DNA from: Chloroflexota bacterium
GTDB lineage: Bacteria > Chloroflexota > Dehalococcoidia > SM23-28-2 > RBG-16-64-32
NCBI GenBank assembly: GCA_005882715.1
Contig: VBEI01000005.1
Span: forward strand, 1 to 40,506
Length of the DNA stretch: 40,506 bases
Reading direction: 5' to 3'
The notes below the pieces were generated by a model. The model did no database searches, was not told the origin of the DNA, and saw only the letters and a program-made list of their open reading frames with translations. Numbering within the stretch: the first letter of the stretch is position 1; each line of letters starts with the position of its first letter. Shown here one piece after another: positions 1 through 40,506 of this stretch. The translations under genes and the position numbers were made by a program.

Positions 1-1335
1 CTGCTGGACCAGGCTAAGGAGTCCGCGGAGACGGCTAAGTACGTTGGGCAGGCGAACAGCGTGATCAAGCAGAGGCGGCGGGCTTTGACAGCCGCAGTCG
101 AAGAAGCCGCGAATGCGCTGGGTAGCGTGGACGCCCGTTACCGCTCGCTGGGGGCTCAGCGAGAGGCTGCAGAGGCGGCGCTGGCCCGGCTTGAGGCGCA
201 AGTTTCGGCGAAGGCGGTGCAACTGCGCGGCCTGGAGATGGAGCTGACCACACTAACATCCAGCGTGGAGGCGGACGAGAAGGGCCTGCGCGAGGCGAGG
301 CAGCGGATGGAAAGCTTCGTGCAGTTCGTTCAACCCGGTGAGGAAGGCTCGCATCACCTTGAGGCAAGACAGCGCGACCTGCACTCTCAGGTGATGAGCT
401 CGCAGAACCGGCTGTTCGAGAGCGAGCGCCAGGCGCTGGAGGCGGAGGCGGAGGTGCGCCGCTGGGAGACGGAAGTGGACACCATGCGAGTGCGGATCGA
501 GGAGGACGGGCTGACATTGAGCGCGGACGGAAACATCCTTTTGGAGGACGCCAAAGAGGTAGCGGTGCCGTTCTGGCTGGCCGCCGGTCAGGAGCCGGAG
601 GAAGGCGAAGGTCCGTCCTGGGAAGGACGGCCGATGTCCGGGGGCGCACACATCGACCAGGAAGGGCTGCGCGGCCAGATCGAGAGGCTGCGAGCGCAGA
701 TCCGCAACCTCGGGCCGGTAAACGTCGAGGCCCGGGAGGATTACGAATCGCTAAGCGAGCGGCACAGCTTCCTCGCGGGGCAGTTGGAAGACCTCGCCGC
801 CGCCGAGAAGTCGTTGCACCGTGCGATTGAGGAGCTTACCACGCTGATGCGCAAGCGGTTCGAGACGACGTTCGAGAAGGTGGCGCGCGGGTTCGAGCAG
901 TATTTTAAGGCGTTCTTCGGGGGCGGGCAGGCGGAGCTAAGCCTAACAGACCCAAAAGACCCGTCGAACTCGGGGGTGGAGGTTGAGGCGCGCCCGCCGG
1001 GGAAACGAACGAAGACGCTCGCGCAGCTTTCCGGCGGGGAGAAGGCGCTCACCTCGGTGTCACTGCTGTTCGCGCTGCTCCAGGCAAACCCTTCGCCATT
1101 TTGCGTGCTGGACGAAGTAGACGCGATGCTGGACGAAGCGAACGTCGGCCGCTTCGCGTCTGCGCTGCATGAACTGGCGCAGCGGACGCAGTTCATCGTG
1201 ATCACACACAATCGCCGCACGATCGAGGTGGCCGATAGCATCTACGGAGTCTCGATGGCACCCGACGGCGCTTCGCGGGTGCTTTCGATGCGACTGGCGG
1301 ACCTGCCGGCGGGCCAGACCGTGGCGGCCAACTGA
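1..1335 (+). CDS. smc: Chromosome segregation protein SMC, C-terminal part (5'-truncated by window)
   Basis: Frame open from base 1. Long coiled coil, LGPVN motif, signature LSGGE, Walker B CVLDEVDA, ITH H-loop. Lies upstream of ftsY. Confidence 0.96.
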   Translation: MLDQAKESAETAKYVGQANSVIKQRRRALTAAVEEAANALGSVDARYRSLGAQREAAEAALARLEAQVSAKAVQLRGLEMELTTLTSSVEADEKGLREARQRMESFVQFVQPGEEGSHHLEARQRDLHSQVMSSQNRLFESERQALEAEAEVRRWETEVDTMRVRIEEDGLTLSADGNILLEDAKEVAVPFWLAAGQEPEEGEGPSWEGRPMSGGAHIDQEGLRGQIERLRAQIRNLGPVNVEAREDYESLSERHSFLAGQLEDLAAAEKSLHRAIEELTTLMRKRFETTFEKVARGFEQYFKAFFGGGQAELSLTDPKDPSNSGVEVEARPPGKRTKTLAQLSGGEKALTSVSLLFALLQANPSPFCVLDEVDAMLDEANVGRFASALHELAQRTQFIVITHNRRTIEVADSIYGVSMAPDGASRVLSMRLADLPAGQTVAAN

Positions 1336-1405
1336 ACATGCTCGCTTTTCGGTAGAATAGCGGTCGGACGCTCGTTGCCGCCGTCCGCTCCGGCGAGGCG
1401 AACTG

Positions 1406-1810
1406 ATGCCCCAGCAACCGATTGAACTAATCCTCACCCGTCAGTGGGCGAGCTATTTGGCTGTGCCCGTCTGGGTTATGGGCGAAAACGGACATTTGTC
1501 GTACTACAACGAGCCGGCGGAAGCGGTCCTCGGCCGGCGCTTCGATGAGGCCGGGGAGATGCCCGCCGAGGAGCTGGCGACGATCTTTCAAACGACCCGT
1601 GAGGACGGTTCTCGGCTAAATTCCGAGTCGCTTCCGATAAACATCGCACTCTTGGAACGGCGGCCGGCCCACTTGCGTCATCGCTTCCGGGGGCTAGACG
1701 GACAGTGGCGGCTTGTGGACGTGAGTGCTTTTCCGATCGAGGGTCAGGGTGGACGGCATCTCGGCGCAGTTGCAATCTTCTGGGAAGTGGAGCCGGGCAC
1801 GGAGGGCTGA
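1406..1810 (+). CDS. Stand-alone PAS-domain protein
   Basis: 134 aa with PAS pattern (YYNEPAEAVLG...DGQWRLVDVSAFPI...GAVAIF). GAGG precedes the ATG. Confidence 0.8.
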   Translation: MPQQPIELILTRQWASYLAVPVWVMGENGHLSYYNEPAEAVLGRRFDEAGEMPAEELATIFQTTREDGSRLNSESLPINIALLERRPAHLRHRFRGLDGQWRLVDVSAFPIEGQGGRHLGAVAIFWEVEPGTEG

Positions 1811-1828
1811 AGGGCAGGCATCGCAAGG

Positions 1829-2665
1829 ATGGACGTGACTCTGTGGGGCACAAGGGGCTCGCTGGCTTCGCCGGGACCTCAAACGGCGGGCTATGGGGGA
1901 AACACATCCTGCGTGGAAGTGAGGGGCGCAGATGGCCAGTTGCTCATACTTGATGCCGGGACAGGCATCCGACCGTTGAGCGCAACGCTGGGCGCCGAGT
2001 TGCGGCGCGTGGACATTCTGTTGACGCACCTGCATATGGACCATATACAGGGCCTCGGCTTCTTCGCCGGGCTCTACAAGCCGGACCTGGAGGTGCACGT
2101 CTGGGGCCCGCCGTCCACGACGCTGCACCTGCGCGACCGGCTCGCCCGCTACCTTTCGCCGCCTTTGTTCCCTGTGCAGATGCGTGACCTTCCGAGCCGG
2201 TTGATGTTACACGACGTCCCGCTAAGCGATTTTGAAATCGAGGCGATGGGTATCAAGGCAAGCTTGGTTTGCCATCCAGGCCCCACTGTTGGCTATAGGA
2301 TCAGTGAGAACGGGAAGGCGGTGGTTTACCTTCCCGATCACGAGCCGGCGCTCGGTGCGCGCCGTTTTCCGGGCGATGCGAACTGGACCTCGGGCTTTGA
2401 GCTCGCGGAAGAGGCAGACCTACTAATCCATGATGCGCAGTACACTCCCGAGGAGTATGCCGAGCATATCGGTTGGGGACATAGCTCACTGCCACAAGCC
2501 CTGGCGTTCGCGGCTAAAGCGGCAGCGCAAGAGGTCGTGACATTTCATCACGACCCCCAGCACAACGATGCGATGCTAGATAGGATGGTCGAACAGGCGA
2601 GAAGGGCCGTTAAGTTGCCGTTCACGCTCGTGGGCGGGACAGAGGGCGCGACGTTCGCGCTTTAG
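1829..2665 (+). CDS. MBL-fold metallo-hydrolase (PhnP/RNase Z-like, possible phosphodiesterase)
   Basis: GTRGS..GGNTSC, DAGTG, THLHMDH (HxHxDH), HPG, GHS and HHDP motifs. Confidence 0.9.
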   Translation: MDVTLWGTRGSLASPGPQTAGYGGNTSCVEVRGADGQLLILDAGTGIRPLSATLGAELRRVDILLTHLHMDHIQGLGFFAGLYKPDLEVHVWGPPSTTLHLRDRLARYLSPPLFPVQMRDLPSRLMLHDVPLSDFEIEAMGIKASLVCHPGPTVGYRISENGKAVVYLPDHEPALGARRFPGDANWTSGFELAEEADLLIHDAQYTPEEYAEHIGWGHSSLPQALAFAAKAAAQEVVTFHHDPQHNDAMLDRMVEQARRAVKLPFTLVGGTEGATFAL

Positions 2666-2701
2666 TCGCCCCGCGTTCACCGACCGGATGGAGTAAGGGT
2701 C

Positions 2702-3049
2702 ATGATCGTGGCGGTCGTCGATGATCTTATGGTCGGCGTGCGCATTGAAGAGGCGGCCAAGGCTATCGGAGCGAGGGCAGAGGCGGTCTCTTCGTACGAG
2801 GAGGCCAGGCAAAGCCTGCGCTCAGGGGTAGTGGAGAGTCTGGTCGTCGATCTGGCGATTTCCGGGCTTGATCTTGATAAGCTCGTCCGAGAGGCGCGCC
2901 AGGCGCGGGCCTGGCTAATCGCTTTCTATCCGCATGTAAATGTAGAGCTGCGACGTGCGGCCAAGCGAGCGGGGGTCGAGCGAATATATCCGCGCAGCCG
3001 GTTCTTACGCGATTTGCCGAATATTCTGCGAGAACGTTTAGATAAGTAG
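2702..3049 (+). CDS. Atypical single-domain response-regulator receiver-like protein
   Basis: VAVVDD acidic pair and LVVDL putative phosphoacceptor. The canonical T/S and KP positions read YPH and YPRS. Confidence 0.65.
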   Translation: MIVAVVDDLMVGVRIEEAAKAIGARAEAVSSYEEARQSLRSGVVESLVVDLAISGLDLDKLVREARQARAWLIAFYPHVNVELRRAAKRAGVERIYPRSRFLRDLPNILRERLDK

Positions 3050-3093
3050 CAGATGTTGCCCCGTGCAGGACGCTGCCAATATCATCGAGACTA

Positions 3094-4143
3094 ATGGTCA
3101 GGCTATTCAGGCGAAAGAAGGACGAAGAACCGATCGGCGCAGAGGAAGACGCCGCTGGGGTTACGGCCGTAACCGAGGGGCCAGTACCGCCGCCCGAGGC
3201 GACGGCGCCGGAAGACGAAGCCGCGCCCGTCGATCAGGCAGTCGAGCGTACGCGGCGAACGTGGTTCAGCCGCATAGGAGGGATGTTCCGTCGCGGCTTG
3301 AACGAGGAGTTATGGGAAGAGCTGGAAGAGACCCTTGTCGCAGCGGATACCGGGGTGACGACTACGATTAAGGTCATCGATGATCTGCGGGAGCGTGTCA
3401 AGCAAGAGTCGATTCGGGATCCGGAGCAGGCCCTTGGCGTTCTGAAGGAAGACCTAATCGCGACGCTGGAAGTGGACACCGGCCGGGGTCAGATATGGCA
3501 CTCAAATGGGCATCGGCAGACGTTGCCCAGGCCGGCGATTATCCTGGTGGTGGGAGTGAACGGGACGGGGAAGACGACGAGCATCGGCAAGCTGGCGCAC
3601 GCTTACAGATCCCAGGGGAAGAAGTTGGTATTAGCCGCGGCGGATACCTTCAGGGCGGCGGCGATCGAGCAGCTGAAGGAGTGGGGACAGCGGACGGGCG
3701 TCGACGTGGTGGCACATAAGCAGGGCGCGGACCCGGGCGCGGTCGTCTTCGACGCGCTGTCTGCGGCGGAAAGCCGGGGCGCGGACGTGTTAATCATCGA
3801 CACCGCGGGAAGGCTGCACACAAAGGCGCACCTGATGGAAGAGCTGATGAAGGTGAACCGCGTTATCCAGCGCAAGTACCCGGAGGCGCCCCACGAGGTA
3901 TTGCTAGTCCTTGACGCGACGACAGGCCAGAACGCGATGCACCAGGCGAAGTACTTCACCGAAGCGGTCGGCGTAACCGGCGTCGTACTGGCAAAGCTCG
4001 ACGGGACGGCGAAAGGCGGCGTCATCTTCTCGATATGCGACCAACTCAGGGTGCCGGTGCGCTTCGTGGGTACGGGCGAGCGGCCACAGGACCTGGCGCC
4101 GTTCGAGCCGCGCGAGTTCGTCGAGGCGTTGTTCGCCTCGTAA
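3094..4143 (+). CDS. ftsY: Signal recognition particle receptor FtsY
   Basis: GVNGTGKTT, DTFRAAA, DTAGR, DATTGQN and KLDGTAKGG motifs. Short acidic N-terminal region. Confidence 0.98.
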   Translation: MVRLFRRKKDEEPIGAEEDAAGVTAVTEGPVPPPEATAPEDEAAPVDQAVERTRRTWFSRIGGMFRRGLNEELWEELEETLVAADTGVTTTIKVIDDLRERVKQESIRDPEQALGVLKEDLIATLEVDTGRGQIWHSNGHRQTLPRPAIILVVGVNGTGKTTSIGKLAHAYRSQGKKLVLAAADTFRAAAIEQLKEWGQRTGVDVVAHKQGADPGAVVFDALSAAESRGADVLIIDTAGRLHTKAHLMEELMKVNRVIQRKYPEAPHEVLLVLDATTGQNAMHQAKYFTEAVGVTGVVLAKLDGTAKGGVIFSICDQLRVPVRFVGTGERPQDLAPFEPREFVEALFAS

Positions 4144-4213
4144 GCGGACATCCCGTCGTTTTTGTCCTCAAGGGCGCCCCCATCCAATGGCCTCGCCCGC
4201 GCTCGCCCGAAGT

Positions 4214-4241
4214 GGGGAGCTGGGGGCCATCCCCAGACCCC
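4214..4241. repeat. G/C palindromic hairpin (REP-like or terminator-like) after ftsY
   Basis: GGGG-AG-CTGGGG-gccat-CCCCAG-A-CCCC. No U-tract, one copy in the window. Confidence 0.35.
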
Positions 4242-4371
4242 GGTCTGACAGCCATCGAATTGTTATTGGGAAGCACGCCTTTTAGGGCGCCTGGGTGTAC
4301 CCCCGCTCGTGAAGAACGCCTGGCCGGCCCACGTCCAAGCCCGATAGTCGAGCTTCCGCTAGACTGACAGA

Positions 4372-6123
4372 GTGCAAGACGCGCCTGAGCGTGACATAAC
4401 GACTACACCCGCGGCGCCGGCCGTACACGCGGAAGGGCCCAACGCTCAGGTCAGAGCAGGGATTACCCTCAGCGTGGAAACGTTCATCTGGACAGGTCTT
4501 GTGCTGGCAGCGGGCGCGCTCCGGCTCCCACACCTGGGTAGGCCTCCGCTCACCGTGGACGAAGGGCTGCGTGCCTTCGATGCGACGCGGGTGGCCGGTG
4601 GGGATGTGCCCCAAACGTGGCGAGGCGATCTCTCGGAAGCGGCGACCTCGTACCTGTTCCGTATCTTTGGTGAGACGGACCTGCTTGTGCGGCTCCTACC
4701 GGCGCTTGCGGGTGTGGCGATGATCGGGCTCCTTTGGTTGGCAAGGCCGTATGCGGGGCGAGTTGGAACACTCCTAGCGGCGGGGCTACTAGCATTCTCG
4801 CCGATGTTGGTCATCTATTCGCGGTCAGGAACGGAGTTTAGCCTCGGGACATTGGTGGCCGGTCTGATCATGATTTCGCTGTTCGCCTACCTCCAGAACC
4901 CGAGGTCCGGGCTCGCCTTTCCGCTCATCTTTGGGCTGGCGCTGGCGCCGCTTACCGATGCGGTAGCGATGCTCGCCGCGCTGGCCGCACTCGTCTTCCT
5001 GGCGGTGGAGGCAGTGTTCTCCTCAAACAGCGACGTCAGGCACGCCTGGCAGACGTTCAGGCGGAGTCCGCTGCAGTGGGTGACGGCGCTTCTGATCGTC
5101 GCGGCGGCCCTTCAGTTCGGGATTACGCGTTTTGGTACTTCGCTGGAGGGGCTGGACTTGCCCGGGCTGAGGCTTTTCTGGGAGATGTTCGACATGCCGC
5201 GGGACTCGCGGCCGCCGGAGTACCATTTCGCGCTGTTGTTAGCCTACGATTGGCCGCTTCTGCTCGGGGGAACGGCCGGGTTTGTGTTCGTTGCGGTAAA
5301 GTTCTTGCGACAACCGAGGAAAACCACGGCGTTCGAGCGATTTCTGCTGCTCTGGACACTGGCGGCGGCATTCGCGCTGGCGCTTACGACGAGGCGAGAG
5401 GCTGGGCAGCTGCTGATGCTGCTGCTGCCGCTAGGGCTGCTGGCCGGGAGGCTAGCGGAGGAAATCGCGGCGCGGGCCGATTGGGCGGCCACATGCCGCT
5501 GGTGGCCGGCGGGCGCGGCGGTCGCCGCGGCTGCGGCCGCTGCTGCTGTACTCATGACGAAGTGGTCGTCCGGTAACGCGGATACAACAGAGCGGCTGAC
5601 CTTCCTTGCAGCCGTGGTCATCGGCGTGGCGCTAGTCGCTCTCGTCGCTATGAGGGCGCGGGCTGGGGCGATGCCGGCCGTGGCCGTGGTGGTTGCGCTC
5701 GCGGCGACCGTATTTGTCGCCCACTCGTCTCTCGCGGTCGCGTTCTCGGGTGGGACGGAGTTCGCGGTGGACCTTCGGCTCGCGCCTCGCGCAGATCAGC
5801 TGCGTGAGACGGTCGACAAGCTGGCGCGCGAACGGGGCGGAACGATTGTTGTCGACTCAGATCTGAGCGACGAACTCGGGTGGACGTTACGGGACTCGCC
5901 GGTGGTCTTCGGCGGACCGACCAATCGCGCTTCGGCGGTGGTCTCGAGGCCCAATGCAAACCCGGCGGGGTTCGTTGCGAGGGAGGAGGTCTGGCGAGTA
6001 GCCGAGGGTTGGTACCCGGACGAGGTGCTGGCGCCGCGCCGAATGTGGCGCTGGGTGTTGTACCGGGAGCCGTACTCGGACGTGAACGCCTTGGACGTGC
6101 GTATATTCGTCAGGACGATCTAG
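4372..6123 (+). CDS. Multi-pass membrane GT-C-fold glycosyltransferase-like protein (PMT_2/TIGR03663-like)
   Basis: LRLPHLG..LTVDE loop-1 motif, RLLPALAG, AFSPMLVIYSR, many TM segments. Motifs parallel those of the next gene. Confidence 0.7.
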   Translation: MQDAPERDITTTPAAPAVHAEGPNAQVRAGITLSVETFIWTGLVLAAGALRLPHLGRPPLTVDEGLRAFDATRVAGGDVPQTWRGDLSEAATSYLFRIFGETDLLVRLLPALAGVAMIGLLWLARPYAGRVGTLLAAGLLAFSPMLVIYSRSGTEFSLGTLVAGLIMISLFAYLQNPRSGLAFPLIFGLALAPLTDAVAMLAALAALVFLAVEAVFSSNSDVRHAWQTFRRSPLQWVTALLIVAAALQFGITRFGTSLEGLDLPGLRLFWEMFDMPRDSRPPEYHFALLLAYDWPLLLGGTAGFVFVAVKFLRQPRKTTAFERFLLLWTLAAAFALALTTRREAGQLLMLLLPLGLLAGRLAEEIAARADWAATCRWWPAGAAVAAAAAAAAVLMTKWSSGNADTTERLTFLAAVVIGVALVALVAMRARAGAMPAVAVVVALAATVFVAHSSLAVAFSGGTEFAVDLRLAPRADQLRETVDKLARERGGTIVVDSDLSDELGWTLRDSPVVFGGPTNRASAVVSRPNANPAGFVAREEVWRVAEGWYPDEVLAPRRMWRWVLYREPYSDVNALDVRIFVRTI

Positions 6124-6191
6124 AGGCAAACGCGCCGAGCGGACAAGCCAAGGGCAAGAGGTAATGAACTTTGGAGCGACGGGGCTGAAGA

Positions 6192-9100
6192 ATGAGTGAA
6201 CTCGTGCGACCGCTGCCGTTAGGAACGACCGCCGCAAGAACGCGCGACACATTCAGCACGCTAACCTTGCGACTCCCGTTGACCTGGGAGGCGGCGGCTT
6301 ACGGCGTGCTGATCGCGTGCGCTTTCGGGTTCCGGTTGTGGGACCTTGGGTCAAGGGCGATGCACCATGACGAGAGCCTTCACTCGTACTACGCCTACCA
6401 GATTCTTCAGGGGCACGGCTACGAGCACAGCCCCGTGCTGCACGGGCCGTTCCAGTTTTTCGGGACGGCATTGACGTTCTTCTTGACCGGCGGCGCGTCG
6501 GATACCTCGGCACGCATCCTGCCGGCGCTATTCGGCGGCGTCCTCGTGCTGCTGCCTCTGCTGTTCCGAAGCCGGCTCGGCCGACTAGGAGCGCTAGTGA
6601 CGGCTACGTTGATCGCCTTCTCGCCGACACTGATGTATTACAGCCGCTTCGCACGCGAGGACATCTACGCGGCCGTCTTCACGCTGGGGATCGTCATCTG
6701 CGTCTGGCGCTACATCGATGAGGAGAAGCCGCATTACCTCTACATCTCGGCCGCGCTGCTGGCGCTGAGCTTTGCCACCAAGGAGACGACGTTCGTCTTC
6801 ACGGCCATAATGCTGATTTTCCTCGACCTGTGGGCGGCATTGGAATTCGCCGGTCAGGCACGCGGGAGAGGATCGAGGATGGCGCGCGGGTCAGCCTTCC
6901 TGGGATACGCGCCGTTCGCTTGGGCGATCGCGGCGCTGTGGCCGTTCATCGGAGGAATCCGCAAACGGCTGGGGCTCCAGGAGCGGCATCCAGCCGTGGA
7001 TGTCCTGGTGATCATGGGCACGCTGGCGGGGCCGCAGTTCGCGGCCGCTGTGAAGGTCCCGCTGGAAGGTGCCGGAATGGAGATTAGTCCGGGGGCCGAC
7101 GAGCGTGCGCTGGCGATCCCGGTCGTGCTCGCGCTTGTAGCCGCGAGCGTGCTCGTGGGGCTGGCTTGGGACCGGCGAGTGTGGTTGACGGCGGCCCTCT
7201 GTTTTTGGGCGCCGTATGCCCTGCTCTTCACGGCGTTTCTTACCGACATCGACGGATTCGGCGGCGGCATCTGGCAATCTCTCGACTACTGGATCGGCCA
7301 GCACGGGGCGCAGCGCGGCGACCAGCCGGAGTTTTATTACTTGATGTTCTGGCCGGCGTATGAGTACCTGGCGCTTGCGCTCGCGGGACCGGCTCTCCTG
7401 TATTACTCGCTGCGCGGCGGGCCAGGCTCCTGGCTTCTGACGGTAATCACGGTGGTTGCTTTATTGTCTGCGTTCGGAGCGGACAGCTTCGCCGACGACA
7501 CGGCGGTTGAGGTCGCCCAATGCCTTGCGCTGGCTCTGGCGGCGGTGACGCTGTTTCTCGCGGTGAAAGGCGACATTTTCGAGCGCTTTCTAGTGTTCTG
7601 GACCGTAACGAGTCTCGTCGCCTACTCGCTCGTGGGAGAGAAGATGCCCTGGCTGACGGTCCACACGACTCTTCCGCTCGTAATCCTGGCGGGCTATAGC
7701 GCCGGGCGCTTCTTCTCGTGGCTGGTGGCGAGACGGAAAGCAGACGGAGGCGCGCAACGAAGCCGCTTCAGGCCCGGGCGGGCAGTGGCGATCGCGGTGG
7801 CAGCGCCAATCGCCGTCCTCGGGGTACTAAGCATGCGCACCGCCATCCTGGCGACCTACGACCACGGGGACGTGCCGCGCGAGTTCTTGTTCTATACGCA
7901 GACATCGCCTGACGTGCCAGACGTTGTGGAGCGCGTCGACCGCATCGCCGAATCCTCGGGAAGAGGGAAGGGCCTGCGCATTCAGGTCGATCGGACGGAC
8001 CCTTGGCCGTGGGCCTGGTACTTCCGTGACTACGACGTGAGTTTCGATGAGATGGGGGCGGAGTTCCGGCCGGAAGCGGATTCAGTACTGCTTCTTTCAG
8101 CTCCGAACGAGACGTACTCCAGCGCATACATCGACAGCTATCAGCCGTCGCAGCCGTACACACTACGCTGGTGGTTCCCGGAGGACTACCGAGGCATCGG
8201 CGAGAAGAAAGACCTGGCGGAAGGCATCGCTGATTTCGCGTCGAGCCTCAAGGCCGGCCATACTTGGGAGCGCTGGTGGGGCTTCTGGTTTCACCGCGAT
8301 ATCTTGCCGCAAGGTGGAGTGGAGGGCCGGCTGTTTGTGCCGTTGGAGTTCGAGGCGGTCGATCCCGGACCGTCATCATCCACGCCTGTGGGCCGAGGCG
8401 AAACCGCGACACGGCCGGCGGCGGACCTGGAGGGACGCTACATCATCGGGCGGCTCGGTGCGGAGCCGGGGCAGATGGACCTGCCGCTGGGGGTGGCGCT
8501 CGACGCTGGCGGCAATATCTACGTCGTCGATAGCGGCAACTCTCGGATCCAGAAATTCGATCCCCGCGGGAGGCCTTTAGCGGCAGTGGGCTCGGCGGGC
8601 TCGGCGCCCGGCCAGTTCAACCAGCCTTCCGATATCGCGGTCGACGCCGCCGGGAACGTTTATGTAGCCGACACATGGAACCACCGGATCCAAAAATTCG
8701 GCGCGGACCTGACACCTATCTTGGTTTGGGGGCAGGCGACAGGCGATCTAATCAACCCCGCGCCGGACAAGTTCTGGGGCCCGCGGGGGATCGCGATTGA
8801 CCACCAGGGCGACATCCTAGTAGCCGATACGGGCACCAACCGCATCCGCAGGTACACTCCAGACGGGACGCACCTTGGCGACTTCGGGCGGCGCGGCAAG
8901 GAGGCGGGGGAGTTCGATGAGCCGACGGGAATCGCGGTTGGCCCGGACGGGTCGATCTACGTGGCGGAAGGAGGCAACGCGCGCATTCAGAAGTTCGACG
9001 CCTCGGGGAAGTTCATTGCAGCGTGGCCGATCGAGGACTGGGGCGAGCGGAGCCTGCGCAACAAGCCGCGCATCGAGGCCCTGCCTGACGGCCGCCTGAT

Positions 9101-9302
9101 CGCGACCGACGCGCCGCATGCGCGGCTACTGTTGATCGGCAAAGACGGGCATGTGACGGCGCGGTTGGGCACGGTGGTGGAGGTGCCGCTGTTCTCGCCG
9201 GAGGGGGTGGCCTTCGACCCGGAGCATGGGTTTGTCTACGTGACGGACGGGCTGGCGGGGCACATACGGCGCTTCCCGTTCACTGACTTTGCGCTGCGTT
9301 AG
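6192..9302 (+). CDS. TIGR03663-like (Agl23-type) GT-C membrane protein fused to C-terminal NHL-repeat beta-propeller
   Basis: RLWDLGSRAMHHDE, HGP, YYSRFARED, ATKE and GEKMPWL motifs. Several NHL repeats (P.GIAVD..GNVYVADTWNHRIQKF). Confidence 0.85.
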   Translation: MSELVRPLPLGTTAARTRDTFSTLTLRLPLTWEAAAYGVLIACAFGFRLWDLGSRAMHHDESLHSYYAYQILQGHGYEHSPVLHGPFQFFGTALTFFLTGGASDTSARILPALFGGVLVLLPLLFRSRLGRLGALVTATLIAFSPTLMYYSRFAREDIYAAVFTLGIVICVWRYIDEEKPHYLYISAALLALSFATKETTFVFTAIMLIFLDLWAALEFAGQARGRGSRMARGSAFLGYAPFAWAIAALWPFIGGIRKRLGLQERHPAVDVLVIMGTLAGPQFAAAVKVPLEGAGMEISPGADERALAIPVVLALVAASVLVGLAWDRRVWLTAALCFWAPYALLFTAFLTDIDGFGGGIWQSLDYWIGQHGAQRGDQPEFYYLMFWPAYEYLALALAGPALLYYSLRGGPGSWLLTVITVVALLSAFGADSFADDTAVEVAQCLALALAAVTLFLAVKGDIFERFLVFWTVTSLVAYSLVGEKMPWLTVHTTLPLVILAGYSAGRFFSWLVARRKADGGAQRSRFRPGRAVAIAVAAPIAVLGVLSMRTAILATYDHGDVPREFLFYTQTSPDVPDVVERVDRIAESSGRGKGLRIQVDRTDPWPWAWYFRDYDVSFDEMGAEFRPEADSVLLLSAPNETYSSAYIDSYQPSQPYTLRWWFPEDYRGIGEKKDLAEGIADFASSLKAGHTWERWWGFWFHRDILPQGGVEGRLFVPLEFEAVDPGPSSSTPVGRGETATRPAADLEGRYIIGRLGAEPGQMDLPLGVALDAGGNIYVVDSGNSRIQKFDPRGRPLAAVGSAGSAPGQFNQPSDIAVDAAGNVYVADTWNHRIQKFGADLTPILVWGQATGDLINPAPDKFWGPRGIAIDHQGDILVADTGTNRIRRYTPDGTHLGDFGRRGKEAGEFDEPTGIAVGPDGSIYVAEGGNARIQKFDASGKFIAAWPIEDWGERSLRNKPRIEALPDGRLIATDAPHARLLLIGKDGHVTARLGTVVEVPLFSPEGVAFDPEHGFVYVTDGLAGHIRRFPFTDFALR

Positions 9303-9351
9303 TCTGCGCGCTTTTCGGTGGCTGCGTCTCCAAACACTGTCTTGTATGCTA

Positions 9352-9367
9352 TGTGAGAATTGGCACA
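9352..9367 (+). promoter_or_regulatory. CRP/Rex-like operator upstream of nuoE-like gene
   Basis: TGTGA-N6-GCACA, 9/10 match to TGTGA-N6-TCACA. A TAGAAT -10-like hexamer lies at 9380-9385. Confidence 0.4.
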
Positions 9368-9397
9368 ATCGTCCGTTCTTAGAATGGCAGCAAGCGC

Positions 9398-10000
9398 ATG
9401 TTTTCGCAGGCCAGTCATAATTCGCGGGTAACGCCGGTCGATCCGGTGGCGGGCAGCCCCGAGCTTCTTGTCCGCATCAGCGAGCTGATCGAGGACTTGT
9501 CCGCCGACCACGTCGATCTCTTGAAGGCGTTTCACCGCATCCAACACGAGTTCGGCTACCTGCCTCACGAAGCAGTGCCGCTGCTTGCGGGGAAGTTTCG
9601 GACGACGCCGGCGATCATCTTCGGGACCATCGACTTCTACTCTGAGGTGCGTACGGCGCCAGCGGCCGAGACGACGGTTGAGTGGTGCAGCGGGCCGGCC
9701 TGCCTGCTAAAGGGATCGCTGAACATCCGGCGCGCGCTGGAGGCGATCCTGGAATGCGAGATGAACCGGACGAGCTCCAACGGCAATTTCGGCCTGCGGC
9801 TGGTCCAGTGCGATGGCACCTGCCACCTGGCGCCGCTCGTTCGGCAGGACGGGCGGTACATCGGACCGCTGACGGTCAGCGAGTCGATCGAGTGGGCGCG
9901 GCGGCTTAAAGGCGAGGACGGAGCGGTGCAGACGGAGGGCGAGGGCGCCCCTGCGGAGGAAGAGTCCTCGCAGACGGCCCAAAAGGTGGAGTCGGAATGA
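9398..10000 (+). CDS. NuoE/HydC-like thioredoxin-fold [2Fe-2S] subunit
   Basis: IQHEFGYLP, then CSGPAC...CDGTC (four Cys ligands). Stop overlaps the next ATG (ATGA). Confidence 0.9.
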   Translation: MFSQASHNSRVTPVDPVAGSPELLVRISELIEDLSADHVDLLKAFHRIQHEFGYLPHEAVPLLAGKFRTTPAIIFGTIDFYSEVRTAPAAETTVEWCSGPACLLKGSLNIRRALEAILECEMNRTSSNGNFGLRLVQCDGTCHLAPLVRQDGRYIGPLTVSESIEWARRLKGEDGAVQTEGEGAPAEEESSQTAQKVESE

Positions 10001-11862
10001 CGCTGCCGACATACAAGGAGATGTGGCAGCAGGCCGACGAGGTCTGGACACGGACGGCAAGGCCGGCGCGTACGCTGATAAAGGTTGGCGTGGCCACCTG
10101 CTCGCGAGTCGTGGGGGCGGAGGAGACGCTCGAGACGCTCAGGAGGGAGGTCCAGGCGCGCAGGCTCGACGCCGACGTCATGCTGACCGGTTGTCTGGGG
10201 CTCTGCTACGCGGAACCACTCGTCGAAGTGATCCGGCCGAACGTCCCAGGTATCCTCTACCAGCTCATGACGGCAGACAAGGTGGCGTCGCTCCTGGAGA
10301 CGGCGGTGGCGGCGGACGGGAACGCGCGCGAGCATGCGCTGGCTGTAATGGGGGACAAAGAATTCGGCGGTCTGCCGGCCCTCGGTTCGCTCGAATTCAT
10401 GCGCGGGCAGGTACGCCGATTGATGGCGAATTGCGGCGTGACGGATCCCGAAAGCATCGACCACTATCTTGCGCGCGGAGGCTACGAAGGGCTAGTTGGT
10501 GCGCTGCGGCTGAAGCCCGTGGAAGTGATCGACGAAGTAAAGAAATCCGGGCTCTGGGGCCGCGGCGGCGCGGCGTTCTCGACGGGTCTGAAGTGGGAAT
10601 TTCTGTATAACGCCAAGCGTAAGCCGAAATACCTGATCTGCAATGCAGATGAGGGCGACCCGGGTTCGTTCGTCAACCGCAACCTGATGGAAAGCGATCC
10701 GCAGCTCCTGGTGGAAGGGATGATCATCGGCGGCTACGCCACAGAGGCGGACAAAGGATGCATCTACATCAGGGACGAGTACCCGTTACCGGTCGAAAGA
10801 ATGGAGCTGGCAGTCGCCCAGGCACGCGAGCGGGGCCTGGTGGGCGAAGGGATCCTGGGAAGCGACTTCTCTTTCGAGCTGGAGGTCGTGCGCGGCGCGG
10901 GGAGCTACGTCTGCGGCGACGAGACGGGGCTGCTGTCATCGCTCGAGGACAGGCGGGGGATGCCGAAGATCAAGCCGCCCTTTCCGGCTCAGGCCGGCGT
11001 CTTCGCGATGCCATCGAACATCAACAACGTCGAGTCTTACACCAACGTGCCCCTAATCATGCGCCACGGGGCTGATTGGTGGGCGGAGATGGGGTCCGAG
11101 AAGCACAAGGGCACGAAGATGTTTTCGCTCTCGGGCCAGATCCAGCGGGTGGGAATTCTGGAGGTGCCGCTCGGAACGCCGACCAGCGACGTCGTGATGC
11201 GTATGGGCGGGGGCCCGCCCAAAGGGCGCAAGTTGAAAGCCGTCCAGCCCGGCGGCCCGCTCTCCGGAGTCATACCGGCAAGCGACGTGGACATCCCACT
11301 GGAACCGGACCCCTATCGCGAGCGCGGGGTACTGATGGGATCGGGCGGGCTCGTGATACTGGACGACACGAACTGCATCGTCGACCTCTGCGTCTACTTC
11401 GAGTGGTTCGCGGAGGACGAATCGTGCGGTCGGTGCACGACCTGCTTCGCGGGGACGCGGCGGATGCTGGAGATCCTGCGCCGGATTAGCAGCGGGCGCG
11501 GGCGGCTGGCCGATCTGGAACTGATCAAACTTTTGGGGAGCATCGCGCAGAACGCGAACTGTTTTCACGGGCAGGGAGCGCCGACAGCCGTCATGTCTAT
11601 GTTCCGCTTCTTCGAGGGCGAGCTTTTGGAACATGTGGAGCGAAAGCGCTGCCCGGCGAAAGTATGTCGCGGTCTGGTGCGCTACGAGGTGCTTCACCAC
11701 TCGGACCGCCTGCCAGCGGCGGAGGCCATCTGTCCCACGAATGCGGTGGTGCGCGACAACGGGACATACAGGATCGACCAGCTGAAATGCATCAAGTGCG
11801 ACGCCTGCCGTGAACAGGCGCCTTATGCTATCGCGGTTGTAGACGAGTTCGCGCCCGCCTGA
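9997..11862 (+). CDS. NuoF/HydB-like FMN/NADH-binding subunit with extra N-terminal Trx-like and C-terminal ferredoxin domains
   Basis: GRGGAAF, CNADEGDPG, GAGSYVCGDET, NNVES, ESCGRCTTC..NC. N-terminal TGCLGLCYAEP and C-terminal CIKCDAC. Confidence 0.92.
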   Translation: MTLPTYKEMWQQADEVWTRTARPARTLIKVGVATCSRVVGAEETLETLRREVQARRLDADVMLTGCLGLCYAEPLVEVIRPNVPGILYQLMTADKVASLLETAVAADGNAREHALAVMGDKEFGGLPALGSLEFMRGQVRRLMANCGVTDPESIDHYLARGGYEGLVGALRLKPVEVIDEVKKSGLWGRGGAAFSTGLKWEFLYNAKRKPKYLICNADEGDPGSFVNRNLMESDPQLLVEGMIIGGYATEADKGCIYIRDEYPLPVERMELAVAQARERGLVGEGILGSDFSFELEVVRGAGSYVCGDETGLLSSLEDRRGMPKIKPPFPAQAGVFAMPSNINNVESYTNVPLIMRHGADWWAEMGSEKHKGTKMFSLSGQIQRVGILEVPLGTPTSDVVMRMGGGPPKGRKLKAVQPGGPLSGVIPASDVDIPLEPDPYRERGVLMGSGGLVILDDTNCIVDLCVYFEWFAEDESCGRCTTCFAGTRRMLEILRRISSGRGRLADLELIKLLGSIAQNANCFHGQGAPTAVMSMFRFFEGELLEHVERKRCPAKVCRGLVRYEVLHHSDRLPAAEAICPTNAVVRDNGTYRIDQLKCIKCDACREQAPYAIAVVDEFAPA

Positions 11863-11893
11863 ACGCCGCTCGCTCGTCGCGCGTCTGGCGCTT

Positions 11894-11934
11894 TTGAGCA
11901 TCTCTGCTCAATTGACGGTAAGGCGTGCTATAAT
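11894..11934 (+). promoter_or_regulatory. Extended -10 promoter with upstream 7-4-7 palindrome
   Basis: TGCTATAAT at 11926-11934. Perfect inverted repeat TTGAGCA-N4-TGCTCAA at 11894-11911. Confidence 0.6.
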
Positions 11935-12049
11935 CCGCGTGCAAAGAACGAGGGTGCGCCTTCCCGACCCGGGGCGGTCCCGAAGGCCTGCGGAGCTGCT
12001 TCGTGGCTCCGCTCACCCAGTGCGCCTCTGCCTTTACCGGGGCTGTCCA

Positions 12050-13615
12050 ATGAGTGTAGTTGAAGGCGCCGGGCGCCGGCCCGGCGTGCGGACGACGAAA
12101 GCGGGCCTGCAGAGCGGCGTACCGAGCAGAGCTGGGCCGGTGCAACCGGACGCCAGCGGACAGCCGGCACCCTCAACGCTGGCCGTCGACTCTCCGTTCG
12201 GTTGGGCGGCGGCGCTCTACCGAAGCATCGTTGACACTTCCCCCGACGCGATCACGGTAACGACGATCGAGGGCAAGATAATTCTTTGCAACCAGCAAGC
12301 GGCGACGCTGCACGGCTTGCAACGAGTCGACGAGATGATCGCCCGTTCGGCCTGGGAGTTCGTGGCGGGAGAAGACATCGAGCGCGCCTCGCGGGATTTC
12401 CTGCGTATTTTGACGGAAGGTAGCATTCGGGACGTCGAGTATTCGCTGTTGCGTGCCGACGGCAGGCGGGTGCCCGTGGAACTTAGCGCATCGGCGATTA
12501 TTGATAAGGAGGGTAAACCGCGAGCGCTAATCAGCGTCGTTCGAGACGTTACGGAGCGGCGGACGGCCCAGGAGGCGCTGCGCCGGAGCGAGGAGCACTT
12601 CCGCCATCTAATCGAGAACGCGCCGGACTTGATCACGGTCATCGAGCCAAGCGGTGAGATTCGCTACCAGAGCCCGTCGGTACGACGGACGCTGGGGTAT
12701 ATGCCAGACGAGCTGGTAGGCACAAGCATCTGGCAAATTATTCATCCGGACGACCTGCGAGAGGTCGGGGATGCAATAGCACGAGGGCTCCTCGAGGTAC
12801 AGTCATCGGAATCGGGGCTGCCACACAAACTGCTTGTCTTCCGGGCGAGGCACAGAGATGGGCGCTGGCGCTACATGGAGGGGTCCGGCAAGGTGCTGAT
12901 GGAGGACGGCCGCGCATATGGGTTGATCAACTCGCGCGACATCACCGACCGGATCGAGGCGGAACGGGCGCTGGAAGCGAGCGAGCGGCGCAAGGCGGCT
13001 ATCTTAAAGACAGCTCTGGACGCAATTATCACCATCGATTACGAGAGCAAGATCCTCGAGTTCAATCCGGCGGCCGAGGCGATGTTCGGTCACGCTGCCG
13101 CCGAGGCGATAGGGAAATCGCTCGACGACCTGATCGTGCCACCTTCGCTGCAAGCCAAGCATCGGCCCGGGATGGAGCGCTACATGACAACCAGTGAGGG
13201 CCCGGTGCTGCGGAAGCGGATCGAGCTGACCGGGATGCGGGCGGATGGAAGTGAGTTTCCGGTGGAAATCGCCATCGTACCCATCGAGATGGCCGGGGCA
13301 ACGATTTTTACCGGCCACGTACGCGATTTGACCGAGCGCAAGCGAGCGGAAGAGGAGCTTCAGCGGGCCAGGGAGGAGCTGGAGAGTAGAGTCGAGCAGC
13401 GGTGGGGCGTGGAAGGTGCGTACGGACTGACTTTTCGCGAGCTGACCGTGTTGCACCTGGCGTCAAGCGGAAGGGCTGACAAGGAGATTGCGGCTACGCT
13501 AGGGATCAGCCCGCAGACCGTAAACAAACACGTGCAGCGGATACTGCACAAGATGGGCGCATCATCCCGCACAGAGGCGGTGGTGCGGGCGATCAAAGAG
13601 GGGGTCGTAGGGTAG
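12050..13615 (+). CDS. One-component regulator: 3x PAS + LuxR-type HTH
   Basis: Three PAS/PAC repeats ending RDVTE/RDITD/RDLTE. C-terminal LTFRELTVL..G..DKEIA..LGIS..TV..HV..I..KMG..SR. Start moved to ATG 12050 because the promoter lies inside the longer ORF call; the exact start is uncertain. Confidence 0.9.
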   Translation: MSVVEGAGRRPGVRTTKAGLQSGVPSRAGPVQPDASGQPAPSTLAVDSPFGWAAALYRSIVDTSPDAITVTTIEGKIILCNQQAATLHGLQRVDEMIARSAWEFVAGEDIERASRDFLRILTEGSIRDVEYSLLRADGRRVPVELSASAIIDKEGKPRALISVVRDVTERRTAQEALRRSEEHFRHLIENAPDLITVIEPSGEIRYQSPSVRRTLGYMPDELVGTSIWQIIHPDDLREVGDAIARGLLEVQSSESGLPHKLLVFRARHRDGRWRYMEGSGKVLMEDGRAYGLINSRDITDRIEAERALEASERRKAAILKTALDAIITIDYESKILEFNPAAEAMFGHAAAEAIGKSLDDLIVPPSLQAKHRPGMERYMTTSEGPVLRKRIELTGMRADGSEFPVEIAIVPIEMAGATIFTGHVRDLTERKRAEEELQRAREELESRVEQRWGVEGAYGLTFRELTVLHLASSGRADKEIAATLGISPQTVNKHVQRILHKMGASSRTEAVVRAIKEGVVG

Positions 13616-13631
13616 AATGTCCTGTCCGGCG

Positions 13632-13676
13632 TACCTAAAAATAGGTATTGACTAGCGGGCGAACGTAACCGACGAT
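13632..13676 (+). promoter_or_regulatory. NarL/LuxR-type 7-2-7 box abutting a sigma70-like promoter (copy 1)
   Basis: TACCTAA-AA-ATAGGTA (13632-13647), TTGACT (13648-13653), 17 nt spacer, weak -10 GACGAT. Confidence 0.6.
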
Positions 13677-13682
13677 AAGGGT

Positions 13683-13788
13683 GTCGCACCCTCCCTTGGG
13701 CAGCGGGCGACCCGTTCCGGTACGGGTTCGCCCAAATATGGCAGCGGGCGAGAACGGTTCCGGTATCGTTCTCGCCCAAATCTTTTGT
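13683..13788 (+). ncRNA. Candidate small RNA, two tandem hairpins with identical TTCCGGTA loops
   Basis: Direct repeats 13699-13737 and 13740-13781. Stems differ in sequence but both pair. Followed by TCTTTTGT. Ends are estimates. Confidence 0.5.
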
Positions 13789-14004
13789 GCCGTAAACTCT
13801 TTGTCGCTTCCCGTTTGATTCCTTTCGCCCGGGCGCCGGCAGGGGTTGATTTTCTTAACCAATCGAGATAAATTAACGGCGCGGTAGGCAATTGCCGTAC
13901 CAAAGACCCTGTGCGCGCAAGCCGCAAGGAGCGGCGCGGGGCGGTAATAGGTGCGACCTTCCAGCGCTGCTGGTATTTGTACCGTCGCAGACCGGAGCGA
14001 CGAA

Positions 14005-15981
14005 ATGAAAGAGCCAGAGCAGTCGCGCTCGCATAAGACAAAGGGAGCGAAGGGTCAGCTCCAGGAGCTGATCGATGTAATCGCGCTACGCGCGTCAACT
14101 GCCGGTGTGGCTGAAGTTCAGGGCATTGAAGATGCCCTGCGATTCGTAGTCGACCGCATATGCCGCCACACCGGCTGGCCGGTGGGGCACGTCTACATGC
14201 CGGCGCCCGATTCTGAGGATGAGTACGTGAGCGCAGGCATCTGGCACCTCGATGACGCCGCGGCGCTCGAACGATTCCGCAAGGCCACGGAGCAGACGCG
14301 GCTCAATGGAGACGTGGGATTACCCGGCCGGGTCCTGTCGTCGGGCAGACCTGCCTGGGTGGTTGACGTAGGGCAGGAGCCGGGCTTCCCCAGAGCCGCA
14401 GCGGCCAGGAGAGCGGGCCTTAAGTCGGCGGTCGCGTTCCCAATTCAGGCCGGCGAACGGACCGGGGCAGTGGTGGAGTTCTTCTCGCGGGAGGTGATGG
14501 AGGCTAACGAGCATCTGCTCGAGGCGATGGTGAGCATCGGCACGGAGCTGGGAAGGGCTTTCGAACGCAGCCGTGAGTTGTCGATGGCGCAGCAGGCGGC
14601 GGAGCTATATCGGAGCGTTGTAGAAACTTCGCCGGACGCCATTATGGTCACGGACCTGAATGGCAGGGTGCTGATGTGCAACCAGCAGGCGGCGGCCCAC
14701 CACGGCGCGGAGGGGCCGGAGGCGATGCTGGGTCTCAGCGGCTTCGATTTCGTGGCACCGGAAGACCGGGAGCGCGCCGTTGAGAATGCGCGGCGCACGC
14801 TAGAGACGGGCGGAGTTCGCAACGTGGAATATACATTGGTCCGGCGGGACGGCTCGCGCATCCCTGCTGAATTGAGCGCGTCGCTGATCCGGGACCCGCA
14901 GGGACAGCCGCGCGCCTTCATCGCTGTTGTGCGCAACGTTGCTGAGCGAAAGAAGTCCGAGGACGCGCTGCGCCAGTCGGAGGAGAAGTTCCGCACGCTG
15001 ACGGAGATGAATGCGGCGGCAACGTTCGTCTTCAAGAAGGGCCGCCTCGTGTACGCGAATTCGGCGGCGGCGGAAATGACTGGATACAGCGTCGACGAGC
15101 TTCTGACCATCGACCCATGGAAGACCGTACACCCCGACTTCCGGGAGAGCCTGGAAGAGGCCTGGCGCGCAACCTTTGAGCGACCCGACCAACCGCCGCC
15201 GAGTGGGTTCGAGGTGAAGATCGTAACGAAGGACGGTGACGAGCGCTGGGTCGAGTACAGCGCCGACCTCGTGGATTGGGAAGGCGGCAGGGGAGTCCTC
15301 GGGACTGCTTACGACGTGACGGAGCGCAAGCAGGCGGAGCAGGCGCTGCGCGACAGCGAGGAACGCTACCGGGTGATGTACCAGGACAACCCCTCGATGT
15401 ACTTTACCGTGGACGCGGCGGGCAGGGTGCTTTCCGTGAACCAGTTCGGCGCGGAGCAGCTGGGCTATGCGCCGGAAGAGCTGGCCGGCACGCCCGTGCT
15501 AGAGGTCTTCTACGATGAGGACAAGGAGGATATCGCCCGCCAACTCCAGCTGTGCATGGACACGCCGGGGAAGATGTCGCACTGGGAATGCCGCAAGGTG
15601 AGGAAGGATGGGGAAGTGGTCTGGGTCAAGGAGGCGGCGCGCGCGACTTTAGACGTCAACGGCGAACTAATCGTGCTCATTGTGTGTGAGGACATCACAG
15701 AGCGCCGGCGGATGGAAGAAGAGCTGCGGAAGGCGAGGGAGGAGCTGGAAGGCAAGGTCGAGCGGCAGATGCAGCAGGGACGGGCCTATGGCCTTACCTT
15801 CCGCGAGCTAACTGTCCTTCACCTGGTTGCGGCCGGAAACTCCGACAGGGAGATGGCTGATAAGCTCGGCATCAGCCCTTTGACGGTGAGCAAGCACGTC
15901 GCCAACATCCTGTCGAAGATGGGGGCGTCCTCACGCAGCGAGGCGAGTGCGCGCGCGGTGCGGGAAGCGCTTCTCGTGTAG
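14005..15981 (+). CDS. One-component regulator: GAF + 3x PAS + LuxR-type HTH
   Basis: GAF (GLPGRVLSSGRPAW..FPR...AFPI), three PAS domains, and the same AYGLTFRELTVLHL HTH as the upstream paralog. GGAG precedes ATG 14005. Confidence 0.92.
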   Translation: MKEPEQSRSHKTKGAKGQLQELIDVIALRASTAGVAEVQGIEDALRFVVDRICRHTGWPVGHVYMPAPDSEDEYVSAGIWHLDDAAALERFRKATEQTRLNGDVGLPGRVLSSGRPAWVVDVGQEPGFPRAAAARRAGLKSAVAFPIQAGERTGAVVEFFSREVMEANEHLLEAMVSIGTELGRAFERSRELSMAQQAAELYRSVVETSPDAIMVTDLNGRVLMCNQQAAAHHGAEGPEAMLGLSGFDFVAPEDRERAVENARRTLETGGVRNVEYTLVRRDGSRIPAELSASLIRDPQGQPRAFIAVVRNVAERKKSEDALRQSEEKFRTLTEMNAAATFVFKKGRLVYANSAAAEMTGYSVDELLTIDPWKTVHPDFRESLEEAWRATFERPDQPPPSGFEVKIVTKDGDERWVEYSADLVDWEGGRGVLGTAYDVTERKQAEQALRDSEERYRVMYQDNPSMYFTVDAAGRVLSVNQFGAEQLGYAPEELAGTPVLEVFYDEDKEDIARQLQLCMDTPGKMSHWECRKVRKDGEVVWVKEAARATLDVNGELIVLIVCEDITERRRMEEELRKAREELEGKVERQMQQGRAYGLTFRELTVLHLVAAGNSDREMADKLGISPLTVSKHVANILSKMGASSRSEASARAVREALLV

Positions 15982-16019
15982 TTATCAACACCAGCAAGAT
16001 TTTAAATAAGCCACAAAAA

Positions 16020-16065
16020 TACTAGAAATCAGGTATTTACCAGCCTCTGCGGTTCCCTAAATAAT
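16020..16065 (+). promoter_or_regulatory. NarL/LuxR-type 7-2-7 box abutting a sigma70-like promoter (copy 2)
   Basis: TACTAGA-AA-TCAGGTA (16020-16035), TTTACC (16036-16041), AATAAT (16060-16065). Confidence 0.55.
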
Positions 16066-16070
16066 TGAGG

Positions 16071-16132
16071 TACCCTCTTTTTGGGCTCCGCGGGCCGGGC
16101 GAGCCGCAACGCTTGGCCCGCTCCCTTTTTTT
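16071..16132 (+). ncRNA. Candidate ~60-nt small RNA ending in an intrinsic terminator
   Basis: Begins TACCCTCTTTTTGGGC, like copy 1. 12-bp stem 16090-16101/16110-16121 with 8-nt loop AGCCGCAA, then T7. Confidence 0.45.
16090..16132 (+). terminator. Rho-independent terminator
   Basis: GCGGGCCGGGCG / CGCTTGGCCCGC stem followed by TCCC-TTTTTTT. Confidence 0.8.
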
Positions 16133-16191
16133 ACAGGCCGTCTACCGAGGGGTTGTGACAGCCCGCGCTTCGATTTCATCTCGAGCGAGGC

Positions 16192-16197
16192 TATAAT
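16192..16197 (+). promoter_or_regulatory. -10 box for mutS
   Basis: Consensus TATAAT about 48 nt before the likely GTG start. Confidence 0.5.
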
Positions 16198-16244
16198 ACG
16201 TGCCAAAGCCGTCGGACCGAAGCGTTCAAGGTGCAGCCGGCCGC

Positions 16245-18848
16245 GTGACAACCCCGCTTAGACGTCAGTACCTGGAGATCAAGCGCCGCTACCCGCACGC
16301 CATACTTTTTTTCCGTCTCGGCGACTTCTACGAGACGTTCGATGAGGACGCGGAGACGGTGGCGCGGGAGCTGGAGATCACGCTCACCTCGCGGCCGGTG
16401 AGCAAGAATCAGCGCGTGCCGCTGGCAGGTATACCACACCACTCCCTGGATTCCCATCTCGGCAAGCTGATCGCGCGGGGCTACAAGGTTGCGATCTGCG
16501 AGCAGATGGAGCCCCCAAAAGGGGGCAACCTGGTCGACCGCCAGGTAGTGCGGGTCGTGACGCCGGGGACTCTTGTTGAGGAGAACCTGCTGGCGGGAGC
16601 GGCCAACAACTTCCTCGCCGCCTATGTGCCGGAAGACGGGCTGGCCGGCCTCGCGCATGTCGACGTTTCCACGGGCGAGTTCGGCTGCTTTCAGGCAGAG
16701 GCGGCCGAGGCTGCCCTGGAGATCGAGAGGCTGGCGCCAGCGGAGTTGCTGCTGCCGCAGGGAATCACGCCGCCGGGGAACTCAACAGGGACGCTGACGC
16801 CGCTGGGCGGACACGCCTTCGAGGCAGAGGCGGCGGAGGCCCGGCTCCTTTCGCACTTCGGGACGGCTTCGCTGGACGGCCTGGGCCTCGCCGGGCAGAG
16901 CCTGGCGGCGCGCGCCGCCGGAGCGATCCTGGAATACCTCGAGGAGAACCAGCAGGCGGTTCTAAACCATATCTCGCGGCTCGCCTACCAGGGCGACGCG
17001 GGCTTCATGACGGTGGACGCCAATACGGCCCGCAACCTCGAGCTCTTCAAGCCCCTCATACCGGATTCGGAGCACTCACCGTTGTTGGGTGTGCTGGACC
17101 AGACCAAGACGGCGATGGGAGCGCGACTGCTCCGGCGCTGGCTCGGGCGGCCGCTTCTCGACATAACCGAGATACAGAAACGCCAGGACGGTATCCAGCT
17201 GTTTGTGGACTCCGCGGTGCGGCGGACGAGGACGGCGGCCATCCTCTCGAAGATCCCTGACCTCGAGCGGCTCCTAGCCCGCGTCTCGACGGCAGCGGCC
17301 GGTTCGCCGGCGGCGAGCGTGCCGCGGGACCTCGTCGCGCTGGGGAGAGGGCTGGACGCGGTCGACAAGCTGAGGGAGACGGTCGAACACGATCCATCTT
17401 CCGGCTCCGGGAAGCACGTGGTGCGCGAGGAGATGATCGCGGGCCTGCACCCCTGCCGGGAGGTGGTTGAGCTCGTTGGGGCAGCGATGACTGACGATCC
17501 GTCCGCGGATGGACAGGTGATCCGGCCGGGCTTCTCGAAGGACCTGGACTCGCTGCGCGAGACGGCGCGGGACGCGCGGCAGTACCTGGCCGAAATGGAG
17601 CGCCGAGAACGCGAACGCAGCGGCATCAAGTCGCTCAAGGTCGGTTACAACCGCGTCTTCGGCTACTACATAGAGGTCTCGAAGGCGAACGCGCGGGCGG
17701 TCCCGGAGGAATACCAGCGGAAGCAAACGCTGGTTGGTGGCGAACGCTATACGACGCCAGAACTACAGGAGCACGAGTACAAGGTGCTCCACGCGCAGGA
17801 AGAGCAGCAGGAGCTTGAGCGATCGCTTTTGCGACAGGTCTGCTCGCAGGTCGCCGCGCACGGGCAAAGGATTCTCGAGACGGCAGCGGCCGTGGCGCTT
17901 GTGGACGTCTCCTGTGGGCTGGCGGAAGCCGCCGGCAGCTACGGCTACGCGCGGCCGGTCGTGGATGACGGCGATGCGATTGTGATCCGCGACGGCAGGC
18001 ACCCGGCCGTCGAGCGCATGATGCCGGTAGGCACGTTCGTGCCGAACGATACGCAGTTGTCGTGCTCTGATGCGCAGGTCGTGCTGCTCACGGGTCCGAA
18101 CATGGCCGGGAAATCGACGTACCTACGGCAGGTGGCGCTGATCGTACTGATGGCGCAGGTCGGCTCGTTCGTGCCGGCGAGGGAGGCGCGGATCGGCGTC
18201 GTGGACCGCATCTTCAGCCGCATCGGCGCACTGGATGACATCGCAGCGGGGCGGTCGACGTTTATGGTCGAGATGCTCGAGACGGCCGCGATGCTGCACA
18301 ACGCCACGCCACGCTCGCTGCTGATCTTCGATGAGATCGGGCGCGGGACGAGCACTTACGACGGGATGGCGATCGCGCGGGCGGTGGTGGAGTTCATTCA
18401 CAACCGACCGGAGGCGGCGGCGAAGACGCTGTTTGCGACGCACTACCACGAGCTGACGGAGCTAGCGGCGTTCCTGCCGCGCGTCCGCAACTACAACGTC
18501 GCGGTGGCGGAAGAGGAGGGCCGGGTGGTGTTCCTGCACCGCATTTTGCCCGGCGGCGCCGACCGCTCGTACGGCGTGCACGTCGCCCAGCTGGCGGGGC
18601 TGCCGCGCCCGGTGATCGCGCGGGCCCAGGAGATTCTGGAGCAGCTCGAAACGGCGAAACCACCGGCGGCGTCCTCCGCGGAACGAGCGGAGAGGGCGGC
18701 CCAGCTGCCGCTGTTCGGCCGGGAGGACGGGCTGCGCAAGGAGCTTTCGGCGCTGGAGGTGGACGGGATGACGCCGCTGGAGGCGATGACGAAGCTTTAC
18801 GAGCTGGCAGAAAAGGCGAGGGGGGAGGAAGGCCGAAGGATGAAGTAG
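16245..18848 (+). CDS. mutS: DNA mismatch repair protein MutS
   Basis: TPLRRQY, FFRLGDFYE, TGPNMAGKST, STFMVE, DEIGRGTS, ATHYHEL, SYGVHVA. C-terminal clamp motif QLPLF. Start placed at GTG 16245 (ORF track gives 16200). Confidence 0.98.
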   Translation: MTTPLRRQYLEIKRRYPHAILFFRLGDFYETFDEDAETVARELEITLTSRPVSKNQRVPLAGIPHHSLDSHLGKLIARGYKVAICEQMEPPKGGNLVDRQVVRVVTPGTLVEENLLAGAANNFLAAYVPEDGLAGLAHVDVSTGEFGCFQAEAAEAALEIERLAPAELLLPQGITPPGNSTGTLTPLGGHAFEAEAAEARLLSHFGTASLDGLGLAGQSLAARAAGAILEYLEENQQAVLNHISRLAYQGDAGFMTVDANTARNLELFKPLIPDSEHSPLLGVLDQTKTAMGARLLRRWLGRPLLDITEIQKRQDGIQLFVDSAVRRTRTAAILSKIPDLERLLARVSTAAAGSPAASVPRDLVALGRGLDAVDKLRETVEHDPSSGSGKHVVREEMIAGLHPCREVVELVGAAMTDDPSADGQVIRPGFSKDLDSLRETARDARQYLAEMERRERERSGIKSLKVGYNRVFGYYIEVSKANARAVPEEYQRKQTLVGGERYTTPELQEHEYKVLHAQEEQQELERSLLRQVCSQVAAHGQRILETAAAVALVDVSCGLAEAAGSYGYARPVVDDGDAIVIRDGRHPAVERMMPVGTFVPNDTQLSCSDAQVVLLTGPNMAGKSTYLRQVALIVLMAQVGSFVPAREARIGVVDRIFSRIGALDDIAAGRSTFMVEMLETAAMLHNATPRSLLIFDEIGRGTSTYDGMAIARAVVEFIHNRPEAAAKTLFATHYHELTELAAFLPRVRNYNVAVAEEEGRVVFLHRILPGGADRSYGVHVAQLAGLPRPVIARAQEILEQLETAKPPAASSAERAERAAQLPLFGREDGLRKELSALEVDGMTPLEAMTKLYELAEKARGEEGRRMK

Positions 18849-18966
18849 GAAGAAGGGGTGTCGGCGTGATATGGCTCGGCTAGCGGGCCGGGTAGTCCGG
18901 CTTGCGTTTGGCGACGGCAGCTTAAGACTACCGAGCTACGTTCCGGCGGCTTGGCTGATGCCGGCG

Positions 18967-19926
18967 TTAGGCGACGCCAATTGAAGGGATTGTGTAGTCG
19001 CAGACCTGGTTCTTGCCGGTAAGTTTGGCTTTACGCAGAGCAGCGTCGGCGCGGTCGAGCAGAGTTGTCGGGCGGAGCTGGTTCATTGTGGCCGGCGAGA
19101 AGACGCCGATGCTCGCGGTGATCGCGATTCTGTGGCGACCCGCGTGCAGCTCCATCGCCGCGATGGCGAAGCGCAGACGTTCCGCGAGCTGCATTGCGCC
19201 TTCGAGCCCCGTCTCGGGGGCAAGAATGCAGAACTCGTCGCCGCCGTAGCGGGCCGCGATGTCTATCTCACGCACCGAGTTGCCGATCGCGATCGCTAAC
19301 TGGCGCAGGACAGAATCCCCCTCGAGGTGGCCGTGCCTGTCATTGACTTCCTTGAAATTGTCGAGGTCCAGCATGAGGCAGGATAGCGGGCTACCGTAAC
19401 GCTTGGCGCGGCGGCATTCCTTCTCCAGCGCGTCCCCCAGATAGTTGCGGTTGTAGAGGCCGGTGAGCGGGTCAGTAACGGCGCGCTTGTCCGTCTCCTC
19501 GCGCTGGCGCTCCTCCTCGGCTTCGAGGCGGGCCACTTCGAGCGCCTCGAGGATCGCGCGGGTAAGCGTCGTCGAGTTGATGCGTCCCTTGGCGCAGTAA
19601 TCGCGGGCGCCGCCGCGGATCGCGTCCTTGGCGATCAGCTCGTCGCCCTGGCCGGTAAGCATAATGACGGGCGGGACATTTTTCTTGCCGCTAATAGAGC
19701 GCAGGAAATCGAGCCCGTTCTCGCCCGGCAGGGAGTAATCGAGGAGGATGATATCGTAGCGTTCCGTCTCTAGGGCGCGCCGGCAGGACCTCGCAGATGT
19801 CACGTTATCCACTTCGAAGATAACTGTACTTTCCTCGAGCGCCGCCCGAACAAGGCCGACGTCTCCGGGGTTGTCTTCGACGACAAGCACGCGCAGGGTG
19901 GTCTTGGTCAACGTTTCCTCCCTCAC
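18967..19926 (-). CDS. REC-GGDEF diguanylate cyclase
   Basis: Receiver (VVEDN, LLDYSLP, MLTG), TDPLTGLYNR, RYGGDEF with RxxD I-site (REID). Confidence 0.95.
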   Translation of the reverse strand: MREETLTKTTLRVLVVEDNPGDVGLVRAALEESTVIFEVDNVTSARSCRRALETERYDIILLDYSLPGENGLDFLRSISGKKNVPPVIMLTGQGDELIAKDAIRGGARDYCAKGRINSTTLTRAILEALEVARLEAEEERQREETDKRAVTDPLTGLYNRNYLGDALEKECRRAKRYGSPLSCLMLDLDNFKEVNDRHGHLEGDSVLRQLAIAIGNSVREIDIAARYGGDEFCILAPETGLEGAMQLAERLRFAIAAMELHAGRHRIAITASIGVFSPATMNQLRPTTLLDRADAALRKAKLTGKNQVCDYTIPSIGVA

Positions 19927-20870
19927 ATTGCGGCAGCAGGGCGCGGCGGCTGTCCGCGCACCCGGTTCTTGCCTTCGACCTTTGCTTGCCTGAGCGCACG
20001 GTCGGCGCAGGCGAGCATCGTGTCGGGTGTCATCTCGTGTTCATCGCTCGAGGTGCAGGCGCCGATGCTAACGGTGATAGCTATCGCTCCGTCGCCGACG
20101 GCGAGGCCCTGTTCGGCGATCGAGTCGCAGATGCGCTCGGCGGCGAGCATCGCGGCGCTCTGGCTGGCTTCCGGCATGATGACGACGAATTCCTCGCCGC
20201 CGAAGCGGATCACCACATCGGTCTCGCGTACGCACTGGCTGATGGTCGCCGCGACCTGTTTGAGCGCGACGTCGCCGACGAGATGGCCGTGAATATCGTT
20301 GTAGGTCTTGAAGTCGTCCAGGTCGATCATCAAGCAGGCGAGGTCGCGCCGGTAGCGGCGGGCGCGGTTACACTCGCGATCGAGCGACTGCGCCATATAG
20401 CGGCGGTTATAGACGGCGGTCAGCTCGTCTGTGATGGCGAGGCGCTCCAGTTCCTCGCGTAGGCGCTTCTCCTCGCGGCCCCAGCGGTAGTTCTCGAGCG
20501 CCTGGTGGATCGCATGCGCGAGGATCTGGGAATTGATGGCGTTCTTGGGGAAGTAGTCGTAGGCGCCACTGTTCATAGCCTCCGCGGCGACGCGCCCGTC
20601 GCCCCAGCCGGTCAGCATGATCACCGGTGGCTGGTCACCGTCAACGTTCAGACGCCGAAGGAAGCTGAGGCCGTCCTCGCCCGGCAAGCTGTAGTCGAGG
20701 AGGAGCAGGTCGAATGGGATCGCGGCCATCCTGTCGAGGCATTCAGCCGTTGAGCGGACGCGCTCGAGGACGTAGTTGACCGCGGTGTACTTGCCGAGCA
20801 TTCGTTTGACGATCTCGGCATCGTGATCATTGTCCTCTACGAGAAGGACGCGCACTGATGTCCTGGCCAT
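19923..20870 (-). CDS. REC-GGDEF diguanylate cyclase (paralog)
   Basis: Receiver (LVEDN, LLDYSLP), TDELTAVYNR, RFGGEEF with RxxD I-site (RETD). Confidence 0.95.
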   Translation of the reverse strand: MARTSVRVLLVEDNDHDAEIVKRMLGKYTAVNYVLERVRSTAECLDRMAAIPFDLLLLDYSLPGEDGLSFLRRLNVDGDQPPVIMLTGWGDGRVAAEAMNSGAYDYFPKNAINSQILAHAIHQALENYRWGREEKRLREELERLAITDELTAVYNRRYMAQSLDRECNRARRYRRDLACLMIDLDDFKTYNDIHGHLVGDVALKQVAATISQCVRETDVVIRFGGEEFVVIMPEASQSAAMLAAERICDSIAEQGLAVGDGAIAITVSIGACTSSDEHEMTPDTMLACADRALRQAKVEGKNRVRGQPPRPAAAM

Positions 20871-21325
20871 TACGCCACTCCTCCGGAAGCGGTTGCCGGC
20901 GGCAGCGTAGCTATCACGATCCAGTACTCCTGGATTGCAGTCACCACCTTGATGAAGTCCTCGAAGCGGACGGGCTTCGAGATGAACGTATTCACCCCCA
21001 GGTCGTAGCTACGCACGACATCCTCCTCGCGCGTAGAAGTGGTGAGGACGATGACGGGGATGCGCCTGAGCTCGGGGTCGCCTTTGATCCGTGAGAGGAC
21101 TTCCCGGCCGTCGACGCGCGGCAGGTTGAGGTCGAGGAGGATTAGGCCCGGAAGAGACGTCTCGCTGCGGGAGCCGAACAGAATGTCGAGCGCTTCCTGA
21201 CCATCGCGGGCGACGGTCAGCTCGTTCTTCACCTGGCCCTTCGCTAGAGCGCGCCGGGTGATCTCGATGTCGTTCGGGTTATCCTCGACGAGCAAGATCC
21301 TAAACGGCGCGAGCGTACTTTCCAT
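20870..21325 (-). CDS. Single-domain response regulator (Rcp1-like)
   Basis: LLVEDNPND, LLDLNLP, LTTS, KP and YW pattern. Confidence 0.93.
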   Translation of the reverse strand: MESTLAPFRILLVEDNPNDIEITRRALAKGQVKNELTVARDGQEALDILFGSRSETSLPGLILLDLNLPRVDGREVLSRIKGDPELRRIPVIVLTTSTREEDVVRSYDLGVNTFISKPVRFEDFIKVVTAIQEYWIVIATLPPATASGGVA

Positions 21326-23903
21326 CCTGTTCCTCCTGTCCGGGTTGCCTGGCCGCGGTGCGCGGTATCGTGAAGAGAAAGGTTGTGCCTTCGCCGGGCG
21401 CTGATTCCACCCAGATGCGTCCTCCGTGCGCTTCCACTACCTTCTTGCAGATGGCGAGGCCGACGCCGGTGCCCTCGTACTCTTCACGGTGGTGCAGACG
21501 TTGGAAGATCTTGAAGATCTTTTCGTAGTATTCCGGCGCGATGCCGATGCCGTTATCGCGTACGGCGAAAGTGAATACGCGGTTGTCCGAGCGGCAGCCG
21601 ACCTCGATCTTTGGCTGCGGCTTGTCGTTGTACTTTACGGCGTTCGAGATCAGGTTCTTGAAGACCTCACGTATGCGGGCCCGATCGCAGGGGACGGTAG
21701 GCATGTCCGGATCGATGAACAGCTCGACGCGCTTCTCCTGGAGGGCGAAGCTGAGCTCGAGGCTCACGTCCTGGACGAGCGAGCTCACGCCGACCGGCGC
21801 TTGGTCGAGGCGCGTGCGACCGATCCGCGAGAGCTGGAGCAGGTCGTCGATGAGGTCCTTCATACGAACGGCGCTCTCGCGCAGCACGTTGACGTAGCCC
21901 TGTCCCTGCTCGTCGAGCTTGTCAGCATAGTCCTCCGCGATGAAGCCGGCGAACGCCTCGATGCCCCTCAGCGGCTCCTTGAGGTCGTGCGAGACGCTGT
22001 GGGTGAAGTCTTCGAGCTCGGAATTGATGCGGGTCAGCTCCCGCGTCTGGTGCGCCAGCGCCTCCTCGGCCTGCTTGCGTTCAGTAATGTCGCGAACGAA
22101 GGCGCTGAAGATATGGCTACGGCCCCAGCGGATCGGCGAGATTGTCATCTCGATTGGAAAGAGGTGGCCGTCTTTGTGCAGACCTTCAAGCTCGACCCGC
22201 CGGTTGAGCATCGGACCTTCGCCGGTGAGTACAAAGCGGTGCAACCCTTCCAGGTGCGCTTCCCGATGCCCCGGAGGGATGACGGTGTCGGCCAGGGTGC
22301 GACCCACCGCCTCTTCTCGCTTCCAGCCGAAAGTAAGCTCTGCCTGCGGGTTCCAGTCCTTGATTACGTCGCCGGCGTCGATAGCCACGAAGGCGTCATT
22401 TGCCGTGTCGATAATCGACCGGGTCCGCATCTCGTTCTGGCGGAGGGCGTATTCGATCTGCTTGCGCTCGGTGATGTCCTGAGCGGTGCCCAGCAGCCGC
22501 ACCGGCTCGCCCTCGTCGTTGTGGACGACTTTGCCTTCGCCGTGTGCCATGCGGATTGCCCCGTCCGGCCGGACGATCCGATAGTCGAAGGCGAACGGGT
22601 CTCCGCTACGCAGTGTGCGGGCGATATTCTGCTCGACCTGTGTGCGGTCGTCCGGGTGGACCCTTTGTAGAAAGACCTCGTAGCCGGGTTGTACGTCGCC
22701 GGGCTCATAGCCGCACACGCGGAACATCTCGTCGGACCAAGTGACGGCGTTGGTTACGATATCCCACTCGGCGCTGCCCACGTGCGCGATCCGTTGTGCC
22801 TCCGCGAGCTGTGCTTGGCCCTTGTTCAGCTCATCCTGGGCGCGTTGCCGCTCGACATCGAGCCGGTAGAGCGAGCCGGAGTTCCACCAGGTGAGAGCAG
22901 CGAAACTGACGATGCTCCAGATGACGACGAGAAAGACGCCGAATGCGGGCCCGTGCAGGCCTGCCTCTTCGTCGAGCACCGTCACCCAGCCGAGCAGCAG
23001 GGGGATAAGGATAGCGGCCGGCAGGAGCCTGCGTGCCATAACGCCACCCGCGGCATCGCTGGTGACAATGGCGAGAAGACCGTGGTCCTGGCGGGTCAGG
23101 AGTATGCCGGACGAAAGGAGGAGGAAACAGAGCGTAGAGTGCAGCGCCATGGCCGTCGATGAGCCGCCGGCATAGAGCGAGCCGACGCCGTAGACGTAGC
23201 CGATGAACGCCGTCAGGGAGACCAGCGCCGCGAGGATCGTGAGCAGTTGCGCGACCGGATAGCAGCGCCGGACATCGAGCACCAACAGAGATACGCCAAT
23301 GAGGAAAAGGCAGAGCGCGGAGGTGGGCGCCATGCGGGCCGGGGCCGACGTGCCGAGGGCTCCGGCCGGTTCGCTGAAGAGCAAATGGTCGATATTCAGG
23401 TTCCAGCCGTAAAGGTATTCGCTGAGCGTTAGGAAGCCGATCACGGCCACCACGAATGCGGACGCAAGCGCAACGAAGCGCAGATGCCCGTTCGTGGGGC
23501 CTGTGGAGAGCAGGTGGAGAGTCACGCCGCTGAGGACGAACGCCATCGCCACATTTGGCTTCATTGAAACGAAACCGGAAGAGATGCTCTTGACAACGGT
23601 AAGATCCAATGCCCAGCCGGCGAGGACCAGCGCCCCGGCCAAGCTCACGGCCAGGCCTGCGCCCTTAGCAAACGATTGGAGCGCCAAGACCAGCCTGGGA
23701 TTGGGCGTAACGAACGGGAAGAGGTCGAACCGCTCCCATAGCGTCACAGAGACACGGTCCCCGCTCGCTGGCGGATGCTTGTTCGTAGCACGCGAGGAGG
23801 TCTGGCTTGAACCATTGCTCTCGTCCGCCGGCTCTTGCTGGACGGGGGTAGTGGACACCCGGCTGCGCTCTAGGATCGCAGCCGCGTGTTCGAGGTAGGT
23901 CAT
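21300..23903 (-). CDS. Membrane-bound sensor histidine kinase with two PAS domains
   Basis: Multiple N-terminal TM helices, two PAS/PAC, H-box SHDLKEPL, N-box NLISNAVKY, DNGIG, GTGVGL. Start uncertain (ATG 23903 or TTG 23933). Confidence 0.95.
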   Translation of the reverse strand: MTYLEHAAAILERSRVSTTPVQQEPADESNGSSQTSSRATNKHPPASGDRVSVTLWERFDLFPFVTPNPRLVLALQSFAKGAGLAVSLAGALVLAGWALDLTVVKSISSGFVSMKPNVAMAFVLSGVTLHLLSTGPTNGHLRFVALASAFVVAVIGFLTLSEYLYGWNLNIDHLLFSEPAGALGTSAPARMAPTSALCLFLIGVSLLVLDVRRCYPVAQLLTILAALVSLTAFIGYVYGVGSLYAGGSSTAMALHSTLCFLLLSSGILLTRQDHGLLAIVTSDAAGGVMARRLLPAAILIPLLLGWVTVLDEEAGLHGPAFGVFLVVIWSIVSFAALTWWNSGSLYRLDVERQRAQDELNKGQAQLAEAQRIAHVGSAEWDIVTNAVTWSDEMFRVCGYEPGDVQPGYEVFLQRVHPDDRTQVEQNIARTLRSGDPFAFDYRIVRPDGAIRMAHGEGKVVHNDEGEPVRLLGTAQDITERKQIEYALRQNEMRTRSIIDTANDAFVAIDAGDVIKDWNPQAELTFGWKREEAVGRTLADTVIPPGHREAHLEGLHRFVLTGEGPMLNRRVELEGLHKDGHLFPIEMTISPIRWGRSHIFSAFVRDITERKQAEEALAHQTRELTRINSELEDFTHSVSHDLKEPLRGIEAFAGFIAEDYADKLDEQGQGYVNVLRESAVRMKDLIDDLLQLSRIGRTRLDQAPVGVSSLVQDVSLELSFALQEKRVELFIDPDMPTVPCDRARIREVFKNLISNAVKYNDKPQPKIEVGCRSDNRVFTFAVRDNGIGIAPEYYEKIFKIFQRLHHREEYEGTGVGLAICKKVVEAHGGRIWVESAPGEGTTFLFTIPRTAARQPGQEEQDGKYARAV

Positions 23904-24148
23904 GCGCTTGACGCGCGATTCCGTTTCGGCCAAGCGGGCAGTCCGCCTTTCCGCGTGTCTTAGTCTCGTTATTGGCGTCTAAATGGGCCGCACCCTACAT
24001 ATAAGAGTCCCGAACAATCCCGCGTGTTACAGACATTTCCCAATGCGAGCGGACACCGTTTCCGCAGGCGAGACACGTAGCAACGCGGGGGGCGCAAGCC
24101 ATTTTTACTAGGCGAACGGACGTGCTAGAATCAGCGCGAGGAAACCGT

Positions 24149-25912
24149 TTGCCGATCCGCGTACTGCCGCCGGAAGTCGCCGCTCGCATCGCCGCCGGCG
24201 AAGTGGTGGAGCGTCCCGCTTCTGTGGTCAAAGAGCTCGTGGAGAATGCGCTGGACGCCGGCGCCTCTCGCATCGTCATCGAGGTGACATCCGGCGGGCT
24301 CGATTCAATACGAGTGAGCGACGACGGTTGCGGCCTCGAGGCACCCGAACTTCAGGTTGCATTTCAGCGTCACGCCACGAGCAAGCTCGCAAACGACGCG
24401 GACCTGGCAAGCGTTCTGACTCTCGGCTTCCGCGGCGAGGCTCTGCCTTCGATAGCGGCGGTGGCGGAGGTCGAGATGGTATCGCGGCCGGCCGCGACCG
24501 ATTCGGCGGCAAAACTCCGTCTCGTGCCCGAGGCGCCGCTCGAACTCTCCACCTGCGGCGCGCCGGTGGGCACATCGGTTACGGTCCGCCGGCTGTTCGC
24601 CCGCCTCCCGGCGCGGCGCAAGTTCCTGCGCTCAGCTGCGAGCGAGACAAACGGCGTGACGGCGGTGGTGAGCCACCACGCGCTCGCCTACCCGGAGGTG
24701 CGCTTCACGCTCACTCTCGACGGCAGGCAGGCGCTACAGACGCCGGGGAGCGGTGAGCCACGCGACGCTCTCGCTGCTGTCTACGGTGCGGAAGCGGCGG
24801 CGGCGATGCTGGAGGTCGGGAAGAAGGAACCGGGAACGGGGAATCGGGAGACTACGAGCGCCGTTTGCGTGGATGGGCTAGTGGGGCCGCCGCAAATTTC
24901 GCGTGCTGGGCGGCAGTACATCAGCATCATCGTGAACCAGCGCTGGGTCCAGAACCGGCGCCTCACCTTCGCCGTCGAGGAGGCGTATCAAGGGCTGCTG
25001 ATGGCGGGCCGCCATCCTCTGGCTGTCCTCCATTTACGAGTGCCCGCCGAGGAGGTGGACGTCAATGTCCATCCGACGAAGGCGGAGGTGCGTTTCCGCG
25101 ACGAAGGGGCCATATTCGGCGCCCTCCAGCGGGCGGTGCGCTCAGCGCTGCTCGCGGGCGCGTCAGTACGCGACGCCTCCAGCCTCGTAGGTGCGCCGCC
25201 ACTTGAGCTGTCACCGCAGCCTTCGGCGCCGCTGCTTTGGGAGCACGGCGTGCGCGTGGCCGCCGCGACAGCTCCCGATGCGCCCGCCGGCCGCCCGCCG
25301 GCCAACGGCGAGGCGTCCGGCGTCGCCGCTACGCCGTCGCAGGCATTGCCGGTGATGCGCGTTATCGGTCAGATGGGCGGCACCTATATCATCGCCGAGG
25401 GCCCGCACGGAATGTACTTGATCGACCAGCACGCGGCGCACGAGCGGGTGCTTTACGAACGCTTCTGGCGGAGGCGACAGGAGGGCGCGCCGGAGGTCCA
25501 GGGCCTGCTGGAGCCGTTGACGCTCGAGCTGTCGCCGCGCCAGCGGACGCTGCTCGCCGAGCAGGCGGAGGCCCTCGCCGGACACGGCTTCGACATCGAG
25601 CCATTCGGGGCCGGCGCCTCCGTGCTGCGGGCGCTCCCGCGGTCTCTTGCCCGCGGGGACGCCCGGCAGGCGGTGCTTGAGTTCGTCGACATGATGTTTG
25701 AGGAGGGTGAGGGCGACCGGCGCGACCGCGTGGCGATGTCGCTGGCCTGTCACGGGGCGGTCCGCGCGGGAAAGACGCTCTCGCTGGAGGAGATGCGAGA
25801 CCTGGCCGGGCAGTTGGAGGATTGCGAGGCGCCCAGCACCTGCCCGCACGGGCGGCCGACGATGATCCACCTGAGCGCAGAGACATTGGCGCGGGAATTC
25901 GGGCGGCGATAG
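24149..25912 (+). CDS. mutL: DNA mismatch repair endonuclease MutL
   Basis: IAAGEVVERP, ENALDAG, RHATSK, GFRGEAL, DVNVHPTK, endonuclease DQHAAHERVLYE, ACH, CPHGRP. TTG start chosen from GAGGA RBS and TGCTAGAAT extended -10 at 24123-24131. Confidence 0.97.
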   Translation: MPIRVLPPEVAARIAAGEVVERPASVVKELVENALDAGASRIVIEVTSGGLDSIRVSDDGCGLEAPELQVAFQRHATSKLANDADLASVLTLGFRGEALPSIAAVAEVEMVSRPAATDSAAKLRLVPEAPLELSTCGAPVGTSVTVRRLFARLPARRKFLRSAASETNGVTAVVSHHALAYPEVRFTLTLDGRQALQTPGSGEPRDALAAVYGAEAAAAMLEVGKKEPGTGNRETTSAVCVDGLVGPPQISRAGRQYISIIVNQRWVQNRRLTFAVEEAYQGLLMAGRHPLAVLHLRVPAEEVDVNVHPTKAEVRFRDEGAIFGALQRAVRSALLAGASVRDASSLVGAPPLELSPQPSAPLLWEHGVRVAAATAPDAPAGRPPANGEASGVAATPSQALPVMRVIGQMGGTYIIAEGPHGMYLIDQHAAHERVLYERFWRRRQEGAPEVQGLLEPLTLELSPRQRTLLAEQAEALAGHGFDIEPFGAGASVLRALPRSLARGDARQAVLEFVDMMFEEGEGDRRDRVAMSLACHGAVRAGKTLSLEEMRDLAGQLEDCEAPSTCPHGRPTMIHLSAETLAREFGRR

Positions 25913-25991
25913 TCGCGTCACACAAGAGCGGGAAGCGTCATAGAACCGACCAGGGGCGGATGATTCACGTCGGCGGTGCTTGATCGACTGA

Positions 25992-27458
25992 TCAGGTTGA
26001 GCGGCTGCGAGCCCAGCGCAGGACTTTCGCGATGGCGTTCGCCGCCCGCGGGATCGTCGGAAAGACCGGAAACCCGGCCTGCCAGCATTTCTCCTGAAAA
26101 GCCGCGGTGCGCTCCATGCTCTCGACGTCGAGGGGTGGTCGCAGGACGACGACGATCGGCGTCCCGGAAGCCTCGCGCGCCTTCACCATCTGCTGGACCT
26201 GCATCTGCATGTAGTGAACTGGGTCGGCGCCGAGCATCGCCATCGAGCGGCGGCCGCGCCCCCAGCTAAAGCTTGTGTGGTAGAGGATCACGTCGATGTT
26301 CTCCGCCTCGCCGATGATGCGCAGCGTCTGCTCTAGCTTCGGCGGCTCGAAGATTGCGATCGTATCGACCGGGTTGCGCACGCTGGTGCCGGCGACCGGG
26401 TTTATCTCGCCTAGCGCTTTCTGGGTGCTCTCCGGCAGGACCGGGCACTGGAGACCGGCATCGTCGATCTCGTCAGCAGCGAAGACGCTGAACCCGCCTC
26501 CCCCACCGACCACTGCGACGCCCGGGCCGGCGGGCGCGCTCATGTAGCGGAAAGCCACCGCCAGGTCGGCCATCTCCTCGACGCTGTTGACGCGCACGGC
26601 GTTCAGCTGACGGCAGAGCGAGTCGAAGACGGCCAGGGAGCCGGCGAGGCTGGCCGTATGCGACATAACGGCACGGGTCCCCGCGGCCGTGCGCCCGCCC
26701 TTGAGAACAACGACCGGCTTGGCAGCCGCGGCGTCGCGGAGGGCTTGACGGAAGCGTCGGCCGTCCTTAACGCCTTCGATGTAGGCGCAGATCACGTTAG
26801 TCTTGGGGTCCCGAGCAAAGTATGAAAGCAGCTCACTCTCGTCGACGTCGGAAGCGTTGCCGTACGAGACGACTTTCGAGAAGCGGATGCCGCGCACGGC
26901 CGCTGTGTAGATCATCTCGCCGGCGTTGCCCCCGCTCTGCGAGATGAAGCCGACAGGGCCGCTCTCCGCGGGAAAGCCGGGCATGAAGGCAAGCTTCGAC
27001 TCGGGAACGTAGAGGCCCATGCAGTTGGGGCCGAAGACGCGAATGCCGGCACCCGTCAGACGCCCCACGACCTGCGTCTCGAGGTCGGCCATCTCGTCGT
27101 CGCCGGTCTCCCGAAAGCCGGCGGTGAAGAAGTGGACGCTGCGGACACCCTTGGCGATGCAGTCCTCGACCAGCCGGGGAACGATGCGCGCGGGGACGCT
27201 GGAGATCACGTGATCGACCGGCAACTCGATATCGAGCACGCTGGCGTAGCACTTGAGGCCTTCGATCTCCTGGTACTTGGGGTTGACGGCGTAGACGGCG
27301 GGGAAGCCCAGTTCCATCAGCGAGAGGAGGAACCCCAAGCCGACGCCGGCAAAGCCGGGCTGCTGCATGGAGACGCCGGCTATCGCGACGGAGCGGGGGT
27401 GGAAGATAGCGTCGAGGGAGGCGGTGGCGGTTCCCGGCTTCGTCTCAGCGGTGGTCAT
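25992..27458 (-). CDS. NDP-forming acyl-CoA synthetase alpha-like subunit (CoA-binding + ligase domains)
   Basis: IFHPRSVAIAG, GFRETG, GPNCMG, SQSGG, SYGN, YIEG, phospho-His motif SHTASLAG, VRNPVD. No ATP-grasp domain. Confidence 0.9.
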   Translation of the reverse strand: MTTAETKPGTATASLDAIFHPRSVAIAGVSMQQPGFAGVGLGFLLSLMELGFPAVYAVNPKYQEIEGLKCYASVLDIELPVDHVISSVPARIVPRLVEDCIAKGVRSVHFFTAGFRETGDDEMADLETQVVGRLTGAGIRVFGPNCMGLYVPESKLAFMPGFPAESGPVGFISQSGGNAGEMIYTAAVRGIRFSKVVSYGNASDVDESELLSYFARDPKTNVICAYIEGVKDGRRFRQALRDAAAAKPVVVLKGGRTAAGTRAVMSHTASLAGSLAVFDSLCRQLNAVRVNSVEEMADLAVAFRYMSAPAGPGVAVVGGGGGFSVFAADEIDDAGLQCPVLPESTQKALGEINPVAGTSVRNPVDTIAIFEPPKLEQTLRIIGEAENIDVILYHTSFSWGRGRRSMAMLGADPVHYMQMQVQQMVKAREASGTPIVVVLRPPLDVESMERTAAFQEKCWQAGFPVFPTIPRAANAIAKVLRWARSRST

Positions 27459-27633
27459 CGGACGAACGTTAACGTGCGCGTGAGGTTTGGAGCGAGTTTA
27501 GCAGCGAATTCGGCGAGCGGCAACGCTGTCGAGCAAGTCTCGCTTTGACTTCGCTGGAATCAGCCCGCGCTGGTGTCGGTCATGCTCGACAAGCTCAGCG
27601 GAAATGGACGCGCTTAAGAGCTCTCTAGGGACG

Positions 27634-28629
27634 CTAGTCGATCTCTAGCTCGCGCTTGATGTCGCGGACGGCGTCGACCATCACCTGGAGCTTCGCCTCC
27701 GCCTCATCCGTAGTGCGGGTCTTGAGCCCGCAGTCTGGGTAGATCCAGAGCCGCTCCGGCGGGAAGAGCTTGAGGGTACGGCGGATGCCGGCCTTCACGT
27801 CCTCCACGTCCTCGATGAAGCGAGTGTGGATGTCCGTCACGCCCACGCCCAGGTCCTTGCCGCTGTCGAACGGCACCTGCTCCATCAGCTTCAGGTACTC
27901 GAAGTCCGTGTTCATGAAGGCGAGGTGGATCTGCTTGACGGGCAGCCGTAGCATGTCCGGGTAGATCTTCTCGACCTCGCCGTAACAGATGTGCGTGTGG
28001 AACTCGGCGTCGATGCCATCGACGGTGAGGTGCATCGCCTCGACAGCCAAATCGAAGTCCTCGGCCGGGCGGGTGTGGATCGCCGGCTCGTCGATCTGGA
28101 CGTACTTCGCGCCGGCCTTAACCAACTCCTCGACTTCGCGGCGGATGATCGGCGCCATGTCGAGCACTGCCTCGCGCCGCGAGGGGTAGTAGTCGTCGAA
28201 CGACCACTCGACCATCGTGTAGGCGCCGGTAAGCATGCCCTTGACTGGCCGGCGGGTAAGGCTCTGGGCGTAGCGCCACATGTCGACGGTCATCGGACCG
28301 GGCCAGGTGAGCTTATCGACGATGATTGGCTTGTGGTAGTAGCGGTTCCCGTAGGAGCGGACAAGGCCGCCGAGCTTCATGCCGCCGATCGGGTTGCCGC
28401 CGGGCTCGCCGGCGAAGTAGGCGACCATGTCGCCGCGCTCCATCTCGCCGTGCACGAGCACATCGAGGCCGATGCGCTCCTGGCTGCGGATCCAGTACTC
28501 CGTGGCCTTGCGCTCGAGCTTATCGAGCTCGGCGCGGTCGATCTTGCCCTGGGAGAACTGGGAGCGGGCCTGGGCGAGGTATTCGGGCTTGGGATAGGAG
28601 CCGACGGCGTTTGTGATCAGTGCGGGCAT
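27634..28629 (-). CDS. Cobalamin-independent methionine synthase, catalytic (C-terminal barrel) half of split MetE
   Basis: VGSYP, GLDVLVHGEMERGDMVAYF, VRSYG, KGMLTG, QIDEPA, HTHICYG, PDCGLKTR. Confidence 0.92.
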   Translation of the reverse strand: MPALITNAVGSYPKPEYLAQARSQFSQGKIDRAELDKLERKATEYWIRSQERIGLDVLVHGEMERGDMVAYFAGEPGGNPIGGMKLGGLVRSYGNRYYHKPIIVDKLTWPGPMTVDMWRYAQSLTRRPVKGMLTGAYTMVEWSFDDYYPSRREAVLDMAPIIRREVEELVKAGAKYVQIDEPAIHTRPAEDFDLAVEAMHLTVDGIDAEFHTHICYGEVEKIYPDMLRLPVKQIHLAFMNTDFEYLKLMEQVPFDSGKDLGVGVTDIHTRFIEDVEDVKAGIRRTLKLFPPERLWIYPDCGLKTRTTDEAEAKLQVMVDAVRDIKRELEID

Positions 28630-28742
28630 GGGTTACCTCATCTGGTGGTCATTCTCAGGGGTGAGACCTTCGGCTACGTGACTGCGAGAAGCAGCGAGCT
28701 TTCAACCCGCAGCGTTCACCTATCACCTTACCCCATCGACGC

Positions 28743-29717
28743 CTACGCGGCTACGGGCTCCGCCTTGCGCGCGCCGTCCACCATCCGCTTGAGCTTCTCG
28801 AAGGCGGTTTCGCGGGGGAGATATTCGAGGCCGCAGGACGGGTTGACATAAATACGGTCGGGTGTGACCGATTGGGACAGCCGGCGGATCGACTCCTCGA
28901 TCTGCTCGATCGACTCGATGCGAGTATTTCTGCCGTCGACGATGCCGGCGCCGAGCTTTTTGTCGAAGCGGACCGACTTTACGGCCTCCCAGTTATCGCG
29001 ACCGGACACGAAATCCAAGCCGATGGTGGCGACCGGGAGATCCAGCAGGGCGGGGAGGATGCCGGCGGCGCTGCCGAACCAGGTGTAGACGGCCGTTTCC
29101 GTCTGCACACCGTTCAGCATGCGCGTCAGAGCGCGCGAGAAGATATCGATATCGTCCTTGTTGAAGACGATCACAGGGTCGTTCACCTGGATGATTGGCG
29201 CGCCGGCCTCGGCAAGAGCCTGCACTTCATTTCGCAGTTCCTCTGCCAGCGCTAGCGCGAGCTTCTCCCGGCTGCCGTAGTGCTTGTCGAGCGACAGCGC
29301 TGCAAGCGTGTAGGGGCCCGTGATGATCGCTTTTAAGGGCTTGGCGCTGTTCTCGGCGGCGAAGCGGTAGTCGCGAACCAGGATCGGTTCGCGCCAGGAG
29401 ACGGGCCCGGTGACTTCCGGACGGCGGTAGTAAGTATTCGTATCGAGGTAGCGCTCGAGGCTGCCGATTTCAACCCCACCGAGGCGCCGCATGACATAAG
29501 TCTGGTCATCGTCCCAGCGCGCCTGGCCGTCCGTGATGACTTCGACCCCCGCCTCGATCTGCTCGCCGATCACCTCGACCGTCACCTCGTCCTCGATGCG
29601 CGCAAGCTCCTCGCTCGTTATTTCGCCGCGGTCGCGGCGGTTGATGGCCTGGCGCAGACGGGCCGGGCGGGGACGGTTCGGGATCTTGGGGTAGTTGCCG
29701 ACGACAGTTGTCTGCAT
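28743..29717 (-). CDS. MetE N-terminal-barrel-like protein (non-catalytic half of split MetE)
   Basis: YLDTNTYY, ITGPYTL, YTWFG in place of HxC, GLDFV, GIVDGRN and PSCGLEYLP match the MetE N-domain motifs. Confidence 0.88.
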   Translation of the reverse strand: MQTTVVGNYPKIPNRPRPARLRQAINRRDRGEITSEELARIEDEVTVEVIGEQIEAGVEVITDGQARWDDDQTYVMRRLGGVEIGSLERYLDTNTYYRRPEVTGPVSWREPILVRDYRFAAENSAKPLKAIITGPYTLAALSLDKHYGSREKLALALAEELRNEVQALAEAGAPIIQVNDPVIVFNKDDIDIFSRALTRMLNGVQTETAVYTWFGSAAGILPALLDLPVATIGLDFVSGRDNWEAVKSVRFDKKLGAGIVDGRNTRIESIEQIEESIRRLSQSVTPDRIYVNPSCGLEYLPRETAFEKLKRMVDGARKAEPVAA

Positions 29718-29720
29718 GGT

Positions 29721-29910
29721 TCAGCCTTTCTCTTCTGTGGAAGATTTCAGCTGCTCGATCTCTTCCTTGACCTCGCTCAGCTCATCCTCGTCCTCACCGC
29801 GATCCTCCTCGAGCATCTTCAAGTACTCATCACGGCGGGAAAGCGCCAGGCGCTACGGAACCAGAAGCCGAGTGGCGGGGCGAACCGAAGCGGAACCAGC
29901 GTTGCGGCAA
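29721..29910 (-). pseudogene. Possible frameshifted small protein with acidic coiled-coil tail
   Basis: Final frame reads RRDEYLKMLEE..EDELSEVKEEIEQLK..G*, ending 3 nt before the metE-N ATG. Upstream W/F/P-rich segments lie in two other frames. Confidence 0.35.
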
Positions 29911-30287
29911 TGTCAGACAGGAATCAGCGCAGAAATACGAGCGAAAGCCAGTCTAGCATCGGGTATTGAACCCGGTCAAACGGGATCTGCAGTCCCGGGT
30001 AATATGTTCGCACTATATATGTTATGGTACCTGCCACGTGCAGCAGAGTGGCTGGGGGCTGCCCGGAAGCGCGCTCTTCCTGACGCGGCGTGAACCTGCA
30101 AGGACGGCGAGAGGACCTCGTGCGAACCACAGTCCTCAAATTGCCAGGCGGGTATGCCGGTGCTACACTAATTGGCGATTAGCACTCATCCGAAGCTGGC
30201 TTTACATCCGAACTATCTCACGAAGACAGACGGCGGCCTGCGGGCCGCCATTTATGTCAAAAGCTCTGAAATCGAGGTGACTGGCTG

Positions 30288-31523
30288 ATGTGGAAGACGA
30301 TCAAGCTTGGGACGGCGGCCGTCGCGCTGGCGTTCGTCATCCTCATGGTGGGGGTGGTCGGTTACGCGATTGGCGACACCGGCGCTTCGAGTTCGGGCAC
30401 CTCGCGCCAGGCGGAACAGAGTAGCCAGAGCCAGGGCTACTCTGTTCTGGATGAAATCCAAGGCATTCTGAAAGAGGACTTCGTCGCGCCCGATGCGGTG
30501 AACCCTGATACCTTGCAGAAAGGCGCGATCAACGGGCTCATTCAGTCGCTCGGTGATCCGCACACGGTATACATCTCGCCTGAAGACTTTGCGGTCGGGA
30601 TAGACATCATCTCCGGCGCTTTCCAGGGCATCGGTGCGCAGGTCGACCAGGACCCGGCCACGGGGCAAATCGTGATCGTCGCGCCCTTCCGCGATTCACC
30701 CGCGGAGAAGGCGGGAATACTGCCAGGCGACGTGCTGTTGTCGGTCAATGGCGAATCCGCCGAAGGCTGGACAGTGGCCGACGCCGTGAAGAAGATCCGG
30801 GGCCCAGAAGGAACTCAGGTTACGCTGTCGGTGCGTCACAGCGACAAGAGCGAGGCGCAGTTAACAATCGAGCGCGCCACCATTCAGATCCCGACCGTCT
30901 TTCCGGAAGAAGTGCGGGGACAAGACGGCAACCCGGTGAGCGATCTCGCCTATCTGGAAATCCAGCAGTTCACCGAGCAGACGGCAGGCGACTTGAATAA
31001 GGAACTGAAGCGTATACAGGACGCCGGCTACAAGGGGCTGATCCTGGACCTGCGGCGTAATCCCGGCGGCGGGCTGGACGCGACAGTTGATGTTGCCGAC
31101 ATGTTCCTGGACGATGGAGTCATACTCACCCAGGTGGACCGCAACGGCCACGAGACGGTCTACAACGCTAAGCCGGGCCACGTCACGGACCTGCCGGTGG
31201 CGGTTCTCGTCGGCCCCGGCTCGGCGAGCGGCTCGGAGGTCCTGGCGGGGGCTCTGCGCGACCATGGGCGGGCGAAGCTGATCGGCGAAAAGACCTTCGG
31301 CAAAGGCTCCGTCAACCATATTCGCAATCTGTCCAACGGCGGCGCCCTATACGTCACGATTGCGCGCTGGCGAACGCCCAACGGCGAATTGATCGAAGGC
31401 GTGGGGCTCCAGCCGGACGTGCCCGTCGCACTGACTCCTGAAGATGTTCAGGCCCACCGCGACCCTCAGCTCTTCGCCGCGATTGACTTTCTGCAAAACG
31501 GCGCGCAGGCGCAGCGCCAGTAG
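30288..31523 (+). CDS. S41 C-terminal processing peptidase (CtpA/Prc-like) with PDZ domain
   Basis: N-terminal membrane anchor, LGDPHT, GIGA, SPAEKAG, DLRRNPGG, SASGSE, TFGKG. GAGGTG RBS. Confidence 0.95.
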   Translation: MWKTIKLGTAAVALAFVILMVGVVGYAIGDTGASSSGTSRQAEQSSQSQGYSVLDEIQGILKEDFVAPDAVNPDTLQKGAINGLIQSLGDPHTVYISPEDFAVGIDIISGAFQGIGAQVDQDPATGQIVIVAPFRDSPAEKAGILPGDVLLSVNGESAEGWTVADAVKKIRGPEGTQVTLSVRHSDKSEAQLTIERATIQIPTVFPEEVRGQDGNPVSDLAYLEIQQFTEQTAGDLNKELKRIQDAGYKGLILDLRRNPGGGLDATVDVADMFLDDGVILTQVDRNGHETVYNAKPGHVTDLPVAVLVGPGSASGSEVLAGALRDHGRAKLIGEKTFGKGSVNHIRNLSNGGALYVTIARWRTPNGELIEGVGLQPDVPVALTPEDVQAHRDPQLFAAIDFLQNGAQAQRQ

Positions 31524-31557
31524 TTTTATGTAAAGCCCTACCCTGCCGGAGAGCAGC

Positions 31558-32010
31558 TTGGGCGAGAAGACCGTTTCCGTCAATCGCAAAGCCACCCACG
31601 ACTACCACATCCTGCGCACCGTCGAGGCAGGGCTGTCGCTCCTGGGCACCGAGATCAAGTCGATCCGCGACGGCCACGTCAGCATTCGCGAGGCCTACGT
31701 CCGCCCGCAAAACGGCGAGATGTGGCTTGTGGGCGCGCATATAGCCCAGTACGCGCCGGCAGGCCGTGACAACCACGAGGCGACCCGCTCGCGCAGGCTC
31801 CTTCTGCATCGGAGGGAGATCAACGAGTTGGAGCGCGAGAGCCAGTCGGGTGGGACGACCGTCGTCCCCTTGAGGCTCTACCTCAAGGACGGCAGGGCAA
31901 AACTGGAGATAGCGCTGGCGCGCGGTAAGAAGTCTTATGACAAGCGCGAAGCGATCGCCAAGCGCGACGCGGACCGTCAAATGCAGCGCGCTCTGCGCAG
32001 ACGAAGCTGA
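31558..32010 (+). CDS. smpB: SsrA-binding protein SmpB
   Basis: NRKATHDY, EAGLSLLGTEIKSIR, RRLLLHRREI, GKKSYDKRE. Confidence 0.98.
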   Translation: MGEKTVSVNRKATHDYHILRTVEAGLSLLGTEIKSIRDGHVSIREAYVRPQNGEMWLVGAHIAQYAPAGRDNHEATRSRRLLLHRREINELERESQSGGTTVVPLRLYLKDGRAKLEIALARGKKSYDKREAIAKRDADRQMQRALRRRS

Positions 32011-32087
32011 GCACGTTCGCCTCGTGCAACAAATCGCCCGTCGGCCGCTGCAGGGCCGGCGGGCGATTCGCTTCGAAGGTTCAGTAA

Positions 32088-33176
32088 TTACTCAATCAGG
32101 CGGCGCACTGAGACCGAGCTGAGCGGGTCGAAGGCCCCGATGAAGCTGGCCGCCTGGGAGTAAATCGCGTCAACCATCGTGATCTGGACCTCCCAGTGGC
32201 CTTTGCCACCCGTGCAACTCGTGGCGCCGACGCAGGTGTAGCCCTGCAGAAAGGCGAGCGCCCATCCCTGGATCGTAACCGTCTTCACCGGGTCTCCGTT
32301 CAGCGTGACGACCGGAACAATTATGATCCGCGGGCTGGCCGGGCACGCCACTTCGTACTTTGGTACCCCGGAGGGGTTCGGGCCGAACACTTCGCCGAAG
32401 TCGTCCTTGCGATTGCCGTTCTTGTCGCAGCCGGCGGTGGGCTCGGCAGTCAGGCGCTGGTCAATGCCGTGTCCGGTGCCGCCCACTTTGTTGCCGTCCA
32501 GGGCGTCAATGACGGAAGTCTGGCATGCAGGCTCAGTCTGGCCCTGAGCGCAGTAAACGGTATCGGCCGTTCCGTCGATGATGTTGGATTGGTATTCGCT
32601 GGAGCCACCGCCATTACCATCGAGGTCCAGCGCGCCGTACCAGCCGGTGGGCCCTATGCCGGCACCCACCTTGACGCTACAGTTCATATCAACGATCGGG
32701 TTGCCTGCTGGGTCCAGGCAAGTCGAATCACCGAGTACTATCGCCCACGGCATCAAGTTATTGTTCCCCGACACCGACCCGATCCGGGCTGCCGCGCTGG
32801 CGCCGACACCGCTGCTGGTCTTACCGAGAACCCGGCCAAATATCCAGCTGAACTGACGCTCGACCTCGACGTACATCGTGTCGTTAGGGTAGTCAGTCGT
32901 ACGCACCTCTATCGTCTTGAGCTCGCCGGATGATACGCCGTGCTTCGCGGCCCATTCGGCCGCTTTAGACTTCGCGGCTGCCGGGTTCGCTGGTAGTTCA
33001 GCGACGCCGGCCAATGCAGCGGCGTCGGCCGTGTTCTGAAGGTGTCGCCGGTCCTCGAAGAAGAGGCCAAGGTCAATAGCCATGGCTGTGAAGCCCAGAA
33101 GGACTGTCAGGGCCAGGACGAAAATCAGAAGGGTCTGCCCTCGTTCGCGCCTGTCGACTGCTTGTGTTGTACTCAT
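32088..33176 (-). CDS. TadG-like (Tad/Flp pilus pseudopilin) protein
   Basis: RGQ cleavage-type motif, then a hydrophobic helix, AIDLG and LQNTADAAALAG. Cys/Gly-rich extracellular C-terminus. Confidence 0.85.
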   Translation of the reverse strand: MSTTQAVDRRERGQTLLIFVLALTVLLGFTAMAIDLGLFFEDRRHLQNTADAAALAGVAELPANPAAAKSKAAEWAAKHGVSSGELKTIEVRTTDYPNDTMYVEVERQFSWIFGRVLGKTSSGVGASAAARIGSVSGNNNLMPWAIVLGDSTCLDPAGNPIVDMNCSVKVGAGIGPTGWYGALDLDGNGGGSSEYQSNIIDGTADTVYCAQGQTEPACQTSVIDALDGNKVGGTGHGIDQRLTAEPTAGCDKNGNRKDDFGEVFGPNPSGVPKYEVACPASPRIIIVPVVTLNGDPVKTVTIQGWALAFLQGYTCVGATSCTGGKGHWEVQITMVDAIYSQAASFIGAFDPLSSVSVRRLIE

Positions 33177-33240
33177 AAGTGCTTTCCTCTCAAGGCTCTT
33201 TACCTGTTATGTAGGTTATCGTGGAGGTACGCCCGGTGTC

Positions 33241-33278
33241 GGTTTACCTGCAGTTAACGTTGGTGAATGCTCGGTTAA
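33241..33278 (-). promoter_or_regulatory. Four phased direct repeats upstream of tadG-like gene
   Basis: GGTTTA (33241), AGTTAA (33252), GGTGAA (33262), GGTTAA (33273), spaced 11/10/11. Confidence 0.45.
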
Positions 33279-33458
33279 GGCTTTCAGGCGCAAGGTGGCA
33301 CAACTAAGCGAGGGCCTGTTCGTGCAGGTCGCCGCTTGTTCGGAGGAAGAGACACGCGCAGCAGTGCTCCCGCGCCCGCTTGGGTAAACGAGTCCCAGTT
33401 CGGCTGGGAGCTTGGTTAAGAGATTTATGTCGAGGCGGCAGCGCCGGATACTCAGGCG

Positions 33459-33467
33459 TGGTAAAAT
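33459..33467 (+). promoter_or_regulatory. Extended -10 promoter of ssrA
   Basis: TGGTAAAAT, 8 nt before the mature tmRNA 5' end. Confidence 0.65.
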
Positions 33468-33475
33468 GATTGCAC

Positions 33476-33835
33476 GGGGACGAAAGGGTTCGACAGGGAA
33501 GGTTGAGCCCGGATTGCAGGCCGAGTTCGTCACCAACTCGAAAATCAGGTGGCGCTAAAAGTAACTGGCAGAACAAACCAGTACGCACTGGCTGCCTAAT
33601 CTAGGCTAGTCACGTTGGGTCCAGGCCTCACCCCGATGGGCAGGGCCCGACGCCGCAATGTCGGGGTGCTGTCTCTCCGACGCCGATGCAGAGAGACCTA
33701 AGACTTTTCGGCTGGCGCGGCGGCAAGTTAGCCGCGGACGTACGTCGCGCGAGATTGAAACGACGGCTAAGCCTGTAGGAGATTCGGGGAGGCTTTCCTC
33801 TGGACGAGGGGTTCGATTCCCCTCCGTCTCCACCA
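33476..33835 (+). ncRNA. ssrA: tmRNA (one-piece); tag (A)GRTNQYALAA at 33567-33599
   Basis: Acceptor stem GGGGACG/CGTCTCC with G3.U wobble, 3' ACCA, T-arm GAGGGG-TTCGATT-CCCCTC, GGTTCGAC near the 5' end, TAACT before the resume codon, tag ending YALAA-TAA. Close to smpB. Confidence 0.97.
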
Positions 33836-33847
33836 TGAATATTGCTG

Positions 33848-33891
33848 GCCCCTTCCGGCAACTAAACGCGCTGGAAGGGGCTTATTGATTT
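33848..33891 (+). terminator. Probable ssrA terminator
   Basis: 12-bp stem GCCCCTTCCGGC/GCTGGAAGGGGC followed by TTATTGATTT. Confidence 0.7.
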
Positions 33892-34250
33892 ATGTCCACC
33901 AAGCCCCGCCTGCCGGGGCGGTTCGGGACGCCGGCACGCGGTTTCGTGTACAGGGATAACACGACGGGGGTGGCGCCTGGGTGTAGCGGGGAGAGCTTCG
34001 TTCCGTCACGGGCACAGGACCACCCGCGACGGCGCGATTCACTGCGACCCGCGCCTTCGGACCTGGGTTCGCGGGTTGGCGTCTTTTCAGTGGCTGAGGC
34101 GATGAAGATAGCGGTCTAGGGCTCCACGCGGGGTTTGTCTCGGAGCATCTCGTTGGTGGGCGCCCGGATGACAAATCACTCTGCGGGTGAGGCAGTAGAC
34201 TAAAGGTGCTGGAGAACATCCCGTGTACGGCAAGCTAGGGACGAAGGAAC

Positions 34251-36998
34251 ATGAGTGACGTTGCACTACACGGACGCCTAATCGGCCGCGACCGGGAAAT
34301 GCGCGCTCTCGCGGATTTACTGGCCGGCATCCAGGAGCGCGGCGCTGCGGTCATAGTTCGCGGCGAGGCAGGCATCGGCAAATCCTCGCTGGTCGCAGCC
34401 GCGAGCGACAGGGCTCGAGAACGCGGAGTTCAGGTTCTGACGGCCGCGGCTGTTCAGTGCGAGACGCACCTTCCATTTGCGGGTCTGCACCAGCTTCTGC
34501 TCCCCATCCTTGCCGACGCCGATCACCTCCCGCCACCGCAGAGGCGAGCGCTTGATGCCGCGTTTGGAGTGGTCGACGAGAGGGCGCCCGAGCCCTTTGT
34601 TATCGCGCTGGCGACCCTGCACCTGCTTTCGGACGCCGCAGCCCGCGCCCCCCTGCTACTTATCGTTGAAGACGCCCACTGGCTGGACCGTCCGACGGCG
34701 GACGTCTTGACCTTCGTTGCCCGCCGTCTCGAGGGCGATCCCGTCCTTATGCTTGTAGCGATTCGCGACGGCTACGAGAGTCCACTCGATGCGGTCGGAC
34801 TGTAGGAGCTGCGCGTCGATCGCCTTGATGAGGCATCGGCTGCGGATTTGCTTGACGCGCACAACCCTGACCTGGATTCGGCCGTCCGAACTCGATTGCT
34901 CGAAGAGGCCGAGGGTAACCCATTGGCCTTAGTTGAGTTGCCGGCGGCTCTGAAAACCGACGACATTGCGGCGACGATGCACCCCGCATTGCTGCCGCTT
35001 ACCGCTCGCTTAGAACGGGCCTTCTCGGCGCGCGCATCAGAGTTGTCCGATTCAGCTCGTACCGCGTTACTGGTGGCCGCCGCGGACGATCAAGGGTTGT
35101 TAAGCGAAGTGCTGGCCGCGACGAGTATCGTCGACGGTCCAGAGCACGACGACGCAGTGCTCGCGCCGGCGATCGACGCCGGACTGGTCAAACTGGAAAT
35201 GCCGTACCTTCGCTTTCACCATCCTCTCGTCAGGTCGGCCATCTATCAGTCTGCGAGCATCTCCGAACGTGGGGCGGCGCACGCGGCGCTGGCTAAAGCG
35301 CTGACCCACGATCCAGACCGCCGGGCGTGGCACCTCGCTGCGGCCGCGACCGGACCAGACGAGAAAGTGGCGTTGGAACTTGACGAGGCGGCGGCCCGGG
35401 CGCAGCGGCGAGGGGCGACCGCCGTGGCGGTCGCGGCACTGGAAAGCGCAGCCCGGCTCAGCGACGACCCTACTCGCCGGGGCAGCCGGCTGCTACGCGC
35501 GGCCGAGCTAGCCTTCGAGCTGGGGCGACTCGACGTCGTGCTCCCTCTATTTCAAGAGGCGGAGCGGCTCGAACTGGCTCCCCTTGAGAGAGGGCGGATG
35601 ACGTGGATTCGGGAGATGATGGATCCTCGCAGCCTCGGTGACGTCGCGAGAGTACGTTCCTTAATAGACACCGCCGATCGTGCTCGCGAGGAGGGGGATA
35701 CTGATCTCGCGCTGAACCTCCTCATGCACGCAGCTGCCATGTGCTGGTGGACCGATCCCGGGAAGGAGGCGCGAGATAGCGCTGAGCGGGCTGGCTCTCT
35801 CGATAGCGACGCGAGGCTAGTGGTAATCCTTGCCTTCTCGGCGCCACTCGATCGCGGCCGGGTCGTAATCGATCACCTCGCACATGCGGCATCAGATAGC
35901 GGGAGAGATGCCTTATCCTCGGGATTGCTAGGCGGCGCCGCGACAATGATCGGCGCCTTCGATATCGCGGCCAGGTTCAACGCGGAGTCGGTCGCGGGCT
36001 TACGGGCGCAAGGCCGGCTGAACACTCTGGTTCGTGTGCTCTTCCACCATGCATGGTCGTCATTCAACTTGGCTGACTGGACGGTGGCCATTGCCGCGGC
36101 CGAGGAGGTCAGCCGCTTGGCTGAGGAAACCCGACAGCCAGACCTGGCGGCGGGAGCTCAAGTCGTCCAGTCGATGCTGGCAGCGGTGCGTGGAGAGACC
36201 GAAGTCGCGCAGGGTCTGGCTACGGAGGTCGAGCGGACTGTTCGGTCCAAGGGGTTTGGTTTCATGCTGGCCCTCGTTCAGATGGCGCGTGGCCTGACGT
36301 CCCTCTCTGGCGGGCTCCATGACGAGGCATATGGGCACTTGATTCGACTGTTCGACCATGCCGATCCCGCCTATCACCCCTTCGTTTGCGGATGGGGGAT
36401 GGCAGATCTCGCCGAGGCCGCGGTGCTCAGCGGAAACAGGGAGGCCGCACGGGCTCTCCTGGCAGAACAGCAGCCGATCGCTGATCAGGCCCCATCGACG
36501 TGGCTTCACATGGCTGTGCAATACGCCCGCCCGCTGCTGGCGGAGGACGAGGACGCCGAACCTTTATTCAAATCCGCCCTTGGTGCTGGCATGTCCCGGT
36601 GGCCTCTCTATTGGGCACGCTTGCAGCTGGCCTTCGGCATGTGGCTACGGCGTCAGCGACGCGCCGGTGAGTCACGAGTGTCGCTACGTGCCGCTCGTGA
36701 TGCGTTCGACGCTCTCGGCGCCCTCCCGTGGGGGGAGCGGGCCCGTCAGGAACTGCGCGCCGCAGGCGAGATGAGCCGTCGCCCATCGCCCGGCGCATTG
36801 GATTACCTCTCGCCTCAAGAGCTACAGGTCGCCTTGATGGCGGCCGAAGGAATGACCAATAGGCAGATCGGCCAGCAACTCTACCTGTCCCACCGAACCG
36901 TCAGTACCCACCTATACCGTATCTTCCAGAAGCTCGGGATCACTGCGCGGTCTCAGTTGCCTAATGCGCTGAGCACCCAGACCGTTTCCCCACTCTAG
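34251..36998 (+). pseudogene. MalT-like STAND ATPase-LuxR regulator interrupted by in-frame TAG at 34803-34805
   Basis: LIGRDRE, Walker A GEAGIGKS, Walker B VEDAHWLD, then GL*ELRVDRL continuing in the same frame to GNPLAL, FHHPLVRSAIY and C-terminal HTH LSPQELQVA..GMTNRQIG. Confidence 0.88.
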
Positions 36999-37098
36999 CC
37001 GCTGGACGCCGCTGCACGTCAGCGCGCGTAAGCACCCATTAAGCCACAGGCGCAGAGCGTGCGACGTTTGATTAACGTGCAGAAGCCCGGCGTATATA

Positions 37099-37228
37099 CG
37101 TCATGTTACGGATGCTGAACCCCGTCCGCGCCCGGCATTCTAGGGTTGTCGGTGCCCATACGTCCCTCAACCAAAGGAACCCTGGCAGAGCGATCCAGCT
37201 GATCTCAACAGAGTCATTTGACTGAAGC
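37099..37228 (+). promoter_or_regulatory. Two copies of a palindromic operator-like motif
   Basis: CGTCATGTTACGGATGC (37099-37115) and AGTCATTTGACTGAAGC (37212-37228). Confidence 0.5.
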
Positions 37229-37301
37229 GAGCTTCCCCCGACCCGCCCTACCGTCGAGACTGCATCAGCCGAGTTTTCAAAGAAGCAAAGGGAGGTAAGC
37301 C

Positions 37302-38849
37302 ATGAGCGAGCAGGCGTACGTGCGGGAAGCGGCTGGGAAAGGCCCGTCGATTCGCTCCGATAGCGGCGAAGTCGCGTCAACCACCGCCCCACGCTGGCTA
37401 GCGCTCCTCGTGCTCTGCTCCGGGTTGCTGATGATCGTCCTCGACCAGACCATCGTCAACGTGGCGCTGCCGTCCATCCAAAGCGACCTCGGCTTTTCAC
37501 AATCGAGCCTCGCCTGGGTGATCAACGCTTACCTGATCGCCTTCGGTGGCCTCCTCCTTCTGGCTGGACGGCTCGGCGATCTCATCGGCCGCAAGCGTAT
37601 ATTTCTGATTGGCCTGGCCCTCTTTACCACCGCCTCGCTCTTGTGCGGAATTTCTTGGAGTCCCGCGATGCTCGTAGCGGCACGGTTCGTTCAGGGCGTT
37701 GGCGGCGCCATGACCTCTGCCGTGATCCTGGGCATGATCGTCACGCTATTTCCCTTGCCGCGCGAGCGGGCCCGAGCGATCGGTGTCTACAGCTTCGTTG
37801 CGAGCGGTGGCGCCGCCATCGGCCTTCTCGCCGGTGGCGCTATCACCGAGGCGATCAGCTGGAACTGGATCTTTTTCGTCAACCTACCGATCGGAATCGC
37901 GGCCTTCCTCACTGCTATCCGAATCCTCGGGACTGAGCAGGGAATAGGCCTCAGCGGGGGAGCCGACGTCAGTGGCGCCGTCCTCGTGACCGGCGCGCTG
38001 ATGCTCGGGGTATACACGCTCGTCGAAGCCGCGGACTATGGTTGGGCTTCCTTGCACACTGTGGGCCTCGGCGCCCTTTCGATAGCGTTGCTGGCGGCAT
38101 TCGTTGTTCGTCAGGCAACGGCGGCCAAGCCACTCCTTCCATTACGCATCTTCAAGTCGCGCAACGTCTCGGGCGCCAACGCTACTGTTGCGCTGATGAT
38201 CGGCGGATTCTTCGGGATGTTTTTCCTCGGAGCGCTGTACATGCAGCGCGTGCTCGGCTACGGTCCGGTCGAGGTCGGCCTCGCCTTCCTGCCCGTCGCA
38301 CTCCTAATCGGGACGCTCGCGCTGGGTTTCTCCGCGCGGCTGAACACGCGTTTCGGCCCCGGGACGGTGTTGGTCCCCGGCCTATCGCTCGGTGTGGCCG
38401 CGCTGGCGCTGCTCACGCGCGCACCCGTCGAGGCCGACTACGTCACCGACATATTGCCAGCGATGCTGCTGCTCGGCGTCGGCGCCGGCCTTTCCTTCCC
38501 GGCGCTGACGACCCTGGCGATGTCGGGCGCCACGCCCAGCGACTCGGGTCTCGCCTCAGGCCTAATCAATACAACGCAGCAGGTCGGCGGCGCGCTAGGT
38601 CTCTCGATTCTGGCGACACTCGCTACTTCACGAACGGATGCTCAACTCTCCGACGGAGTGAGCACGGCGTCCGCTCTCACCAGCGGCTACCATCTCGCCT
38701 TCGGCGTCGGGGCGGCCTTCATTGCGGCAGCGCTCGCGCTGGCGGTGGCATTGCTGCAGAAGCGGGCCGAACCGCGTGTCGAGAGTGCTCCCGAATCCGA
38801 GACCTCGCAGCCGATGATACCCGCAGTCTCTACGAGGCGTTGCCCATGA
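37302..38849 (+). CDS. MFS transporter, DHA2 (14-TMS, EmrB/QacA-like)
   Basis: LDQTIVNVALP, GRLGDLIGRKR motif A, WNWIFFVNLPIG, QQVGGALG. GGGAGG RBS. Confidence 0.95.
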   Translation: MSEQAYVREAAGKGPSIRSDSGEVASTTAPRWLALLVLCSGLLMIVLDQTIVNVALPSIQSDLGFSQSSLAWVINAYLIAFGGLLLLAGRLGDLIGRKRIFLIGLALFTTASLLCGISWSPAMLVAARFVQGVGGAMTSAVILGMIVTLFPLPRERARAIGVYSFVASGGAAIGLLAGGAITEAISWNWIFFVNLPIGIAAFLTAIRILGTEQGIGLSGGADVSGAVLVTGALMLGVYTLVEAADYGWASLHTVGLGALSIALLAAFVVRQATAAKPLLPLRIFKSRNVSGANATVALMIGGFFGMFFLGALYMQRVLGYGPVEVGLAFLPVALLIGTLALGFSARLNTRFGPGTVLVPGLSLGVAALALLTRAPVEADYVTDILPAMLLLGVGAGLSFPALTTLAMSGATPSDSGLASGLINTTQQVGGALGLSILATLATSRTDAQLSDGVSTASALTSGYHLAFGVGAAFIAAALALAVALLQKRAEPRVESAPESETSQPMIPAVSTRRCP

Positions 38850-38926
38850 GCACCGTCACCGCCGAACCTTTGGTGTCGCTCCCAATACAACTGCGGTCGC
38901 ACCGCAGACTAAGGAGGCTTCTATGA
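38846..38926 (+). other. 26-codon ORF coupled by ATGA overlaps at both ends (possible gene remnant)
   Basis: MSTVTAEPLVSLPIQLRSHRRLRRLL. Its start overlaps the MFS stop and its stop overlaps the next ATG. Confidence 0.3.
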
Positions 38927-39630
38927 CCACGAATGACCTGGAATCAGCACAGGATGCTAGCACGATGATCGGTATCATCGGCGCCGGCAACCTTGGACAG
39001 GCCTTGGCGCGCACGGCGCTGCGGGCCGCCCGGAAGGTCGTGATCTCGAACAGCCGCGGCCCTGAATCTCTGGCACCAGTGGTCGCCGCTCTCGGCGCGG
39101 GCGTGTCGGCCGGCACGGTCCGTGAGGCGGCGGCAGCCAGCATCGTCGCAATCGCGGTGCCGTGGAGCAGCGTCCCCACAGCCGTCAGCGGGTTGCAATG
39201 GCACGGCCAGACTGTCATCGACGCGACGAACGCGTGGGACGCCGAACTCGGCGGCCGCACCTCCAGCGAGCTCGTCGCCGATCTCGTCCCGGGTGCCCGG
39301 CTGGTAAAGGCCGCAAACACGCTTTGGGCGGAGGTCCTGGGCGCCGATCCCCACGAGGCGGGCGGCCGTCGCGTGATCTTCCTGTCCGGCGACGACGCCG
39401 CGGCCAAGGCCTCGGTCGTCGAGCTGTTCGACGCCGCCGGCTTCTTCGTGATCGATGTCGGTGACCTGGTGACGGGCGGACGCATGCAACAGCAGGGGGC
39501 CCCCTGTCAGGTCAAAACCTCGTGGGGCTTGCCCCAGTCAGATAGCGAGGCTCAGCGAGGTCCCGCCCGCAGGACGGGCCTCTGGGAGAAAGCAAATTGT
39601 CGAGGCACGATTGTGAGGAGAGAACAATGA
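38923..39630 (+). CDS. NADP oxidoreductase (F420-dependent NADP reductase-like), probably frameshifted near C-terminus
   Basis: IGIIGAGNLG, SNSRGP, AVPW, IDATN, SSE, VKAANT, LSGDD. The alternative frame after MQQ reads AGGPLSGQNLV, stopping at 39543-39545. AAGGAGG RBS. Confidence 0.85.
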   Translation: MTTNDLESAQDASTMIGIIGAGNLGQALARTALRAARKVVISNSRGPESLAPVVAALGAGVSAGTVREAAAASIVAIAVPWSSVPTAVSGLQWHGQTVIDATNAWDAELGGRTSSELVADLVPGARLVKAANTLWAEVLGADPHEAGGRRVIFLSGDDAAAKASVVELFDAAGFFVIDVGDLVTGGRMQQQGAPCQVKTSWGLPQSDSEAQRGPARRTGLWEKANCRGTIVRREQ

Positions 39631-39718
39631 TCGAGAAGCATATTGAGCGGACCGCGGACAGCAGCGAAGAAGGGACTCCGCCGGGTTGCTCTTCGAAGAA
39701 AAAGCAGAGGGCGTCCCA

Positions 39719-40399
39719 ATGACGCGGAAGGTTACCGTAACCCGAAACGGCCCCTACGTGGTTGAAGGCGCCATCCCGCTAGCCAATCAGACTATAGAAA
39801 GCGACTCCGAAGGCGGGTCCCGGGAGTGGCTTGAGGGACCAACGTTCGAGGTCGACGAAGTGTATAACCTCTGTCGCTGCGGGCAATCGTCGAACAAGCC
39901 GTTTTGTGACAGTACACACCTCAAGGTCGGGTTCGATGGTACCGAAACGGCCTCGAGGGCTCCGTATCTCGATCAAGCGGATGTCTTTGAGGGCCCGGCG
40001 ATGGATTTGACCGACGCTCAGCCGCTCTGTGCGAGCGGCCGATTCTGCGATCCCGACGGTAGCATTTGGAACCTGATCGAGCAGACCGACGACCCCGACG
40101 CAGTCAAGAAAGTGAAGCACCAGAGTGGTCATTGCCCGTCCGGGCGGCTGGTGGTCTGGGACAAGGCCACGAGGCAGCCGTACGAGCCGGTCTTCGAGCC
40201 TTCGATCGGCCTCGTCCAGGACCCGGTCGCGGGCGTCAGCGGTCCGATCTGGCTGAGGGGTGGGGTAACCATTGAATCAGCAGACGGCGCGGCCTACGAG
40301 ATACGGAACCGAGTTACCCTCTGTCGCTGCGGCGCCTCCAACAACAAGCCCTTCTGCGATGGTTCACACATCACGATCGGCTTCCAGGACGGCTCATGA
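39719..40399 (+). CDS. Protein with two CDGSH [2Fe-2S] domains flanking a small ferredoxin-like domain
   Basis: NGPY..LCRCGQSSNKPFCDSTH and GP..LCRCGASNNKPFCDGSH, with central CASGRFC...CPSGRL. Confidence 0.92.
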   Translation: MTRKVTVTRNGPYVVEGAIPLANQTIESDSEGGSREWLEGPTFEVDEVYNLCRCGQSSNKPFCDSTHLKVGFDGTETASRAPYLDQADVFEGPAMDLTDAQPLCASGRFCDPDGSIWNLIEQTDDPDAVKKVKHQSGHCPSGRLVVWDKATRQPYEPVFEPSIGLVQDPVAGVSGPIWLRGGVTIESADGAAYEIRNRVTLCRCGASNNKPFCDGSHITIGFQDGS

Positions 40400-40506
40400 A
40401 CGGCCGGCGTGGCGCGCCAGACGGAGCTCTTCGCATTGCGGGCCAGCCGCCGAACCTCCCGGATGGATTCACCGACACCTTTACCAGCCGATACATCGAC
40501 ACAAAG
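40396..40506 (+). CDS. N-terminus of a probable alpha/beta hydrolase (3'-truncated)
   Basis: ATG overlaps the previous stop and the frame stays open to the window end (..PNLPDGFTDTFTSRYIDTK). This resembles, from recall only, the N-terminus of actinobacterial-type epoxide-hydrolase-like proteins. No catalytic motif is visible. Confidence 0.5.
   Translation, partial: MNGRRGAPDGALRIAGQPPNLPDGFTDTFTSRYIDTK

Follow-up and report, generated by a model that had tools for sequence, protein, structure and literature searches.

The PAS-LuxR regulators of Streptomyces (PimM, PteF and their relatives) are small proteins in which a PAS sensor is fused to a LuxR-type HTH domain, with no receiver domain. 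According to a review (PMC9774167), they bind a 16-bp palindrome with an A/T centre, located in the -35 region of the target promoters that they activate. The locus analyzed here belongs to a 40,506-nt stretch of DNA from a Chloroflexota bacterium (below, the window, meaning the whole stretch at its full length) and resembles this system both in the domain composition of its two regulators and in the geometry of the adjacent boxes, whose position fits the operator placement described in that review; this likeness to PimM is one of domains and operator geometry. The inner core of the Streptomyces consensus as given there, GGGAWWTCCC, is shared by the boxes of one relative, G024, the only one in which it is matched, and the outer bases of the boxes studied here, unlike those of that consensus, are TAC...GTA. 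Also unlike the Streptomyces regulators, which have one PAS domain, the proteins considered here are 560-680 aa long and contain three PAS domains, with an additional GAF domain in one of them, and their predicted targets are a small RNA and genes encoding exported proteins, not polyketide clusters, in a different phylum.

GacA and UvrY, which belong to the NarL/FixJ family, control the Rsm/Csr small RNAs, and AgrA controls RNAIII; the sites upstream of these RNAs are palindromic, and the circuits govern exoproteins. RNAIII and RsaE of Staphylococcus, RoxS of Bacillus and NfeR1 of rhizobia have C/U-rich seeds resembling an anti-Shine-Dalgarno (anti-SD) sequence, and the principle of a regulator-driven small RNA with an anti-SD seed is already well established. 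The enterobacterial small RNA DapZ is embedded in a 3' UTR and has its own internal promoter. MicL, also from enterobacteria, corresponds to the 3' end of its host gene on the same strand, shares the terminator of this gene and is reported to be transcribed from its own regulator-dependent promoter (PMC4102768). The arrangement proposed here is of the same type, but it differs from MicL and DapZ in that the host gene encodes the presumed regulator itself and the promoter is located just past the stop codon, not inside the coding sequence; there is no homology to either RNA. As in the GacA/UvrY and AgrA circuits, small RNA genes are proposed to be among the main direct targets of a DNA-binding regulator, while this regulator, unlike GacA and UvrY, is a one-component sensor instead of a response regulator activated by phosphorylation. 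The RNA is similar to RNAIII/RsaE, RoxS and NfeR1 in having, beside the terminator, a short unpaired C/U-rich motif with complementarity to ribosome-binding sites; however, there is a single motif instead of several C-rich loops, and no match in Rfam. The literature search, in which the sources were covered in part, yielded neither a regulatory RNA nor a transcription-factor regulon described for these Chloroflexota, which are uncultured soil bacteria.

Both regulator genes, gene A (11894..13615) and gene B (14005..15981), were identified from the list of open reading frames (ORFs), Pfam matches and orthologues; these and all other features described below are on the forward strand. The product of gene A is comprised of three PAS domains and a GerE HTH domain. 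Its listed ORF begins at TTG, the true start may be located further in, and the orthologues in two related genomes (G001 and G003) are about 560 aa long. The product of gene B contains a GAF domain, three PAS domains and a GerE HTH domain, for which the nearest solved structures are NarL/FixJ-type DNA-binding domains. The ATG of gene B is at position 14005, with the reading frame open from GTG at position 13951, and the orthologues in the same two genomes are 90% identical to it. Neither protein has a Response_reg match among the Pfam matches listed. Hence both are PAS-LuxR one-component regulators by definition, having PAS sensors, a C-terminal LuxR/GerE HTH domain and no receiver. A promoter-like element (TTGATT, 17 nt, TAAATT; 13846..13874), read by eye and unscored by the promoter scanner, precedes gene B and is kept in G001 and G003.

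The first-pass annotation had described the same five elements in the same order after both genes, namely an inverted repeat, an abutting -35-like hexamer, a -10-like hexamer, a C/U-rich motif (hereafter, the CU motif) and one or more GC hairpins with a U-tract, and all five are indeed in place. Box 1 (13632..13647), beginning 16 nt past the gene A stop codon, is a palindrome of 16 bp, TAC-N10-GTA, whose centre consists of A/T; it is also present in G001, G003 and G002. It is adjoined by promoter-like element 1 (13648..13676), consisting of the -35 hexamer TTGACT (13648-13653), a 17-nt spacer and the weak -10 hexamer GACGAT (13671-13676); this element is not flagged by the consensus promoter scanner, because its -10 is weak. 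Box 2 (16020..16035), also a 16-bp palindrome, starts 38 nt past the gene B stop codon and is identical in G001 and G003. Two subclasses of boxes are observed, with an A/T-only centre and with a GAAATC-type centre; box 2, which has GAAATC in the centre, belongs to the subclass preceding the genes of exported proteins (see below). Promoter-like element 2 (16036..16065), with the -35 hexamer TTTACC (16036-16041) and a -10-like hexamer within positions 16058-16065, is flagged by the promoter scan, in which two sites were found in the region against 1.0 expected.

The 14-mers comprising the box edge and the -35 hexamer match at 12 of 14 positions between the two units, as the earlier annotation had counted. 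Both boxes show the 7-2-7 layout with TAC/GTA ends, and unit 2 fits the NarL heptamer consensus poorly. The pattern combining the box and the -35 hexamer (TAC-N10-GTATTKAC) has two matches in the window, whereas 100 shuffles give 0.00 on average; the complete assembly of 2.02 Mb contains six such matches, and 246 matches of the bare TAC-N10-GTA on both strands.

Each promoter-like element is followed by a predicted small RNA. Predicted small RNA 1, with the length of about 105 nt (13683..13787; the start is predicted from the -10 hexamer, the rest comes from the fold and the terminator scan), includes the CU motif (13686-13701), two hairpins (13705-13733 and 13746-13777) and a T-run (13781-13786). 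Predicted small RNA 2, about 60 nt long (16070..16132; fold and terminator scan), includes the CU motif (16070-16086), a terminator hairpin (16090-16121) with an 8-nt loop, and T7 (16126-16132). Thus, in both the terminator scan and the folds the units have the features of intrinsic terminators, GC hairpin(s) and a U-run, and the folding z-scores are -4.2 for unit 1 and -3.3 for unit 2. Hairpin loops of 8 nt had been reported for both units; this is correct for unit 2, while in unit 1 RNAfold draws 6-nt loops in both hairpins.

The CU motif is conserved across units and unpaired in the folds. Its pattern has two matches in the window with 0.20 expected (two of 100 shuffles reach this number), and these are the only two sites in the whole assembly. 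The commonest form of the motif agrees at 9 of 10 positions with the 3' end of the 16S rRNA (contig C9 of the same assembly). Reading of the unit sequences and folds for GGA-loop repeats revealed none, and, as no GGA-repeat architecture is visible, the RNA is not a sponge of the Csr/Rsm type. The search in Rfam at gathering thresholds identified only tmRNA across the window; with Rfam 15 and E up to 10, the unit region produced two chance-level partial matches far below gathering, and with E up to 0.1 nine homologous loci produced no match on the units. The suggestion that the RNA does not belong to a known family is thereby upheld both for the window and for the homologous loci. The search for the seed complement in the assembly, allowing up to four mismatches (28 rows for unit 1 and two for unit 2), returned no extended target, only the units themselves and scattered matches with three or four mismatches. 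An anti-SD-like seed would pair with many mRNAs, and therefore any claim about targets is weakly specific.

The linkage between the regulator and the box was studied in loci fetched by protein similarity alone, comprising 20 PAS-LuxR genes with an intact 3' flank. In 16 of them, a box with perfect TAC-N10-GTA ends and an A/T-rich centre is located not further than 260 nt past the stop codon, and the remaining four have a degenerate box (two with 5/6 end bases and two with 4/6); by chance, about 0.016 boxes are expected per 260-nt flank (246 sites in 4.04 Mb of strand). Within the taxonomic order, the box plus TTGAC yielded 39 matches, distributed over 19 of 65 genomes, versus 9 for the reversed control; of the 42 other genomes belonging to the same family, 17 have a match. 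In the class-wide scan outside the order, the box with the -35 hexamer is not enriched (63 matches versus about 64 in the reversed control). In most genera the box directly abuts the -35 hexamer; in genus g12 it is shifted upstream by exactly 11 bp, one helical turn. The 17-nt spacing and the xAxxAT-type -10 (mostly GAGCAT) recur in other genera. The check on homologues that the first-pass annotation had suggested was positive, with the box, the -35 hexamer and the CU motif conserved downstream of the regulator genes in other genera.

At least 24 of the 43 family genomes, representing 9 of 17 genera, contain the RNA, defined as the CU motif plus the hairpin; its position is frequently immediately before mutS, and in all 22 units that were folded the CU motif is followed by a strong hairpin. 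RNAalifold gives no consensus for the complete set of 21 motif-plus-hairpin sequences, because their hairpins are out of register. The covariation alignment was restricted to a subset of 10 of these sequences, where compensatory changes are observed at 9 of 15 hairpin pairs, and 91.7% of hairpin cells are paired, compared to 78.2% in shuffles (none of 500 reaches the observed value) and at most 45% when slid. Terminators of some genera have no clear U-run. The covariance model R1, which describes the motif and the hairpin only, recovered five copies outside its training set. Three of them are of the common type (G022, G051 and G045), and all three are preceded by a LuxR gene, the box, TTGAC and the -10 hexamer GAGCAT/GAACAT. 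R1 missed the window's own two units and those of its genus, so that the 14 of 43 genomes counted with it are a minimum.

The unit is portable, being found before mutS, before another gene (in G051) and in tandem (in G044). The earlier proposal that the gene and the RNA had been duplicated together is not supported if a simple tandem event is meant: the identity between genes A and B is only about 42%, the tree of C-terminal 190 residues does not join them as a sister pair but groups gene B weakly with single-copy mutS-linked genes of other genera, and in G044 the unit of the box, promoter and RNA is duplicated in tandem without a regulator. Judging from the sequences, the putative duplication of the gene plus the RNA is not recent.

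The observed organization suggests that each unit is probably the gene of a small RNA activated by a PAS-LuxR regulator, located in the 3' region of the regulator gene and carrying an anti-SD-like seed. We infer that the products of genes A and B bind the boxes: their LuxR-type HTH domain would, as a dimer, recognize the 16-bp palindrome abutting the -35 hexamer, with the box centre near -43.5, and the bound regulator would help RNA polymerase at a promoter with a near-perfect -35 and a weak -10. Transcription from the predicted start would produce an RNA of approximately 60-105 nt, ending at the GC hairpin and the U-run. Since no separate terminator follows the regulator gene, the regulator mRNA most likely ends at the hairpin of the RNA as well, carrying the RNA in its 3' UTR. 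The CU-rich stretch, which is the one invariant feature of the RNA, is predicted to be unpaired and resembles the 3' end of the organism's 16S rRNA; its likeliest action would be pairing with Shine-Dalgarno (SD) regions of target mRNAs, changing their translation or stability. Together with the exported-protein genes, presumably driven by the same box, this would constitute a small regulon of exoproteins and one or two riboregulators. A broader reading is conceivable, if doubtful, that of a family-wide modular riboregulator, in which the PAS sensor controls an anti-SD-mimic RNA tuning SD-led mRNAs, including those of box-driven exported proteases and surface proteins. If it is true, the box-driven exoprotein genes and the RNA would form a feed-forward loop, and the domain of about 125 nt found in the long form of the RNA (see below) could be a ligand- or protein-binding module, so that a sensor protein would control an RNA that is itself a sensor.

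In a rival explanation, the units would not be independent genes, but just the terminator-bearing 3' UTR of the regulator mRNAs and/or an attenuating 5' leader of gene B or mutS, the promoter hexamers being incidental. They are on the same strand as both neighbours, the regulator genes have no separate terminator, and the -10 of unit 1 is weak. Moreover, contigs assembled from runs guessed to be RNA (X17 and X19) connect the end of gene A with unit 1 (13540-13694) and the unit-1 terminator with gene B (13726-14557), though in the latter case read-through or DNA carry-over would give the same. In these data neither the ends nor the strand of transcripts are readable, and the contigs stem from relatives, as they are mostly 90-95% alike; one X17 contig of 124 nt covers positions 13683-13791, such coverage of unit 1 agreeing with the small RNA reading as well, and the lack of contigs over unit 2 in runs X15 and X16 says nothing about absence. 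We consider this explanation unlikely, since nine genera share the -35 hexamer, the spacing of 17 nt and the type of the -10, all located past the stop codon and ahead of the RNA, a promoter-like element of its own precedes gene B, and the unit is encountered upstream of unrelated genes and in a tandem arrangement. The downstream gene argues in the same direction. In the window, mutS with its own TATAAT (16192-16197) occupies positions 16192..18848, according to the ORF list, and is outside the unit; in 11 genomes from six genera mutS follows the RNA as a conserved neighbour, and in 10 of these 11 its own TATAAT is kept past the terminator. TATAAT and the mutS N-terminus follow the RNA in G001, G003, G017, G012, G008, G010, G044, G022 and G045, and G014 has TATACT in this place. 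It is likewise improbable that the box is repressive or is read by another protein of the LuxR/NarL family, e.g. a response regulator, the adjacency being a matter of co-regulation. The assembly, which is 74% complete, encodes six GerE-type HTH proteins, and the reader of the box could be a different one of these; there are two box subclasses, and the palindrome ends seem to resemble NarL-type half-sites; but the box, even if degenerate in four cases, adjoins the PAS-LuxR gene in all 20 homologues, in two families, no box follows the third LuxR-type gene of the window, and the published PAS-LuxR operators are the same in length, symmetry and placement relative to the -35 hexamer.

The absence of a plausible coding sequence, claimed by the first-pass annotation, is true as regards conserved ones, while ORFs of 45 aa (13681-13818) and 43 aa (16065-16196) do cross the units, and their first residues look alike. 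That they encode small proteins, with the conserved motif coding for the N-termini, is highly improbable: the GTG start of the unit-1 ORF is absent from G001 and G003, the frame of the unit-2 ORF differs between G000 and G001/G003, neither a start nor a frame is conserved over the CU motif in 16 units, two of which have no ORF there at all, and the ORFs pass through the terminator hairpins. By these sequence comparisons, both units are non-coding. Also quite improbable is the possibility that the RNA binds a protein or a ligand instead of acting by base-pairing, the CU stretch being contacted by a protein and the long form being the functional archetype. The long form contains a domain of about 125 nt that hardly varies and has a predicted structure of 44 pairs; it is 79-95% identical across three genera, with divergent flanks, and is present in 14 copies in 9 of 65 genomes. 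The failure of the plain complementarity search of the assembly to produce a specific mRNA target also agrees with this possibility. However, the domain is absent from the window's own units, and a short unpaired motif beside a terminator is the usual layout of base-pairing small RNAs; besides, only one of 44 domain pairs shows a compensatory change, so that the structure of this domain has no covariation support so far. In genus g3 the long-form RNA is mostly located away from any LuxR gene or box, and hence the RNA family is not strictly tied to the PAS-LuxR regulator.

With a PAS-LuxR-activated small RNA gene as the preferred reading, the locus provides from sequence a complete testable circuit (sensor, operator, promoter, RNA and co-regulated exoprotein genes) in at least nine genera. 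The PAS-LuxR family, known so far as pathway regulators of Streptomyces antibiotics, would be extended to a predicted small-RNA target, and the RNA is a candidate for a new Rfam family. The regulatory RNA circuit looks new but conventionally built, and the surprise to a specialist is moderate, as its principle is not new.

The box also precedes genes encoding apparently exported proteins, including proteases; the proteins were assigned as exported by N-terminal hydrophobic stretches read by eye. This wider box regulon, as well as the missing terminator of the regulator gene, had been overlooked in the earlier account of the locus. In 6 of the 11 box-preceded genes that were read, the start is immediately preceded by G[GA]GGT[GA]C, a motif defined post hoc, after inspection of these genes, and hence a lead only, whose background rate is 1.8-3.5% at 2271 crude starts of this one assembly.

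The two PAS-LuxR genes of the window, both on the forward strand, encode one-component regulators: gene A (ORF 11894-13615) with three PAS domains and a GerE-type HTH, and gene B (14005-15981) with a GAF domain, three PAS domains and GerE (Pfam). Their HTH domains come closest to NarL/FixJ-group DNA-binding domains of known structure, such as those of LiaR, VraR, DevR, GerE, NarL and FixJ. The first-pass annotation had claimed that the same ordered unit follows both genes, and all its elements were found at the positions given, in the same orientation as the genes. In unit 1, after gene A, the box (a 16-bp TAC-N10-GTA palindrome, the candidate regulator-binding site) occupies 13632-13647 and is followed by the -35 hexamer TTGACT (13648-13653), 17 nt, the -10 hexamer GACGAT (13671-13676), the CU-rich motif of the predicted RNA (13686-13701) and two hairpins (13705-13733 and 13746-13777), the second with a T-run after it. 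Unit 2, after gene B, comprises the box (16020-16035), the -35 TTTACC (16036-16041), a -10 inside 16058-16065, the CU motif (16070-16086) and one hairpin (16090-16121), then T7. A promoter and terminator scan flagged the unit-2 promoter and both terminators, and the folds are more stable than those of shuffled sequences (z of -4.2 for unit 1 and -3.3 for unit 2). The box with its -35 occurs twice in the window, 0.00 being expected, and the CU pattern is confined to these two sites in the 2.02-Mb assembly. A third GerE-HTH protein (716 aa, 34848-36998) has a different C-terminal tail, with neither box nor RNA unit downstream.

The check on homologues, for which we queried 40 relatives with the gene B protein and read the 3' flanks of the resulting homologues, came out in favour of the annotation: box, -35 and CU motif recur downstream of PAS-LuxR genes in other genera. 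Within the same genus, two genomes (G001, G003) retain the full series from gene A and unit 1 through gene B and unit 2 to mutS, and in G002 gene A and unit 1 are present where a contig ends. Elsewhere in the family the genera have a single PAS-LuxR gene, with a matching box and TTGAC 4-40 nt past the stop codon, then a 17-nt spacer and a -10 resembling GAGCAT. A variable region leads on to the CU motif and a strong hairpin, downstream of which TATAAT and mutS are often found. Among these homologues, 20 PAS-LuxR genes have their 3' flank intact. In 16 of them a box with perfect TAC...GTA ends and an A/T-rich centre lies at most 260 nt past the stop, at a chance expectation of about 0.016 boxes per flank (246 sites in 4.04 Mb of strand); two of the other four flanks keep 5/6 box end bases, and two keep 4/6. 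In genus g12 the box is 11 bp, or one helical turn, farther from the -35, and in family f6 it abuts TGGACA, with a protein gene and no RNA downstream.

Searched order-wide (65 genomes), the combination of box and TTGAC turned up 39 times versus 9 for the reversed control, clustering in the window's own family (17 of the 42 other genomes), and it is not enriched class-wide (63 versus about 64 control matches in 301 genomes, by our own tally). Small complete genomes of a distant family of the class, f52 (G118, G141, G267, G341, G239), have TACGC...GCGTA palindromes abutting TTGAC. As for mutS, its TATAAT (16192-16197 in the window) is at a similar distance past the RNA terminator in six genera, and residues conserved with relatives start at GTG 16245, not at the first GTG of the ORF (16200). 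Beside it, on the reverse strand (18967-20870), are two neighbouring ORFs (319 and 315 aa) in which receiver-like N-termini precede GGDEF/GGEEF-type motifs; they resemble diguanylate-cyclase response regulators arranged in tandem.

The RNA part is conserved as well. We found 22 units in 16 genomes, and in all 22 folds the CU motif either stays unpaired or falls in a weak loop, with the strong hairpin directly after it. In an alignment of ten units with in-register hairpins the CU motif is nearly invariant, and the hairpin has 15 bp, nine of them with compensatory changes; 91.7% of its cells are paired, versus 78.2% in shuffled alignments (matched by 0 of 500) and at most 45% with slid partners. 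The covariance model R1, built from CU motif and hairpin only, matches 14 of the 43 family genomes, a lower bound since it misses the window's own genus. Upstream of three of its five new matches (G022, G051, G045) there is in every case a LuxR-type gene with box, TTGAC and -10, none of them part of the model; of all the results this comes closest to an independent test. The other two (G047 C139, G019 C149) are a variant adjoining an integrase-like ORF. With finds by eye and by model combined, the RNA is present in at least 24 of the 43 family genomes and in 9 of 17 genera.

At L101 (G047 C139), L102 (G019 C149) and L024 (G024 C2:218-336) the RNA takes a short variant form, in which CU motif and terminator come with a box that is degenerate or GC-centred. 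It adjoins the integrase-like ORF in G047, and in G047 and G019 a small ORF, by eye an HTH protein, lies downstream, which suggests a copy on a mobile element.

The first-pass annotation had seen no plausible CDS inside the units and had not recognised the RNA as a known family, and both points hold. In 16 units no start codon or frame is conserved over the CU motif; two of them lack any frame over it, and even this assembly and G001/G003 differ in frame. Hence the units are non-coding. Rfam 15 gave nothing for the unit region beyond two partial matches far below threshold, and no match for the homologous units of nine related loci. Its one hit in the window is the tmRNA (33476-33835), whose tag peptide is GRTNQYALAA. 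The regulator-operator-sRNA module is real, conserved and previously uncatalogued.

The unit is portable. In G044 two tandem box-promoter-RNA units stand behind one regulator gene, so the RNA unit is able to duplicate by itself, and in G051 the gene downstream is other than mutS. The annotation had gene and RNA duplicated together; the pair is no recent tandem copy, since genes A and B share about 42% identity and do not come out as sisters when 25 C-terminal regions are placed in a quick maximum-likelihood tree. Gene B is placed there, with weak support, among single-copy mutS-linked genes, and gene A in a long-branched clade away from it.

The putative regulon extends further. Box plus TTGAC, with a better -10, also stands 40-120 nt in front of genes for proteins that have, by eye, a basic and then hydrophobic N-terminal stretch: at C3:8196 and C157:2655 in this assembly, and in relatives at four sites in G024, two in G008 and one each in G018, G012 and G009. 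Pfam names four of nine tested products (a trypsin-like protease with InlB B-repeat, a subtilase, a PD40 propeller and a TSP3-repeat protein) and assigns no family to the other five. The boxes form two subclasses. One, with only A/T bases at the centre, mostly precedes the RNA and includes the unit-1 box; the other, with a GAAATC/GATTTC centre, precedes genes for apparently exported proteins and unit 2. With two regulators in the window's genus, a division of labour or a cascade between them is possible.

Two further sites were noted. A fifth box with TTGACA in this assembly (C15:20220-20240; L002:6221-6241) comes after tRNA-Leu, tRNA-Cys and a terminator; downstream there is no clear ORF and no CU motif, an N run following about 500 nt further on the contig. 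A GATTTC-subclass box is present at what is seemingly one locus in this assembly (C127:9691-9707; L003) and in G003 (C76:229-249; L036), both sites near contig ends or N runs. The adjacent -35 is TTGACG in G003 and TGTATG here, where the promoter may have been lost in this strain.

According to a review (PMC9774167), Streptomyces PAS-LuxR regulators bind a 16-bp palindrome, CTVGGGAWWTCCCBAG, which lies in the -35 region of the promoters they control. The boxes described here agree with these operators in length, symmetry, A/T centre and placement, and those of G024 share the inner ten bases of the consensus.

The 16S rRNA 3' end of the assembly (contig C9) matches the commonest form of the CU motif at 9/10 positions, and therefore the RNA bears an anti-Shine-Dalgarno-like stretch. 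Such stretches are the seed type of sRNAs occluding ribosome-binding sites in other bacteria. We infer that a regulator dimer on the box, at about -43.5 from the putative start, would activate a promoter whose -35 is strong and whose -10 is weak, yielding a terminator-ended RNA of 60-105 nt, whose CU stretch may pair with ribosome-binding sites. The same sequence would double as the 3' UTR of the regulator mRNA, since no other terminator lies between stop codon and hairpin.

At the start regions of box-preceded genes (L001, L032, L033, L039, L040 and C157 of this assembly) the ribosome-binding site is often extended by GUGC or GUAC, bases that pair with the RNA motif and are unpaired with 16S rRNA. 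The extended site occurs in 6 of 11 such genes, compared with a rate of 1.8-3.5% among the assembly's 2271 crude starts, a lead only, as the motif was defined post hoc.

The stretch is present in many soil metagenomes and partly in two metatranscriptome runs, whose contigs span 13540-13694, joining the end of gene A to unit 1, then 13700-13905, and 13726-14557, which crosses the unit-1 terminator to reach gene B. A run whose RNA nature is a guess gave a 124-nt contig on 13683-13791. Contigs are blind to starts, ends and strand, so these neither prove nor disprove a discrete small RNA.

A long form of the homologous transcript, with an extra domain of about 125 nt, was observed in genera g17, g3 and g14 (L028:1688-1820 in G024 C11; L025, L041, L042, L111-L122). 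The domain has 44 predicted pairs with a closing 17-bp helix, is 79-95% identical across genera while the flanks diverge, and occurs 14 times, spread over 9 of the order's 65 genomes; Rfam gave no match to it at E up to 0.1. The copies in genus g3 mostly follow an FtsX-like permease ORF and a different promoter-like element, without the LuxR box, the CU motif and terminator still lying downstream.
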